The notes beneath the pieces were generated by a model. That model saw only the letters and a list, made by a program, of their open reading frames with translations, ran no database searches and was not told where the DNA came from. 64,000 bases of DNA from Candidatus Gastranaerophilales bacterium (GTDB taxonomy: Bacteria; Cyanobacteriota; Vampirovibrionia; Gastranaerophilales; Gastranaerophilaceae), in contig CAJOJE010000001.1 in NCBI GenBank assembly GCA_905234865.1, positions 114,021 to 178,020 of the forward strand, in the 5' to 3' direction. Positions within the stretch are counted from its first letter, which is position 1, and every line of letters begins with the position of its first letter. Made by a program: the position numbers and the translations under genes. Shown here in pieces: positions 1-64,000 of the stretch.

Positions 1-1
1 T

Positions 2-244
2 AACCGAATAAAAAACTTTTTCAAGTACACGAAAAACTATTTTGTTCGCAACAATCCCATAAAAGCATTCGCCGATGAATTCGTAATGGCCTTAAAAAAC
101 GTATTATCAATGCGTAAAAAGCAAAAGCTTGTTAAGTATCGTCTTAACTATCAAATGGGTAAGTTAAAACAAATGGAGAAGTTAATTGCAGCAAATAATG
201 ACCATGTTTTCTTAAAAGGAAGAAAATTCAACGAAATGAGATAA
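2..244 (+). CDS. hypothetical protein, C-terminal fragment (open at window start)
   Basis: Frame 2 is open from the window edge to TAA at 242-244. K/R-rich helical sequence with no recognisable family. Confidence 0.3.
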   Translation, partial: NRIKNFFKYTKNYFVRNNPIKAFADEFVMALKNVLSMRKKQKLVKYRLNYQMGKLKQMEKLIAANNDHVFLKGRKFNEMR

Positions 245-250
245 GCGAAA

Positions 251-577
251 ATGGGTCTTTTAATTGCCATTGCAAGAAAGGTACAACTTAATAGCTTAAG
301 GTTTGAATACGAGCATAAGCAAATTGCAATTTCTCGTGTAAGATCGTCTTTGTCGAATAAAATTTCCGATTATCAGATGATTTTAGCCGATTATGATGCC
401 AATTCGCCCGAATATAAAAAGTTTAACCAAAAAATCGAAAGATTAAATCAGGTTGAAAAACGCCTTAACGAGCAATTAACTAAAATTCAAAACGATCTCC
501 AAATGGTTGAAGCCGAATACAGGCTTTGCGATCAAATGATACAAAGTAATATTCAAAGGCTATATTCAGGACACTAG
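251..577 (+). CDS. hypothetical coiled-coil protein
   Basis: 108 aa ORF with heptad-like, Q/E/K/L-rich sequence. No recognisable family. Confidence 0.4.
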   Translation: MGLLIAIARKVQLNSLRFEYEHKQIAISRVRSSLSNKISDYQMILADYDANSPEYKKFNQKIERLNQVEKRLNEQLTKIQNDLQMVEAEYRLCDQMIQSNIQRLYSGH

Positions 578-579
578 AT

Positions 580-1170
580 TTAAAATTTCAAGTTTTCTTC
601 ATTAAGCGGTTGTTCGACATAAATCCCCTCGCCACCTATGTATTCGGCTTTTTTGCCTTCAATGTAAAGGTATACCGGTTTATCTTTTTTATAATAGTTG
701 ACCGTTTTAACAAGCTGAAGTAATCTCGCCTGAATGCTTTGTGCGCCTCCGCCTTCCTCAAATTCTTTTGAAAGATTTATCATAATTGAATCGGCATCTT
801 CCTTAAAAGATAATAATTTTGTATTTTTAGGTATTTCAGAATAATACCCGTCCAGTCTTTCTTGTCTTTCCGAGCCTTTTACAAGTTCCTTTAAGGCATT
901 TTCGAGGTTATTTTCATTTGCTTTTCTTTTCTTTGTTTTTGGAACATTTTCTGAATTTAGCATAAAAATTATGACTTCGTTTGAATTTCCTTCGTCTGTC
1001 GGGCGAATTTTAACCGCTTCATGAAAATTTTTATCATTTAATTTTAAATTCGGCTCATAGCTTTCTTTTCCGACAAATGCCCATATAAAATATCCAAGGC
1101 AAATAACAACGGTTATTAAAAATGTTCGTATAAAAAGCCCCATAAACTCTCCAAAATCAGTATTAACCAA
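580..1170 (-). CDS. membrane-anchored GerMN-domain-like protein
   Basis: N-terminal TM helix. The C-terminal segment (..EEGGGAQSIQARLLQLVKTV..PVYLYIEGK..) resembles GerMN/sporulation-germination-like domains. Confidence 0.5.
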   Translation of the reverse strand: MVNTDFGEFMGLFIRTFLITVVICLGYFIWAFVGKESYEPNLKLNDKNFHEAVKIRPTDEGNSNEVIIFMLNSENVPKTKKRKANENNLENALKELVKGSERQERLDGYYSEIPKNTKLLSFKEDADSIMINLSKEFEEGGGAQSIQARLLQLVKTVNYYKKDKPVYLYIEGKKAEYIGGEGIYVEQPLNEENLKF

Positions 1171-2047
1171 AAAATTTTTTGATTTTTATTTTATTATCTG
1201 ACAAAACGCCGATTGATACAAGTTTGTTATCAAAAATTAAAAAAACAGGCTCATTTTTTCGTATGTTTTTTGCATTGTGAGGAAAATTAATTGCTATGCC
1301 GTTTTTAACCATATTGTAATTTTTTATGTCAATTGTGATTTTATTGTTAATGATTGCATCTGTGGGGTTGATTGAGATGTTTTCAATATTGTCTTTTGTT
1401 ACATCTTCAATTTTAATCGAATTTTGTATTGAAAAATTTCCGCATTTTGTTCTTGTTAATTTTGTAAGGTATGCTTTTGTATTTAATTTTTTAGCGATAT
1501 CCTCCGCTAAAGTTCTTATATATGTTCCTTTTGAACAATTAACAAGGATTTTTGCCGTATAATTTTTGCAATCAAAATCTTGTAAAGCTATATTAAAAAT
1601 TTCAATTGTTCTTTTTGGAATTTCAATTTCTTTTTCGGGATTTTTTCTTGCTACATCGCACAGTTTTTTCCCTTGAACCTTTATTGCGGAAAATTTTGGA
1701 GGAGTTTGCTCTATTTTTCCGATAAATTCTTTTAATATTGATGTTAAATCATTTTTTGTAAAATGCGGAATTGTTTCACATTTTGTGATTTCGCCTTCTC
1801 TGTCAAGCGTGTTTGAAGTATAGCCGAATTGAATTTCTGCAATGTATTCTTTGTCGGAAGGAAGATAATCCAATAACTTCGAGGCTTTATTTATTCCTAT
1901 TTGTAAGACACCGTCCGCCATGGGGTCAAGAGTTCCCGAGTGTCCGATTTTTTTAATGTTTAATATTTTTCTCAACTTGTAAATAACGTCAAAAGATGTT
2001 ATTCCTTCGGGCTTATAGATGTTTAAAAAACAAAAGACGTTATCCAA
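1163..2047 (-). CDS. truB: tRNA pseudouridine(55) synthase TruB
   Basis: GHSGTLDPMADGVL catalytic-Asp motif and 294 aa length. Lies in the conserved infB-rbfA-truB order. Confidence 0.95.
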   Translation of the reverse strand: MDNVFCFLNIYKPEGITSFDVIYKLRKILNIKKIGHSGTLDPMADGVLQIGINKASKLLDYLPSDKEYIAEIQFGYTSNTLDREGEITKCETIPHFTKNDLTSILKEFIGKIEQTPPKFSAIKVQGKKLCDVARKNPEKEIEIPKRTIEIFNIALQDFDCKNYTAKILVNCSKGTYIRTLAEDIAKKLNTKAYLTKLTRTKCGNFSIQNSIKIEDVTKDNIENISINPTDAIINNKITIDIKNYNMVKNGIAINFPHNAKNIRKNEPVFLIFDNKLVSIGVLSDNKIKIKKFFG

Positions 2048-2048
2048 A

Positions 2049-2402
2049 TTAAAGCTCGCCCTTTGAAATTTTGTCTATTAAATCGGAAATCCTTGCGCCT
2101 CTTTCTAAAGATTCGTCTAAAATAAAATTTAGTTCGGGTGTTAATCTTAAACGAACTCTTTTTCCGATTTCATATCTGATTTTGGGTGTATTTTTTTGTA
2201 TGGCTTCTTTAATTTCTTCTTTTTTCTTGTCGTCTGAAGCTAAAACGCTGTAATATATTTTTGCATAAGAATTATCATGTGATACTTCAACATCGGTTAT
2301 TGAAACCAATCCCGAAATTTTAGGGTCTTTAATATCTCTTAAAAGGACGTCGGAAATTTCTTTCATTAAAGTTTTTCTGACTCTTTCATTTCTTAATGTC
2401 AT
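2049..2402 (-). CDS. rbfA: ribosome-binding factor A
   Basis: 117 aa with RbfA-like sequence (RVRKTLMKEISDVL...TDVEVS.D...AKIYYS), located between infB and truB. Confidence 0.9.
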   Translation of the reverse strand: MTLRNERVRKTLMKEISDVLLRDIKDPKISGLVSITDVEVSHDNSYAKIYYSVLASDDKKKEEIKEAIQKNTPKIRYEIGKRVRLRLTPELNFILDESLERGARISDLIDKISKGEL

Positions 2403-2411
2403 TTGATAATC

Positions 2412-5012
2412 CTATTCTAAACTGCTTCTTTCAACTTCTTTCGTCGTTGAAACTTCGATGATGTCGCCAACTTCTATATCGTTAAATTTAAAGAAGGAAA
2501 TTCCGCATTCAAAACCTGTTGCAACTTCTTTAACGTCATCTTTGAAACGTTTAAGCTGGTCGATTTCACCTTTAAATATTTCAACATTATTTCTTTTAAC
2601 GATTGCTTGTTTTGAACGGACGATTTTTCCTTCCGTAACGTAGCAGCCTGCAATTCTGGTTGTTTTTCCGATTGTGAAAATTTGTCTTACTTCGGCTTTA
2701 CCGAGTTCGACTTCTTCAATAACGGGCGCCAAAAGTGAGAGCATTGTCTTTTCGACATCTTCTAACACCTGATAAATGATATCATACTTTTTGATTTTAA
2801 CACCTTCTCTGTCTGCTGCCATTATTGCGTTTGAATCTTCTTTAACGGTGAAGCCCAAAATAATTGCGTCCGATGCCGAAGCAAGCATAACATCAGCTTC
2901 CGAAATATCACCTACGCCGACGTGGATAATTTTTGGAACGATTTTTGATGATTTAACGTTTTGAATTGCTTGTGAAACTGCTTCTGCCGAACCGTTCGTG
3001 TTTGCTTTAATGATAAGATTTAAGTTAATAATTTCATCATTGCTTAAAGTTTCTTTTGTAACATGGGATACCGCCATTGCTTCAAGTCTTGTCGTTCTTT
3101 CTTTGAGTTTTCTCTCTTGAACTATTCTTTTCATTTCTCGTTCATTTTCAACGACTTCAAGCCTGTCGCCCGCTTGAGGAACTTCATTTAATCCTAAAAT
3201 TTCAACAGGTGTTGAAGGTCCGACTGATTTAACTCGTCTGCCCGAATCGTCGATTAAAGCTCTTGCTTTACCGCCCACATTTCCTACAACTATTGAATCT
3301 TTAACCGTTAATGTTCCGTTTTGAATTAAAACGTGCGCAACCGGTCCTTTACCTTTATCAAGGTTTGCTTCGATTACAATACCCATTGCGGGACAATCTT
3401 CAACCGCTTTTAATTCCTGCATGTCGGAAACAAGAAGAATATATTCCAAAAGTTCGTCAATGCCTTTTCCTTGAAGCGCTGAAACATAGACCGCAATTGT
3501 ATCTCCGCCCCAACTTTCGGGAACAAGCCCGTATTCGGTTAACTGTTGCAAGACTTTATCGGGGTTGGCATCGGGCTTGTCAATCTTGTTTACGGCAACA
3601 ATAATCGGAACTCCGGCTGATTTTGCATGGTTTATTGCTTCAACCGTCTGAGGCATAACCCCGTCATCTGCCGCAACGACCAAAATTACAACGTCTGTTG
3701 ACTGTGCGCCTCTTGCTCTCATTTGAGTGAAAGCTTCATGACCGGGCGTATCAATAAAGACAATTTTTCTGTCGTTTAAGAATACCGTATAAGCGCCTAT
3801 GCTTTGAGTAATTCCGCCTACTTCGGTTGATACTATTTTATGTTTTAGAGCACGAATGCTGTCCAACAGAGTTGTCTTACCATGGTCAACATGTCCCATA
3901 ATCGTAACGACGGGCGCTCTTTTAACAAGTTTGCTCTCGTCTGTGTTTTTAATAATGTTTGAAAATTCTTCTTTTTCGATTTCTTCTTCCATAAAGGTTT
4001 CCAAATCTTCGTCCAAAACCTTTATTTCAAAATTTTCCGCAACTTTTTTTGCCGTTTCGACGTCGATAGGCGAATTAACCGTAACGAGAATTTTTTGCAT
4101 CATTAAATATTTAATGATTTCGGCAGGTGTTTTTCTTATTTTGCCTGCCAGTTCGTTAACCGTAACGGGGTGATTAATAACTACTTCCGTTACGTCTTCA
4201 AGTTGTGCGGTTGTTTGAGTATGTTTTTTGTGTTTTTGTTGAACCGCTTTTTCAAGACTTATTCTTTCCTGTTCTTCTTCCTTATTTTTATAAGATTTAT
4301 CTTTTTTCTTTTTCTTTCCTCTCAAGCCTTGATTTTGGTAGATATCTTGAGAAATCATATGCCTTACGACCGGCGCTTTTGAGCTTTTATTCTCCTGTTC
4401 GCCGCCTTGCTTTTTCTTTTCGTTTTCTTTCTCTTTTTTATCCTGAGATTTTTCTTCAGCCTGCTTTTTGTTTTCAATATTTTTTTTACCGAAATTCTTC
4501 TTAATCATTGAAGGAATATCGGGTGTTCTTTCGATAACCGGCTTTTTAATTTCAATTTTTACTTCTTTTTTAGTTTCCGTCTTCGTATCTTCTTTAAGTG
4601 CTTCGGGCTTAACTTCAGGCTTTACGGGCTCTTTTTTCTGTTTATGAGAAGTTGAAACCGGAGCAGGACGAACAATTTCTAATTTTGATTTCATTCTTTT
4701 CGGCTCAATAATTTTTAAGCCCTTTTCAATAACGGGAGTTTGAACATTTTCCGCCTTTTTCTCTATCGTCGATTCTTGTTTTTCTTCTTTAACTTCGGTT
4801 TTTGGTTTTTCTTTAACTTTTTTAACAACAAACGCTTTTGGTTTTGCTTTTTTGTCCGACGGATGTTTTATGAAATTTCTGATTTTAATGGCAGTATCCG
4901 GAGTAACGGAAGCACTATGGGATTTAAACGTTATCCCAAGTCCCGCCTCAACTTTAGTCATCAGCTCTTTTGCCGTTAAATTTAATTCATCTGCCAGTTC
5001 GTGTACTCTCAT
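2412..5012 (-). CDS. infB: translation initiation factor IF-2
   Basis: 866 aa. K/E-rich N-terminal region, GTPase motifs (GHVDHGKTTLLD, DTPGH, NKID) and IF-2 C-terminal domains. Confidence 0.97.
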   Translation of the reverse strand: MRVHELADELNLTAKELMTKVEAGLGITFKSHSASVTPDTAIKIRNFIKHPSDKKAKPKAFVVKKVKEKPKTEVKEEKQESTIEKKAENVQTPVIEKGLKIIEPKRMKSKLEIVRPAPVSTSHKQKKEPVKPEVKPEALKEDTKTETKKEVKIEIKKPVIERTPDIPSMIKKNFGKKNIENKKQAEEKSQDKKEKENEKKKQGGEQENKSSKAPVVRHMISQDIYQNQGLRGKKKKKDKSYKNKEEEQERISLEKAVQQKHKKHTQTTAQLEDVTEVVINHPVTVNELAGKIRKTPAEIIKYLMMQKILVTVNSPIDVETAKKVAENFEIKVLDEDLETFMEEEIEKEEFSNIIKNTDESKLVKRAPVVTIMGHVDHGKTTLLDSIRALKHKIVSTEVGGITQSIGAYTVFLNDRKIVFIDTPGHEAFTQMRARGAQSTDVVILVVAADDGVMPQTVEAINHAKSAGVPIIVAVNKIDKPDANPDKVLQQLTEYGLVPESWGGDTIAVYVSALQGKGIDELLEYILLVSDMQELKAVEDCPAMGIVIEANLDKGKGPVAHVLIQNGTLTVKDSIVVGNVGGKARALIDDSGRRVKSVGPSTPVEILGLNEVPQAGDRLEVVENEREMKRIVQERKLKERTTRLEAMAVSHVTKETLSNDEIINLNLIIKANTNGSAEAVSQAIQNVKSSKIVPKIIHVGVGDISEADVMLASASDAIILGFTVKEDSNAIMAADREGVKIKKYDIIYQVLEDVEKTMLSLLAPVIEEVELGKAEVRQIFTIGKTTRIAGCYVTEGKIVRSKQAIVKRNNVEIFKGEIDQLKRFKDDVKEVATGFECGISFFKFNDIEVGDIIEVSTTKEVERSSLE

Positions 5013-5079
5013 AATTGCCTTTTTTCCTTAACTAAAACTAATTTAACACAAGTATGAAGAATAGTACAGTCCTTAATAT

Positions 5080-5781
5080 TTATTCGTAAAATTCTTGAAC
5101 GTCAATTTTTTGGATACAGTTTGTTTCTTTGAAAATTTTATTAATGGTAATTAAATTTTTTCTTGTCGTAACCATTAGTTTAATTACGTAGTTATTATCG
5201 CTTCCGAGCTTATTTTCAAGCTTTGAGATATTTTTGAAATTGTCTGCGATTAAATTTTGTATGCATTCAAGATTTTCAATTGTACACTGTATTGAAATTT
5301 TTACCGTTCTGTATTTTTTCAGATAATCGGATAAAAATCTTCTTTCAAATTGTCTTATGATAATTAAAACAAATAACGTCATAAGAGTTGCAAAAAACGC
5401 AACGGAAAACATTCCGCATCCGCATGCCATACCTATCGCTGCAGCCATCCAAAGAGTTGCGGCGGTTGTTATACCTAAAATGTTTGCCCCTGTTCTTAAA
5501 ATTGTTCCTGCGCCTATAAAGCCTATACCCGTTATTATTTGAGCGCCGATTCTTGCAGGATCGTTTACGCCCGAATATCCCTCAATTACGTGCATTCTAA
5601 AGCCGTAAATCGACAAAAGCGTAAAAACACATGCGCCCGCACAAACTAAAATATGTGTTCTTAATCCTGCGACTTTACCCGTCAGCTCTCTTTCGGTTCC
5701 AAGCAAGGAAGCCAGAATTATTGATATGGCTATTCTTACCGATGTCATTGCGTAAAAATCTAAATCGTAATTAAATTCCAT
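5080..5781 (-). CDS. MgtC/SapB family membrane protein
   Basis: LGTERELTGKVAGLRTHILV motif, several TM helices and a soluble ACT-like C-terminal domain, typical of the MgtC family. Confidence 0.85.
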   Translation of the reverse strand: MEFNYDLDFYAMTSVRIAISIILASLLGTERELTGKVAGLRTHILVCAGACVFTLLSIYGFRMHVIEGYSGVNDPARIGAQIITGIGFIGAGTILRTGANILGITTAATLWMAAAIGMACGCGMFSVAFFATLMTLFVLIIIRQFERRFLSDYLKKYRTVKISIQCTIENLECIQNLIADNFKNISKLENKLGSDNNYVIKLMVTTRKNLITINKIFKETNCIQKIDVQEFYE

Positions 5782-5783
5782 TC

Positions 5784-6842
5784 TTACCTTCCGATTTCAC
5801 TTTTTGGGTCAAGCACATCTCTAATTGTATCGCCTATTATGTTGTATGACAAAACTGCAATAAAAATTAAAAATCCGGGAGTTAAAAGCCAAGGTCTGTA
5901 TAAAATATTGTAAAACTCCTGAGCTTCTTTAAGCATATTTCCCCAGCTTGCATCGGGCTGTTGTATTCCAAGCCCCAGAAAACTTAATCCTGATTCCGCC
6001 AAGATAAAACCGGGGATTGAAAGAGCTATTGCAATTATGACATAGCTTGATGTTTGCGGAAGAATATGTTTTAAAATTATTTTCAGGTTTGATTGTCCTA
6101 TGCTTTTTGCGGCTTTTATATAATCCTCGTTTTTGATTGATAAGACCATTCCTCTTACCACTCTTGAAAATCCTGCCCAGCCGATAAATGCCAAAATTAC
6201 GGTAATCAATGCAAACCTCTCCGAGCTTGTCATATTTGAGGGTAAAATTGCCGCCAATATTATTAAAAGGTAGAATGTGGGAATTGACATAACGGCTTCC
6301 GCTATTCTCATTAAGACGTTATCAATCATTCCGCCGAAATACCCTGAAATTCCGCCATAAATAAGACCGATTGGAAATGAGATAAAAAGCGCCAAAAAGC
6401 CGATTGTAAGAGAAATTCTTCCGCCGTATAACAGTCTTGAAAAATTATCTCTTCCGTTTATATCGCACCCTAAAAGGTGTAATTCTCCGCCGTTATCGGT
6501 TGTTATGAAATGTTTTTTTGTTTTAAAAACTCCGAACAGTTTATATTCAAATCCGTCAGAAAAAAATTTTACATAGTGTCTTTTGGTTCTATCTTCACGA
6601 AAATCCGTACTTAAAGTTTTGGGGTTAAACTCACGAATTAAATTATATGTATAAGGTTTTGAAAATTTCCCTTCCGGCGTGATTGTGTAAATTACACTGG
6701 GCGGAGCGTAGGAAAGTTTTCTGTTTGAATAATTTTTTTCATAAGGTGATAAAAAACTTGCAAATAAAATACAAACATATAAAACAATTAGAACAATAAA
6801 AGCAACGAGGCTTATTTTTTCTTTTTTGAAATTGATATTCAT
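5784..6842 (-). CDS. ABC transporter permease, OppC/DppC-like
   Basis: N-terminal TM helix plus long periplasmic loop. BPD-transporter signature region (..KAAKSIGQSNLKIILKHILPQ..). Confidence 0.85.
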   Translation of the reverse strand: MNINFKKEKISLVAFIVLIVLYVCILFASFLSPYEKNYSNRKLSYAPPSVIYTITPEGKFSKPYTYNLIREFNPKTLSTDFREDRTKRHYVKFFSDGFEYKLFGVFKTKKHFITTDNGGELHLLGCDINGRDNFSRLLYGGRISLTIGFLALFISFPIGLIYGGISGYFGGMIDNVLMRIAEAVMSIPTFYLLIILAAILPSNMTSSERFALITVILAFIGWAGFSRVVRGMVLSIKNEDYIKAAKSIGQSNLKIILKHILPQTSSYVIIAIALSIPGFILAESGLSFLGLGIQQPDASWGNMLKEAQEFYNILYRPWLLTPGFLIFIAVLSYNIIGDTIRDVLDPKSEIGR

Positions 6843-7810
6843 TAGTCGGCCCTCACTCTGGGGTCAGTTATTCTAAGTAAAATGTCCGAAATTATATTTC
6901 CCGAAACAAGCATGAAAGAACCTATTACAAGCCCTGCCATAACAAGATTTATATCCGATTTCATAACTGCTTCCAAAATTAACCTTCCGAGCCCCGGATA
7001 TTGAAAAACGTATTCCGTTAAGGCGGCGCCTGAAAGTAATCCCGCAAATTCAAACCCGAGCATCGTAATTAAAGGATTAATCGCATTTCTCAGCGCATGG
7101 TTTATTATAACTTTTTTTCTTCCGATACCTTTTGATATTGCATATTTAACATAGTCAGAATCAAGGGTATCCAATAAATTTGCTCTCATTTGTCTGGATA
7201 CCCCCGCAAGGGAGAGTGTGCATAAAACAAATGTCGGCAAAAAAAGGTGATGAAGAATATCGGTTATTTTTTGCAAAACCGTCATATTGTAAAAATTCGG
7301 GCTTGTCAGTCCTCCAATCGGGAATAAACCTGTTTTTTGGGCAAAGATTAACATTAAAACGGCAAAAAAGAACGAAGGAATTGCCATGCCTGCGCTTGAA
7401 AAAAGTGTTAATAATCTGTCAAATTTGCTTCTGTAATTAAGGGCGGCAATAATACCAATCGGTATTCCGATAAGCCACGTCCAAAAGATTACGTTAACGG
7501 ACAATAAAAGCGTATTAAGCGCTCTTTCTTTGATTTTTACGGAAACTTTTTCACCCGTAGTTGTTGTTCCCATGTCGCCTTTTATAAAATTTTTGCCCCA
7601 AATGAAATACTGTACCATAACGGGTTTATCAAGCCCCAATCGCTTTGTTTCGGCTTCAATCGTCTGTTTTGAAACGGATGGATTTAACCTCATTTCTCCT
7701 AAAGGATCAACGGGAGATAATCTTATTAAGAAAAAACTTATTAATGTTACCAAAATAAGAATCGGAATACTTTGTAAAATTCTTTTTAATATGTAGTACC
7801 AAATTGACAT
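6842..7810 (-). CDS. ABC transporter permease, OppB/DppB-like
   Basis: Typical OppB N-terminus (YILKRILQSIPILILVTLISFFLIRLSP.DP) and the EAA-like loop (DYVKYAISKGIGRKKVIINHALRNA). Confidence 0.85.
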   Translation of the reverse strand: MSIWYYILKRILQSIPILILVTLISFFLIRLSPVDPLGEMRLNPSVSKQTIEAETKRLGLDKPVMVQYFIWGKNFIKGDMGTTTTGEKVSVKIKERALNTLLLSVNVIFWTWLIGIPIGIIAALNYRSKFDRLLTLFSSAGMAIPSFFFAVLMLIFAQKTGLFPIGGLTSPNFYNMTVLQKITDILHHLFLPTFVLCTLSLAGVSRQMRANLLDTLDSDYVKYAISKGIGRKKVIINHALRNAINPLITMLGFEFAGLLSGAALTEYVFQYPGLGRLILEAVMKSDINLVMAGLVIGSFMLVSGNIISDILLRITDPRVRAD

Positions 7811-7861
7811 AAAATTAATTCTAAATAAAAATAAAGTATTTATAAATCGGAAACCATGACA

Positions 7862-9457
7862 TTATTCAAACAGGCTGTTTAGCCTGTCTTGAATTTCGTT
7901 TGAATCCATTTCTTTTGTTATTTGATTAATATCAAGCGCCGCTCTGTAATATTTAGCTGCCTCAACTTTTTCGCCCTTAATTGAAAGACATCTTGCATAG
8001 TTATAATGCGCAAGGGCATAATTCGGGTCATATTCTAGGGCGTTTTTAAAGCAATCAGCCGCTTTTTGAATTTGAGCCAAATCGTCAAGATATATAACAC
8101 CTAAATTGTTATGTGCAATAGCGTAATCGGGCGCATATTTAATGGATAAATCGTATTCCGCAATGGCTTCCGTTAAATTACCCAAGCCCCACAGTAAAAA
8201 TCCTAAATTGCAATGGATTTTAGCATTCTTCGGGTCAAGTTCTATTGCACGTCTGTAAACCTTTAGGGCATTAACGTAATCCTCTTTTTCATAGAATGCG
8301 GCACCAAGCCCTATATATACCTCTAAGTTTGATGTATCCATAATGTATGCTGCAAGAAAAGCAAGAACCGCAGCTTCATTATTTTCAATAAAATGCTGAA
8401 GCAAAAATCCTAAAGTTTGAGCAACTTCGGGTGCTTTTTGATGAGCAGGATTGAGTAAAATTGCGCTTTGATAGTGCGAAACAGCTTTATTGTGTTCGCC
8501 TTTCATAAAATATAAATTTGCGATTTGACTGTGTAAAACGGGATTATTAGGGTGAATTGCGATAAATTTTTGATAAGTTTCAATAGCCGATTCGTACTCG
8601 CCCATTTCTTCATACGCTTGAACCAAGCCGACATAAGCGGGTAAATACAGGCTGTCTATCCAACGAGCCATTTTGTATTCTATAATTGCTTCTTCATGCC
8701 TCCCCAATACTCTGTAAATATCCCCCAAAAGGCAATATAAAGTGGTAAATCCCGGCATTTTATCAATCGCTTTGGAATAATACTCGATGGCTTCCGTATA
8801 TTTCCTTCTTTTAGAAGCCTTTGCCGCAAGGTATAATTCTTTTGCAATACCAAAAATCTTTAATTTTTTTTGTACGTCTTTTTTTGCTTCTTTATCAAAA
8901 GGCAAAGTTAAATAGCTCATAATGAGCTCATATATGCTTTGTAATTTTGAATTTTTCTTTGAGAAAAAAGCAATTCTTAAAAGTCTGTGTTTAAGATAAT
9001 GTATTCTCGAAGTATTTAAGAATGAGGTTTTAAGAGCTTTTTCCGTTTCTTCTAGTGCATCCGTATAACGTTCTTTTTTCTTGTAACAATTTGCAATCAT
9101 AAAATGGCATTGAGCTTTATTTGTTTTTTTATCTCTGAGCGCCATTTCGAAATAGTTTAACGCTCTGTCCAATTCGCCTTTATGATAGAAAGCAAATCCG
9201 ATTTTATAATATATTTCACCGTTATCCACAATGTTTTCGGCTGCTTTTTGGTATTGTAGAATTGCTTCATCTATGTATTGTTTTGCTTGATAAACATCAA
9301 GGTGCCAGTCCATGTATAAATCGCCGAGTTTAATGTTTAATTCGGGATTAGACGGTTCTTGAAGCAAAATTGACTGGCAATATTCGATTGCTTTTTGAAT
9401 TTCGCCTTTATGTTTAAATTTGTCTATTTTCTTATTTATTTGTTTTAAGTCAGTCAA
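7862..9457 (-). CDS. tetratricopeptide (TPR) repeat protein
   Basis: 531 aa of repeated A..Y..A-type 34-residue TPR units (e.g. AIEYYSKAIDKMPGF, ALKVYRRAIELDPKNA). Confidence 0.85.
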   Translation of the reverse strand: MTDLKQINKKIDKFKHKGEIQKAIEYCQSILLQEPSNPELNIKLGDLYMDWHLDVYQAKQYIDEAILQYQKAAENIVDNGEIYYKIGFAFYHKGELDRALNYFEMALRDKKTNKAQCHFMIANCYKKKERYTDALEETEKALKTSFLNTSRIHYLKHRLLRIAFFSKKNSKLQSIYELIMSYLTLPFDKEAKKDVQKKLKIFGIAKELYLAAKASKRRKYTEAIEYYSKAIDKMPGFTTLYCLLGDIYRVLGRHEEAIIEYKMARWIDSLYLPAYVGLVQAYEEMGEYESAIETYQKFIAIHPNNPVLHSQIANLYFMKGEHNKAVSHYQSAILLNPAHQKAPEVAQTLGFLLQHFIENNEAAVLAFLAAYIMDTSNLEVYIGLGAAFYEKEDYVNALKVYRRAIELDPKNAKIHCNLGFLLWGLGNLTEAIAEYDLSIKYAPDYAIAHNNLGVIYLDDLAQIQKAADCFKNALEYDPNYALAHYNYARCLSIKGEKVEAAKYYRAALDINQITKEMDSNEIQDRLNSLFE

Positions 9458-9515
9458 AATTATTTATTTCCTTCATTTGAAATTTTACGATATTGAACGT
9501 TTTCATGCAAATATA

Positions 9516-10742
9516 TTAAAAATTAAGATATTCTTTCGGTGCCAAAACTACCGTTAAAGGCTCGTTTATCAAGTATTTTTTAACGGATTCCGTAATGTCT
9601 TTTGATGTTACATTTTTAATTTTATTAAGTAATTTTTCGCTAAAATCAATTTCTTTACCGATAATCGAAGAATATCCCGCCGTACTTGCGATTTGCGAAT
9701 TTGTTTGTGTATGTAAATATTTATACTTCCCGATGTAATTTAAAATTGCGCCTTGAATCTCTTCCTGTGTCGGCGGTTCGTCAATTAATCTTTGAATTTC
9801 GGATTTAAATCCGTTTAAAGATTTTTTTATGTTGTTCGGGTCGCAACCTATGTATAACATAAAATATGCACCGTCTTTCATTGTTTTATACGAGCTTCTG
9901 ACCGTATATGCAAGACCCATTTTATCTCTTAATACAACAAATAGTCTTGAAGATAACCCGTTTGCGCCCAAAATATTGTTTAAAACGGCAAGAGTTGCAC
10001 AATCTTTACTTTCTATACCCTCCGTTATCCAACCTTGAAAAATTTGCGCTTGCTTGGCGTCGTTTTTTTCGATTTTAAAAAGGTTTGATTTAAAAGAAGA
10101 AATTCTGTCATTTATCGGTTCAACTTTTTTAATCGATTTCATAAAATCAAGTTTTTCGGTTATTTTGTCGATAAAATCGTTTTCATTTTTTATATCCGCA
10201 GCAATTGAAATAAGCTTTTTGCCGTTCATTAAGTCGTTATAATATTCTGTTACATGCTCTTTTTTAAGATTGTCGATTGTTTCAAGAACTTTTGAATTTG
10301 TTATTCCGTATTTATGATTAATGAATAATTCACGAAGGAATTTTTCGCATGCTTTGGTTGTGGGCGAATCAAGCGAAGCAATTGTTTCGTTTTTAAACTT
10401 GAATACTTCTTTTTCAAAAGAGTCAAAAGTTGAATTTTTCATAAAATCCGAAACAACGTCAAGCGCTTTATTCAAATCTTCATTCAGACATACAATTGCA
10501 ACTTTTAAATAATCCGATTTTGATTCGATACTAACCTCAATACCTTCATTTTCCAACTCTTGAGCAATGGTTTCCGCCGATTTTGTTTTAGTTCCCTGTA
10601 GAAGAAGATTTCCTAAAAGTATATGCGCACCGAAAAAAGGAATAGGTTTATTTGAAGCTAAATAAAGATAAATTGCGCACCTTGGCGTATCTTTGGCATT
10701 CTCAAGAATAATATTTGTATTATTTATAAAAAGTTCTTTCAT
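9516..10742 (-). CDS. M16 family peptidase-like protein, probably the non-catalytic subunit
   Basis: M16 fold-like sequence but no HxxEH zinc motif (GAHILLGNLLLQGT at that position). Adjacent to the catalytic M16 gene. Confidence 0.75.
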   Translation of the reverse strand: MKELFINNTNIILENAKDTPRCAIYLYLASNKPIPFFGAHILLGNLLLQGTKTKSAETIAQELENEGIEVSIESKSDYLKVAIVCLNEDLNKALDVVSDFMKNSTFDSFEKEVFKFKNETIASLDSPTTKACEKFLRELFINHKYGITNSKVLETIDNLKKEHVTEYYNDLMNGKKLISIAADIKNENDFIDKITEKLDFMKSIKKVEPINDRISSFKSNLFKIEKNDAKQAQIFQGWITEGIESKDCATLAVLNNILGANGLSSRLFVVLRDKMGLAYTVRSSYKTMKDGAYFMLYIGCDPNNIKKSLNGFKSEIQRLIDEPPTQEEIQGAILNYIGKYKYLHTQTNSQIASTAGYSSIIGKEIDFSEKLLNKIKNVTSKDITESVKKYLINEPLTVVLAPKEYLNF

Positions 10743-12074
10743 TTACTTTGTTTCCTCCTTTTCGGGCATAAGAACACTTATTGAGGCAAATTCTTTGTTA
10801 AGATATTTTTTGGCAATTTCTTGAAGATAATTTTCATCAATTTCATCCAAAAATTTAAGGTATGAATTGACGGGTTTTAAGTCTTGAAATAAAACCATAA
10901 ATTCACCTATGTATTCCCCGATAGCCGAAACGGTTTCCGCATCCTGCGCAAAATTAACTTTCTCGAATTTTTTTGCCTTGTTTAATTCTTCTTTTGTAAT
11001 TTTAGAGAGTTTGTCAAGTTCATTGTTAATATCTTTTATGACTTCATCTTTTTTATTCGGGTCAAAATTAACGTCAATAAAGAAATTGTCTCCTTCTTTA
11101 AATCTGTAATGAGTTGTATCGACTTCAAAAACGTAAGGTTCGTCGACATTCTCGATTAAGTTTGTATTCAATCTTGAACTTTTGCCGTCTCCCAGTATTG
11201 TGGATATTAAATCAAGAGCAATTGTTTCTTTGAGATTTTTAGGCTCATCGGCCAAAAACCCGTACATCAAATATCCCGAATTTACATGGGATGTGTTTTC
11301 AATTATCTTTGGATGTTTAATTTTGGTTTCAATCGGGAAATTATCCGATTTTGATTTTTCAAACGGCTCATAATTCTTAAATTTGAAAAGTTCTTGAATT
11401 TTATTCGTTACATATTCAAAATCAATATCACCGACAACAACCGTTATCATATTTTGCGGCGTGTAAAACGTTTTATAATATCTTAAAATTTCTTCTCTTG
11501 AAATTGACGATATTATTTCTTTGGTACCGATAACGTTTCTTTTGTACGGGTGATTTTCATACATTGATTCGTTTAAGGTGTTATAAACTTTTCTCCAGTT
11601 TTTATCCTGAATCATTTTGATTTCTTCGATTACAACGTATCTCTCCCTTTTATCCTCAGGCTCAACGCCGTTTATATCGAACGGAGAGCCGATTTCATCT
11701 TCCGGAAAAATCGGGTCAATCATCATATCCGAGTGCATTTCAAGAGCAAGGTCCAAGTTTTCTTTCGGAATTGTTACATAATAAAAAGTATAGTCCTTCC
11801 ATGTCGCAGCATTTATAATTCCGCCGTTTCTCTCTAAAATCCTGTCAAATTCGCCTGCTTTGTATTTATTTGTACCTTTAAACATAAGATGTTCGAGAAA
11901 ATGAGAAACACCGTTATTTAGGGAATTTTCATTAATTGAACCCGTTGCAACCCATGTGCTGATATTTACCATTGTGCTCGGTTTGTAGCATAAAACCAAC
12001 CTGTGACCGTTATCAAAAGTAATTATTTCAACGGGTTTTGTTATATAGGGATATGAAATTGATTCTTTTTTCAT
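10743..12074 (-). CDS. M16 family zinc metallopeptidase (pitrilysin-like)
   Basis: Inverted zinc motif HFLEH (GVSHFLEHLMFKGT), 443 aa. Confidence 0.87.
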   Translation of the reverse strand: MKKESISYPYITKPVEIITFDNGHRLVLCYKPSTMVNISTWVATGSINENSLNNGVSHFLEHLMFKGTNKYKAGEFDRILERNGGIINAATWKDYTFYYVTIPKENLDLALEMHSDMMIDPIFPEDEIGSPFDINGVEPEDKRERYVVIEEIKMIQDKNWRKVYNTLNESMYENHPYKRNVIGTKEIISSISREEILRYYKTFYTPQNMITVVVGDIDFEYVTNKIQELFKFKNYEPFEKSKSDNFPIETKIKHPKIIENTSHVNSGYLMYGFLADEPKNLKETIALDLISTILGDGKSSRLNTNLIENVDEPYVFEVDTTHYRFKEGDNFFIDVNFDPNKKDEVIKDINNELDKLSKITKEELNKAKKFEKVNFAQDAETVSAIGEYIGEFMVLFQDLKPVNSYLKFLDEIDENYLQEIAKKYLNKEFASISVLMPEKEETK

Positions 12075-12433
12075 TTAAGATCCTTTCTAAGGGTTTGTGC
12101 GTTTCCGAGATAACAATGTTTAATTTCTTTTTGGGTTTTATTTGTATTAAATGTTAAAAGCATTCTTAAACACAAAGGAATTGACCCCTCAACTTCCATT
12201 TCTCTGTAACACATCATCGGGATTAAATCAAACCCGAGTTCAAGCCTTGCGTATTTTGCGGGAAAATCGGCATTAATGTCGTTTGTGACCGTATAAATTA
12301 CAAAGGCAATATCGTCTTTGTTGATGTTATTTTTTTCAAGTACTTCTTTTGTGAGTTTTATTGTGGCATTTTTTACTTCTTCTTTAGAATTATTTTCTAA
12401 CGTAATTGCTCCTCTAACCCCCCTTAATTGCAT
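12071..12433 (-). CDS. aroH: chorismate mutase, AroH type
   Basis: 120 aa starting MQLRGVRGAITLE, followed by ..FPAKYAR.., closely resembling monofunctional AroH of Bacillus. Confidence 0.8.
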   Translation of the reverse strand: MQLRGVRGAITLENNSKEEVKNATIKLTKEVLEKNNINKDDIAFVIYTVTNDINADFPAKYARLELGFDLIPMMCYREMEVEGSIPLCLRMLLTFNTNKTQKEIKHCYLGNAQTLRKDLK

Positions 12434-13377
12434 TTAATAACATCTCCTTTATTGATTTTTGCTCCCAAACTCCAGTCGTAAGCCGACATTTCTTTTTTTC
12501 CTTCGGGTTTTACCTTCGTAATTAAAACGGCATTTGTAGAGCACCCGATTAAAATTCCTTGCTTAGAAATGTTCAATACTTCACCCGCTTCTTTGGGTAA
12601 ATCGCATTCAACGGATTTTGATTTTAAAACTTTGATTAGTTTGCCGTTAAATTGAAAATGCGTTGTGTTTATACCGCAATATGCCCTTATTTTGTTATGT
12701 ATAACAGATGACGGACAGTTAAAATTTAAAATTTTGTCATCATTTGTCATTTTTTTTGTAAAGGTTGCTTCGCAAGCATTTTGTTTTACGGGCTGAATTT
12801 TATGTTCATATAAACCTATAAGGGTTTCTTTAATTAAGCTTGGAGAAATGTTTGAAATTTTATCGCATAAGATAGGATAATCGGTTTGTTCATCCAGCTT
12901 AATTTCTTTCGTCAGACAAATATCGCCCGCATCGAGTTCTAAAACGGTAATCATTGTCGTAACACCCGTTTTGTCATCTCCCCTTAAAAGACATTCGCAA
13001 ATCGGGTTTGCGCCTCTGTATTTAGGAAGAAGACTTGCATGAAGATTAATTGTATAAAATTTTGGAATATCAAGAACTTTTTGGCTTAAAATTTGCCCGA
13101 AAGCAAAAGTAACAAAAAAATCCGGGTTTAAACTTTTGATTTTTTCTAATACCTCATCGTCTTTTGAAACCTTAACGGGTTCAAAAACAGGAATATTCCT
13201 CTCTATTGCCTCCTTTTTAATCGGAGAATCAATAATTTTTTTACCTCTGCCTTTTGGTCTTGCAGGCTGTGTTACAAGGGCGGAAACGTTAAATGCGTTG
13301 TCATCGAGTAAAGATTTAAAACTGTTTAAGGCAATATCGGGAGTTGCAAAAAACACAACATTGATTTTATTCATCAT
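12424..13377 (-). CDS. fmt: methionyl-tRNA formyltransferase
   Basis: VVFFATPD... QPARPKGRGKK ... NLHASLLPKYRGANPI motifs. Overlaps def in the conserved def-fmt order. Confidence 0.93.
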   Translation of the reverse strand: MMNKINVVFFATPDIALNSFKSLLDDNAFNVSALVTQPARPKGRGKKIIDSPIKKEAIERNIPVFEPVKVSKDDEVLEKIKSLNPDFFVTFAFGQILSQKVLDIPKFYTINLHASLLPKYRGANPICECLLRGDDKTGVTTMITVLELDAGDICLTKEIKLDEQTDYPILCDKISNISPSLIKETLIGLYEHKIQPVKQNACEATFTKKMTNDDKILNFNCPSSVIHNKIRAYCGINTTHFQFNGKLIKVLKSKSVECDLPKEAGEVLNISKQGILIGCSTNAVLITKVKPEGKKEMSAYDWSLGAKINKGDVIKCN

Positions 13378-13945
13378 TTTCTGCCTTATTTAACAGTTCT
13401 TCTTCAATGTCGGGTTCGTCAATCATCTTTGTTTTATCAATCGGCGGAAGATTGTTTTTTTCTAAAACATCAATAGTTTCAAAAACATTTCTCGAGTGGT
13501 CAATAAAAAGAATGCCGTCCAAATGATCGTATTCATGCTGGAGCGCTCTTGATAAAAGCGAACCGTCTTTTGCCTCCGTTATAAACGGTTTTCCGTTTAA
13601 ATTAAGCGCTTTAACTTTGACGTTTGCGTATCTTCTTACATCAACAAAAGCGTTAGGAAAGCTTAAACATCCTTCCTTGTCATGAGATGCGCCTGATTTT
13701 TCGATTATTTTCGGATTGATAAAAACAATCGGATTAAAAGGTTCGTTATCTTTTGAAACATCAATAACGAACATCCTTATATTTTCGCCCACTTGCGGTG
13801 CTGCAAGCCCTACGCCGTTATTTTTATACATGGTATCAATCATGTTTTCGGCGAGAATTTGAATTTTTTTTGATATTTTTGAAATTTCTTTAGACTTTTG
13901 CCTTAGGGACGGTTCCCCGTATTTAACTAATTTTAATATTGTCAT
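13367..13945 (-). CDS. def: peptide deformylase
   Basis: GVGLAAPQVG, EGCLSFP and HEYDHLDG metal-binding motifs. Confidence 0.95.
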   Translation of the reverse strand: MTILKLVKYGEPSLRQKSKEISKISKKIQILAENMIDTMYKNNGVGLAAPQVGENIRMFVIDVSKDNEPFNPIVFINPKIIEKSGASHDKEGCLSFPNAFVDVRRYANVKVKALNLNGKPFITEAKDGSLLSRALQHEYDHLDGILFIDHSRNVFETIDVLEKNNLPPIDKTKMIDEPDIEEELLNKAENDE

Positions 13946-13998
13946 AGTGATTTTATTATACCAAAATTAGCTTTTGTGGGCAAATTATATATAAATTC

Positions 13999-15108
13999 TT
14001 ATTTACCTAAAAGTGCTTTAAGCATAACGGCAACACCAAGCTGTTTATCTACGTGTCCGCTGTCATAAACTCCGTCTGCGACATATTTTCCGGATGTATA
14101 GTTTGTTGTGCCCGCCCAAACGTAGGGAGATGACACACCTTTATTTCTGTATCCCAATCCGTTGTATCTCTCGGCCATATCATACCATGTCGATATATCA
14201 TTTGTAACGGAATAACCTTTAAGTGCGTCAATTGCGGATTCTTCCCAGCTTGAAAACTCGCCTAAGGGGCCGCCGTCATGAAGTCTTGCATCGAAGCTTC
14301 CCGATGCTTCTCTCCAATGTATTGCGGCGATTAATTCCGCAGGAATACCCGTTTTTTGGGATACCGATTGATACCTTGATTTATTTTGTTCGTAATGAGA
14401 TTTGAATTGTTCAAGAGCACTTTGCTGGCTTGAATCAAGATTTTCCGTAAAGTTAAAGTTGACGTCACTTGCATTAACGGAAGGTGTTGATGTTCCGTTT
14501 GAGGTATCGACGTTAAAGGTTCCCGTTTTTGAATCTCTCAAATTAAGCGCAGCTTGTTTTGCTTTTGCTTTATCGTCAGCTTCCGCCGCTTCTTCAAGTT
14601 TTTTAATCTGTTCTTCAAGAGTCGAAGTTAAGCTTACGATTTGTTTCCTTAAATTTTGAAGCTCGGTTGTGGCACTTTGTGCTTCGGAAAGTGCGCTCGA
14701 CATTTTGTCTTTATCTTTGGTGGAACCCATACTGCTGTATGATTTCCTTCGTTTTTCCTCTAATTCATCTATTTTTTTATACAACTCCAGTAATTGCTTG
14801 TCGTAGTTGTCTTGCAATTCATCGAGTTGTTCATCAATTTTTGCGTTTCCCGTTTTATGAGAAGAAGATTTATCATCATCCCCGCTTGTGTCATCGTCGT
14901 CCGTTAATGTATCCGTTTCGTCAATATCTTCATCGGTGTCGTCAATATCAATATCAACATCTATAAATTCGTCCTCGGTTACGATTTTATCTTTATCTTT
15001 ATCCAATTTTTTAAGCTGCTTGTTGGATGTTATTCCGTCTTCTTTAAGGATTTGATAAAGTTCTCTTGATTCAATTTTGTAATCGCCGATTCTGAATGTT
15101 TCGCTCAT
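13999..15108 (-). CDS. coiled-coil protein with C-terminal lysozyme-family-like domain
   Basis: Start moved to the ATG at 15108 (MSETF..., preceded by AGAGG). Architecture is an acidic D/T-rich tract, then a coiled coil, then a C-terminal ..HWREASGSF...YNGLGYR...SPYVWAGTTNYTSGKYVADG.. segment resembling an uncharacterised lysozyme-family domain. No signal peptide. Confidence 0.5.
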   Translation of the reverse strand: MSETFRIGDYKIESRELYQILKEDGITSNKQLKKLDKDKDKIVTEDEFIDVDIDIDDTDEDIDETDTLTDDDDTSGDDDKSSSHKTGNAKIDEQLDELQDNYDKQLLELYKKIDELEEKRRKSYSSMGSTKDKDKMSSALSEAQSATTELQNLRKQIVSLTSTLEEQIKKLEEAAEADDKAKAKQAALNLRDSKTGTFNVDTSNGTSTPSVNASDVNFNFTENLDSSQQSALEQFKSHYEQNKSRYQSVSQKTGIPAELIAAIHWREASGSFDARLHDGGPLGEFSSWEESAIDALKGYSVTNDISTWYDMAERYNGLGYRNKGVSSPYVWAGTTNYTSGKYVADGVYDSGHVDKQLGVAVMLKALLGK

Positions 15109-15127
15109 ATTAACCTCTTTAATTTTT

Positions 15128-16501
15128 TTATGCAAGTTTGGTTGATTCGGTTATTTCTTTACCGCTTAATTGTTTATATATCGATACTATTGATGGTATC
15201 CACCCCGAGTTTGTGCCGTTCGGGTCGTTAGCGGCGCCGACGGGACAATATTTTGCACCGATTGAACTTATATCCGTTAAGCCTAATTTAATATAATTTT
15301 CGGACAAGTTTCTGATAACGGCTTCTATCCCTTCTTCGAGAGTATTGAAGTGTTTTAATTCCATGCAATTTGTGTTGACATCCATATAACCGCCCGGGTT
15401 ATTACAGCTTACGATTGCATTACTTGTTCCCCAGCCTGTTTCACAAGCCATGATTGCTGAAGCCAAATAAGGGTCTACGCCGTATTTTTGGCAGCATTGT
15501 TCGATAAATGCGCCTTTATCTTTTAATACGCCTTGTGAGAAATTGCCCGAAGAAAAAATTTCAGCCAATTTTCCGCCGGTATTTGTTGTGCCTGTTGTGT
15601 TCGTACCGTCACCGGTTCCCGTTGTTGTCGTAGTTGTTGTAGCGGGGGTAGTTGTTGACGATACTTTTTGAACAAGTTCCGCCTTTTTTTGCATTAAACT
15701 TGAAAGTTCGTTTTCCTGTTTTGTTAATGTTTGCTGCAACGTTGAAAGATTTGATTCAAAAGTTGAATCGATTTCTTTAATTTTTTGCTCGGATTGTTTG
15801 ATTAATTTTGACATAGGTGAATCGTCGCCCGAATTTTCTTGAATTTTATCAAGTACGGCGGCTCTTGTTGATTTCTTTTTGTCTAAATTGCTTTTTGCCT
15901 CGGATAATTCTAAGTCGTAATCGTCGACGTTACTTTGAATTGCCGATTGATTGGATAAAAGTCTGTTTTTTTTGAATTGAAGTACGTCAAGAATACTTTC
16001 TTTTTTCTTGTTTGATTTCATGGCTTTATCGACGTTTTTTATTTCTCTGTCGACGTTCCTAAGGCTTTTTTGCTCTTTTGCTCTTTTCTTAGCCGCTTTG
16101 TCGTATTCGTTTCTTGCGTCTTGTTCTTCTTCTTTTGCTTGTTTATATTTTTCTTTTAATTCTTTTAAAAGTTCTTTATTGTCCTCAATTGCTTTTTGTT
16201 GGATATTTTGTTGTTCTTCTATATCCTGAGCCTTTTTCAAAACTAATTGGTCTATTTCGCTTCTTGTTTTCGGGATATCCGTTGTCATTAATTGTTTTAT
16301 TTTTGTATCGACTTCGTTTATCTCACTTGACTGATTTGAATCAATCTTAACCGACACAAGCTCATTTTCGTTAGTTGCGGGAGTTTTTGTTCCCGTTGTT
16401 GAACTTGTGGCCGTTGTTGAAGCTACTGTTTTAGCATCGCCTATACCAAGCATATTTTTAAGCGCCGTCAGCGCCGATGATATTGATGAAATATCAGGCA
16501 T
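15128..16501 (-). CDS. coiled-coil protein with C-terminal glucosaminidase-like peptidoglycan hydrolase domain
   Basis: About 290 aa coiled coil, a poly-Thr linker, then a C-terminal AIMACETGWGTS...NNPGG segment resembling mannosyl-glycoprotein endo-beta-N-acetylglucosaminidase (FlgJ/LytD-type). No signal peptide. Confidence 0.65.
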   Translation of the reverse strand: MPDISSISSALTALKNMLGIGDAKTVASTTATSSTTGTKTPATNENELVSVKIDSNQSSEINEVDTKIKQLMTTDIPKTRSEIDQLVLKKAQDIEEQQNIQQKAIEDNKELLKELKEKYKQAKEEEQDARNEYDKAAKKRAKEQKSLRNVDREIKNVDKAMKSNKKKESILDVLQFKKNRLLSNQSAIQSNVDDYDLELSEAKSNLDKKKSTRAAVLDKIQENSGDDSPMSKLIKQSEQKIKEIDSTFESNLSTLQQTLTKQENELSSLMQKKAELVQKVSSTTTPATTTTTTTGTGDGTNTTGTTNTGGKLAEIFSSGNFSQGVLKDKGAFIEQCCQKYGVDPYLASAIMACETGWGTSNAIVSCNNPGGYMDVNTNCMELKHFNTLEEGIEAVIRNLSENYIKLGLTDISSIGAKYCPVGAANDPNGTNSGWIPSIVSIYKQLSGKEITESTKLA

Positions 16502-16654
16502 TTAATTTTCCTTATGTTTGTATAGTTATATAAAATCTATACATATTTTTATGATGTAAAAAAATAAATAAGTATAGCTTGTAAATATATAAACAATATA
16601 TACTAAACAAAATTTCACAAAAATAAAAAAACTTCACAAAATGTAACAAAAGAA

Positions 16655-16690
16655 TAAAAAAGGACGAATAAAATTACTCGTCCTTTTTAA
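16655..16690 (-). terminator. rho-independent terminator downstream of the GGGtGRT gene
   Basis: AGGACGA / TCGTCCT stem with a 10-nt loop, followed by a T-run on the minus strand. Confidence 0.6.
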
Positions 16691-16709
16691 AATGTTAATC
16701 TCGCAAAAC

Positions 16710-17708
16710 TTACTTTGAAGCTCTTTCGACTGCTACTGCAACCGCAACGGTTGCGCCAACCATCGGGTTGTTACCCATGCCGATAACGCCCATCATTTCA
16801 ACGTGAGCGGGAACGGATGAAGAACCTGCAAATTGAGCATCGCCATGCATTCTTCCCATTGTATCGGTCATACCGTATGAAGCAGGACCTGCGGCAACGT
16901 TGTCGGGGTGTAATGTTCTTCCCGTTCCGCCGCCTGAAGCAACGGAGAAATATTTTCTGCCGTTTTCAAGAGCCCATTTTTTGTATGTGCCTGCAACAGG
17001 GTGTTGAAATCTTGTCGGGTTTGTCGAATTTCCCGTAATTGAAACGTCGACTTCTTCTTTTTTCATGATTGCGACACCTTCCGATACGTCATCAGCGCCG
17101 TAGCATTTTACTTTAGCTCTTTCGCCGTCGGAAAATGCGGTTTCTTTAACAACCTTTAATTCGCCCGTTTTATAATCATATTCCGTTTCAACGTGAGTAA
17201 AACCGTTAATTCTTGAAATAATGTAAGCCGCATCTTTACCAAGACCGTTCAAGATAACTCTTAAAGGTTCTTTTCTTACTTTATTTGCATTTCTTGCAAT
17301 GCCGATAGCGCCTTCTGCGGCAGCAAAAGATTCATGCCCTGCCAAGAAGCAAAAACATTTTGTTTCTTCTCTTAAAAGCATTGCGCCCAAGTTACCATGG
17401 CCCAAGCCTACTTGTCTTGTATCGCCGACAGACCCCGGAACCGCAAATGCCTGCAAGCCTTCACCGATTGCTTCAGCTGCGTCCGCTGCATTTTTAATGC
17501 CTTTTTTAAGTGCAATAGCACAACCTAAAGTGTACGCCCAAGAAGCATTATCAAATGCGATAGGCTGAATTCCTTTAACTATTTCATCAACGTTTATGCC
17601 TTTTGACAAACATAATTCATTAGCTTCATCCAAGGATTTAAAACCGTATTTTTCAAGAGTGATAGCTAAAGTTTTTTCACGTCTGTCTTGTCCTTCAAAT
17701 TTTGCCAT
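16710..17708 (-). CDS. GGGtGRT family protein (function unknown)
   Basis: Contains the eponymous SGGGTGRT motif (..SVASGGGTGRTLHPDNV..), 332 aa. Confidence 0.8.
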   Translation of the reverse strand: MAKFEGQDRREKTLAITLEKYGFKSLDEANELCLSKGINVDEIVKGIQPIAFDNASWAYTLGCAIALKKGIKNAADAAEAIGEGLQAFAVPGSVGDTRQVGLGHGNLGAMLLREETKCFCFLAGHESFAAAEGAIGIARNANKVRKEPLRVILNGLGKDAAYIISRINGFTHVETEYDYKTGELKVVKETAFSDGERAKVKCYGADDVSEGVAIMKKEEVDVSITGNSTNPTRFQHPVAGTYKKWALENGRKYFSVASGGGTGRTLHPDNVAAGPASYGMTDTMGRMHGDAQFAGSSSVPAHVEMMGVIGMGNNPMVGATVAVAVAVERASK

Positions 17709-17734
17709 TTTTCTATTCCTTTAATCTTATTAAA

Positions 17735-18436
17735 CTACTCTTGTCTCGGGTCGATTGTCTTAACGGCGTCAGCAAATCTGCCGTATGTACCGATATTTTT
17801 CTTGAATGCTTCGTTGGGTTCAATACCTTTTTTGATTGCATCCATTACTTTACCCAAGTTTACGAATTTGTATCCTATTATTTCATCATTTTTATCAAGT
17901 CCGAGTTCTAAAATGTATCCTTCGGTCAATGAAAGATATCTTGCGCCTTTTTGCTTTGTCGAATGAATTGTACCGACCATTGAGCATAAGCCTTTACCTA
18001 AATCTTCAAGACCGGCTCCGACGGGAAGTCCGCCTTCCGAGAATGCGGTTTGAGTTCTTCCGTAAACGATTTGAAGGAATAATTCTCTCATTGCAACGTT
18101 TATTGCATCGCAAACAAGGTCTGTATTCAATGCTTCAAGAATTGTTTTTCCGGGGAGAATTTCGGCAGCCATAGCGGCAGAATGAGTCATTCCCGAACAT
18201 CCTACGGTTTCAACGAGAGCTTCTTGAATAATGCCGTTTTTAACGTTTAACGTTAATTTACATGTACCTTGTTGCGGCGCACAGCATCCGCAGCCATGGG
18301 TTAAGCCCGAAATATCTTCGATTTTTTTAGCTTTAGTCCATTGACCTTCCTGAGGAATCGGAGCGGGTTCGCCCTTTACGCCTCTTTTAATACAACACAT
18401 TTGTTCTACTTCGTGTGTAACTTGTATCGTATCCAT
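17735..18436 (-). CDS. NifU/IscU-N-like iron-sulfur scaffold domain protein
   Basis: Cys-rich segment (HGCGCCAP..C) plus VGCSGMTHSAAMAAEILPGKTILEAL, resembling the IscU/NifU N-terminal domain. Directly upstream of the GGGtGRT gene. Confidence 0.7.
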   Translation of the reverse strand: MDTIQVTHEVEQMCCIKRGVKGEPAPIPQEGQWTKAKKIEDISGLTHGCGCCAPQQGTCKLTLNVKNGIIQEALVETVGCSGMTHSAAMAAEILPGKTILEALNTDLVCDAINVAMRELFLQIVYGRTQTAFSEGGLPVGAGLEDLGKGLCSMVGTIHSTKQKGARYLSLTEGYILELGLDKNDEIIGYKFVNLGKVMDAIKKGIEPNEAFKKNIGTYGRFADAVKTIDPRQE

Positions 18437-18502
18437 TTTTGTACTCCTTTTTAATAAAAACTTATTCTATAAATGTAACTTAAAAAAAATTTTTGTAAAT
18501 TA

Positions 18503-18988
18503 TTAAGTTTTTCCCAATGATAAAAGCGACATATCCGAAGCCGAGAAAGATGACCTGATTTTGTTAATTTTCTCAATTGCGGATTTCTTTGAAATATTTT
18601 TTTGCGTATGAATGTTTTGAATAAACGCTTTAGTGATTCCTTCGGGCAAATTATGGTTATTAACGGCAAAGACTTTACCCGTATTTGAATTAACAAGTAT
18701 AATTTTTACGGGAAATTCAACAAAATCCGTCGAGAAAAAATTCTTAACGTTTTCCGTAAACACGCAAGGTATGTCAATCCATTTTAAGTCGGAAAATTTT
18801 ATCAAAAGAAACATAATATCATTTTTGAAATAAAGTTGGAAAAACGGTTCGCAATTAATTGAATTTATAATATTTTCGTAAGGGTTTTTCCATAAAAATT
18901 TTAATAAAAGCCCCTCATCGGATAAATTGGCTATAATCCCCTCTCTGTTCGATATAAATTCTTCGTATATTTTTCCGACTTTATACAT
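18503..18988 (-). CDS. hypothetical protein
   Basis: 161 aa ORF whose start abuts the stop of the parvulin gene. No recognisable family. Confidence 0.5.
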   Translation of the reverse strand: MYKVGKIYEEFISNREGIIANLSDEGLLLKFLWKNPYENIINSINCEPFFQLYFKNDIMFLLIKFSDLKWIDIPCVFTENVKNFFSTDFVEFPVKIILVNSNTGKVFAVNNHNLPEGITKAFIQNIHTQKNISKKSAIEKINKIRSSFSASDMSLLSLGKT

Positions 18989-19353
18989 TATCTTTTGTCG
19001 GCAACCTTTATAACATGCCAGCCGAATTCCGTTTGAACGGGATCGGACATTTCCCCTATCGGTGTTTCAAAAGCCGCTTTTTCAAATTCGGGAACCATTT
19101 GTCCTCTGCCAAACCAGCCCAGATTACCGCCTTGTTGACCGGACGGGCAATTTGAAAATTTTCTTGCAAGCTCTCTGAAGCTTTCGCCGTTATTCACTCT
19201 TGTTATTATCATTTTAGCCTGATTTTTGGTTTTCGTTAAAATGTGATAAGCCCTGACTTCCGTATAACTGTCCGCATTGGGGTCAATGTTTTGCGCAAAA
19301 ACAGGAAGAATTAAATTAAGTAAAATTATTAATGAACCAAAAATTTTTTTCAT
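18988..19353 (-). CDS. secreted parvulin-type peptidyl-prolyl cis-trans isomerase
   Basis: Signal peptide followed by the PpiC motif (..CPSGQQGGNLGWFGRGQMVPEFEKAAF...GWHVIKV). Confidence 0.87.
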   Translation of the reverse strand: MKKIFGSLIILLNLILPVFAQNIDPNADSYTEVRAYHILTKTKNQAKMIITRVNNGESFRELARKFSNCPSGQQGGNLGWFGRGQMVPEFEKAAFETPIGEMSDPVQTEFGWHVIKVADKR

Positions 19354-19499
19354 AAAAATTACCGCCTTTCAGAAGTATTTTTGCATAAAATTAAAAAAAA
19401 TACCTTAATTACTAAGAAACGTATCAAAAAAGAAAAGATATAACCATATCCGTATTATTTTCTGATAGAATGATTTTATCGGAATTTTGGGGAAGTTAT

Positions 19500-21794
19500 A
19501 TGACGTACAATAAGATTATATCTGTCGTAAAACGTGACGGAACAAACGAGGAATTAAAAGTTAAAAAAATAAAAGACATTATTAAACTGGCTTGCAGAAA
19601 TCTTGATGTTGATCCTTTGGAACTTGAAATGGAAGCAGGGTTGCAATTCAGAGATAATATGCAGACCGTTGAAATTCAGCAAATTTTAATTAAAACGGCA
19701 TCCGAGATGGTAACAAAAGACCCTAAAACCCATGGTTGGATTAAAGTTGCAAGAAATCTTCTGTTGTATGAAATAATAAGAAGCGCAATGCTTATAAGAA
19801 ATTACGATACGTACGGCTACGGGGATTTTTACGAATTAATCAAAACCGGTGTCGAAAAAGAATATTATGATAAAAGACTTTTAAATTATTCAAAAGAAGA
19901 AATTATCGAATTTCAAAATTATATCAAAAAAGAACGTGACCTGAATTTAACATACGCAGGGTTAAATCAGCTTAAAACAAGGTATCTCCTGAACCAAATC
20001 GGTGAGCTTCCGCAGGAGATGTTTATGTTAATTTCCATGTTCTTGGCGCTTCCCGTTCCCGTCAGCGAGAGAAAACAATTTATTTTAAGGAATTACAATC
20101 ATTTATCAAATTTGGAATATATGATGGCAACGCCCTCACTGTCTGCAAGAAAAAAGGATAGAAACCTTGCTTCCTGCAATGTCATTTCGGTTGATGACAA
20201 TATTGAATCAATAATGGATACTTACAGAATTTCAGGGTTATTATCCAAAGGCGGAGCGGGGATAGGTTCTTATTGGGGAAGAATAAGAGGAACGGGCGCA
20301 GAAATTCAGGGGCAAAAAGGATGCGCCAATAATATTTCAAGTTGGCTTCGTATTTTAAACGATATTGCCGTTTCCGTCGATCAACTCGGGCAGAGAAAAG
20401 GCGCTATATCCTGCACTTTAGATATTTGGCATATCGATATTTACGACTATCTTAATTTAAGGCGTGAAGCCGGCGATGAAAAATTGAAAGCCCATGAAAT
20501 TTTTCCTGCCGTTTCAATCCCGAGATTGTTTTTGAAGAGGGTTGAAACAAATTCTAAATTCACTTTGTTTGACCCGTATTACGTTAAAAAAACCTTAACA
20601 AAAATCGGTACGATAAACGGAATTAACGTTAAAAACAAAACACTTGCCGATTTTTACGGCGATGAATTTGAAGCTGTTTACAACTATATTGAAAATCTTG
20701 ACGTTGAAAACTCTAAAACAATTCAGGCGCTCGATTTGGCTAAATTTTTAATCGCTTCAATGTATGAAACGGGGGCAACTTTCGTTTGTTTCAGAGATAC
20801 GGTTAATGAAGCAAACCCCAATAAACATAAAGGAATTATAGAATGCCTTAATTTGTGTACGGAAATTGCTCAAAATACGGGTGCTTTGTCTGATTTTAAG
20901 CAAGAGCTTGACGGTGACAAAATAAAAATCGAATATAAGACTAAAGGCGTTGTTCAATGCAATTTGGCAAGTTTAAATTTAACAAAAATAACCGATGATA
21001 TTTCCCTTCAAAAAACGGTAAAAGATGCGGTTATTGCTCTTAATTCGGTAATTGATATGCAGCATAATTCAATTCCCGAAACAAAATTTCATAACGAAAA
21101 ATATCGTGCAATCGGTCTTGGGGTTTGCGGATATCATTCCTACCTTGCAAAAAATACGACAATGTTTGAATCCGAGAAAAATCTTGAACTGACAGACATT
21201 CTTTTTGAAAAAATCGCTTATTACACAATTAAAGCTTCAATGGAACTTGCAAGAGATTTCGGAAAGTCTTATGAATATTTTGAAAATTCAGACTGGCAAA
21301 AAGGAATTTGGTTTAACAGAAGAATTGAAGAAATTCATGCCGACTCAAAAGCCGATTTGGATTGGATTGGACTTTATAATTTAGTACAAATGTTCGGATT
21401 GTATAACGGTTATTTGCTTGCTATTGCTCCGACCGCTTCAATTTCTCTTATATTGGGCGTATCACCGGGGATTGACCCCGTTGAAGGCGGTTTTTACATA
21501 GAACGAAACGCAAACGGCAATATACCGATTGTTATGCCGTATTATGAAGAATGTCCTCTTGCGTATAAATCAAGATTTTTTATTAATCCCGAATTTATTA
21601 TAAAAGCAACGTCAATCCGCCAAAAATGGATTGATCAGGCACAATCCATGAATTTATTTTTAGACAGGAATAAGGTAACGGGTAAAATTATTTTGGATTA
21701 TATTATAAAAGCCTCCGATTCGGGCGTTAAATCAATGTATTATATGAGAACAAAACGTCCCGATGAAATTACTTGCGTTAATTGTGAAAGTTAG
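19500..21794 (+). CDS. nrdA: ribonucleoside-diphosphate reductase alpha subunit (class Ia)
   Basis: Start set at the ATG at 19500. N-terminal ATP-cone (VVKRDGTNEELKVKKI), active-site region (NLCTEI..) and C-terminal Cys pair (CVNCES). Confidence 0.92.
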   Translation: MTYNKIISVVKRDGTNEELKVKKIKDIIKLACRNLDVDPLELEMEAGLQFRDNMQTVEIQQILIKTASEMVTKDPKTHGWIKVARNLLLYEIIRSAMLIRNYDTYGYGDFYELIKTGVEKEYYDKRLLNYSKEEIIEFQNYIKKERDLNLTYAGLNQLKTRYLLNQIGELPQEMFMLISMFLALPVPVSERKQFILRNYNHLSNLEYMMATPSLSARKKDRNLASCNVISVDDNIESIMDTYRISGLLSKGGAGIGSYWGRIRGTGAEIQGQKGCANNISSWLRILNDIAVSVDQLGQRKGAISCTLDIWHIDIYDYLNLRREAGDEKLKAHEIFPAVSIPRLFLKRVETNSKFTLFDPYYVKKTLTKIGTINGINVKNKTLADFYGDEFEAVYNYIENLDVENSKTIQALDLAKFLIASMYETGATFVCFRDTVNEANPNKHKGIIECLNLCTEIAQNTGALSDFKQELDGDKIKIEYKTKGVVQCNLASLNLTKITDDISLQKTVKDAVIALNSVIDMQHNSIPETKFHNEKYRAIGLGVCGYHSYLAKNTTMFESEKNLELTDILFEKIAYYTIKASMELARDFGKSYEYFENSDWQKGIWFNRRIEEIHADSKADLDWIGLYNLVQMFGLYNGYLLAIAPTASISLILGVSPGIDPVEGGFYIERNANGNIPIVMPYYEECPLAYKSRFFINPEFIIKATSIRQKWIDQAQSMNLFLDRNKVTGKIILDYIIKASDSGVKSMYYMRTKRPDEITCVNCES

Positions 21795-21806
21795 AAGGAT
21801 ATAAAT

Positions 21807-22877
21807 ATGAATACGACAATAAATCAGGATATTAAAAGAAAAGTTTTATTTAACCCGGATGGAGAAAGAGACGCCTTGAAATTAACTTTTATAGGTGCCG
21901 ATACAAATAATCTTTTACAGCTTGCTAAAACAAAATATCCGATTATGAGAAAACTGTACGAAACTCAAATGTTTCAAAATTGGCTTCCGCAAAGAATTTC
22001 AATGGTAGAAGACAAGGTGCAGTATTATGATGTTATGAATAATTACGAGAGAAGATTTTTGGACAAGCTCTTATCCTTTCTGATTTTTCTTGATTCAATT
22101 CAAACAAATCACCTTGCAACAATGCTTCAATATGTAACGGAACCCGTTTTAACCGCTTGTCTTGCGGAACAGGCAAGATTTGAAGCACTTCATTCATATT
22201 CATATACATATATGCTTGAATCAATCGTAACGCCGTCTGAGCTTGATGATATCATTTATCAATGGAAAGACGATGAAATTATGCTTACCAGAAATAAATT
22301 TATTGCGGAACAATACGAAGAATTTTATTCTAATCCTACAAAAGACGGCTTTTTAAAACTTCTGTTTTCAAATTATCTTTTAGAATCAATTTATTTTTAT
22401 TCGGGATTTGTCGGTGTTCATCTATTGGGAAGAAAGGGAATCATGCTCGGCGTTGATGAAATTATAACCTTAATTCAAAAGGATGAATTGTTACATATAA
22501 GTATTTTTCAACAATTGATTAAAATATTCAAAGATGAAAACCCTGATGTTTATGAAAAAAATAAACATATTTTTGTTCCGATGATGAAAACGGCGGTTGA
22601 ACAGGAAATTGCCTTCGGGCAGCATATAACCGATAATCAAATATTAGGTACCAATAACAAAAAAATCGAACAATATATCAAATGGCTTTCAAATAAAAGA
22701 ATGTCGACGCTTTCTGCCGTTGTGGGCGATTCGGATATTATTCCTCTTTATCCCGATATTACGGAAAATCCTATGAAATGGACCGAAAAATACGATGAAA
22801 ACGGGTTTGCCAATAATAATTTCTTTGAAAATAACGTAACTGATTATGAACAAGGAGACAGTTTGTCTTGGGATTAA
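21807..22877 (+). CDS. nrdB: ribonucleoside-diphosphate reductase beta subunit
   Basis: Di-iron/tyrosyl ligand pattern (E..H repeats: ARFEALHSYSY, KDELLHISIF), 356 aa, immediately downstream of nrdA. Confidence 0.9.
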   Translation: MNTTINQDIKRKVLFNPDGERDALKLTFIGADTNNLLQLAKTKYPIMRKLYETQMFQNWLPQRISMVEDKVQYYDVMNNYERRFLDKLLSFLIFLDSIQTNHLATMLQYVTEPVLTACLAEQARFEALHSYSYTYMLESIVTPSELDDIIYQWKDDEIMLTRNKFIAEQYEEFYSNPTKDGFLKLLFSNYLLESIYFYSGFVGVHLLGRKGIMLGVDEIITLIQKDELLHISIFQQLIKIFKDENPDVYEKNKHIFVPMMKTAVEQEIAFGQHITDNQILGTNNKKIEQYIKWLSNKRMSTLSAVVGDSDIIPLYPDITENPMKWTEKYDENGFANNNFFENNVTDYEQGDSLSWD

Positions 22878-22896
22878 TAATCAAATCAAAAAATAA

Positions 22897-22924
22897 AAAC
22901 GGGTATTTTCTACCCGTTTTTTAT
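22897..22924 (+). terminator. rho-independent terminator after nrdB
   Basis: AAAACGGGTA / TACCCGTTTT stem followed by a T-run. Confidence 0.75.
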
Positions 22925-23132
22925 TCCTAAAATCCTTTTAATGTTGAGTTTCCTAATTATTGTGTCTGTTTAAAACCTCTAAAAAATATTTTTTGCAAAT
23001 TTCGATTTTTATGTAAATTTTTGTAAAGAATAATAAAGTATAATCCCGAAATTGACGAAATGTATTCCTGTAAGGTTGATATTTTTCCACATTTTATTAA
23101 ATAGGATTATGAAAGGTTAAAAACAGGCTAAA

Positions 23133-23648
23133 ATGAGCATAAATTCCGTTTCACAGGCAATGTCGGCATCAAGTTGGGGAGTAAGCGCAATAAGGCTTCC
23201 TGAAGATATTATTCAAAAACTTATTGAGCTCGGGTATAATCCAAATGAAGTTACGACATTGGCGCAGGCTAAAGATTTAATTCAAAAATCCGAAAATCAA
23301 GCACAAAATAACTCTAATTCAAACTCAAAACAAAATAAAAGTGATGATAATAAGGATAACCCCGCTTTATATTTGAGGGCAAAAAATCTTGCGCAAAAAA
23401 TGGGATTAAATGTCGGCAGCAATCTTACCTTAGATGATATTTTATCCAAAATTTCGGATGAATCGGATAAAATTATGAAAAAAGCCGTTGACTGTAACGA
23501 CAGATTGCTTTTTGAAAAGGCAAAAATGTTTAAATCGGAATTACAATCGCTTCAAGAAGATGTAAACGGCGGCGGTATTTCTAACGGAATCGTGTATTCA
23601 TATATGGATATGATTGCAAAACAAAATAAATTAGCTCTTGGACTATAA
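23133..23648 (+). CDS. hypothetical protein (N-terminal MSINSVSQ motif)
   Basis: 171 aa with an N/S/Q-rich linker and no signal peptide. No recognisable family. Confidence 0.5.
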   Translation: MSINSVSQAMSASSWGVSAIRLPEDIIQKLIELGYNPNEVTTLAQAKDLIQKSENQAQNNSNSNSKQNKSDDNKDNPALYLRAKNLAQKMGLNVGSNLTLDDILSKISDESDKIMKKAVDCNDRLLFEKAKMFKSELQSLQEDVNGGGISNGIVYSYMDMIAKQNKLALGL

Positions 23649-23710
23649 TAAAATTTTACATTATTTGTTTTTCTTCATGGTATAATTCTTTTATTAACGG
23701 GGAGTTATAT

Positions 23711-26700
23711 ATGAAGATAAATAAATGGGTTATTGGTATCCTTTCTTTTCCTGTCGTGATTTATGCCGTTTTTTTATTGATACCTTTTTTTACGGGTTCT
23801 TTACTCGATAAAATCTCTACGGATATAAAAAAACAAATTAAAAATCAAACGGGAATCAATATCGAAATAACCGAATCAAGACTTGTTACGACGCCAAAAT
23901 TAACCGTTGGCATCAAACTGAAAAATTTAAAAGCGGATGAAAACGGCAGAAATTTTCTTAATCTTGATAATGCACAGGTAAAAATGTCATTATTACCTCT
24001 TTTATTGAAAAAGGTTGAACTGGACATAATAAGCGCCGATAACGTTAATTTGAATTTATATGTTAAAAAAGACGGTAATTTTACTTTATCCGACATTGAA
24101 GTTAAAAGCGCCGATAATGCCGAGAGCACTACGGCAAATGCCGGTTCGGACAACTCTTTATTGCCTTTCGGGCTGCATTTATCAAACCGTTTGCCTGATA
24201 TAAGGATTAAAAATTATAAAGTTGCCTTTATTGATGCCGAAACGTCTAAAAGTTATTCAATCGAAGGGAATAATGCTAATTTATGGGATTTTATAATTAA
24301 TAAAAGCGTAAAATTTGAAACTAACGGAAAAATGATTTTAGACGGATTTGTTCCGTTTAACTATAATGTTAAACTTGCAAATTATATTATGCCGAATCTT
24401 TCTTTGGAGGAGTTAATTGCTTCCGGTAATAACGATAGCGAGCAGAATACAGTCCAAAATACCCAAAATTTTAATATAATAGATACGTTTAAGTTAATTA
24501 AAGATAATAAAATCACAACCGATTTTACGGCAGATTTAACCGTAAAAGGAAATTCTTCCGAACCTTTAATAAAAGGTAAGGCTAACATTTCCGATTTTTC
24601 GATTTTGATAAACGGAAAATCATTGCCAAAATCGAATGCTGATATAGAATTTAACGATAATTCCTATAAGATATCTTCTTCAATTTATACATCTCAAAAT
24701 GAAACAACAAATGTAAACGGAACGATTAAAACGGGAAAAAACCCGAATATTGATATGAAAATTAAATCTAATGCCGCTTTAAGTTCGATTTTTGAAATTG
24801 CAAATTATTTTGCGCAAATTGCGGGAATTAACGATTTAAAAACTATCAGTGCAAAAGGAACGTTAGATGTGGATTTTAGTATTAAATCAGACCTGAAAAA
24901 CATCACATCCGACGGTCACATTAAATTAAATAACGGTTATATTTATTACGGATTGTACGATGTTCAATTAAAAGACATTATTGCGGATATAATTCTTGAT
25001 AATAATTCCGTTAATATAAACAGGCTCGGTTTTTCGACCTATTCAATACCTTTAAGCATAGCGGGTAAAATTTCTAAAGACTCTGCCTGCAATATTTCAA
25101 TCAACACTGCTTCTCTTCCTATAAAAGGTTTATTGGTTTCATTGGGGCAGGCTGCAATTTTAAAAGAAAATCCGATATCAAGCGGTACTCTTTCGATTTC
25201 ATCAAAAATTGAAGGTAAATTACAATCTCCGCAAATATCGGGAGATATTAATATAAATAACTTTAATGTCAAAAATATTCCGTCTGATACCGTATTATCG
25301 TTTAGTCCTGCAAATATCAGGCTTAAAACGACTAAAAACGGATATACGGGCACTTTTGACGCTTCTTCGATTGTTATTAATAACCCTGCGCTAAAAGTTA
25401 CGGCGCCGAATGTCAAAGGTGCAGTTGACGAAAAAACAATTGTATTATCAGACACAAAGGTTTCGGCAGAAAAAAATAATTTTACTTTAAACGGCAAAAT
25501 AACGGATTATATGACCGATAAAATCGGACTTGATTTTAATACGACAGGAAACCTGACATCAAATTTGAAAGGGTCCGTCAATCCGAATAAAATGACCGCC
25601 GATTTAATTTATTCCGTACCCGACGTTTCAACACTCGTGATACCGGGTTTTGATAAATCATTATTAAAATTTTCCGGAAATACTGCTATATCGGGTAAAT
25701 TTGATAATCTTATTCTAAAAGGCGAATTTAAAGTCCCTTCTCTTAATATACCCGAAATACCCGTTAATATGAAAAATATAACCGCAAAATTAAACGGCTC
25801 CATTCTTTCAGGAGATGTTATTTTAGATGAATTCACTTCAGGTACGATAAAAGCAACCGATATTAAATCTGATTACAAATTGTCGGGTAATTTGTTTTAC
25901 TTGAATAATCTTCAAGGAACAGCTTATGACGGTAAATTTAACGGAAATATCGAGTATAATATCGCAACCGCCAAAACCAAAGTTAAACTCAAAGGCGAAA
26001 ATATGACCGCACTTAAAGCAATTGAAGGCGCAGTAGGAATTAAGAACGCACTTAGCGGCACGTTAGGGTTTAATGTCGGTGTAAATTTATTTTGTAAAGA
26101 TTACAATGAAATGATGAAGAGTCTTTTAGGAAACGCTGATTTTGAGATAGCAAACGGAGTATTTCTGAATTTAGGCGGTTTGGATATGCTGATTTCGGCA
26201 CAGAACATTCTCTCTAATACCGTATTAAATTCTACCGTATCAAAGGTTAAAGGCTTATCAACCGTAAAATCCGCTTCCGAATTTTCATATATTAAAGGTA
26301 ATATTACATTTAAAAACGGCTATGCAAATTTATCCCCCGTTACGGTTCAAGGTCCGCTTATGGCATATCATGTGAGCGGTTCTTACAATCTGTTAAACGG
26401 TACCACAAACGTTATCGTTCTTGGAAGGCTTGCTTCAACCGTTGTTTCTGCTATGACGGGACTCGGTGATTTTGCGGTAGGTAAAATTACAAAGATTTCC
26501 CCTCTTTTTGCGAATTTAACTTCTCAAATCGCAAAACAAATGAATGAGTCACCTAACGGAATTGATTTATCCGTTATACCGTCTTTAAAATCATCTGATA
26601 CTCAATATAAAAATTTCAAGGTATTGTTTAACGGCGGAATTAACTCAAAAAGTTCCGTAAAATCCTTCAAGTGGTTAAATAACGTTGATACAACCGAGAT

Positions 26701-26905
26701 TGATAAACCCGCCGCAACAAATGCGACTTCCAAGACACAAAATGTTATTAATCAGGTTAAATCCACAGGTACTAACGTTCAAAACGTAATTAATTCCGTT
26801 AAAAACCAATCGGGAACGGAAATTAAAGAGCAAGTAAAAGAACAGGCAAAGCAGCAGGCAAAACAATTGTTTAACAGTCTGTTAAACGGTGCGAGCAATC
26901 AGTAA
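23711..26905 (+). CDS. AsmA family envelope protein
   Basis: 1064 aa with a single N-terminal TM helix, a long beta-rich repetitive body and an AsmA-like C-terminal region (..GNITFKNGYANLSPVTVQGPLMAYHVSGSYNL..). Confidence 0.75.
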   Translation: MKINKWVIGILSFPVVIYAVFLLIPFFTGSLLDKISTDIKKQIKNQTGINIEITESRLVTTPKLTVGIKLKNLKADENGRNFLNLDNAQVKMSLLPLLLKKVELDIISADNVNLNLYVKKDGNFTLSDIEVKSADNAESTTANAGSDNSLLPFGLHLSNRLPDIRIKNYKVAFIDAETSKSYSIEGNNANLWDFIINKSVKFETNGKMILDGFVPFNYNVKLANYIMPNLSLEELIASGNNDSEQNTVQNTQNFNIIDTFKLIKDNKITTDFTADLTVKGNSSEPLIKGKANISDFSILINGKSLPKSNADIEFNDNSYKISSSIYTSQNETTNVNGTIKTGKNPNIDMKIKSNAALSSIFEIANYFAQIAGINDLKTISAKGTLDVDFSIKSDLKNITSDGHIKLNNGYIYYGLYDVQLKDIIADIILDNNSVNINRLGFSTYSIPLSIAGKISKDSACNISINTASLPIKGLLVSLGQAAILKENPISSGTLSISSKIEGKLQSPQISGDININNFNVKNIPSDTVLSFSPANIRLKTTKNGYTGTFDASSIVINNPALKVTAPNVKGAVDEKTIVLSDTKVSAEKNNFTLNGKITDYMTDKIGLDFNTTGNLTSNLKGSVNPNKMTADLIYSVPDVSTLVIPGFDKSLLKFSGNTAISGKFDNLILKGEFKVPSLNIPEIPVNMKNITAKLNGSILSGDVILDEFTSGTIKATDIKSDYKLSGNLFYLNNLQGTAYDGKFNGNIEYNIATAKTKVKLKGENMTALKAIEGAVGIKNALSGTLGFNVGVNLFCKDYNEMMKSLLGNADFEIANGVFLNLGGLDMLISAQNILSNTVLNSTVSKVKGLSTVKSASEFSYIKGNITFKNGYANLSPVTVQGPLMAYHVSGSYNLLNGTTNVIVLGRLASTVVSAMTGLGDFAVGKITKISPLFANLTSQIAKQMNESPNGIDLSVIPSLKSSDTQYKNFKVLFNGGINSKSSVKSFKWLNNVDTTEIDKPAATNATSKTQNVINQVKSTGTNVQNVINSVKNQSGTEIKEQVKEQAKQQAKQLFNSLLNGASNQ

Positions 26906-26923
26906 ATTGAAAGGATATTACTT

Positions 26924-27400
26924 ATGAAAAAAACAAACATTTTACTATCATCATTAATTTTGGCAACGGGACTTGTAATCGGCTTAACCGTTAATACTCC
27001 GGCGCATTCCGATACTTCAAACGGAGTTATGAAAATTGCCGTAATTGATGTTCCTCAGGTTGTTGCTCAATCTGCACAAGTTCAAGCATTAAAAAAAGAC
27101 GAGCAGGCTAAAAAAGCTGAACTTGAAAAATGGTTAAAAACCGTAAAAGCTGATGTTGATAAACAACAAACAAAAGAAGGTAAAGAAAAATTAATCAAAA
27201 AGTATGACGCTGAATTTGCAAAAAAAGCAAATGCCAATAAAGAAGCTTACGTTAAAAGATTGAGCGAAATTGACGCAAGCATATCGTCTACAATAGTTGA
27301 ACAAGCTAAAATTAAAGGATATGACTTGGTTTTGGCTAAATCAACAGTTTTATACGGCGGCGATGACATTACCAAAGAAATATCAAAAGTTGTTAAATAA
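26924..27400 (+). CDS. skp: OmpH/Skp family periplasmic chaperone
   Basis: 158 aa with a signal peptide, a MKIAVIDV..V start to the mature protein and a K/E-rich coiled-coil arm. Confidence 0.85.
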   Translation: MKKTNILLSSLILATGLVIGLTVNTPAHSDTSNGVMKIAVIDVPQVVAQSAQVQALKKDEQAKKAELEKWLKTVKADVDKQQTKEGKEKLIKKYDAEFAKKANANKEAYVKRLSEIDASISSTIVEQAKIKGYDLVLAKSTVLYGGDDITKEISKVVK

Positions 27401-27408
27401 AAGATTTT

Positions 27409-27436
27409 GAGCGCTTTTTTAAGCGCTCTTTTTTTT
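27409..27436 (+). terminator. rho-independent terminator after skp
   Basis: GAGCGCTT / AAGCGCTC stem followed by T8. Confidence 0.75.
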
Positions 27437-27439
27437 AAA

Positions 27440-30076
27440 ATGATGTCAAACAAAATATTAAAAATTTTCAGGATTATTTTTCTCATTTTTTGCATTATAT
27501 ATTTAATGCTTATCTTTTTTCTGCCGAAGTTTTTAAACTCTTATACGTTTAAAAAAAGCTTTATAGCGTTTATTCAATCTAAAACCGATAAAAACACCGA
27601 ATGCGGCGATATTATTTTTTCAATTTCCCCAAACCTTAATTTAAAAGGATATTTTAAAAGGATAAATATAACCGAAAAAGACGATTTTAACTTAACTTTA
27701 AACGGTTTAACCTTCAGCTTATCGCCATTCAATAAAGGCTCCCATGCAAAAATTTTCATAGAAAATTTACAATATAAAAATATTTTTCTCAACGACCCTA
27801 ATTCAGATGAAGGGAAAAGTAAATTCAATCCTAAAATTTTAAAACCCGATTTTAGTAAACTTCCGGATATTTTTATAAAAAAGGCGGATTTGGAACTCGG
27901 GATATCGGGTAAGTCTAATTATAATATAATAATTACAAATTTAAGGCTGCATAATTTTTTAGATACAAAATCGCTAAGATTTAACCTTGGCGCCAAATCA
28001 AGATTTTTTACGTCCCCGATTGTCATTACGGACGATAATACTCTATATTTTTCAAAAACCGGATTATCAAGCGATAATTTTATGATTAATTTCGGCAAAT
28101 CCGGCGCTATATTGTCGGGTATAATTTACGACTACGTAAACGGCTCAGATTTTAATTTAATCGGCATTAATTTACCCGTTAAAGAATTAGAACATGCTTA
28201 TCTTTTAATTTCCGAACAATTTAATCCGAGAAAAAATTTCATTGAAAATTTTCAAAATTTTTCCGGCAACATGGACGTATTCTTGGACTTCGACAATAAA
28301 AAGATAAAAGGTCACGCCGTTATAAAAGATTTAAGAGCAAATACCGTTTTATTCAATATTCCGATTTATTTTAAAAGAGCAAAATTTATTTTCGACGGCA
28401 ACGACATACATTTATCCGAAAATGCGCTTCTGGGCGGTGAGAAAACAAACGTAACTTTTCTTTTAACGGGATTATATACTGATAATGTTGAAACTTTCGG
28501 TTCGGTTTCGTCAACTTTGGGAAGTGAATTTGCAAAAAAATATATAGAAAATTTAGATATTGAAGAAAGAATCTCTTTAAGCGTTGATTATTATATTAAA
28601 AATAAAGTTGTAGATGTTGTATATCAGGCAATTTTGGATAAAGGCTCCGATATTTCTTATTCGGGCGCTAAACTCGGGTTAATTGACCATAAAAGGTTAT
28701 TAACCGCTGTAACCGAGAAGCGGGGCGATAAAATCACCATGACAAGTTATGATTATTCGGCCGAAAACAATGCCCTATTAATAAAATTAATTTTCGGCAA
28801 TGCAGAATTTTCACGAAAAAACGGAAGATATTCAATAGATAAAATTACTGCCCAAACTCTTAAAGACGCACCTGTTTCGCTGCTCGGTTTTTTAGAAAAC
28901 AGGCTGCAGGGCGGATTTTTTAACGGAAATTTTATATACGATTTTAATTTTAAAAAATTTATAGGTTCAATTATTTTAAGTCAATCAAAATTTAACGGTT
29001 TTATTATTCAAGATGCCGCAATTTTCGGCAATGACAGTATTTTGTCCGTTTTAGCCGATGGAACATACAAAAATGAACCTTTTAGTGCTCAAATAGAACT
29101 TGAGAATAAATTTGTCAAAAATTTACATATAAGGAAACTCGATTTATTTCTAAAGCAATTCACCATGATATTAAACCGCCGTAAAAATAAAGAATTGTCG
29201 CCCGTAAATCTTGATAAAACCGTAAACTATTACCCGGACATTACGATTGATAACCTATCAATCAGGCTTGATAAATTTCTTCGAGGTAACTTGATAATTG
29301 AAAATATTTTAATTATCGGAAGCGTAAAAAATCATATTTTTGACTTTTCCGTTCCAAATGTTATATTTGCAGGCGGAAATATCAGTGCAAAAGGAATAGT
29401 AAATCTAAACAAAAAAAGATTTAAAGCTGATATAACAGCCGATAATATCGATTCGAATAAAGTTGCTTATCAGATTTTTAACTTGAAGGATACAATTGAA
29501 GGTAAAATGAACGCAAGACTCTCTCTTGAAGGCGGGAAATACGTCTCGACTTTTGTCGGAAAAGGCAGTTTTTCACTTAAAGAAGGAACTCTTACGAAAA
29601 TAAAAAATCATCAATTAATAAGCGAAGCAAAATTAAAATCGAATAAACTCGCAAATTTTGTATTTAACAGAATTAAAATTAAAACCGACAAAATAAATCC
29701 TTATTCAAATATTACGGGACATTTTGACTTGGCGGACAGAAAATTATCAAATATAAGGTTGTATGTTCAAAACAATTCTGTTTCCTTTTTTATAAAAGGA
29801 GATTATATACCTTATAACTCAAACGGTAATATTGATATTTGGGGCGCTTATGATGCAGAAATCGCCCAAAATATTTCATTTTTTAATATTCCGTTATCTT
29901 TTGTAAATAAAATTATTTGTAAAAAAATTATTCCCGATAAAAAAACTCTCGAAATAATCTCAAAAGTGCCAAAAATTAATGCAAACGGTGAATTCGTGAA
30001 AAATATATTAATCAAGCTTGAGGGAGATATTAATAATTATAAATCCCTCAAAGTTCGATTATACAGGTTTGAATAA
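27440..30076 (+). CDS. AsmA/TamB-like large envelope protein
   Basis: Start moved to the ATG at 27440, because the track start at 27407 lies inside the skp terminator. N-terminal TM helix and a long beta-rich body with AsmA-like segments (GKGSFSLKEGTLTKI). Confidence 0.6.
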   Translation: MMSNKILKIFRIIFLIFCIIYLMLIFFLPKFLNSYTFKKSFIAFIQSKTDKNTECGDIIFSISPNLNLKGYFKRINITEKDDFNLTLNGLTFSLSPFNKGSHAKIFIENLQYKNIFLNDPNSDEGKSKFNPKILKPDFSKLPDIFIKKADLELGISGKSNYNIIITNLRLHNFLDTKSLRFNLGAKSRFFTSPIVITDDNTLYFSKTGLSSDNFMINFGKSGAILSGIIYDYVNGSDFNLIGINLPVKELEHAYLLISEQFNPRKNFIENFQNFSGNMDVFLDFDNKKIKGHAVIKDLRANTVLFNIPIYFKRAKFIFDGNDIHLSENALLGGEKTNVTFLLTGLYTDNVETFGSVSSTLGSEFAKKYIENLDIEERISLSVDYYIKNKVVDVVYQAILDKGSDISYSGAKLGLIDHKRLLTAVTEKRGDKITMTSYDYSAENNALLIKLIFGNAEFSRKNGRYSIDKITAQTLKDAPVSLLGFLENRLQGGFFNGNFIYDFNFKKFIGSIILSQSKFNGFIIQDAAIFGNDSILSVLADGTYKNEPFSAQIELENKFVKNLHIRKLDLFLKQFTMILNRRKNKELSPVNLDKTVNYYPDITIDNLSIRLDKFLRGNLIIENILIIGSVKNHIFDFSVPNVIFAGGNISAKGIVNLNKKRFKADITADNIDSNKVAYQIFNLKDTIEGKMNARLSLEGGKYVSTFVGKGSFSLKEGTLTKIKNHQLISEAKLKSNKLANFVFNRIKIKTDKINPYSNITGHFDLADRKLSNIRLYVQNNSVSFFIKGDYIPYNSNGNIDIWGAYDAEIAQNISFFNIPLSFVNKIICKKIIPDKKTLEIISKVPKINANGEFVKNILIKLEGDINNYKSLKVRLYRFE

Positions 30077-30081
30077 TAATT

Positions 30082-31170
30082 TTATTTAATTTCGTCAATT
30101 ATACCGCCACCTAAAAGGTACTCTCCGTCATATATAACGGCGCTTTGTCCTTTAGCGGGGGATTTTAAATATTCATCAAAAATAATCCGATATTTTCCGT
30201 CAATAACTTCTATAACGGCATCTTTTGGAGCCATGGCCGACCTTACTTTTGCAAGGACTTTGGTTCCGCTTTTCGGAGGCTCCGCTATCCAATTAGTATC
30301 TTTAATCGATACCTCTTTTTTAAAAGTGGAATCAACCTTGCCCACTATTACTTCATTTTTTTCTTTATCGAGTTTTATGACGTAAAGCGGTTCCGGACTT
30401 GAAATTTGAAGCCCTTTTCTTTGTCCTGTCGTATAGTTAAAATACCCTTTATGGCGACCTAAAATTTTACCGTTTTCATCAACGATATTGCCCTCAATTT
30501 CTTTAATATTCAATAAATCGTTATAACTTCCGGAATAAAAATCTTGAGAATCTTTTTTATCATAAACCTCAAGCCCGTATTCTTTTGCTTTTTCTCTAAC
30601 TTTTACCTTAGTGAGTTCGCCAAGAGGAAACAAAATATTTTTCAGTTGTTCCTGTTTTAAACGATACAAAAAATATGACTGGTCTTTTTTGTCATCAAGT
30701 GCTTTTTTCAGGTAAAACTTACCGTCTTTTTCTTCAATTCTTGCATAATGACCGGTAGCAAACTTATCAAAAATAATTCCGTTTTGTTTTGAAATTAAAG
30801 GCAATGCTTTGAATTTAATTTCGGAATTACACCTTACACACGGGTTTGGAGTATTACCGTTCAAATATTCCTCTCTGAAATTTTTTAAAACTATTTCTTC
30901 GTATTCGTTTTCGCAATGAATAACATGGTATGGTATGCCGATTTTTTTTGCAATGTTTTCGGCTTCTTTAATATCCTCTGCTTCGTCAGGCGAATAACAA
31001 GCGTTTTTACTTTTAACATGCCCTTGAGGAGTAACTTTATTTTCGCCCCAAATTGCCATTGTTGCGCCAATAACTTCATATCCTTTTTCTTTTAATAAAA
31101 TTGCAGCAACAGAGGAGTCAACACCCCCTGACAGCCCCACAAGCACTTTTGTTTTATTTATTTCAGACAT
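30082..31170 (-). CDS. mnmA: tRNA-specific 2-thiouridylase MnmA
   Basis: PP-loop GLSGGVDSSVAA, catalytic Cys region (NPCVRCN), 362 aa. Confidence 0.95.
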   Translation of the reverse strand: MSEINKTKVLVGLSGGVDSSVAAILLKEKGYEVIGATMAIWGENKVTPQGHVKSKNACYSPDEAEDIKEAENIAKKIGIPYHVIHCENEYEEIVLKNFREEYLNGNTPNPCVRCNSEIKFKALPLISKQNGIIFDKFATGHYARIEEKDGKFYLKKALDDKKDQSYFLYRLKQEQLKNILFPLGELTKVKVREKAKEYGLEVYDKKDSQDFYSGSYNDLLNIKEIEGNIVDENGKILGRHKGYFNYTTGQRKGLQISSPEPLYVIKLDKEKNEVIVGKVDSTFKKEVSIKDTNWIAEPPKSGTKVLAKVRSAMAPKDAVIEVIDGKYRIIFDEYLKSPAKGQSAVIYDGEYLLGGGIIDEIK

Positions 31171-31376
31171 TTAATTTTTTTCCTTTATTTTATACTAATT
31201 ATTGTATAGAAATGTAAATATGTCAAAGAAAATCGGCAAAAAAAAATCTTTATGATTTTATATTGTAGTATGAACACTATTCGAATTAAAAACTTTAAAA
31301 AATATTTTTTCTGTTGTTGCATAAAGTGATTTTAAACATTGTGTAGCACTTTATTTTAGTTCGGAGATTAACAATT

Positions 31377-32927
31377 ATGATAAGTCCAATTTCGATGGAT
31401 AAAGCATCGAGTATATTATATACTTTAAATAACAATGACATGCTAAGTGCCTCATTTGTTGACGTTTTCGGCATGGATACACCAAGAACGATTGTTGAAT
31501 TTAACAATAGAGGTAAACAGGCAGGGATTGAAATGGCATTCAGAGAATACTCAAGCACGCTGATTTCCGTTTTTTCTCCCGCAGCATTTGCCCTTGTTGC
31601 TTCAAAAATCGCAAACAAGTTTATTAATCCCGACGTTAAAGCAAATCCCTCTCTTTGGGCAACAGATAAATCCCTGAATGTTTTTAATTCAATTTATCAA
31701 TCATCAGATAAAACAAAACGAGGTTTTGTTGAAAATTCCCTAAATTCAATGAGCGGACTTGTCGGGCATGAGGTAAAAAGTTTTGCCGATGTTCATCCTG
31801 AAGATAAAAAAGTAATTGTAGACGATTTTTTGGAACTTATCAATAACGGAAATTTAACAAAAAAACAGGCAGAAGCACTTGAAGTTAAAATTAAAGACGG
31901 AATTATTACGTCTTTGGGTGCTGATAATAACATATTTCTTAAACATGGCGAGCATGAATTAACTTCTAATTTATCTCATTCGGTAAGGGACATTAAAGAT
32001 TTGGCAAAGAATGTTTTCTTTAATGCCGAAGGAACAAATCCCGATACCATAATTGATAAACTCAAAAAAATTAATAAGACCAGAATAGGGTTTGCAATCC
32101 CTCTTGCGATGTTATTGGGAATTACAAACCAGTATATTAACAGACAATGGACTAAAAAAAGAACCGGAATTGATAATTTTGTAGGTGAAAACGGTTATGA
32201 AAACAATGTAAATCAAAAAAAAGAAGCAAAAGAAGAAAAAGGACTTTGGTTTAAAAAACTTGCTTCAGCGGGGATTTTCTCCGCTATGGTTATAAAAACC
32301 ATGGGTGTGAAAAAGCCGTCCGAATTAATTTCCAAACTTGAATTTGACGGGCCGGTTACAAGCGGAAATGCAATTAAAGCCGTATACGGTACGTTAATTG
32401 TAGGAAGAATGCTTGCCGCAAAAGATTCAACCGAGCTTCGAGAAACCAATGTAAGAGATTATTTAGGTTTTTTAAATTGGCTTGTGCTGGGCGGCTTTGT
32501 TTCAAAAGGCGTTGCAAAATTAATGGATAAAAAAGAAGATGTTTTATTTAACGTATCCAAAAAAGGCAAGGGTGTAAGCCACTTTTTAAATGACATATCG
32601 CTAAAATCACATAAAGAAATTATTGCTCAAGGCGGAGATATTCAAGGAAATCTTAAAAAGCTCAATAAAGCGAGCCTTGCCGGCATGGGTTACAGCTTTT
32701 TAATGCTCGGTGTGTTGCTTCCTAAATTCAACATTTGGATGACAAAAAATTACGACAAATTCTTTAATAAAAATAAAGCGGAAAAAGATGATACTAACGG
32801 CAAAACCGATAATTTATCTTCAAAAACTTTTGTAAAAAGCAGTATTAATTCAGATATATTAAATTCAAAAGACGTAAAATATGCAATAAAACCTGATATG
32901 AAAGATTTTATCAAGCAAGTATCATAG
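31377..32927 (+). CDS. hypothetical membrane protein
   Basis: 516 aa with several predicted TM segments. No recognisable family. Confidence 0.5.
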   Translation: MISPISMDKASSILYTLNNNDMLSASFVDVFGMDTPRTIVEFNNRGKQAGIEMAFREYSSTLISVFSPAAFALVASKIANKFINPDVKANPSLWATDKSLNVFNSIYQSSDKTKRGFVENSLNSMSGLVGHEVKSFADVHPEDKKVIVDDFLELINNGNLTKKQAEALEVKIKDGIITSLGADNNIFLKHGEHELTSNLSHSVRDIKDLAKNVFFNAEGTNPDTIIDKLKKINKTRIGFAIPLAMLLGITNQYINRQWTKKRTGIDNFVGENGYENNVNQKKEAKEEKGLWFKKLASAGIFSAMVIKTMGVKKPSELISKLEFDGPVTSGNAIKAVYGTLIVGRMLAAKDSTELRETNVRDYLGFLNWLVLGGFVSKGVAKLMDKKEDVLFNVSKKGKGVSHFLNDISLKSHKEIIAQGGDIQGNLKKLNKASLAGMGYSFLMLGVLLPKFNIWMTKNYDKFFNKNKAEKDDTNGKTDNLSSKTFVKSSINSDILNSKDVKYAIKPDMKDFIKQVS

Positions 32928-33530
32928 ATTTTCCATAGAAAGAATTTTTTCGGTTAAACAATTTGCAATAAGTCTGTGTTGAACGGGGTCAAGATGTAAT
33001 CCGTCAATCGGTGAAACTTTTACGATGTTATTCAAATCTATGAAATCCGAATTTGTTTTTTTGGAAATTTCTTTATAAATTTCGGAAAGTTTCTTTGATT
33101 TTTCAATTGATTTAATGTCAAACTGGTGAGCAAAATTGCCGTACAGAACGTCTTTTGTAAGACAAGGCGGGCATAATAGGATTTTTTTATACAATTTAAT
33201 TTTATTTAAAGTATATAAAAGTCCTGTTTTAAAATCGTCTAAATTTACGTTATACTTGAATTGAAGGTCATTAATTCCAAGCGCAAAAACAATAAGAGAA
33301 ATGTCATTATCCAAGTAATCCAAAATGGCACTGTGTCCGACATATAAAGCGCCGCCTTGATGATTTATAAAACAATTTCTGTCGTTCAACCCTGCTTCAA
33401 CTACGGTATATTTATTTTCGAGATTTTTAGAAAGAAGCCCTGTCCAACGTATGGATTTCGGGTATCTTGAACCATCTTTGGGATTGTAACCGTATGTATT
33501 CGAGTCTCCAAAACATATAATCTTCTTCAT
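32922..33530 (-). CDS. SGNH/GDSL hydrolase family protein
   Basis: Block I GDSNTYGY, block III GINDL, block V DGLHLD. Confidence 0.82.
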   Translation of the reverse strand: MKKIICFGDSNTYGYNPKDGSRYPKSIRWTGLLSKNLENKYTVVEAGLNDRNCFINHQGGALYVGHSAILDYLDNDISLIVFALGINDLQFKYNVNLDDFKTGLLYTLNKIKLYKKILLCPPCLTKDVLYGNFAHQFDIKSIEKSKKLSEIYKEISKKTNSDFIDLNNIVKVSPIDGLHLDPVQHRLIANCLTEKILSMENL

Positions 33531-33611
33531 AAATCAAATATAACACAAGATAATGTTTTTTTCATTAATATAGAGCTTATAGATTAATAATGATAATATT
33601 ATAAGAAAATA

Positions 33612-33636
33612 AAATAAAAAAGGCTCAAATGAGCCT
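33612..33636 (-). terminator. rho-independent terminator after tRNA-Gln
   Basis: AGGCTC / GAGCCT stem with an AAAT loop and a T-run on the minus strand. Confidence 0.6.
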
Positions 33637-33644
33637 TTAAAAAC

Positions 33645-33716
33645 TGGGGCGGAAGGACTCGAACCTCCGAAATGCCTGGACCAAAACCAGGTGCCTTACC
33701 ACTTGGCGACGCCCCA
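33645..33716 (-). tRNA. tRNA-Gln (anticodon UUG)
   Basis: The reverse complement folds as a cloverleaf: acceptor UGGGGCG/CGCCCCA, anticodon stem CCUGG/CCAGG with loop UUUUGGU, and a GGUUCGAGUCC T-arm. 72 nt, CCA not encoded. Confidence 0.9.
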
Positions 33717-33729
33717 TTGGTATAGTTAT

Positions 33730-33758
33730 ATAATATTATGAATTATTCATGATGTCAA
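33730..33758 (-). promoter_or_regulatory. sigma70-type promoter for tRNA-Gln
   Basis: Minus strand reads TTGACA-N17-TATTAT ending about 14 nt before the tRNA 5-prime end. The -35 overlaps the stop codon of the upstream gene. Confidence 0.55.
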
Positions 33759-34573
33759 ATATTTATTTTATTTTGTCTGTTTGTAACGGCACGTATTAAC
33801 ATGTTTGAAACTTCTCTGATGTATTCTTTGGTTGTTAGTCCGTTTATAACAATATCGGCTATTTCCATAGTCGGACGTATATAGCGGAATGCGGTTTGAT
33901 TTACGTCATGGAACTGCATTGTTGCAGCTTTTCCTACCTTTCCTCTTGTTGCGGCACGAGCAAACCATCGTTCTTTAATTATTTCAAAAGGAGTATAAAC
34001 ATAAATCTTAACATCAACAATATCTCTTAGTTCTTCGTTTAGTGCGTATAAGCCTTCATTCAAAATAATTCTTGCCGGTTTTTTCTCAATTGAATTTTTA
34101 ACGCTTTCGCAGGTAATAAAATCATATTTGGGGGCATAAACCGTTTTACCCTCTTTCAAGCTGATTAAATGTTCTTTCATCAGCTCTAAATCAACCGCAT
34201 CGGGAGTATCGAAACTAAAACCGGACGCAAAAAGAGCTTCATAGTTTCCTGCTTCTTTTAGTTGTTTTGAAGCATCTTTATAATAATCATCACAGCAAAT
34301 AACGGTATAATAATCCTCTGTATTACGCTTAATACAGGCTTTCACCGTATTTGTAACAAGTGTTGTTTTTCCCGAAGCCGATTCGCCCGCAATTGACATT
34401 AAATAAACCGAATCCGGATATAAAAGAGCTTGTCTTGCTATTTTAAAAATAAATGCTTCATTAATTTTTAAAATCAGAGGTTGTTTCTGTGCTGCATCCC
34501 ACTTGATTACTTCTCTTATATTTTCAAGGATTTTAGCTATATACGGCATTTTTTGGTATGAATCTGCTTCCAT
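33755..34573 (-). CDS. uridine kinase/phosphoribulokinase family P-loop kinase
   Basis: Walker A GESASGKTT, with PRK/Udk-like downstream blocks (..IILNEGLYAL.., ..DVKIYV..). Confidence 0.7.
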   Translation of the reverse strand: MEADSYQKMPYIAKILENIREVIKWDAAQKQPLILKINEAFIFKIARQALLYPDSVYLMSIAGESASGKTTLVTNTVKACIKRNTEDYYTVICCDDYYKDASKQLKEAGNYEALFASGFSFDTPDAVDLELMKEHLISLKEGKTVYAPKYDFITCESVKNSIEKKPARIILNEGLYALNEELRDIVDVKIYVYTPFEIIKERWFARAATRGKVGKAATMQFHDVNQTAFRYIRPTMEIADIVINGLTTKEYIREVSNMLIRAVTNRQNKINI

Positions 34574-34658
34574 AAATCAATAACCTTAATTCACGTCTAA
34601 TAATATTCTACAAAAAACATTGTCTCTTTTTTATGTTAATTAAGAAAATTTAACAAAA

Positions 34659-34913
34659 TTAATCATCTGCTGTTCCGGTAGACTCGCAGCCGTCAATATC
34701 GGCGAGTTCCAAAGCTTTGTATATGGCATAAGCACCGGTTGCAAGGGCTTTGGGGTCAAGGTCTGTCTTGGATGCAAGTTCAACTAAAATCGTATTTACT
34801 TCGGGGTTTTCTTCCTTTAAATATCGAACCATTTTTTTTCGCCAAACATGAGTGTCCGCAAGAATTGCGGAAATAATTTCAGATACGATATTTTCACTTA
34901 AAATGGGTAACAT
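34659..34913 (-). CDS. hypothetical small protein (apparently leaderless)
   Basis: 84 aa ORF with no Shine-Dalgarno. The promoter -10 ends 6 nt before the ATG. Confidence 0.45.
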   Translation of the reverse strand: MLPILSENIVSEIISAILADTHVWRKKMVRYLKEENPEVNTILVELASKTDLDPKALATGAYAIYKALELADIDGCESTGTADD

Positions 34914-34919
34914 AAATAT

Positions 34920-34948
34920 ATAATATAAATTTTCTTTCTACATGTCAA
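34920..34948 (-). promoter_or_regulatory. sigma70-type promoter abutting the start codon at 34913
   Basis: Minus strand reads TTGACA-N17-TATTAT, then 6 nt, then ATG. Confidence 0.5.
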
Positions 34949-34990
34949 ATACTAAAATATTAATACTATTAGTTATATAATGATAATATC

Positions 34991-36271
34991 TTATAAAAAA
35001 TTTTGCTCTTGCGCATATAAATCAATCATATCTTTAACATATCTTGCGGCAGCCTCGCCCATGCTCATACAGGAAATTTGCGTCCGTAAAGCGGAATGCG
35101 CCATATAATCCGCACCGACGTTTCTTCCTGCACAAAGCAGGTTTGGATGATTTTTTGAAATTAAAGAGTCAATTGAAAGGTAGTATTTTCCCGTTTTTTC
35201 CAAAGTAGATTTATCTTTTGAATTTGAATGAATATCAATCGGATAATCGCCCGATAATACCGCCCTTTTTGGTAATTTTCCGCTATACAGCGTTTTTTTT
35301 GTGCAAATTTCTTTAGGAATAATTCTGTTGCCGTCCCTTATACCCGTAATTGAAGCAATATTTGAAATATAAGCATTTTCAAAACCTTTAAAATATTTTT
35401 TAGTAAAATTTGACAACCGAAAAATTGATTTTCTTGCCTCAATTAAAGAATTTGAAAATGAATACGGGTCAGATTCATCGTAATCAGGCAGTCTTGGGCA
35501 ATTAAACGCAACGGAACCTTTTGCGCCCGCTATCGTAAAAATCTGAAAATATGCAGTATCAAACGGTTCCAGGTCACCGTTTTCAAGCGCTTTTTTAAAG
35601 ATTGGTGCCAGCCCCCAATTTTTATTGTCCCATGTATAAGCGGTCGTAAGGTGTATTTCATCGCCGATTTTAGCAGAATTTGTAACATTTCTGTCTTTAT
35701 CAACTTTAGTTATAAATTTTTCAAATTTCTTAATGTCTATTCCGCTCATGATAAACCTGAGCGATGAGGCTTGTTTTTCATTTTTTTCATTAAGAAATTC
35801 TTCATCAAGCAATTGAAAAATTTTTGAATTTCCGGTTGAATCAATAAAATAGTCCGAATAGATATGTAACGATAACATTTTTGTTTTAATTTTCAAGCCG
35901 ATAAGTTTGTTATTAAATTTTATAATGTCGTAGGGAATTGTTTCGTATAAAATTTTAACTCCCGAATTTATCAGCATATCTTCTAAGGCAATTTTCAAAA
36001 GTTCGGGATTAAACCAACCTCTATTCCCGTCTTTATAAGTTATTTGCGCATTGAATTTTTTTGCTTCACCAATCAGTTTCTCATAAAATTCTGTGTTGAT
36101 TTTCCCGCAATCGGTTTTCATAGCAGGGATGACAAGTCCTCCGGACGATAAACCTCCCAAGAAATTATTTTTTTCAATCAAAAGTGTTTTTAAATTTAAT
36201 TTCGCCCCTATATATGCTGCGGCACACCCTGATATCCCGCCGCCGATAACTACTAAGTCAAATTTTTCCAT
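34991..36271 (-). CDS. FAD-dependent oxidoreductase
   Basis: N-terminal dinucleotide-binding motif DLVVIGGGISGCAAA..E, 426 aa. Confidence 0.8.
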   Translation of the reverse strand: MEKFDLVVIGGGISGCAAAYIGAKLNLKTLLIEKNNFLGGLSSGGLVIPAMKTDCGKINTEFYEKLIGEAKKFNAQITYKDGNRGWFNPELLKIALEDMLINSGVKILYETIPYDIIKFNNKLIGLKIKTKMLSLHIYSDYFIDSTGNSKIFQLLDEEFLNEKNEKQASSLRFIMSGIDIKKFEKFITKVDKDRNVTNSAKIGDEIHLTTAYTWDNKNWGLAPIFKKALENGDLEPFDTAYFQIFTIAGAKGSVAFNCPRLPDYDESDPYSFSNSLIEARKSIFRLSNFTKKYFKGFENAYISNIASITGIRDGNRIIPKEICTKKTLYSGKLPKRAVLSGDYPIDIHSNSKDKSTLEKTGKYYLSIDSLISKNHPNLLCAGRNVGADYMAHSALRTQISCMSMGEAAARYVKDMIDLYAQEQNFL

Positions 36272-36435
36272 AAAATAATTATCTCATAATTAAAAAGCAT
36301 GGAATGTTTATCTTTGTGTTTAATTGCCTTTTTACCCCAAAAAATATAAAGCTTCTTACCAACGGGCTTTACAGCCTATTATAAAACGTGTAGTAATGTA
36401 TCTATAATGTATATTATGTAAAATGTCAAATATTT

Positions 36436-37083
36436 TTAACAGAGTAATATAGATGAACGACAAAAGACTAAAGACTGCTTATATAAAATTTCAGACCTTG
36501 ACCTTAAAACAACAGGATTAAGAGGGGATTTTTTGTTTTTATAATCAAAAATAAACTGTAAAGTTTTATTAACAAAATTCTTTGCACGTGCGTAAAATTT
36601 TTTATATAAATCAGGGCGAAATTTCTTAGTGAGTTCAATATAATAACGAGGAATTCGATATTTTTGCTTATCGAAAAAACAATAACCTTGACTAATAACT
36701 GAATCAATATTATCTAAAAAATATTTTTTACCAAAACCAATAGAAGCACGATTAAAACTGGGGACATAACCATAATCATCACCTTTTGCCTTATCGGTTA
36801 AATATCGAGCAGTATAAGAAGCTGCTTTTAATGAAAAAAACTGCCCAACAAAAATATAGCCAAACCGCCAAAGAGAATTAAGAAAGTCAAAGCCAAACAC
36901 GAGATTATTAGAGCGGCACCGACGCTTATAAGGGTTTCTGCGAATTCCTGGATTTTTCTCAACATAGGAATTATGGTATGACAATAAATCGTTAAAGTCA
37001 ATACCATAAAAAATAATATGATAATGCGGACGGTGATAATTAGAGCCATACTCACCACATAAAAAATATTTAATACCTTTTAT
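36436..37083 (-). pseudogene. 5-prime-truncated HUH rolling-circle replication initiator (Microviridae VP4 / phage CRI-like Rep) fossil
   Basis: The open frame extends upstream of the track ORF to a stop at 37084-37086. It encodes ..YFLCGEYGSNYHRPHYHIIFYGIDF.. (HUH motif 2) and ..AASYTARYLTDK.. (two-Tyr motif 3). There is no canonical start upstream of motif 2, and motif 1 is missing. Confidence 0.65.
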
Positions 37084-37173
37084 TTAAACTTGTGTAACAA
37101 TTTTTAAAAAAATATAAAGAATGAAAAAGAAATGACGTTTATATAAATATAAAAATAACGGAAGGAGATATTA

Positions 37174-37455
37174 ATGCCAATAGGCGGAATAGGCGGCGGC
37201 GGAGAAAATCCGTTTTTAAAAAAAATGGAAGAATTAAAAGATTTAAAAAATAATTCTCCGGACACCGTTAATAGCGACATTAAAACAACCTCGCCCGACA
37301 AAACATCCGAAGTAAAAAAAACCGATATGGATAAAGGGCAGAGCGAAAACAATGCCGACAACCATAATGCGGGCGCAATTGACCGATCACAATTTACTAA
37401 CGAAAGCGATATGCAAGAAATTGATTTAGAAGAATTTGAGGATGATTTCAAATAA
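37174..37455 (+). CDS. hypothetical small Gly-rich/acidic protein
   Basis: 93 aa with a strong RBS (GGAAGGAG) and a terminator downstream. No recognisable family. Confidence 0.45.
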   Translation: MPIGGIGGGGENPFLKKMEELKDLKNNSPDTVNSDIKTTSPDKTSEVKKTDMDKGQSENNADNHNAGAIDRSQFTNESDMQEIDLEEFEDDFK

Positions 37456-37480
37456 AAATTATCCGTTGTATTGCCAAAAA

Positions 37481-37520
37481 TTTGCCCTGTGAATTTCAAT
37501 AATCCACAGGGCAAAATTAT
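37481..37520 (+). terminator. rho-independent terminator
   Basis: TTTGCCCTGTG / CACAGGGCAAA 11-bp stem. Confidence 0.7.
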
Positions 37521-37754
37521 AGATTGAAAAATAATTATCGATACGTTTCTAATAGTATTATACTTATAATGTTTACGGGAAAAATCAAACTGTTATCATT
37601 ATATTGCTTTTAGAACTATGTTTTAAATTTACTTACTTTTAAAATTTCATTTGGAATTTTTTTTTCAAAACAGATAATATCGTTATTTTCTCCTTTGGAT
37701 TATCCAATGTATTTTTTATACAAAAAAATTATATTGAACAAAAAGGAGAGAAAA

Positions 37755-38432
37755 ATGTTTACAAATCCGATTTCAAAAATAAAAGTGCTCATTGCGGATG
37801 ATCATAAACTTATAAGACTGGGATTAAAGAACAGTCTTGAAAAAAACGGCGAAATTGAAGTCGTACAGGAAGCCGATAACGGTAAAGACGCTATCAGTAA
37901 AATTAAAAATCATAATATTGATGTTGCGGTTATTGACGTAATTTTAGAAGATATGTCAGGACTTGAAGTGATAAAAAGGGCGGGTGAATTCACAAACGAC
38001 ACCAAATTTATTGCTCTTACTTCGCAAATAAACGAAAAGGATGTCATAACTTCAATTCAAAACGGAGCTTTGGCATATGTTTTAAAAGATATATCAAGCG
38101 AAACATTTTCCGTTATCGTAAAAAGCGTATACAGAGGGTGTATGTGGCTTGATTGGCGAGCTGTATCCGCTTTAAAACAGTCAAAAAATTTAATAATTCC
38201 GCAAAGAGCAACTTCAAGGGCTAAATTTAAAGCAAGTCACAACAACCTGACAGAAAGAGAATACGAAGTTTTAAAACTCGTTGTTGACGGAAAATCTAAT
38301 CTTGAAATAGCTAATGAATTGCATATATCCGAGCACACATCAAAAGCGCATGTTTGCAATATAATACAAAAGCTTGTGGTGGATGACAGAACTCAAGCAG
38401 CCGTAAAAGCCCTTAAAGAAGGGATTGTCTAA
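37755..38432 (+). CDS. NarL/LuxR-family response regulator
   Basis: Start placed at the internal Met (MFTNPISKIKVLIADDH), preceded by AAGGAG. Receiver domain followed by a LuxR-type HTH (LTEREYEVLKLVVDGKSNLEIANELHISEHTSKAHV). No kinase gene adjacent. Confidence 0.88.
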   Translation: MFTNPISKIKVLIADDHKLIRLGLKNSLEKNGEIEVVQEADNGKDAISKIKNHNIDVAVIDVILEDMSGLEVIKRAGEFTNDTKFIALTSQINEKDVITSIQNGALAYVLKDISSETFSVIVKSVYRGCMWLDWRAVSALKQSKNLIIPQRATSRAKFKASHNNLTEREYEVLKLVVDGKSNLEIANELHISEHTSKAHVCNIIQKLVVDDRTQAAVKALKEGIV

Positions 38433-38433
38433 T

Positions 38434-38460
38434 AAAAGGGGTAATTAAACCCCTTTTATT
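38434..38460. terminator. bidirectional rho-independent terminator
   Basis: AAAGGGG / CCCCTTT stem flanked by A- and T-runs, lying between two convergent genes. Confidence 0.7.
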
Positions 38461-41416
38461 ATGCTTGTTTGCTCAAATTCTGTCTAAAACTGCTAAAAGA
38501 ATTAAATTGAGAATTTGCCGCTGCATTTCCGCTTGATAATTGAACTACGTTAGGATGAGGTGCAGAAGCATTTTCAACACTTTGATTTGACAAATTTTCA
38601 GGCACAAACGGAGTATTTGGGTGTAATTTATAAATGTTTAAGCCTTCCGTCACGGATTCATTTCTTCTTGTCATAAATGCTTTTGTTACGACAAAACTTA
38701 AAAATGCACCTGCGAGAGCGCCGACTGCAGCGTACTTGCGAAGTTGTTCTTTATGATTATTGCCCATAATTTTGATGTTATTTTCTAATTTTGCAATTTT
38801 TTCCTGAAGAGGCTTAATATCCTGATGATACTCGGGCGAGCCGGATTTAAAGAATAAAGCACTTGCAAGACCTGTAAGAGCGCCGCCTAAATATGTTTTA
38901 ATACGCCCTTGCATGTCATCGTGTTGTCTTTCGGCAATTGCATTTTTAACCGCATTGTCGTCGAACCCTAAAATATCCTCATTTATGGGAGCGGAGTAGT
39001 CTTTTTGCATATGAAGTTCTTTATACATATCAATGGATGATTGTCCGCTTGGGTGAAGACTATTGTTTGAATCCCAGCTTGTATCAAGTTTCTTTAAATT
39101 GTTGAAAATGGTTTCTTTTTCATGCTGAGGTGCGGTAGCGCATGCCTTAATGGCATCGGCCATTTCGTAGATTAAGATATCGTCTTTAAGGTTGCGAGCA
39201 AAACCTTTAAATTTAAAGTCATAATCTTTTGATAATTCGTCCCAATTATCCCAGTTGATAGGCGTATGAATTCCTGCAGCTTCTTTTTGAGCAATTTCTT
39301 CCAGTTTTGCATCATGGAATTTTCTGTAATCATTTCCGAATTTAATAAATACGCTCTCATCAAAGACTTCGTTACCGTTTTTATCTTTTTTTACAAATAC
39401 GGGGAATTCTTCTTTAACTTCATTAATTCTTGCTCTGTCTTTATCTGCGTAACATTGGACTATCGGCTCAACTTGGGAAGCTAAAAGATTAAATTCATGC
39501 TGAGATTTATACGAAGTAGCCTTAACTTTTTCATCTTCATTTCTCGGGTCAAAGTTTTTTTGTTTTAAACCTTGAGTATTGGTTACAATCGGCGTGCAAT
39601 AATATTTCATTGCTTCTAAATCCGTTAAACCGCAAGGTTCAAAACGTGAAGAAAATATTGCCGCATCGGCACAACTTGCAAGTGCATAAGCGGGTGCCCA
39701 GCCGTCAATATGAACAACACGTCCTTTTAAATCATCATCTTGAAGAATTTCGGTCATTGTATCGGTTATAACTTGCGATTCAGGGTTGTTCGGGTCAAGC
39801 CCCGCACCTAAAACCAAGATTGCATTCTTGCCTTCTTCTGTTTTTGCGAATTTTTGAAATGCTTTTAAAGTGATATCATGACCTTTTTGTGTATCCGCTC
39901 TACCCCAACTTACAAACAAAGGTACTTCATCACCATGACCCGTTCTTATTTTTTCCATTAAATCTTTTCTTATAGGTTCTGATGTATCGGCTCCTTCGAT
40001 ATTTGCCCATTCAGGGTTAATGTTTGCGTATTTATTGGGATTGCCCGATACAATACGAGTATCTTTTGCATACAATCTTTCAAGCAAATTCAATTTATTT
40101 TGATTTTTAACATCCCTCATCTGTTGATAAGTAGGATTGACAGGATAAGTTTTAAGAGGTTGAAACACTGTGCCGTCAGAATCCGTAACAGGTTCTTTGG
40201 AATACCATTGATTGGGCACATGTTTTGCTGCGTCAACCGTATCATCGTTTAAGGGGTTCATTATACCCGTAAATGTCCCTTGCTCGGATAATTGTTTAAG
40301 GTGATTATGAATATTATGTGCAGCTTGCGGGTTTTCAGCCAAACTTTTTGCATATTCTTCCGATACAACGGTAAAACTCTTAGCATATCCTTCACCTTTT
40401 GCGGTTTCTTTGCCGGCATAATGAATCGGAATCATAACGGCACTTGCCGTTCCCGTTTCATCAAGCGTTCTTTGAACAAAAGGTTTAAAATACTCGTCGC
40501 CCAAACGTCCGTCTTGATAAATCGGGTCATTTTCAACCATTCTTATTTGATTTGGAGTGGCGCCCAAATTTACGAACATATTTTGCTTAGAAGTTTCGCC
40601 ACAATATCCGGGACCCATATTATGTCCGACATAAGTCGGCTTAATTCCTGAATAAACGTTGTCATCCGAATCTTTTACGGATTTTTTTGCCATATATTCA
40701 TGGACGTAAGCCGTTTGAGAATCCGAACAGATTATTGTTGCAGGTTGAAAATTTTCTCCTTTATCTTTTAAGACATCGGGAAGCAATTCAACTGCGGCTT
40801 TAGAAAATTGAGCATAAGGATCTCCCGTCCATTTGTGCGCATCATCCCTGTTTACGTTTCCAAGACCTGTCGCATAAGTAAAACCTCCTTCGTAAGGCGC
40901 TTTAAAGTGGGCGGTTTGGTCATTAAAAACAAAATAATGAACATTTTTCTTTTGAGGATTTTTTTCTTTAAAAAGTTTTATTTGACTGTTGCTTGATAGC
41001 CCCCACTGCATGGTTTTTTCCGAAACAAGTTCAAGTTTTGTACCTTTGGAAGGAAGAACATAATCTCCGTCTTTATCTTTTGCAGGAGTTATATTTCCTA
41101 CCGAATCAACATTGGCACCGTAATAAGGAGAAATGACAACTTCATTCTCAGAGGGCATGGCATCGGCATAATCTTTCATAACCGTACCGACACCGCCTTT
41201 TTTTGAATATGGAGCAACTTCGGCACCGATAAAAATAACCTGACTTTTATTTTTAGCTTTGCCCAAAAAAGAAATCGGGGATCGCATGTAATCGGAAAAT
41301 GATACAACTTTTGGGTATGAACTTGATAAATTCTGACGGTTATCAACCTTAGAAACATTTTTGCTTCTGTTAAAACTTGTTTGATAATTTGTTTGGCTTA
41401 CTGAATTAACTCTCAT
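38459..41416 (-). CDS. GT5 glycogen/starch-synthase-like glycosyltransferase with long membrane-anchored C-terminal extension
   Basis: Start placed at MRVNSVSQ. Carries a K-x-GG-type motif (GAEVAPYSKKGGVGTV) and the GT-B C-terminal block SRFEPCGLTDLEAMKY. An extra roughly 350 aa tail contains two Gly/Ala-rich TM helices. Confidence 0.75.
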   Translation of the reverse strand: MRVNSVSQTNYQTSFNRSKNVSKVDNRQNLSSSYPKVVSFSDYMRSPISFLGKAKNKSQVIFIGAEVAPYSKKGGVGTVMKDYADAMPSENEVVISPYYGANVDSVGNITPAKDKDGDYVLPSKGTKLELVSEKTMQWGLSSNSQIKLFKEKNPQKKNVHYFVFNDQTAHFKAPYEGGFTYATGLGNVNRDDAHKWTGDPYAQFSKAAVELLPDVLKDKGENFQPATIICSDSQTAYVHEYMAKKSVKDSDDNVYSGIKPTYVGHNMGPGYCGETSKQNMFVNLGATPNQIRMVENDPIYQDGRLGDEYFKPFVQRTLDETGTASAVMIPIHYAGKETAKGEGYAKSFTVVSEEYAKSLAENPQAAHNIHNHLKQLSEQGTFTGIMNPLNDDTVDAAKHVPNQWYSKEPVTDSDGTVFQPLKTYPVNPTYQQMRDVKNQNKLNLLERLYAKDTRIVSGNPNKYANINPEWANIEGADTSEPIRKDLMEKIRTGHGDEVPLFVSWGRADTQKGHDITLKAFQKFAKTEEGKNAILVLGAGLDPNNPESQVITDTMTEILQDDDLKGRVVHIDGWAPAYALASCADAAIFSSRFEPCGLTDLEAMKYYCTPIVTNTQGLKQKNFDPRNEDEKVKATSYKSQHEFNLLASQVEPIVQCYADKDRARINEVKEEFPVFVKKDKNGNEVFDESVFIKFGNDYRKFHDAKLEEIAQKEAAGIHTPINWDNWDELSKDYDFKFKGFARNLKDDILIYEMADAIKACATAPQHEKETIFNNLKKLDTSWDSNNSLHPSGQSSIDMYKELHMQKDYSAPINEDILGFDDNAVKNAIAERQHDDMQGRIKTYLGGALTGLASALFFKSGSPEYHQDIKPLQEKIAKLENNIKIMGNNHKEQLRKYAAVGALAGAFLSFVVTKAFMTRRNESVTEGLNIYKLHPNTPFVPENLSNQSVENASAPHPNVVQLSSGNAAANSQFNSFSSFRQNLSKQA

Positions 41417-41528
41417 AAAATTTCCTATTATACACACACTAACTTAAACACTTATAAACAAAACTCATGATAAATAATATTTGCCGTCATGGGTTTTTAT
41501 GTAAAGTTTTATTACAAAAAAGAAACGG

Positions 41529-41546
41529 AGGGTCAGCCGACCCCCC
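41529..41546 (-). terminator. possible terminator after the flavodiiron gene
   Basis: GGGTC / GACCC stem followed by a T-rich run on the minus strand. Confidence 0.4.
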
Positions 41547-41553
41547 TTAAAAA

Positions 41554-42741
41554 TTAGTTAATTCCAATACTTTTATGTTTTTCGGCAATCCTGTTAATCA
41601 AAATATCGAGTTTTTTATAGTCGTCATTTTTTAATTTACCTTTAATTTGAACGGGTTCAATGACTTCGGGTTTAATTGAGGTAAATAAAGTGCTCAAAAC
41701 ACCGAACAAATTGCCGCCCCAACCATACGAGCCTATAAATGAAGCAAATTTTAATTTCGGTTTAAGCGCATTAACCAAAACACATGCACTGATTGCGGCA
41801 GGATGCGGGCCTGCAAGCACCATTGAAGCTCCGACAAGAATTGTTGCGCAATCAACCAGCTGAAGAGCAAGTTCGCCCAAATCGTCACGAATTAAATCAT
41901 GAGCATAAACTTTAATACCCTTGTTTTCTAAGCCTTTTTTAACATACTCCGCCATTTCTTCCGTACTGCCGTACATTGAAACATAAGGCATAACAACAAG
42001 ATTTTTCGGGACGTCTGATGTCCAATCGGCATAAGCATTTAAGATAAAATCAGGGTTTTTGTATAAAGGTCCGTGACTTGGCATGACGTAATTCGGGTTA
42101 ATATCTCGAACAACTTTAATATATTTGCTGCACATAACCCTAAAAGGCATCATAATTTCGGCATAATATCTTTTTGCCATGGAATATAATTCATCATCAC
42201 ACTTTGCCCATAAATCATCAAAAGGAAGATGCGCACCTAAAAAATCGCATGTAAAAAGAATTTTATCTTCTTTTAAATAACAAAACATGGTATCAGGCCA
42301 ATGTACGGCAGGAGCCATAATAAATTGAAGGGTTTTATCGCCGAGCGAAAGTTCTTCTTTATCGTTGACAGTGATTATTTTTGTTTCGTCAATAAGAAGC
42401 ATTTCAACCAAATTTGTTTTACACTTAGCGTTAGTTACGACTTTAGCTTCGGGATATTTTTGAAGCAAATAAGGAATGGAGCCCGAGTGGTCCTGCTCGC
42501 CATGGTTTGCAATAATATAGTCAACGGTTTTAATGTCGTTATTATCAAGATTATTAAGATAAATGTCCGAAAACGGCGGATACATGGTGTCGATTATTGC
42601 GGTTTTTTCGCTCCCTTTGATTAAAAACGAGTTATATGAAGTTCCTTTTTCAAGAGGAATTAATTCATCAAAAATAACTCTGTCAGAGTCGTTTAGACCG
42701 ATATAAAATACGCTTGTACCATCAATTTCCTTAAAATTCAT
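41554..42741 (-). CDS. flavodiiron protein (FprA-type O2/NO reductase)
   Basis: Metallo-beta-lactamase-like domain with the HGEQDHSG di-iron motif, followed by a C-terminal flavodoxin-like domain. 395 aa. Confidence 0.88.
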   Translation of the reverse strand: MNFKEIDGTSVFYIGLNDSDRVIFDELIPLEKGTSYNSFLIKGSEKTAIIDTMYPPFSDIYLNNLDNNDIKTVDYIIANHGEQDHSGSIPYLLQKYPEAKVVTNAKCKTNLVEMLLIDETKIITVNDKEELSLGDKTLQFIMAPAVHWPDTMFCYLKEDKILFTCDFLGAHLPFDDLWAKCDDELYSMAKRYYAEIMMPFRVMCSKYIKVVRDINPNYVMPSHGPLYKNPDFILNAYADWTSDVPKNLVVMPYVSMYGSTEEMAEYVKKGLENKGIKVYAHDLIRDDLGELALQLVDCATILVGASMVLAGPHPAAISACVLVNALKPKLKFASFIGSYGWGGNLFGVLSTLFTSIKPEVIEPVQIKGKLKNDDYKKLDILINRIAEKHKSIGIN

Positions 42742-42758
42742 TTTTCCTCCTGTAATTT

Positions 42759-42822
42759 AACATACAGAACAAGATTAAACTATCTGTGAGATTGAGATAG
42801 GAATAAATTTGTTCTGTATGTT
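42759..42822. repeat. perfect 14-bp inverted repeat (AACATACAGAACAA / TTGTTCTGTATGTT) with 36-nt spacer
   Basis: Read directly from the sequence. An inner 6-bp stem CTATCT/AGATAG lies in the spacer, and a third partial copy TCTGTATGT sits at 42853-42861. Confidence 0.8.
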
Positions 42823-42924
42823 TTATTTTACAATAAAAAGTTTTATTTTTGTGTCTGTATGTAAAATTTTTATGCTTTTATTCTTCTTTCACGCTAATGT
42901 TGTCCGTGCAAAGGAGGTTTTAGT

Positions 42925-43146
42925 ATGGAAGAAACCGGATACAATATTACTCTGAAAGAGTTTAAGCAGTTAAGTAAATGGGCAGAGGAAGTTTACAATA
43001 TTGCAGTGGTTGTTGATTATTTTTGTGAAACACAGTCGGATAAAGAAGAATGTTACAACTTGGCTCCGGTTGTGAAGTATTTGCATCGCGAAGCAGATTT
43101 GTTGAATGCATTTTTTATCGACCATGAAAAAGATATTGAAATTTAA
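42925..43146 (+). CDS. hypothetical small protein
   Basis: 73 aa ORF preceded by AAGGAGG. No recognisable family. Confidence 0.45.
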   Translation: MEETGYNITLKEFKQLSKWAEEVYNIAVVVDYFCETQSDKEECYNLAPVVKYLHREADLLNAFFIDHEKDIEI

Positions 43147-43192
43147 ACTGCGTTTAAAACTGGTTTAAAACCTTTTTAAACAGCATTTAAAA
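43142..43192. repeat. five TTTAAA(A)C units at exact 11-bp spacing
   Basis: TTTAAA starts at 43142, 43153, 43164, 43175 and 43186. Confidence 0.75.
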
Positions 43193-43282
43193 TTTGTGTC
43201 GGAATGATGCAAAATTTTGACATTGCACTTGATAATTTCCAAAACGCAATCGATTAATGTTAATGGCTGAAAGGAGTATCTT

Positions 43283-43483
43283 ATGATAGAAAAAGATTAT
43301 ATGCTGTATGGAACAAAGATTTTGAATTTAAAAACACAGGAAATTGGGTTACTGATTTGCTTATGGAAAAACAAATATGCTGATAAAACAGTAGATTTTG
43401 CCACCTGTGTAGATAAAACCGGCAAACGATACAATATTGAACTCGATAATATCAGAGGGTTTGAAGATGATTTTGAAAAATAA
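43283..43483 (+). CDS. hypothetical small protein
   Basis: 66 aa ORF preceded by AAGGAG. Its stop overlaps the start of the next ORF. Confidence 0.4.
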   Translation: MIEKDYMLYGTKILNLKTQEIGLLICLWKNKYADKTVDFATCVDKTGKRYNIELDNIRGFEDDFEK

Positions 43484-43700
43484 ATTAACTCGTGAAACTT
43501 TGGATATTCCGTATTCTGAATTCAGAAAAAAGTTTGCAAAAGAAATTCAGGATGCATTTGAAAGTTACCGTCAAACGCAGCTAAATAAATATTCTTACAA
43601 TTTTAAAGACGATAATTCTCTGGAATTCAATTTTTACTTTGAACTACAATGGAATTTTAACCATTTTGGTATGTCAAATTGGTACATTGAAAGAATGTAA
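43467..43700 (+). CDS. hypothetical small protein
   Basis: Start placed at the internal ATG (MILKNKL...), which overlaps the upstream stop and suggests translational coupling. Confidence 0.4.
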   Translation: MILKNKLTRETLDIPYSEFRKKFAKEIQDAFESYRQTQLNKYSYNFKDDNSLEFNFYFELQWNFNHFGMSNWYIERM

Positions 43701-43703
43701 AGG

Positions 43704-44327
43704 TTAAATATTTTGTTTAATAAAATCAAATAAATTTTTTGCAATTATTCTATGTGAGGATTCGTCATAATGCAAACCATCAATATCCGAAGGTGTTGCA
43801 AATTCATTTATATCAAAATATTTACAGCCATTTTTGTTTGCAATTTGTTTAAAAAATTTTCCGACTTCTTTTGATTTAATAATACTTGTTTCATCAAATT
43901 GGCAATTAAAATATCCTTCTAAAATTTTTTCACTTAAAACAACAGGCGGAATAATAATTATATTTTTTACTTTTTGTTGAGCTAATTTGATTAAATTTTC
44001 CAAGCCCTTCTCTATTGTTTCAAAACTTATATCATATTGAGATTGCAAATCATTTGTACCAACGGCAAGAATTAGTATATCTATATTATCAATTTCTAAA
44101 AATATCTTAGGAAAATGTTTTTGAGCAGAAAATAAAATGCCGTCAGGATTATCAACAAAACCAGTTCTGTTACACATTCCCTCATTTATAACTTTATATC
44201 CTGTTCCTAATTTATTCTGTAAAACACCTGTCCAGCGAATATTCTCATCAAATGGTAAACTGTCTTTCGGATTATATCCGAATGTATTTGAATCTCCGTA
44301 GCATACTATGGTTAATTTTCTTTCCAT
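43704..44327 (-). CDS. SGNH/GDSL hydrolase family protein (second copy)
   Basis: GDSNTFGY, GTNDL and DGLHYD blocks. Paralogous to 32922-33530. Start placed at the ATG (MERKL...). Confidence 0.8.
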   Translation of the reverse strand: MERKLTIVCYGDSNTFGYNPKDSLPFDENIRWTGVLQNKLGTGYKVINEGMCNRTGFVDNPDGILFSAQKHFPKIFLEIDNIDILILAVGTNDLQSQYDISFETIEKGLENLIKLAQQKVKNIIIIPPVVLSEKILEGYFNCQFDETSIIKSKEVGKFFKQIANKNGCKYFDINEFATPSDIDGLHYDESSHRIIAKNLFDFIKQNI

Positions 44328-44446
44328 ATTGATATAATAACACAAAAATAAAGTTACTATTGTGATTTTTTTCCCAAATGATGACTTAATCGTGAAAAAG
44401 TGTTCGTGCTTTATACAATCTTAATGTTCTTTATTTATTACATGTA

Positions 44447-44475
44447 TTGACATGAAAAATTTTATATAATAATAT
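44447..44475 (+). promoter_or_regulatory. sigma70-type promoter for adhE
   Basis: TTGACA-N17-TAATAT, about 40 nt upstream of the adhE ATG. Confidence 0.5.
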
Positions 44476-44476
44476 T

Positions 44477-44499
44477 TTGATTAAGGAATTTAATCACAA
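44477..44499. promoter_or_regulatory. imperfect palindrome, candidate Rex operator
   Basis: TTGATTAA-GGAAT-TTAATCACAA lies between the -10 and the RBS. It only partially matches Rex consensus half-sites (TTGTGAA/TTCACAA or TTGTTAA/TTAACAA). Confidence 0.3.
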
Positions 44500-44515
44500 T
44501 TAAGGAGATAAGATT

Positions 44516-47167
44516 ATGCCGAAAGTTAAAGAAAGAACAACAGAAAAAACAACTAAAAATCAAGACAGAAGCGGATTAGTAAACAACATTGATGCTTTGA
44601 ACAATTTGCTCGAACGAGTAAAAAAATCACAAATGGAGTATGCAAAGTTCTCTCAAGAAGATGTGGATAGAATTTTTAAGGCTGCTGCAACTGCTGCCGA
44701 TAAGATGAGAATTCCTCTTGCAAGAATGGCAGTTGAAGATACAGGCATGGGTGTTTTGGAAGATAAAATTATTAAAAATCACTTTGCTTCAGAATATATT
44801 TATAACAAACATAAAAATGCCAAAACTTGCGGTATTATAAATGTTGATAAAATCAACGGTACAAAAACAGTAGCAGAACCTCTCGGTATTGTTGCAGGTA
44901 TTATTCCTACAACAAACCCGACATCAACTGCTATTTTTAAGTCATTAATTTGCTTGAAAACAAGAAACGCTATTGTATTTTCACCGCACCCTCGTGCGAC
45001 AAAATCTACAATAGAAGCAGCTAAAGTAGTTCTTGAAGCTGCTATTGAAGCAGGAGCACCAAAAGATATTATCGGTTGGATAGACGAACCTTCAATGGAA
45101 TTATCTGACGCATTATTACATCACCCCGATGTTGCTTGCATTTTAGCAACAGGTGGTCCGGGCATGGTTAAAGCAGCTTATTCATCAGGGAAACCTGCAT
45201 TAGGTGTTGGTCCGGGTAATACTGCCGCAGTTATTGATGAAACTGCCGATATCAGAATGGCTGTTTCTTCAATTCTTATGTCAAAAACTTTTGATAACGG
45301 TATGATTTGTGCTTCTGAACAGTCAGTAATCGTTGTTGATGATATTTATGAAGAAGTTAAAAAAGAATTCATATATCGTGGTGCATATCTTGTTAAAAAA
45401 GAAGATGAAAAGAAAATGATAGACCTTCCGTTTATTGACCCGGCAAGAGGAACAGCACATCCGTCTATTGTTGGACAACCTGCTCATAAAATTGCTGAAC
45501 TTGCAGGATTCAAGATTCCTGAAGATTCAAAAATTCTTCTTTGTGAAAGAGCAAAAATGGATTGGAATGATCCATTCTCAAGAGAAAAGTTATCACCGAT
45601 TTTAACTATGTATAAAGCTAAATCTTTTGAAGAAGCGACAGAAATTGCACACGAATTGGTATTAAAAGGCGGTGCAGGTCATACATCTGTTCTTTATACA
45701 GATGAAAGAAAATCAGAAAGAATAAATGCTTATGCAGAAAAAATGCCTTCTTGCCGAATCTTAATTAACCAACCTTCTTCACAAGGTGGTATTGGTGATT
45801 TATTTAACTTTAGACTTGAACCGTCTTTATCATTGGGTTGCGGTTCTTGGGGCGGTAACGCAGTATCAGGCAACATAGGTGTTGAACATTTATTGAATTA
45901 TAAAACTGTAGCTGAAAGGAGAGAAAATATGTTATGGTTCAAAGTTCCTCCGAAAGTATATTTCAAACGTGGTGCAACAGATTTGGCACTTAGAGAATTA
46001 CAAGGTAAAAAACGAGCTTTTATTGTAACAGACAGATTCTTATTCAATTCAGGTGCGGTTGATACAATTACAAAAACACTTGATGAAATCGGAATTGACC
46101 ACCAAGTATTCTTTGATGTTAAGCCAGATCCTACAATAGCAACTATTAAACAAGCTATGGAAATAGTAAAACCGTATGAACCTGATGTAATTATTGCATT
46201 AGGCGGTGGTTCACCAATGGATGCAGGTAAGATTATTTGGTTATTATATGAACAACCTGATACAAACTTTGCTGATATTTCAATGAGATTTATGGATATC
46301 AGAAAAAGAATTTGTCAAATTCCTGATTTGGGTAAAAAAGCTACAATGGTTTGTATCCCGACTACATCAGGTACAGGTTCTGAGGTTACACCATTCTCAA
46401 TTATTACTGATGAAAAAACTCATTACAAATATGCAATAGCAGATTATGCACTAACTCCTAATATGGCTATTGTTGACCCTAACTATGTTGACGGTATGCC
46501 AAAAGGTTTAACTGCTGCAAGTGGAATTGATGCACTTGTTCACTCTTTAGAAGCGTATGTATCTTGTATGGCAACAAACTTTACTAATTCAAATGCTCTT
46601 GAAGCAACAAAATTAGTATTCAAATATCTTGCTCGTTCATACAATGAAGGTGCTAACGATCCTATCGCAAGAGAAAAAATGCACTATGCCGCAACTATTG
46701 CAGGTATGTCATTTGCAAATGCTTTCTTAGGTTTATGTCACTCAATGGCTCATAAACTCGGTGCAATGTATTCTATTCCGCATGGTGTAGCTAACGCATT
46801 ATTAATAAGACAAATTATTAAATTCAATGCGGTTGATAAACCTACAAAACAAGCAATATTCCCGCAATATAAATTCCCTAATGCTAAAACTAAATACGGT
46901 CAAATAGCAGATGAATTGAATTTGGGCGGTAAGAATGACGATGAAAAAGTTGAATTATTGATTAAGGCAGTTGATGATTTGATGACAGAAATTAACTTGC
47001 CAAAATCAATAAGAGACTTCGGTGTTGATGAAGGTGAGTTTAAGGCTAATCTTGATGTATTGGTTGAAAGAGCATTTGACGACCAATGCACAGGTGCAAA
47101 CCCAAGATATCCTCTTATGAGTGAAATCAAACAAATCTTCTTAAATGCCTATGAAGGTATTGTCTAA
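44516..47167 (+). CDS. adhE: bifunctional acetaldehyde-CoA/alcohol dehydrogenase
   Basis: 883 aa with an N-terminal aldehyde dehydrogenase domain (catalytic-Cys region GMICASEQS) and a C-terminal Fe-ADH domain (GGGSPMDAGK, His cluster). Confidence 0.95.
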   Translation: MPKVKERTTEKTTKNQDRSGLVNNIDALNNLLERVKKSQMEYAKFSQEDVDRIFKAAATAADKMRIPLARMAVEDTGMGVLEDKIIKNHFASEYIYNKHKNAKTCGIINVDKINGTKTVAEPLGIVAGIIPTTNPTSTAIFKSLICLKTRNAIVFSPHPRATKSTIEAAKVVLEAAIEAGAPKDIIGWIDEPSMELSDALLHHPDVACILATGGPGMVKAAYSSGKPALGVGPGNTAAVIDETADIRMAVSSILMSKTFDNGMICASEQSVIVVDDIYEEVKKEFIYRGAYLVKKEDEKKMIDLPFIDPARGTAHPSIVGQPAHKIAELAGFKIPEDSKILLCERAKMDWNDPFSREKLSPILTMYKAKSFEEATEIAHELVLKGGAGHTSVLYTDERKSERINAYAEKMPSCRILINQPSSQGGIGDLFNFRLEPSLSLGCGSWGGNAVSGNIGVEHLLNYKTVAERRENMLWFKVPPKVYFKRGATDLALRELQGKKRAFIVTDRFLFNSGAVDTITKTLDEIGIDHQVFFDVKPDPTIATIKQAMEIVKPYEPDVIIALGGGSPMDAGKIIWLLYEQPDTNFADISMRFMDIRKRICQIPDLGKKATMVCIPTTSGTGSEVTPFSIITDEKTHYKYAIADYALTPNMAIVDPNYVDGMPKGLTAASGIDALVHSLEAYVSCMATNFTNSNALEATKLVFKYLARSYNEGANDPIAREKMHYAATIAGMSFANAFLGLCHSMAHKLGAMYSIPHGVANALLIRQIIKFNAVDKPTKQAIFPQYKFPNAKTKYGQIADELNLGGKNDDEKVELLIKAVDDLMTEINLPKSIRDFGVDEGEFKANLDVLVERAFDDQCTGANPRYPLMSEIKQIFLNAYEGIV

Positions 47168-47176
47168 ATTGGTTCA

Positions 47177-47222
47177 AAGGCTCTGCTCTACCATACTCTT
47201 GCAGAGCCTTTAACCTTTCTCT
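47177..47222 (+). terminator. rho-independent terminator after adhE
   Basis: AAGGCTCTGC / GCAGAGCCTT 10-bp stem followed by a T-rich tail. Confidence 0.6.
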
Positions 47223-47278
47223 TTACAGTAGTAAAATAAAAAATAAGAGTTGGAAAAGAACAAAGGAGTAATGAAAAA

Positions 47279-47911
47279 ATGAGTATTCCTGACAAAGTTG
47301 TAAATCGTTTAACCTTATATCATTTTATTCTTGATGATTTAAGAGAAGATGAACAATATATTTCAAGTTCAAAAATTGCACAATTATTAAAACTTGATAA
47401 TTCGCAAATAAGAAAAGACTTGAAATATCTTGATAAACCGGGTAAGGCTCGTTTAGGATATGATGCAAAAATTCTTAAAAAAGCAATAGAAGAAAAACTT
47501 GGTTTTAAGCAAACTAAAGACGCATTTATAATCGGAGCAGGTAATTTAGGTTCAGCTCTTGTAAAATACTCCAATTTTCAAGATTACGGTTTAAATGTTC
47601 TCGCTATGTTTGATAGCGATCCGAATAAAATTGGAACAACAATAAACGGAAAAGAAGTTTTTAATATAACAAAAGTAGGAAATTTATCCCAAAGATTAGG
47701 TGTTGATATTGCAATATTGACCGTTCCGAGAGAATCGGCAAAGAGTGTTGCAAACTATCTGGCAGGTTCAGGAATAAAGTATATTTGGAATTTTACCACT
47801 TGTATATTAGATGTTCCTGAAGATGTACATGTTTGGAACGAAAACCTAATTGGAAATTTTTTACAATTCACAAATAATGACGAGGTTAAAAATAAGAAAA
47901 ATGGCAAATGA
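47279..47911 (+). CDS. rex: redox-sensing transcriptional repressor Rex
   Basis: N-terminal winged-helix (NRLTLYHFIL..SSSKIAQLL), Rossmann fold GAGNLGSAL, 210 aa. Confidence 0.9.
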   Translation: MSIPDKVVNRLTLYHFILDDLREDEQYISSSKIAQLLKLDNSQIRKDLKYLDKPGKARLGYDAKILKKAIEEKLGFKQTKDAFIIGAGNLGSALVKYSNFQDYGLNVLAMFDSDPNKIGTTINGKEVFNITKVGNLSQRLGVDIAILTVPRESAKSVANYLAGSGIKYIWNFTTCILDVPEDVHVWNENLIGNFLQFTNNDEVKNKKNGK

Positions 47912-48134
47912 AATTAAAGTTTGTATGGGTAGTGCCTGTTTTGCAAAAGGCAACCAAGAAAATTTAGAATTTATTAAACAATATATTGAAGAAAACAATT
48001 TAGAATCCGTTGTGACAATCACAGGCTCATTATGTGAAGGCAAATGTGATATCGGACCAAGAATTATTGTTAATGATAAAGAATACACAAATGTTACAAC
48101 CGAAGATTTAGAAAAAATATTAAAGGGGCTCTAA
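47901..48134 (+). CDS. thioredoxin-like [2Fe-2S] ferredoxin (NuoE/HndA-like)
   Basis: Start placed at MANEIKVC. Cys pattern C-x4-C ... C-x3-C (CMGSAC ... CEGKC). Overlaps the rex stop by 11 nt. Confidence 0.75.
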   Translation: MANEIKVCMGSACFAKGNQENLEFIKQYIEENNLESVVTITGSLCEGKCDIGPRIIVNDKEYTNVTTEDLEKILKGL

Positions 48135-48135
48135 T

Positions 48136-49875
48136 ATGGAAAAACAATATCCTGTCTATACTCTAAAAAATGAATGTAATGACTGCTATAAGTGTATAAG
48201 AGGTTGTCATATAAAAGCGATTAAAATTCAACAAGGCTCTGCTTCGGTTATAAATGAAAAATGTATAGCTTGCGGACATTGTGTAAAAGTTTGCCCCGCA
48301 GGAGCAAAAAGAGTAAGAAGTGATATTGATAAAGTTAAAACACTATTAATTGCCGGTAAAAAAGTATATGTATCACTCGCTCCAAGTTGGGCAGGTGTTT
48401 ATAATATCCCAAAAGAAAGAATGATAGCAGTTCTTAAAAAACTTGGCTTTGCAGGTGTATCTGAAACAGCACTCGGAGCTCAAGAAGTTTCTATTCAAAC
48501 TGCTAAAATGTTAAATAATGCACAGAAAGGTTTATTTATATCATCGGCTTGTCCTGTTATTGATGATTATGTAAGACTTTATAAACCGGAGTTTGCAAAA
48601 TGTATAACCCCTGTTGCTTCCCCTGCTTTAACGCATTGTGCCTTATTAAAAGATATGTTAGGTGAAGATATAAAAGTTGTATTTATAGGACCATGCATAG
48701 CAAAGAAAAATGAAGCTGATGAACACCCTGATTTAATGAGTGCGGCTTTAACATTTGACGAATTAAACTATTGGATAAAAGAAGAATTTATTGATGTTGA
48801 AAATATAGAAACCGATGAAAGCTGCCATTTTGTTCCAGAAAGTTCTTATGAAGGAGCTTTATATCCTATTGAAGGCGGTATGAATGAAACAATTAAAAGA
48901 GTCGGTATTGAAAAAGATGATGTAACATTTATTGCAGTAAGTTCTTTGGAAGATTTTGATAAATCACTACAAAACATAAATCCTGACAAAGTTGAAAATA
49001 AGATTTTTGTTGAAGCATTAGGTTGTTCAGGCGGTTGTATAAACGGTCCTTGCTTATCAAGTGATAAATCAAGAATTCTGATTACATCAGATATTTATGC
49101 AAATACTCAATACAGAAATGAAGTTCCGAAAGAGCCAAGAAAAGTTGTTGAAATCGAATATATACCAAACCCGGTTGAAAAATTGGAATATTCTCTTGAA
49201 CAGGTTTCAAATGCACTTAAAAAGATAAGCAAACACTCGGAAGAAGATGAGCTTAACTGTTCAGGATGCGGATACGCAAGCTGCCGAGAATTTGTTAATG
49301 CACTTATTGCAGGAGATGCAGAACCTTCTCAATGCGTTTCTTATATGAGAAAAATAGCAGTAAGAAAAGCAGCTGCAATGTTAAGATGTATGCCTTCTGC
49401 CGTTGTTATTGTTGATTCTGATTTGCAAATCGTTGAAGCAAATGATTCATTTGAACACATGTTTTTATCCGAAGAAATGTATGAAGTATTTACATCTCGT
49501 CAAGACGGTATGACAGGTGCTTGTATAGATAGAATTGTTCCATTCCCTGAACTCTTTAAATCAGCTCTCGATACAGGCAAAGAAATTCATCAGGAGCACT
49601 ATGCAATAAAAGATAAAGTATATGACATAAGCATATTTACTATTGAAGATAATGAACTTGTTGGTGCCGTAATTTCTTATGTTACAAAATCAGAAATTGA
49701 TAGATCAAAAATTGCACAAAAAGCAAGAGAAGTTATTACCAAAAATATTGCAACTGTTCAGGAAATCGCAAGTTTATTGGGTGAACATATGGTTGAAACA
49801 GAACTGCTTTTAAGTTCTATCGCTGAAGGTTATGAAGGAGCAAACAAAGGAACAAACGAAGGGGATAAGAAGTAA
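48136..49875 (+). CDS. putative sensory [FeFe]-hydrogenase (HydS-type) with C-terminal PAS domain
   Basis: Two N-terminal 4Fe-4S motifs. H-cluster motifs are SSACP, GPCIAKKNE and GCSGGCINGP. An extra Cx2Cx4Cx16C motif is followed by a PAS-like domain. Confidence 0.85.
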   Translation: MEKQYPVYTLKNECNDCYKCIRGCHIKAIKIQQGSASVINEKCIACGHCVKVCPAGAKRVRSDIDKVKTLLIAGKKVYVSLAPSWAGVYNIPKERMIAVLKKLGFAGVSETALGAQEVSIQTAKMLNNAQKGLFISSACPVIDDYVRLYKPEFAKCITPVASPALTHCALLKDMLGEDIKVVFIGPCIAKKNEADEHPDLMSAALTFDELNYWIKEEFIDVENIETDESCHFVPESSYEGALYPIEGGMNETIKRVGIEKDDVTFIAVSSLEDFDKSLQNINPDKVENKIFVEALGCSGGCINGPCLSSDKSRILITSDIYANTQYRNEVPKEPRKVVEIEYIPNPVEKLEYSLEQVSNALKKISKHSEEDELNCSGCGYASCREFVNALIAGDAEPSQCVSYMRKIAVRKAAAMLRCMPSAVVIVDSDLQIVEANDSFEHMFLSEEMYEVFTSRQDGMTGACIDRIVPFPELFKSALDTGKEIHQEHYAIKDKVYDISIFTIEDNELVGAVISYVTKSEIDRSKIAQKAREVITKNIATVQEIASLLGEHMVETELLLSSIAEGYEGANKGTNEGDKK

Positions 49876-51032
49876 TGTTCATTGATATAGCTTGTTCACA
49901 AAAAAAGAAATATAACCAAAATGCTTATGGAGACTTCTTTGCTTCAAACAGATTCCCTAATATGAACAGAGTCGTTGCGGTATTATCCGACGGTCTTGGA
50001 AGCGGAATTAAAGCAAACATCCTTGCTTGTATGACTTCAACTATGCTTCTTAAATTTATGGAAAGCCATTCTGATATAGAAAAATCTTGTGAAATCATTA
50101 TGAACTCATTACCTGTTTGTAAAGTCAGAGGTATTAGTTATTCAACATTTTCTGCGATTGATTGTTTTGAGGACGGCAAAGCAAAAATAGTTGAAGAAGG
50201 AAACCCTGATTTTATTTGGATAAGAAATGGTGAAGTTTTGAAACCGGAATACCAAACAATTCAATCAAAAGACTTTAAAAACAGAAAAATGAAAGTTTAT
50301 AATATTAAACTTGAAAAATACGATAGAATTATTTTCTGCTCAGATGGTGCGACACAAGTTGCAATGGGAACGAAAGAATATCCTTTAGGGTTAGAGAGAA
50401 ACGGACTTATAAAAATTATTCTGCGTAAGTTAGAGGCTGATCCTGAAATATCATCAAAAGATTTAAGCGAATTTTTGGTTAAACAAATAGAATTTATTGC
50501 TCCAAAAAGAGAACTCAAAGATGATACTTCAATTCTATCTATTTATTGCAGAGACCCAAGAGAGTCTTTAATATTTACAGGACCACCTTTCCATAGTGAA
50601 AAAGATAGTTTCTATGCTAAAACATTTATGGAATTCAATGGTAAAAAAGCAATTTCAGGCGGAACAACAGCTAACATTATTTCAAGAGAACTTAATATTC
50701 CTGTTGTTGCTGATATGTCCACAAACAGAGGTAAACTTCCCGGATTATTAAAAATGGAAGGTGTTGATTTGGTTACGGAAGGGATTTTGACACTAACCAA
50801 GACATTAGAATATCTGCGCATGGGTGAAAGTGAGAACGATGCTGCAAGAACATTAATGAATTTCTTACTTGATTCTGATGTAATAAGTTTCTTGGTTGGA
50901 GCTCAAATGAATAAAGCACACTACGATCCGAACCTGCCTATTGAAATTGAAATCAGAAAAAATATTATAAAACAAATGGCAAAAGTTTTAGAAGAAAAAT
51001 ATCTGAAAAAAGTAGAGGTACAATTTATATAG
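49875..51032 (+). CDS. PP2C/SpoIIE-family serine phosphatase
   Basis: NAYGDFF..VAVLSDGLGSGIKANI.. and ..IIFCSDG.. ..DDTSIL.. metal-binding Asp blocks. TAATG overlap with the hydS-like gene. Confidence 0.8.
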   Translation: MFIDIACSQKKKYNQNAYGDFFASNRFPNMNRVVAVLSDGLGSGIKANILACMTSTMLLKFMESHSDIEKSCEIIMNSLPVCKVRGISYSTFSAIDCFEDGKAKIVEEGNPDFIWIRNGEVLKPEYQTIQSKDFKNRKMKVYNIKLEKYDRIIFCSDGATQVAMGTKEYPLGLERNGLIKIILRKLEADPEISSKDLSEFLVKQIEFIAPKRELKDDTSILSIYCRDPRESLIFTGPPFHSEKDSFYAKTFMEFNGKKAISGGTTANIISRELNIPVVADMSTNRGKLPGLLKMEGVDLVTEGILTLTKTLEYLRMGESENDAARTLMNFLLDSDVISFLVGAQMNKAHYDPNLPIEIEIRKNIIKQMAKVLEEKYLKKVEVQFI

Positions 51033-51102
51033 ATTGTGCCGCAGAAACAAAAATGTTGAATTTTTGTTTCGAGGTACACAAATTAATAAAAGGAGTCAAA
51101 AA

Positions 51103-51363
51103 ATGGAAAAGATTTCAGTAAAAGTATGTACAGGAACAACCTGTTTCGTAATGGGTGGAGCTAATTTGCAAGAATTACACGACATTATTCCGAAAAAATA
51201 TGGTGATAAAGTTGAACTTACTGCTTCAAATTGCTTGGGATTATGCTCTATAAATTGGGAATATTCAAAAGCACCTTATGTTAAAGTTAATGAAGAAGTT
51301 GTATCTGAAGCAACTGCTGAAAAAGTTATAGAAGAAATAGACAGACAACTTGCAAAACAATAG
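51103..51363 (+). CDS. thioredoxin-like [2Fe-2S] ferredoxin (second copy)
   Basis: Start placed at MEKISVKVC, preceded by AAAGGAG. Cys pattern CTGTTC ... CLGLC. Confidence 0.75.
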   Translation: MEKISVKVCTGTTCFVMGGANLQELHDIIPKKYGDKVELTASNCLGLCSINWEYSKAPYVKVNEEVVSEATAEKVIEEIDRQLAKQ

Positions 51364-51373
51364 GAATTTTTAA

Positions 51374-52828
51374 ATGAATAATTTAGGACAAGCGATACAC
51401 ATAAAAAAAGAAATTTTAGTCAGAATAATTAAGGCTTTTTTATCCGATGATTTTGAACATCAGGCAAGACTAATTCCTTATGATATGCGACCAAAAGGAA
51501 TGGAAGTCCCTTATAGGTGTTGTGTTTATAAAGAACGTGCCATTATAAAAGACAGAACTATTGCAGGACTCGGTTTCCCTATTGAAGAAGATGATGAAAG
51601 AGTATCGCTATCCGATTATGCAAAACAAGCATTAGAAAGAACTCAAATCAGCGAAAAGAATTTGACCGTTCTTCAAGCCGCTTGTAAGGGTTGTGCTACC
51701 AATAGAATTTATGTAACTGATTTATGTCAGGGCTGTGTTGCAAGACCTTGCCAAACCACTTGTAAATTCGGTGCAATTTCTATTGTAAACGGAAGATCCG
51801 TTATTGATGATACAAAATGCAAAAAATGTCAGATGTGCGTTAATGCTTGTCCTTATAAAGCTATTGTAAAAATTTCAGTTCCCTGTGAAGATTCCTGTCC
51901 TGTCGGAGCAATAAAGAAAGATGAAACAGGGTTTGCAAGCATAGATTATGATAAATGTATAAATTGCGGAAGATGTACTGCCGCTTGTCCGTTTGGTGCG
52001 GTTCACGAAAGAAGTCAAATTATTGATATATTAAAAGCAATTAAATCCGATAAAAAAGTAATCGCAATGATAGCACCTTCAATAATCGGTCAATTCCCCG
52101 GAAACATTTATCAATTAAAAACAGCAATAATAAATTCAGGTTTTGATGATGTTTATGAAGTTGCTCAAGGAGCAGATGTTACGGCAAATACAGAAGCAAA
52201 AGAATTTATTGAAAGAATGGAAGAAGGTCAAAACTTTATGACAACTTCTTGCTGTGCCGGATATAATCAACTAATCAAGAAACACTTGAGTGAAATTAAG
52301 CCGTTTGTATCTGATACAAAGACTCCTCTATACTATACGGCTGAAATAGTGAAAAAAGAACACAGTAACGCAGTTACCGTTTTTGTAAGTCCATGTGTTG
52401 CAAAACGTGCAGAAGGATATGAAAACCCAAATGTCGATTATGTTATGAGTTATGAAGAACTTGGTGCTTTATTTGTTGCAAAGAAAATTCAAATTACAGA
52501 ATTGGAAGAAAGCAAATATATTGTTGAATCTTCTAAACAAGGTCGTAATTTTGGATATTCAGGCGGTGTAGCCGAATCAGTTAAAAAATCTCTTAAAGAT
52601 GAAGATTCTGTTAAGCCCTGTATAATAAACGGATTAAATAAAGACAGTATAAAACAGTTAAAGAAATATGCAGCAAGCGGAGTTTGCGAAGGCTGTAATT
52701 TGGTTGAAGTTATGTGCTGTGAAGGCGGTTGCATTGGCGGTAATGCAACATTAAATAATCAAAAAACCGCCAAAAAGTTAATTGATAATTTTACTCAAAA
52801 CAGTGAAGATATTAAAAAGGTAGAATAA
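51374..52828 (+). CDS. [FeFe]-hydrogenase, catalytic type with multiple N-terminal 4Fe-4S motifs
   Basis: H-cluster motifs TSCCAG, SPCVAKRAE and EVMCCEGGCIGG. Several CxxCxxCxxxCP ferredoxin motifs. 484 aa. Confidence 0.88.
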   Translation: MNNLGQAIHIKKEILVRIIKAFLSDDFEHQARLIPYDMRPKGMEVPYRCCVYKERAIIKDRTIAGLGFPIEEDDERVSLSDYAKQALERTQISEKNLTVLQAACKGCATNRIYVTDLCQGCVARPCQTTCKFGAISIVNGRSVIDDTKCKKCQMCVNACPYKAIVKISVPCEDSCPVGAIKKDETGFASIDYDKCINCGRCTAACPFGAVHERSQIIDILKAIKSDKKVIAMIAPSIIGQFPGNIYQLKTAIINSGFDDVYEVAQGADVTANTEAKEFIERMEEGQNFMTTSCCAGYNQLIKKHLSEIKPFVSDTKTPLYYTAEIVKKEHSNAVTVFVSPCVAKRAEGYENPNVDYVMSYEELGALFVAKKIQITELEESKYIVESSKQGRNFGYSGGVAESVKKSLKDEDSVKPCIINGLNKDSIKQLKKYAASGVCEGCNLVEVMCCEGGCIGGNATLNNQKTAKKLIDNFTQNSEDIKKVE

Positions 52829-53080
52829 ATGAGTGTATTTGAAGCAGGAATGATGATTTGTTTCGGTGTAAGCTGGCCTATTGCGGCTTGCAAAACATAC
52901 AAAGCAAAGAGTGTAAAAGGTAAAAGTTTAACATTTTCCTGCTTAATTCTTGTCGGTTATATTTGCGGAGTCATACATAAAATCTTTTTCTATTATGATT
53001 GGGTTTTATGGCTTTATGTATTGAATATGTTTTTCTTGCTTACTGATATGTTTTTACATTTAAAATACAGAAATAAGTAG
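52829..53080 (+). CDS. small three-TM membrane protein (PQ-loop/SemiSWEET-like?)
   Basis: 83 aa whose ATG directly follows the hydrogenase stop. The SWPIAACKTYKAKSVKGKSL segment is reminiscent of PQ-loop motifs, but this assignment is weak. Confidence 0.45.
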   Translation: MSVFEAGMMICFGVSWPIAACKTYKAKSVKGKSLTFSCLILVGYICGVIHKIFFYYDWVLWLYVLNMFFLLTDMFLHLKYRNK

Positions 53081-53293
53081 TTTGTGTTTATTATAAAAAG
53101 GGGCGTGTATGGTGTCAATTAACAAATCTGAAAAAGAAATTAAAAAGATAAAAACAAATCAGGATACAATGATGATTTTTCAAAATATCTTGAAAATCAG
53201 ACAAATAAAACTACCGTAAACGGTCAAGATATAAAGCCGTTTTCGTGGTATAAGAAAATTTTAGGACTAATGAAATAAGAAAGAGGGGCTAAA

Positions 53294-54487
53294 ATGATAA
53301 ATTGGGAAAATGATTTAAACATTAATGAAGTCAGAGAAATCAGAACAAGAACAACAGTTTACTTTGGCTGTGGTGCCATTCAGAAGATAAATGATATTGC
53401 AAAAATCTATGCTGAACGAGGAATAAATAAAGTTGTTGTTATGTCAGGCAGAAACGCATATAAATCAACAGGTGCGTGGGGATTTGTTGAGAAAGCTCTT
53501 AAAGACAATAAAATTGAATACATAAATTATGATAAAGTTACACCAAACCCGACAACCGATGCTATTGACGAAGCAACCGCATTGGCTCGTGATTTTGGGG
53601 CAAAAGCAGTTATTACAATAGGCGGTGGTTCACCGACTGATGCCGGAAAATCTGTTGCAATTCTTTTAAAATACCCGAATGAAACAGGTAGCAGCTTGTA
53701 TGAATTCAAATTCACACCGACAAAAGCCGTTCCTATTGTTGCAATTAATTTAACTCACGGAACAGGAAGTGAAACAAACAGATTTGCAGTTGCAACAATT
53801 TTAGAAAAGAATTATAAACCTGCTATCGCTTACGATTGTATTTACCCTGAATTTGCTATTGATGATCCTGATTTGATGATAGGACTATCGCCAAAACAAA
53901 CAAGATATGTTTCAATAGATGCAGTTAATCACGTAATAGAAGCTGCAACATCAACAGTTGCTTCACCATATTCTGTAACATTAGCAAGACAAGTAATTGA
54001 ACTTGTCGGGAAATATCTGCCAAAAGCGATTCAAAATCCTGCTGATAAAGAAGCAAGATACTACTTGTGTTACGCTGCTTTAATGGGCGGAGTTTGCTTT
54101 GATAACGGATTATTACATTATACTCACGCACTTGAACACCCATTGAGTGCTATGAAACCTGATTTTTCACATGGTTTAGGATTGGCTATTTTACTTCCTG
54201 CCGTTATTAAAAATATTTATCCTGCCAAAGCAGAAACTTTGCAATATATACTTGAACCTATTGTCAAAGATACTACAGATGCTCAAAAAACAGCAGAAGG
54301 TGTTTATGAATGGCTTAAATCTGTTGACGTTCCAAACAAGCTAAAAGATGAAGGATTTAGTGAAGCTGATGTTGAAAAATTAACAGAACTTGCGTTTACT
54401 ACACCTTCTCTGGATGGCTTATTAGGAATAGCACCGACAAAAGCAACAAAAGAAGCTGTATCTACTATTTATAGAGAGTCATTATAG
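53294..54487 (+). CDS. iron-containing alcohol dehydrogenase
   Basis: GGGSPTDAGK motif, conserved His cluster (HALEHPLS..HG), 397 aa. Confidence 0.9.
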   Translation: MINWENDLNINEVREIRTRTTVYFGCGAIQKINDIAKIYAERGINKVVVMSGRNAYKSTGAWGFVEKALKDNKIEYINYDKVTPNPTTDAIDEATALARDFGAKAVITIGGGSPTDAGKSVAILLKYPNETGSSLYEFKFTPTKAVPIVAINLTHGTGSETNRFAVATILEKNYKPAIAYDCIYPEFAIDDPDLMIGLSPKQTRYVSIDAVNHVIEAATSTVASPYSVTLARQVIELVGKYLPKAIQNPADKEARYYLCYAALMGGVCFDNGLLHYTHALEHPLSAMKPDFSHGLGLAILLPAVIKNIYPAKAETLQYILEPIVKDTTDAQKTAEGVYEWLKSVDVPNKLKDEGFSEADVEKLTELAFTTPSLDGLLGIAPTKATKEAVSTIYRESL

Positions 54488-54504
54488 GTATGTAAATTTA
54501 CCAG

Positions 54505-54535
54505 AGCACCCGATGTATTTCGGGTGCTTTATCAT
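54505..54535 (+). terminator. rho-independent terminator after Fe-ADH
   Basis: AGCACCCG / CGGGTGCT stem followed by a T-rich tail. Confidence 0.6.
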
Positions 54536-54947
54536 TCCATTCCCAAAATTTCTCTTTCAATTTGTCGAACAATATCCGGAGATAAGCAGCCTGTTGGTTT
54601 TTGTTTGGGAGTTTGTTCTTGTTGCAGAGAGTCTGTATATTGTTTTACAAGCGGAATCTCTTTTAAAATATTTATCAGTGAATATATTTCCGGAGGAGGA
54701 GTTTTTTGATTATTATCAATATCCGTAGATATTTTCTGCATCATTTTTCTTGCAAAATCAAGCAACTCCTCGCTGAAGCGATATTTTGTATGCTCAACTT
54801 CAAATCGCTTTTCATCCCATTTGTATTCCTTTTTCCAATAAAATAAAATCCTGCGAGAAAGACCTAGTTCCAAACCAATCTCTGCCAGAGATTTTTGTCG
54901 TAAATGTACATATGTTCAGCTTGTGTCAGTTGGTTGTATTTTGTCAT
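54532..54947 (-). pseudogene. HTH DNA-binding gene split by a frameshift in an A5 run
   Basis: An ATG at 54947 opens a 27-codon frame (MTKYNQLTQAEHMYIYDKN..) that ends at a TAG at 54866-54864. The track ORF (54532-54873) begins in the middle of an HTH (..SLAEIGLELGLSRRILFYWKKEYKWDE) in another frame. One extra A at 54892-54896 would fuse the two. Confidence 0.5.
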
Positions 54948-54949
54948 CG

Positions 54950-55504
54950 TTATACCTCAAAAATTATTCTGTCTAAACTGTATTCATTCTTTTCTGTCAG
55001 CCGTTTTACATAAAAATTTGTGTAATTTTTAATCAAACCTTCTGCTTTACAGTATTTTAAAAATTGTTTTAATAAAGCCATTGTATTTTTTAACCTTCTT
55101 GGCTTAAAATCTCTTTCTAAAAATGCGTTATGAATAGCAATAATATCCTTTGTTTCAAATTTAGTAATGCTATTTTTCTTTAAAATCGGTATAATATCTA
55201 ATTTAAAAGCTGCTTTATAAATTCTGTTTGTTTTCTTGGAACAGTATTTTGCAACATAATTATTTATGAAATATTGAACGGCATCTTCTATTGTTATTAC
55301 GACTTTTTTGTTTGAATTATCAATAAATACACCGAATTTTAATCTTTCATCAGTTTCAACGTATTTATACAAACCCTGTTCAAAGACTATTTTACCCTCA
55401 TTCAAAAGGTGTTCAAGTTCTGTTTTACAATCGCATTCTGCAATCATTTCGATTTCATCAAGAGTAAATTCTTTTAAATGTTGCGCCAATTTTTCTATGT
55501 TCAT
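54950..55504 (-). CDS. stand-alone phage-integrase N-terminal SAM-like (core-binding) domain protein
   Basis: Residues from about 70-165 (TIEDAVQYFINNYV..KKTNRIYKAAFKLDIIPIL..ITKFETKDIIAIHNAFL..RRLKNTMALLKQFLKYCKAEGLI) follow the tyrosine-recombinase core-binding pattern. There is no catalytic R..HxxR..Y domain. Confidence 0.5.
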   Translation of the reverse strand: MNIEKLAQHLKEFTLDEIEMIAECDCKTELEHLLNEGKIVFEQGLYKYVETDERLKFGVFIDNSNKKVVITIEDAVQYFINNYVAKYCSKKTNRIYKAAFKLDIIPILKKNSITKFETKDIIAIHNAFLERDFKPRRLKNTMALLKQFLKYCKAEGLIKNYTNFYVKRLTEKNEYSLDRIIFEV

Positions 55505-56181
55505 ATTATTTGACTTATGACCTCCATATTTATTTCTGTTAAATTATTATCTTTAGCAAATGTTTCCATTTGGTTTATCAATTGAGCAATTTGCCTGAAC
55601 CTATTAAATTTTGAATGTATATATTCAACAGCATCGGGGGTAAATTTTATTTCTGATAATTGGTTAATAATCTGAGATAAATCATTCACTCCAAAGGTTT
55701 CAAATTTTAAAATCTCCGAGAATCTGTCATAAAGATGCTTGTATCTTTCGAGTTTTCTGTGTGCCAAACCCATTCCGATAAAAATTATCGGACAGCCGGT
55801 TTCATCGTGAATATCACGCAGAGTTTCAATTGTTTTGTAGTTATTCATCAAATAATCAATTTCATCAATAAAAATTATCTGCGGATTTTGTTTCAGCTTT
55901 TTAACCACAATATTAAAATTATCAGAAGTCAAAAATCTTGGAATCTCGTCAAGTTCTTTAACCATCTCTTCCAAGAGCCATCTGCCTGTCATAAGATTAG
56001 ATGCTCTTAAATAAATTCCGTCGTACTTGCATGCAAGCCATAATGCAGTTTGAGATTTTCCAAGTCCTGGCTCACCGTAAACAAGTCCCATCTTAGGAAT
56101 ATTCTTTGGTTTATTTATCAAATTTTCAACTAATCCGATAAAGTTTTTCACATTTTGCGTTTTTACAAAAATCTTATTCAT
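55501..56181 (-). CDS. AAA+ transposition ATPase (MuB/TniB/TnsC-like)
   Basis: Walker A GEPGLGKS and Walker B IIFIDEID. Overlaps the transposase stop. Confidence 0.8.
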   Translation of the reverse strand: MNKIFVKTQNVKNFIGLVENLINKPKNIPKMGLVYGEPGLGKSQTALWLACKYDGIYLRASNLMTGRWLLEEMVKELDEIPRFLTSDNFNIVVKKLKQNPQIIFIDEIDYLMNNYKTIETLRDIHDETGCPIIFIGMGLAHRKLERYKHLYDRFSEILKFETFGVNDLSQIINQLSEIKFTPDAVEYIHSKFNRFRQIAQLINQMETFAKDNNLTEINMEVISQII

Positions 56182-57880
56182 AAAGCAGTTTGTACTCCTT
56201 TGTTTGCTTAAACTGTTCTATCCACTCATCTTGCGGATTATGGATTATTAAGTATTCATATTTATCAGCATTATTTTTAAACATCTTTTGAACACCATTT
56301 AAACGGGTATTAAACACTTCTTGAAGAGGTAAATCTAAAGATTGTGTTTCTATTTTTGTTTCCAAGAGTTTTATATCTTCTGTTTCCAGATATTTTTTGA
56401 CAGATTCTACAGTTTTCTTTTTTAATTGCCGTTGCCTTACAATCTTCTGCTTATAATCCTCATAGTCTTTGACGTCGCCAAGTAATTTTACCATCGGATG
56501 CGTTTCAGTTACACGTTCTGCTGTGCATAAATATTCGCCTTTTGGGGTGAAAACCTTAATGTTTGTAATGTCAAATAAGTTATATTTAATTAGTACTTTA
56601 CTTTTAAATCCGTATAATCTTTCATCGAAATAATCGCAGTTTAAAAATCTGATTCCATTTCTTTGAATTGTTTTGACTTCGGTTGCAAGCATTAAATCGT
56701 CAAGAGTATCAATATCAATATTCTGCCGTTTTCTTTCAGATAAAACTTCTGTGATTGTTTTATCCGGAGCATTTGGGCAGGGTTGAGAATTCTTAAAACT
56801 TAACCACATATCAATCATGTTTATTGTTTCATCTATTGTTGGGATATATTCATTATGAAGATTTTTGTGAAATTTTTCATTTCGCATCATATATGCCGGC
56901 TTATTATTTATTGATGAACCTATATAACTTGGCAATAATTTTTCAAATCCTTCCTGAAATTCTTTAAAAAATCTTTCAATAACTTTTGCTCTTGCATTGT
57001 ATGGTCTTGCAAAGACTGTTTCTATTCCGAGTTTTGAATACAATCCCTGAAATCCTAATTCAGTAAATCCTTTATCATCAGTAAAATACTTAGCTCTAAA
57101 AGCTCTGCCGTTATCCTGATATACAACTTTCGGTATCATATCAAGATTGATTATTGAATTACGCAAAGCACTTGCAATACATTGTGTATTTTCTTCAAGC
57201 ATTATTTCATAACCGACTAATGCTGTTGATTTCCAATCCAAAAAGCCAACAAGAGTTGCTCTGCATGGTTTTCCTGTAAACGGATTTATTACCTGAAACG
57301 CTAATTTATGCCCATCAGCGACAAGAATATCCCCGACTTCAAGCAGACTTGCATCACGTTTTATATATGGTTCAACTTTGTCAGAAAGTGCTTTTTCTCC
57401 ATCACGTGCAAGTATCCATTTATCATAATTGTTATTTTTAAACCATTTTGCATATCTTCTGAATGTAATATCAGTTGGAATAAAGTTCTGTCCTTGTTCT
57501 TTTAATTTGTATTTCGTAAGAGCAATTGCTTTTCCAATAGACAATCTATTGGGGTGCAAAAGTAATCCCATAAATATTTTTATTTCGTCATCATTAAGTA
57601 CGGTTCTGTAATCATTAACACTACTATATTTATACTGTGGCAATAACTTCGTATAATCTTCTATTCCGTTTAACATTGCATACCAACGATGCAAACTGCC
57701 GCGAGATATTTTACCTATAATCTCAAACAAGTGTGAATTTGAAGTATTATACAATTTTACAAAATCATAATCAGCTTGAAGTTTGTTTTTTGATTTCTTC
57801 CTGAACTCAAGCCACTGATGAACTACATCAAGTCTTGCTAAAGCGATTTGTTTACATTTTTCGGGAGTAAATTCTGCCAT
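56174..57880 (-). CDS. DDE transposase, MuA/TnsB/TniA-like (rve core)
   Basis: Start placed at MAEFTPEK, preceded by AAGGAG. DDE candidates are VADGHKL, YQDNGRAF and AKVIERFF. N-terminal HTH region and a Mu-transposase-like C-terminal beta domain. Confidence 0.88.
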   Translation of the reverse strand: MAEFTPEKCKQIALARLDVVHQWLEFRKKSKNKLQADYDFVKLYNTSNSHLFEIIGKISRGSLHRWYAMLNGIEDYTKLLPQYKYSSVNDYRTVLNDDEIKIFMGLLLHPNRLSIGKAIALTKYKLKEQGQNFIPTDITFRRYAKWFKNNNYDKWILARDGEKALSDKVEPYIKRDASLLEVGDILVADGHKLAFQVINPFTGKPCRATLVGFLDWKSTALVGYEIMLEENTQCIASALRNSIINLDMIPKVVYQDNGRAFRAKYFTDDKGFTELGFQGLYSKLGIETVFARPYNARAKVIERFFKEFQEGFEKLLPSYIGSSINNKPAYMMRNEKFHKNLHNEYIPTIDETINMIDMWLSFKNSQPCPNAPDKTITEVLSERKRQNIDIDTLDDLMLATEVKTIQRNGIRFLNCDYFDERLYGFKSKVLIKYNLFDITNIKVFTPKGEYLCTAERVTETHPMVKLLGDVKDYEDYKQKIVRQRQLKKKTVESVKKYLETEDIKLLETKIETQSLDLPLQEVFNTRLNGVQKMFKNNADKYEYLIIHNPQDEWIEQFKQTKEYKLLYE

Positions 57881-58080
57881 GTGTATGCTCCTTTGCATAC
57901 ACATTAATCGCTCTTTGTTACGGAAACATCAAGTCCTAAATCTCTTTTCCGCCTGTCAAATCAAAGATTTGAAACGGCGGCATCGTAGTGTTTCGTGCCC
58001 TGCTCGTCTTGCCCTACAGCAAGCCGACACCGGCACTTCACACCGGCTCACGCATCTTAATCTCAGAGACATTTCGACAC

Positions 58081-58240
58081 ATATCAAAATGCAAGATAAT
58101 TTATTTTTGCACTATATTGCACTATTCTGCACTCAAAAAATATCAAACACCAAGCGAGATAGATGCTGAAACGAGTTCAGCATGACTAAATATCAGTGCA
58201 AAATGGTGCAAAAATCAGGACAAAAGTGCAAGAATAGTCC
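58081..58240. repeat. phased array of AGTGCA/TGCACT hexamer repeats around a central hairpin
   Basis: TGCACT at 58108, 58118 and 58128, and GTGCAA at 58197, 58207 and 58227, all on a 10-bp register, plus TGCAAG at 58090. Hairpin ATGCTGAA/TTCAGCAT at 58163-58183. Confidence 0.7.
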
Positions 58241-58343
58241 GGTACATCTTAAGACTATAAACCTGCCTCTATCGCCCTAAAATTAGGCATACTTACAACA
58301 AAACTCCCATCCAAACAGTCCGGAAAGGTTATACCTCCTTACT

Positions 58344-58370
58344 AAAAAACCCGCTATACTAAGCGGGTTT
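58344..58370 (-). terminator. rho-independent terminator after tRNA-Leu
   Basis: CCCGCT / AGCGGG stem followed by T6 on the minus strand. Confidence 0.7.
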
Positions 58371-58374
58371 AAAT

Positions 58375-58461
58375 TGCCCTGGGCCGGACTTGAACCGGCA
58401 CGAGGGTATTAGCCTCATTGGATTTTAAGTCCAACGTGTCTACCGATTTCACCACCAGGGC
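58375..58461 (-). tRNA. tRNA-Leu (anticodon UAA)
   Basis: The reverse complement begins GCCCUGGUGGUGAAAUCGGUAGACAC. Anticodon stem UUGGA/UCCAA with loop CUUAAAA, a long variable arm, and a GGUUCAAGUCC T-arm. Confidence 0.9.
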
Positions 58462-58482
58462 AGACAGACACTTTATATTTAT

Positions 58483-58510
58483 ATTTTATACAATCAATTT
58501 AAAATGTCAA
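58483..58510 (-). promoter_or_regulatory. sigma70-type promoter for tRNA-Leu
   Basis: Minus strand reads TTGACA-N16-TAAAAT, about 22 nt upstream of the tRNA 5-prime end. Confidence 0.5.
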
Positions 58511-58514
58511 AAAG

Positions 58515-58721
58515 TTATTTTTGAGATTCGATTAAATCATTGATTTCTTGCACCATAACGTCAGGATTAACTCCATGAACCTTGGCTCCTGCTTCTAAAT
58601 TTTCAAATCTCGCAGCAGCACAACCTATGCAGCCCAATCCGTATTTTTGGAATATTTCAAGAGATTCGGGATGTTCTTGAACTACTTCGATTATGCTCAT
58701 ATCTTTTGTTACTTTACCCAT
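58515..58721 (-). CDS. DUF1858 / hybrid-cluster-protein-associated redox disulfide protein
   Basis: Start placed at MGKVTKDM. Typical ..IIEVVQEHPESLEIFQKYGLGCIGC.. motif. Confidence 0.7.
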   Translation of the reverse strand: MGKVTKDMSIIEVVQEHPESLEIFQKYGLGCIGCAAARFENLEAGAKVHGVNPDVMVQEINDLIESQK

Positions 58722-58875
58722 GATTTTTGCCTTTTCTATTCTTAACATTAAGATTATACTATGAAAAAATTAAAATCAATGAAATATTTTAGAGAATATT
58801 CTCCGATTGGCGTCGCAGGGATAAATAGAGCAATCCGCCTCGAAAAAATTACTTTTCATCCGATAGAAATTACGT

Positions 58876-59385
58876 TTATTGATCGGATTCATAGTTTTTA
58901 TCAATCAATTTTGCAAAATCGGAAGGCTTGATATCTTTGATAAAATTTCTAAATTCTTGAGCTTCTTCTTCATCTTTATCTTTATCAACGGAAACCGCAC
59001 CATCCATAATAACTCCGGCTGCAACAAAAATCGGTGCCGAAGCTCTAATTGCAATTGCAATGGCATCTGACGGTCTTGCATCGATTTCTATTTCTTTACC
59101 GTCTTTATCGATTAAAAAGATAGAAGAAAAATATGTTTGCTCATCAACGTCATTTATTTCAATCCTGTCAATTCTTGCACCGGTTTGATTTGCAAAATTA
59201 ATAAATAAATCATGAGTCAGGGGTCTTGTTGACGGAATATTTTCAATTTTTCTGATAATGGAACTGGCTTCGGCGGAGCCTATCCAAATCGGAAGTGCTT
59301 TTCTGTTTTCACTGTCGTTTAAAACTATAATCGGGGAACCGTTTCTGGTATCTATTGCAATTCCCATAACTTTCATTTCAATCAT
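58876..59385 (-). CDS. bifunctional nuclease (BFN) family protein
   Basis: ..PIIVLNDSENRKALPIWIGSAEASSI...TRPLTHDL...ARPSDAIAIAIRASAPIFV.. matches the BFN domain pattern. Confidence 0.8.
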   Translation of the reverse strand: MIEMKVMGIAIDTRNGSPIIVLNDSENRKALPIWIGSAEASSIIRKIENIPSTRPLTHDLFINFANQTGARIDRIEINDVDEQTYFSSIFLIDKDGKEIEIDARPSDAIAIAIRASAPIFVAAGVIMDGAVSVDKDKDEEEAQEFRNFIKDIKPSDFAKLIDKNYESDQ

Positions 59386-59487
59386 TTTAAACTCCTCTGT
59401 TGATTATAAAAATATTCTACACCAAAAACCCCGCCTTATAAAGACGGAGTTTTGTTTTGTATATGTATATGTATGTTAGTTTTGATT

Positions 59488-60858
59488 TTACCAAATGAAA
59501 TCTACAAATGAATCCCAAGCGCTTGATATGCCGTCGCCTAACCATGAGAAGAAACTGCCTATTCCGTTCATACAGCTTCTGATAAGGCCGGGTTTATCTG
59601 CTTTACAACCGAGAGTTTGAATTGCTTCTTCTCTGGTGCAGCCTGTGGATTTTCTTAAAGCAAATATTTTTGCTTCATCTTCATCAGAGTATTTGTCCGG
59701 TTCTTTAGCGAGTTCTTCAGGTACCTCATATCCTAAAGATTTCAAGTATTCAACCGCTTCATCTCTTTTGAAGCCGTAAATTAAAAGATTGTTTAATTTT
59801 TGTTCAATTTCCGATGTATCACCTTTAGCTTTTGCTTTAGAACCGAGTTGTTGAATTGCTTCATCTCTTGATATGCCGTATTTGTCCATCAAGAGTTGAA
59901 TTTGTTTTTCGGTACCTTCGTTATAAATACCCAGTTTTGCCTGTTCTTCGTCGCTTACGCCGTAGCCGTTAGCTTTTGTTGCTTGAAGCGCTTCGTTTAT
60001 ATTGCCGTAAACACCGGCATCAACAAGTTCTTGAAGATCTTGTGCGGTTAGCATTATTTGATTGCCGTCAGCATCGACTTTAACGGGTACCTGTCTGCCG
60101 TTTACGTTATATTGTTGCGTCGTAACGCCTTGATTAGGTCTGGTAACCACATACCCCGGACCCCAAGGATATTCGAGAAGTCCCGAAGGATTTGTACCGT
60201 TTGTTCCGTTGGTACCATTTGTACCATTTGTGCCGTTAAATCCGTTAGTGCCGTTAACGGCGTTTCTTCCCGCAATTCCGTTTAAACCGTTTGTGCCGTT
60301 AGTTCCGTTGGTTCCATTTGTGCCGTTTCTACCGTTGGTACCGTTAGTTCCGTTCAACCCGTTGGTTCCGTCGGTTCCGTTTGTGCCGTTTCTACCATTG
60401 GTACCGTTAGTTCCGTTTAAACCGTTGGTTCCGTTTGTGCCGTTTCTACCATTGGTACCGTTAGTTCCGTTAGTTCCGTTCAACCCGTTGGTTCCGTTTA
60501 AACCGTTTCTTGTAGTCGGGTTTTGAGTAATAGGGTTAGAAGAATTAGACGGTTGATTTGTTCCGTTGCCGTTATTTTGCGGTACAATTCCCGCACCGCC
60601 CGAAGTGAAATCAAATATCGTACCTGTTGTTTGATCATACCAGTTTTTTGTTGCCAAACTGTCTTGACCAAGCTGTTGAAGTTGAAAAATACCGGTATCG
60701 GTATCTTGAAGCGCATAAAATCCGCCTTGGTTATATATCGACGTAGGTGCGGTACCAACGCCCGTTGTTGTGGCATGACCTGCTTGAATACCTGCATAAC
60801 GTCCTTGAAATTTTGCTAATTCATTTGCGGTTGTAGGATTAAAAAACTCGTATCCCAT
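59488..60858 (-). CDS. collagen-like (G-T-N)n repeat protein with conserved N-terminal domain and repeated C-terminal helical motifs
   Basis: 456 aa. The first roughly 80 aa are shared with the neighbouring ORF. Residues 119-223 form 35 G-X-Y triplets. The C-terminus carries 3-4 G(I/F/C)xR(D/E)EA(I/V)xxLG motifs and a Trp/Phe-rich tail. No signal peptide. Confidence 0.7.
60190..60507 (-). repeat. 9-bp-periodic coding tandem repeat (GTN/GLN/GRN triplets)
   Basis: Seen directly as reiterated ccgtt(g/a)gt(t/a)cc-type units. The plus-strand shadow ORF 60209-60526 (VPF/VPL repeats) reflects the same periodicity. Confidence 0.85.
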
Positions 60859-60898
60859 CTTGATTCTCTCTTTCTCTAATACCCGTTTTTAAAGATGA

Positions 60899-61237
60899 TT
60901 ATTTTGCTAAATTTGCTATATCGCCGGCGGACATATTGTTTGATAAACTGTCTGAACTAAAAATGCTTGCAGAATTATTTTTAAAAGAAAATGTGTTTTT
61001 TAATGATTGACTGTACCATTCGTTGGTATTAATGCTGCTTTTACCTAATTGTTGAAGTTGAAATAAGCCTGTGTCGGTATCTTGAAGTGCATAAAATCCG
61101 CCTTGGTTAAATGCTTCCGTCGGTGCCGTTGCGGTTCCTGTTACTCTTGCATGCCCTGCCATAGAACCTATTAAAGTACCTTGAAAACGACCCAATTGGT
61201 TAGCTTTTGTGGGATCAAACATGATAAAATTGCTCAT
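60899..61237 (-). CDS. hypothetical protein, N-domain paralog of the collagen-like protein
   Basis: 112 aa. [22 protein letters not shown] is nearly identical to the neighbouring protein. Confidence 0.6.
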   Translation of the reverse strand: MSNFIMFDPTKANQLGRFQGTLIGSMAGHARVTGTATAPTEAFNQGGFYALQDTDTGLFQLQQLGKSSINTNEWYSQSLKNTFSFKNNSASIFSSDSLSNNMSAGDIANLAK

Positions 61238-61390
61238 TTATTATTTTCCTCTCAATTGTCCTCGTACAATAATAAAGAATTTATGAAAAGAAAAATTGCC
61301 TAAAATTTATAATAAAGATATATAACCCATATATAACAAGGGTTTTAGGATGTTACAAAACTTAATATAAGTTTGTGATAGATTAAAAAT

Positions 61391-62227
61391 ATGCTTAAAG
61401 GACCGTTTTTAGAGAAAAATTTCATAGGAGCAACAACAAATTACGATGAAGCCGAAATTGTTCTTATCGGCATGCCTTATGATTGCACATGTTCTAATCG
61501 TCCCGGCACTCGCTTTGCTCCACAGCAAGTAAGAGTTGAATCCGTCGGAATTGAAACTTATTCTCCGTACTTTGATTTTGATATTGCAAACAAGCCTTTT
61601 TTTGATGCGGGGGATTTGGAATTTCCTTTCGGAAACGCTGAAAAAACCTTAAAAATAATTGAAGAAAATACCGACTGTATATACAATGACGGCAAAAAAA
61701 TACTTGGCATAGGCGGAGAACATTTATTAACATTAGCGGAAATAAAAAGTATCCGCAAAAAATATAAAGACCTTGCAGTTATCCAGTTCGATGCACATAC
61801 AGATTTAAGGGAAGAATATTTGGGTGAAAAATTGACACATTCCGGTGTCATGTACAGAATTGCAAAAATTGTCGGATATGATTCTATCGCCCAAATCGGC
61901 ATTCGTTCGGGTCAAAAAGAAGAATTTGATTTCATGAATAAGTATCATACTCTTGTTAAATCGCCTCTTGAACTTGACAAATTCAAAAACAGACCCGTTT
62001 TTCTTACAATAGACGTTGATGTTTTAGACCCCTCATTAATGCCCGGTACAGGAACTCCGGAAGCGGGCGGTATGACTTATATTGAACTTATAAACATGTT
62101 AAAATGCATAAAGGATTTTAATATAATCGGCGCAGACATTATGGAGCTTGCTCCCGATATTGACCCGACAAAAGTTTCAACGGCAACCGCTTGTAAGCTT
62201 ATAAGAGAGGTTTTATCTTTTCTGTAA
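61391..62227 (+). CDS. speB: agmatinase (arginase/ureohydrolase family)
   Basis: Mn-binding blocks GGEHLLT, QFDAHTDL and DVDVLDPS..PGTGTPE. 278 aa. Confidence 0.87.
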   Translation: MLKGPFLEKNFIGATTNYDEAEIVLIGMPYDCTCSNRPGTRFAPQQVRVESVGIETYSPYFDFDIANKPFFDAGDLEFPFGNAEKTLKIIEENTDCIYNDGKKILGIGGEHLLTLAEIKSIRKKYKDLAVIQFDAHTDLREEYLGEKLTHSGVMYRIAKIVGYDSIAQIGIRSGQKEEFDFMNKYHTLVKSPLELDKFKNRPVFLTIDVDVLDPSLMPGTGTPEAGGMTYIELINMLKCIKDFNIIGADIMELAPDIDPTKVSTATACKLIREVLSFL

Positions 62228-62771
62228 AGGTATATACCTGTTTTTTTAATTCATCAATCGTGCCGTTATTTTTAATGACATAATCAGATTTATTTATTTT
62301 ATATTCTTCATTAATTTGGGCATTAATCCTTTTTATCGCTTCCGATTTGGATAAATTATTTCTTTTTTGAAGCCTGATAAGACGGAGATTTTCATTTGAT
62401 GAAACAAAAAGGATTTTATCAAAGTAAATATCGAATTTTGCCTCGAAAAGCAGGGGTACATCAACAAAAACGAAGTTTTTTTCGGTGTTTTTGTTGAAAT
62501 ATTGAAAAAGTTCATCTCTAATGAGAGGGTGTATAAAATCGTTCAAAAGCCTTAATTTATCAGGGTTTGAAAACACAATAGAAGAAATTTCCGTTTTGTT
62601 TGTTGTATAAAAATTTTCAATTAAAAAATTCCGGAATTGACGATTATTTGAATATATCTCTTTTGTGACTTCGTCTAAGCATAAAATTTTAATCGAGAGG
62701 AATTCCTCGATAAATTTTTTAACGGTTGATTTGCCCGATGCAATATTACCTGTGATTGCAAATTTTAACAT
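62199..62771 (-). CDS. coaE: dephospho-CoA kinase
   Basis: P-loop ITGNIASGKST, 190 aa, CoaE-like layout. Confidence 0.87.
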   Translation of the reverse strand: MLKFAITGNIASGKSTVKKFIEEFLSIKILCLDEVTKEIYSNNRQFRNFLIENFYTTNKTEISSIVFSNPDKLRLLNDFIHPLIRDELFQYFNKNTEKNFVFVDVPLLFEAKFDIYFDKILFVSSNENLRLIRLQKRNNLSKSEAIKRINAQINEEYKINKSDYVIKNNGTIDELKKQVYTFTEKIKPLL

Positions 62772-62824
62772 ACTTTCATATTACAACATAATTGAAGTAT
62801 AATCTAATAATTAAGGAGAAAAAA

Positions 62825-64000
62825 TTGCAAAACGACATTATATTAAAAGCAAAAAGAAGTGACGAGCCGGTTTTGATTTCATTGCTAAAATCAAGAGGAA
62901 TAGAGAATTACGACGAATTTTTAAACCCTGAGCTGTTGCCGTTTTCATCTCCATCGGTATTTTCTGATATGCTAAAAGCCGTAGAAATTATAAATAATGC
63001 AATAACAAATAAAGAAAAAATTCTCGTTTGGGGTGATTTTGACGCTGACGGCGTTACTTCAACCGCTATTTTACACAAAACATTAACGGCACTCAGTGCC
63101 GATTTTATGTATTTTATTCCCGACAGAGATAAATTGGGGCATGGAATTAATTCAAAAGAGCTGTTGAAAATAAAATCAAAAAACAATATTAAAGTTTTGA
63201 TTACGGTAGATTGCGGAATATCAAACGCAAATGAGATAAATTTAATTAAATCAATGGGAACAAAAGTCATAATAACGGATCACCATGAACCTCCCGAAAT
63301 CCTTCCCAAAGCTGATTGTATATTAAATCCCGTATGTTTAAATTCACTGTCTGAGACTCTTAATTGCAAAGAAATAGAAAAAGTTTCCGTATTGTCGGGG
63401 GCCGGAGTTGCTTTTATACTTGCAAGAGCCCTATTGAACAATAAATATCCGAATATTGAAAAAGAAATAACGGGATTATCGGCAATCGGTACAATAGCGG
63501 ATGTCGTTCCTCTGACGGGCGAAAATCGGATTATTGCCGCAAGAGGGCTAAAGGAACTTTCACAAGGGGTAAATTTAGGAGTTAAAAAACTTTTTGAAAA
63601 CCAAAATATTAAAAGAAATATAACAAGTGAGGACATAGGCTTTATTTTAGCTCCGAGAATCAATGCGGCAGGAAGGCTCGATTCGCCTTACGAAGCTTTA
63701 AAATTACTTATTGAAAATAACGACGTTGCGCTTGATTTGACAATTGAAAAATTAAATTCTTTAAATAAAGTAAGACAAAATTTATGCGATGTTATTTACA
63801 ATGAAGCAATCTCTTTAATAAAAAATCCTAAAAATTCAATCGTACTCTACCATGAAGGGTGGCATTTGGGGATAATCGGAATTGTTGCTTCAAGGCTGGT
63901 TGATAAATTTAATTTACCCGTTTTTATGATAACAAGTGATGACCGAGGCATGTACAGGTGTTCCATAAGAGGTACAAAGTGCCATGATATAGCTGAAATC
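62825..64000 (+). CDS. recJ: single-stranded-DNA-specific exonuclease RecJ (N-terminal part, runs off the window)
   Basis: My own translation of the open plus-strand frame from the TTG at 62825 (AAGGAG upstream). It shows DHH-family motifs WGDFDADGVTS, DCG and ITDHHEP, followed by the DHHA1 lead-in. Not in the ORF track because it has no stop within the window. Confidence 0.88.
   Translation, partial: MQNDIILKAKRSDEPVLISLLKSRGIENYDEFLNPELLPFSSPSVFSDMLKAVEIINNAITNKEKILVWGDFDADGVTSTAILHKTLTALSADFMYFIPDRDKLGHGINSKELLKIKSKNNIKVLITVDCGISNANEINLIKSMGTKVIITDHHEPPEILPKADCILNPVCLNSLSETLNCKEIEKVSVLSGAGVAFILARALLNNKYPNIEKEITGLSAIGTIADVVPLTGENRIIAARGLKELSQGVNLGVKKLFENQNIKRNITSEDIGFILAPRINAAGRLDSPYEALKLLIENNDVALDLTIEKLNSLNKVRQNLCDVIYNEAISLIKNPKNSIVLYHEGWHLGIIGIVASRLVDKFNLPVFMITSDDRGMYRCSIRGTKCHDIAEI

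Follow-up and report, generated by a model that had tools for sequence, protein, structure and literature searches.

A proline-free, collagen-type Gly-x-Asn repeat at the place of a variable linker in a genus-restricted protein of gut Gastranaerophilales: a candidate inter-domain spacer

The window analysed here is a stretch of 64,000 nucleotides from the 1.87-Mb, 99.6%-complete genome of a Candidatus Gastranaerophilales bacterium (Melainabacteria), a gut lineage. On its minus strand lies the gene of a 456-residue protein, P0001, which contains a long Gly-X-Y repeat between two conserved regions and is preceded by the gene of a short paralogue, P0002. The features of the locus are the following, in coordinates of the window:

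59488..60858, minus strand: whole gene P0001, 456 aa (open reading frame and translation)
60583..60858, minus strand: N-terminal domain, residues 1-92, also present in the upstream paralogue P0002
60505..60582, minus strand: leftover aperiodic N/S/T/Q/P-rich linker, residues 93-118, which in alignments corresponds to the first part of the orthologues' N/S/T linkers
60190..60504, minus strand: collagen-type tract, residues 119-223, 35 G-X-Y triplets (27, then A-V-N, then 7)
60289..60486, minus strand: three higher-order copies of 63, 63 and 72 bp within the tract (unit parsing; TRF periods 54 and 63)
60049..60189, minus strand: conserved post-linker segment, residues 224-270, with the motif LxxYPWGxGY and short predicted beta strands (conserved alignment columns)
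59599..60048, minus strand: predicted helical repeats (UBA-like), residues 271-420 (AF2 pLDDT 60-84)
59491..59598, minus strand: C-terminal Gly-zipper-like amphipathic tail, Trp-ended, residues 421-456 (hydropathy, conservation in orthologues)
60899..61237, minus strand: upstream paralogue P0002, 112 aa, consisting of the N-terminal domain alone and a short tail (homology to P0001)

Two further candidates were dismissed, namely a plus-strand ORF (60209-60526), which is an antisense reading of the repeat, and a terminator-like hairpin on the plus strand (60242-60260), which lies inside the repeat, in a region with one such site against a shuffle mean of 2.6.

An earlier note on this DNA had described residues 119-223 as 35 G-X-Y triplets devoid of Pro and with a single Ala exception (A200), and this was borne out by the translation. 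Gly occupies position 1 in 34 of the 35 triplets, as a run of 27 triplets followed by the single A-V-N triplet and then by 7 more, and there is no Pro among the 105 residues. The tract had been given the span 60190-60507, the end of which is one codon too far, as the true end is 60504 and the extra codon is that of N118. Position Y is indeed Asn in all but two triplets (33 N, 1 D and 1 A), and position X is held by the five residues originally listed and by a Val that had been missed (23 T, 5 L, 4 R, 1 I, 1 V and 1 F). The only charged residues of the tract are 4 Arg and 1 Asp. It matches the Pfam Collagen family PF01391 with 58.6 bits (cut-off 27.2, E = 5e-16) and is the only run of at least seven GXY triplets in the whole genome. 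Bacterial triple helices are known to be stabilised by Pro at X, charge pairs, and Thr or Gln at Y, and these features are not those of this tract. Its pLDDT in the AF2 model is below 35, a low value that is expected in a monomer model and is uninformative. Five non-synonymous departures, the Gly-to-Ala change among them, are found in the C-terminal six triplets (18 residues), which suggests that constraint may be relaxed in that part of the repeat.

At the DNA level, the repeat is less regular than the near-perfect 9-bp periodicity that had been attributed to it. For periods of 9, 54 and 63, TRF gives 68%, 76% and 79% matches, respectively; the sequence is 67% identical to itself when shifted by 9 bp, and 17 distinct 9-mers occur among the 35 units. 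No exact internal repeat is longer than 45 bp, a length found at an offset of 54. The higher-order units of 18 residues, with or without an additional GTN, are real, as three copies were recovered by unit parsing; they open with GLN-GTN-(GTN) and, after a stretch of 11 letters, close with [N/D]-GTN(-GTN). Synonymous and non-synonymous differences between these copies stand at 2:1, 2:0 and 5:1. Heterozygosity is 0.68 at the third positions of the Gly and X codons against 0-0.11 at the first and second positions of the Gly and Asn codons, and in a neutral simulation the retention of 34 of 35 Gly had a probability of approximately 0. As the third positions are almost saturated whereas Gly and Asn hardly vary, selection appears to keep the Gly-x-Asn period, which points to a repeat that would be old and maintained by selection, not to one freshly produced by slippage. 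The proposal that the repeat is prone to slippage, and therefore to length variation, was not supported, since the units have diverged at synonymous sites and the same 456-residue protein is encoded in all four of the contigs compared, i.e. those carrying the neighbouring gene. In an independent metagenome contig from ENA the gene is 100% identical in DNA, and the tract is therefore not an assembly artefact. The codon usage looks native, third codon positions being 69-74% A/T, as in the genome. Asn is encoded by AAC in 27 of 33 cases (82%) within the tract and in 61% of cases in the rest of the gene, which corresponds to the 96th percentile; AAC is also the preferred codon in EF-Tu, EF-G and GAPDH, and from this codon bias P0001 is probably highly expressed.

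The regions flanking the repeat have few recognisable relatives. The N-terminal domain is 56% identical to that of P0002, the AF2 model of which (pLDDT 88.4) has no fold match in PDB or BFVD; to judge from this model, it is probably a small alpha/beta domain of a novel, unrecognised fold. The strands of the post-linker segment were modelled with low to moderate confidence. The helical-repeat region contains three or four copies of the motif [ST]R[DE]EA[IV]xxLG, and weak matches to UBA_4 were obtained with 6 of 10 orthologues (best E = 1e-3). Outside the tract, the Pfam and NCBIfam searches returned nothing but sub-threshold UBA_4 and ANTAR matches, and a sequence-profile search of PDB with P0001 gave nothing under E = 0.07. 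The full-length AF2 model is poor (mean pLDDT 48), and a Foldseek search with it was uninformative. No signal peptide was detected in P0001, the hydropathy maximum of its N-terminus being 0.1. The C-terminal tail contains the highest hydropathy windows of the protein, with a hydrophobic moment of 0.42-0.52, and distant family members have Gly-zipper segments in its place (26.1 bits for P0137 on PF13488, cut-off 25). Hydropathy and these Gly-zipper matches in distant relatives, the two grounds considered, indicate that the tail probably holds P0001 on the membrane.

The P0001 family comprises 17 representatives among 1.84 billion proteins and occurs in a single genus of gut Gastranaerophilales, in which orthologues were found in 12 of 12 genomes. 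It evolves much faster than the neighbouring genes, which include speB, coaE, recJ and a BFN nuclease gene. The slot between speB and the BFN nuclease gene is kept in all congeners (speB-[paralogues]-BFN), and the tandem of a long gene and a short paralogue is also present in three of them (L004, L006 and L012). An alignment with nine homologues places the tract at the position of the N/S/T-rich linker of its relatives. This linker is aperiodic and N/S/T(Q/D)-rich in the 11 congeneric genomes, and likewise aperiodic in all other long members among the 17 representatives. It measures approximately 26-123 residues in the other members and 145 in P0001, of which 105 are collagen-type, and its composition varies, with 44% S in one member and 42% N in another. 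Scans of metagenome contigs with a junction 28-mer and, separately, with a degenerate pattern of the N-terminal domain gave no matches. For the short paralogue, the nearest relative is P0123 (72% identity); the long gene is missing from its 1.2-kb contig, which therefore provides no linker from a sister species. A literature search retrieved no papers on collagen-like proteins in Melainabacteria.

Because all other members have an aperiodic N/S/T-rich linker at the place of the tract, the tract is best viewed as an extended spacer or stalk. More precisely, the explanation that we favour, and hold to be reasonably probable, is that it serves as the spacer between the domains of a fast-evolving, genus-restricted chromosomal protein, kept by selection and most likely in the form of an extended stalk. 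Like membrane anchoring and high expression, this spacer function is something that we infer. The N-terminal domain would be followed by the linker, which is polar and of low complexity, then by the short beta segment and the UBA-like helical repeats, and lastly by the Gly-zipper or amphipathic tail; in this species the aperiodic linker would have become a proline-free (G-X-N)35 repeat of collagen type. Maintenance of the Gly-x-Asn period by selection may then yield an extended stalk, with a length of approximately 30 nm if it is helical (PPII or collagen-like), by which the N-terminal head would be held at a set distance from the C-terminal part near the membrane. The disordered linkers of the orthologues would serve the same purpose, but the stalk would be longer and perhaps stiffer. 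A structure with a Gly period would not be essential to the function of the family, since the orthologues do without any such period. Of the glycosylated stalk or spacer envisaged in the earlier note, the stalk or spacer is thus supported by the position of the tract between two conserved domains, whereas the glycosylation is not, as discussed below.

The same position could also be filled by a functionally neutral low-complexity expansion, that is, by a disordered linker that owes its 9-bp period to slippage or unequal recombination and is unstable in length. The linkers of the family are unconstrained in length and composition, and motifs of this kind do arise in them, as P0127 has a three-triplet stretch, GTQGTQGAT, and P0126 has N/T runs containing NGT; in P0001 itself, a possible seed, NGNGTN, lies in the residual linker just upstream of the tract, and the 54/63-bp higher-order copies are present. 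Gly and Asn have nevertheless been retained while synonymous sites approached saturation, exact repeats are short, the 9-mers are diverse and the protein is identical in the four contigs, so that we regard a neutral expansion as unlikely. A genuine homotrimeric collagen triple helix, forming a rigid rod of approximately 30 nm, is a sharper version of the spacer explanation and does not exclude it. The flanking conserved domains would in this case align three chains in register, and the result would be a trimeric fibre, not a flexible tether. The strict Gly period under purifying selection and the Pfam Collagen match are in agreement with such a helix, as is a locus of the same bacterial family, L142, in which (GTN/GVN)33 directly follows a coiled coil, the classical nucleation arrangement; furthermore, Pro-free G-x-N tracts of up to approximately 250 triplets are widespread and are hard to explain without a structure. 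We consider the triple helix possible but rather doubtful, given the lack of Pro, the five charged residues in 105, the Gly-to-Ala break, the aperiodic linkers of the orthologues and the fact that no recognised trimerisation domain was found by the Pfam, NCBIfam, PDB-profile and Foldseek searches, AF2 confidence beside the tract being low. On the Persikov scale, the predicted stability of G-T-N is one of the lowest of all triplets, and in the host-guest collagen peptides studied by Persikov and colleagues in 2000, Thr in position X and Asn in position Y reportedly favoured the helix less than most other residues. Without glycosylation, (Gly-Pro-Thr)10 takes the form of a random coil (PMC11923368). 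That (Gly-Thr-Asn)n without Pro folds as a real triple helix in a protein without an export signal appears distinctly unlikely. Such a protein would amount to a collagen rod, located inside the cell or exported by an unconventional route, with a membrane tether in the form of the Gly-zipper tail and a head of novel fold. If true, the orthologues with their disordered linkers would constitute a natural 'linker-swap' series, and the G-x-N class would represent a third way of stabilising the helix, by ladders of Asn side-chain hydrogen bonds, besides imino acids and charge pairs.

Sugars can stabilise Thr-rich collagen peptides (PMC11923368), and an N-glycosylated stalk, modified by a cytoplasmic HMW1C-type NGT or a periplasmic PglB-type OST, might be stabilised or shielded in this way. 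The more than 20 sequons announced in the earlier note are present (22 N-G-T in the tract, 24 N-x-S/T in the whole of P0001), although its statement that nearly every Asn sits in such a sequon goes too far, as this applies to 22 of 34 Asn. The 24 sequons of the linker by far exceed the shuffle expectation of 8.9 ± 2.3, and P0001 carries the N-x-S/T sequon required by HMW1C-type enzymes (GT41). This excess is, however, a by-product of the G-T-N period, which yields N-G-T automatically, and sequons remain within the shuffle expectation in 14 of the 15 other family members, several of which have none or one. The search for a glycosyltransferase in the genome gave no match to STT3/PglB (PF02516), with positive controls in four archaea, and none to GT41 (PF13844), with positive controls in two genomes, the latter profile being of uncertain coverage for HMW1C-type enzymes, which it may miss. 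The extended bacterial sequon D/E-x-N-x-S/T occurs nowhere in P0001, and a signal peptide is lacking. N-glycosylation of the stalk is accordingly highly improbable, and dense N-G-T sequons in tracts of this kind should not be read as evidence of it. The suggestion of a phage-derived structure was not supported either. The tract matches PHROG families of tail fibres and 'collagen like minor tail' proteins with E values down to 7e-17, and could be a cassette, inserted in frame, that derives from the tail-fibre gene of a phage or from the gene of a collagen-like surface protein of another bacterium; collagen-like genes exist in 22 of 121 genomes of the same bacterial family, and the GC3 of the tract (47%) is in the top percentile of the genome. 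The PHROG matches, however, span about residues 104-228 only, the N- and C-terminal domains gave none, and the flanking domains likewise had no match in PDB or BFVD. There is no phage gene context at the locus, and the gene occupies a conserved chromosomal slot. The high GC3 is due to the Asn AAC preference alone, which extends to the other parts of the gene. In a blastn comparison with the GXY loci collected, the tract came closest in DNA to L142, with 72.7% identity, approximately what the common amino-acid repeat alone gives, so that no donor was found, and an exact 19-residue peptide of the tract had no match in 185,579 species genomes. Acquisition as a cassette is therefore very unlikely.

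Taken alone, the finding is a modest one, as it adds one more bacterial Pro-free G-T-N repeat of collagen type. Its value lies in the change from an aperiodic linker to a selection-kept Gly-x-Asn repeat, which offers a clean comparison between structured rods and mere linkers. The host family is uncharacterised, and its members may belong to the envelope or a membrane of gut Melainabacteria as a lineage-specific component.

P0001 has in common with Scl1/Scl2 of Streptococcus, BclA of Bacillus and Lcl of Legionella a long Gly-X-Y stalk between a head domain and an anchoring region. Unlike these proteins, it has no Pro and almost no charge pairs, its Y position is held by Asn and not by Thr, Gln or charged residues, and it has neither a signal peptide nor an LPXTG motif nor exosporium targeting. 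The flanking domains are unrelated, and the NCBIfam models of the Scl/Lcl group, NF038329, NF038330 and NF046116, matched inside the repeat only, with 57.9, 35.9 and 45 bits against cut-offs of 325, 400 and 500. The repeat itself is of an ordinary kind in an unusual setting, as the Pro-free G-T-N class is common across phyla. (GTN)5 was found in at least 120 loci from many phyla, many of them Pro-free, and tracts of the identical triplet class include those of a Candidatus Melainabacteria MAG (L049), of Senegalimassilia (L088) and of a member of the Bacteroidota (L096), which has 143 GXY triplets and is free of Pro; GTN tracts are also present in proteins from the same bacterial family that are not related to P0001, L142 being one of them. 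The inspected proteins of this class have signal peptides, sortase-type or transmembrane anchors and adhesin-like heads, none of which is present in P0001, where the tract instead takes the place of a disordered linker and the family is conserved in its other parts. Closer at hand is L144, from another genus of the Gastranaerophilaceae, which also lacks a signal peptide and has a simple Pro-free G-T-x tract, (GTD)24, followed by the same module, Y-[ST]-D-x-E-E-x-x-I-x-A-L-x-x-T-G-x-T-R-E-E-A-I (42% identity in BLASTP, with 53 aa aligned and E = 9e-5); it differs in the N-terminal and the distal C-terminal region and is not an orthologue. The C-terminal linker of FtsZ and the P/Q linker of ZipA are variable disordered linkers of membrane-tethered bacterial proteins. 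By analogy, the linker of the P0001 family may likewise be a hypervariable spacer of biased composition that connects a globular part to a membrane-directed element. There is no relationship in sequence or fold, and the linkers of FtsZ and ZipA are aperiodic, whereas that of P0001 has a strict Gly period.

The collagen-type repeat lies in the ORF of a 456-amino-acid protein (P0001), downstream of a shorter paralogue (P0002).

59488-60858, minus strand: host ORF (P0001), 456 aa
60190-60504, minus strand: collagen-type tract, 35 consecutive G-X-Y triplets, residues 119-223 of P0001
60583-60858, minus strand: N-terminal domain of P0001, common to P0002
60899-61237, minus strand: upstream paralogue (P0002), 112 aa, N-terminal domain

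The earlier note described the tract correctly at the protein level. Position 1 is Gly in 34 of the 35 triplets and Ala in one (A200), the X residues are T23/L5/R4/I1/V1/F1 and the Y residues N33/D1/A1, Pro is absent, and 22 N-G-T sequons are present. The tract scores 58.6 bits against Pfam Collagen (PF01391, cut-off 27.2) and is the only run of at least seven GXY triplets in the genome (1.87 Mb, 34% GC, 99.6% complete). The DNA is not the near-perfect 9-bp repeat that had been proposed: in TRF, period 9 has 68% matches and periods 54 and 63 have 76-79%, self-identity at a 9-bp offset is 67%, and the 35 units comprise 17 distinct 9-mers. An assembly artefact is unlikely, since the gene is 100% identical at the DNA level in an independent ENA metagenome contig and the longest exact repeat inside the tract is 45 bp. 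A 105-aa ORF on the plus strand (60209-60526) reads the repeat in antisense and is almost certainly no gene.

The N-terminal ~92 residues of P0001 are 56% identical to P0002, encoded immediately upstream, and the genome has no further copy of the domain. The homologues P0003-P0011 and P0013 have in common with P0001 this domain and a C-terminal region of ~230 residues, composed of a conserved beta segment with the motif YPWGxGY, helical [ST]R[DE]EA[IV]xxLG repeats in three or four copies (AF2 pLDDT 60-84; weak UBA_4 matches in six of ten family members) and a conserved Gly-zipper-like amphipathic tail with a Trp at its end (hydrophobic moment 0.42-0.52). Between the two, every other family member (11 congeners and all long representatives) carries an aperiodic, polar, low-complexity linker of 26-123 residues, rich in N, S and T and sometimes in Q or D, with no GXY run except the three-triplet GTQGTQGAT of the relative P0127. 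The P0001 linker is the longest of the family at 145 aa, and aperiodic remnants flank the tract on both sides, among them an NGNGTN motif shortly before the first triplet. The tract thus occupies a hypervariable spacer, which supports the earlier idea of a spacer or stalk, and it most likely acts as a spacer in extended form, up to about 30 nm long. The linkers of the other members show the Gly period to be dispensable for the function of the family. Elsewhere in the window, the N-terminal segment 'IIQKLIELGYNPNEV..AQAKDLIQ' of a 171-aa ORF (23133-23648, plus strand) loosely resembles the C-terminal helical motif and is followed by an N/S/K-rich low-complexity stretch.

Heterozygosity across the 35 units was 0.68 at the third positions of Gly and X codons (maximum 0.75), and 0.00 and 0.06 at positions 1 and 2 of the Gly codons and 0.11 and 0.06 at those of the Asn codons. 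With third positions near maximal diversity and Gly and Asn positions near-invariant, the repeat is old relative to synonymous turnover, with Gly and Asn under purifying selection. A neutral simulation matched to third-position diversity kept a mean of 8 of the 35 Gly and never 34, and the synonymous to non-synonymous differences among three higher-order copies were 2:1, 2:0 and 5:1. This signature argues against a fresh slippage-prone expansion and for some Gly-dependent extended conformation. Constraint is not uniform along the tract, since most non-synonymous departures fall in the six triplets that precede the terminal GTN run. There is no sign of recent acquisition, as the third codon positions resemble the genome at 69-74% A/T, a preference for AAC (27 of 33 tract Asn codons, 82%; 61% in the rest of the gene) is common to the tract, the rest of the gene and highly expressed genes, the best DNA match to any compared locus is 72.7%, and an exact 19-residue tract peptide has no match in 185,579 species genomes. 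A hypervariable polar linker has here been replaced by a repeat that selection maintains.

The slippage, phage and glycosylation readings of the earlier note are not supported. Apart from the age of the units and the selection on them, exact matches to the 456-aa protein lie on four contigs, as many as carry its exact 112-aa neighbour, a weak indication of fixed tract length because the look-up is by identity; one retrieved independent locus had identical DNA, and neither a junction 28-mer nor a degenerate N-terminal-domain pattern matched in metagenome contigs. PHROG tail-fibre matches are confined to the repeat (about residues 104-228), with none to the N- and C-terminal domains, and the neighbouring genes are housekeeping genes. 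As to N-glycosylation, STT3/PglB (PF02516) and GT41 (PF13844, a profile that may miss HMW1C-type enzymes) are absent from the genome, the positive controls having worked. P0001 contains no extended sequon (D/E-x-N-x-S/T), no N-terminal hydrophobic segment or signal peptide was found in it, and the homologues align with its start without extension. The 24 linker sequons, against 8.9 ± 2.3 in shuffles, are an automatic outcome of the G-T-N period, and 14 of the 15 other family members compared have no more or fewer than their composition would predict, several having none or one.

The host family is tiny, fast-evolving and restricted to gut Melainabacteria. Its C-terminal domain was found in all 12 genomes of the genus and in none of 49 from other genera of the order; in 300 genomes of the class the N-terminal-domain profile added one more genus, and in 1.84 billion proteins it matched no more than 17 representatives, one homologue being from Candidatus Galligastranaerophilus gallistercoris (Gastranaerophilales, Melainabacteria). 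In all 11 congeners the gene is flanked by speB and a BFN-nuclease gene. In another genus this slot (L018 1702-3006, G306:C11) holds a 434-aa distant relative with a distantly related N-terminal domain and, in place of the C-terminal tail, an internal Gly/Ala-rich hydrophobic segment resembling that of the distant member P0137, which scores as Gly-zipper_Omp (PF13488, 26.1 bits, cut-off 25). Between species, even the conserved domains of P0001 are only about 50-57% identical, whereas the neighbours (58876-59385, 61391-62227) reach 79-85% (BFN nuclease) and 70-76% (SpeB); judged by these identities, the P0001 gene evolves unusually fast, and its place in the chromosome is fixed. The AF2 model of P0002 (24 sequences; pLDDT 88.4 for the N-terminal domain, pTM 0.70) predicts a four-stranded sheet with a long helix packed against it, a fold for which Foldseek found no PDB or BFVD neighbour (best E = 2.7 and 0.7), and the domain may be a new small fold. 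The C-ending two-fold codons of P0001 without the tract rank at the 93rd-97th percentile, beside EF-Tu, EF-G, GAPDH and pilin-like genes, which suggests high expression; the protein is probably abundant and probably membrane-associated. Among the ORFs of the genome with the strongest C-ending bias, spread over several contigs, are those for EF-Tu, EF-G and GAPDH, for prepilin-like proteins and for a number of functionally uncharacterised N/S/T-rich proteins; these may be abundant envelope components.

Whether the tract forms a true triple helix is doubtful. The selection on Gly and Asn would fit such a structure, as would the abundance of (GTN)5-type tracts, counted at no fewer than 120 loci as a lower bound, in Bacteroidota, Actinomycetota, Planctomycetota, Pseudomonadota and an environmental Melainabacterium; among the loci listed these are always in frame, often Pro-free and up to about 250 triplets long. 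At one locus of the same bacterial family (L142), a (GTN/GVN)33 run stands directly behind a coiled coil, the classical nucleation arrangement. The AF2 monomer model of the tract has pLDDT below 35, as expected of a monomer, and is uninformative on this point. Against a triple helix, the tract lacks imino acids, and just five of its residues are charged. The residues that predominate here, Thr in the X position and Asn in the Y position, are reportedly among the least favourable residues in the host-guest collagen peptides of Persikov et al. in 2000. Pro, charge and polar interactions are what bacterial collagens are generally taken to depend on (PMC13138384). Without glycosylation of its Thr residues, (Gly-Pro-Thr)10 is a random coil (PMC11923368).

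Simple PF01391 tracts occur in 22 of 121 genomes of the family; among the tracts at L142, L145, L146, L148, L149 and L150 are (GTN/GVN)33 behind a coiled coil, (GPT)21-30, (GDD)23 and (GSV)34. In another Gastranaerophilaceae genus, a ~498-aa protein without signal peptide (L144; G381:C1, region of about 14206-14379) has a (GTD)24 tract, and by eye the open frames of the L144 and L149 hosts show no hydrophobic signal-like N-terminus. In L144 the tract is followed by a Y-[ST]-D-x-E-E..TG-x-TREEAI helical module as in the C-terminal region of P0001 (BLASTP E = 9e-5), which suggests that the pairing of a GXY tract with a UBA-like module is recurrent in the lineage. The finding is of modest interest: the tract is a real collagen-type repeat, of a class common in bacteria, in an unusual setting.
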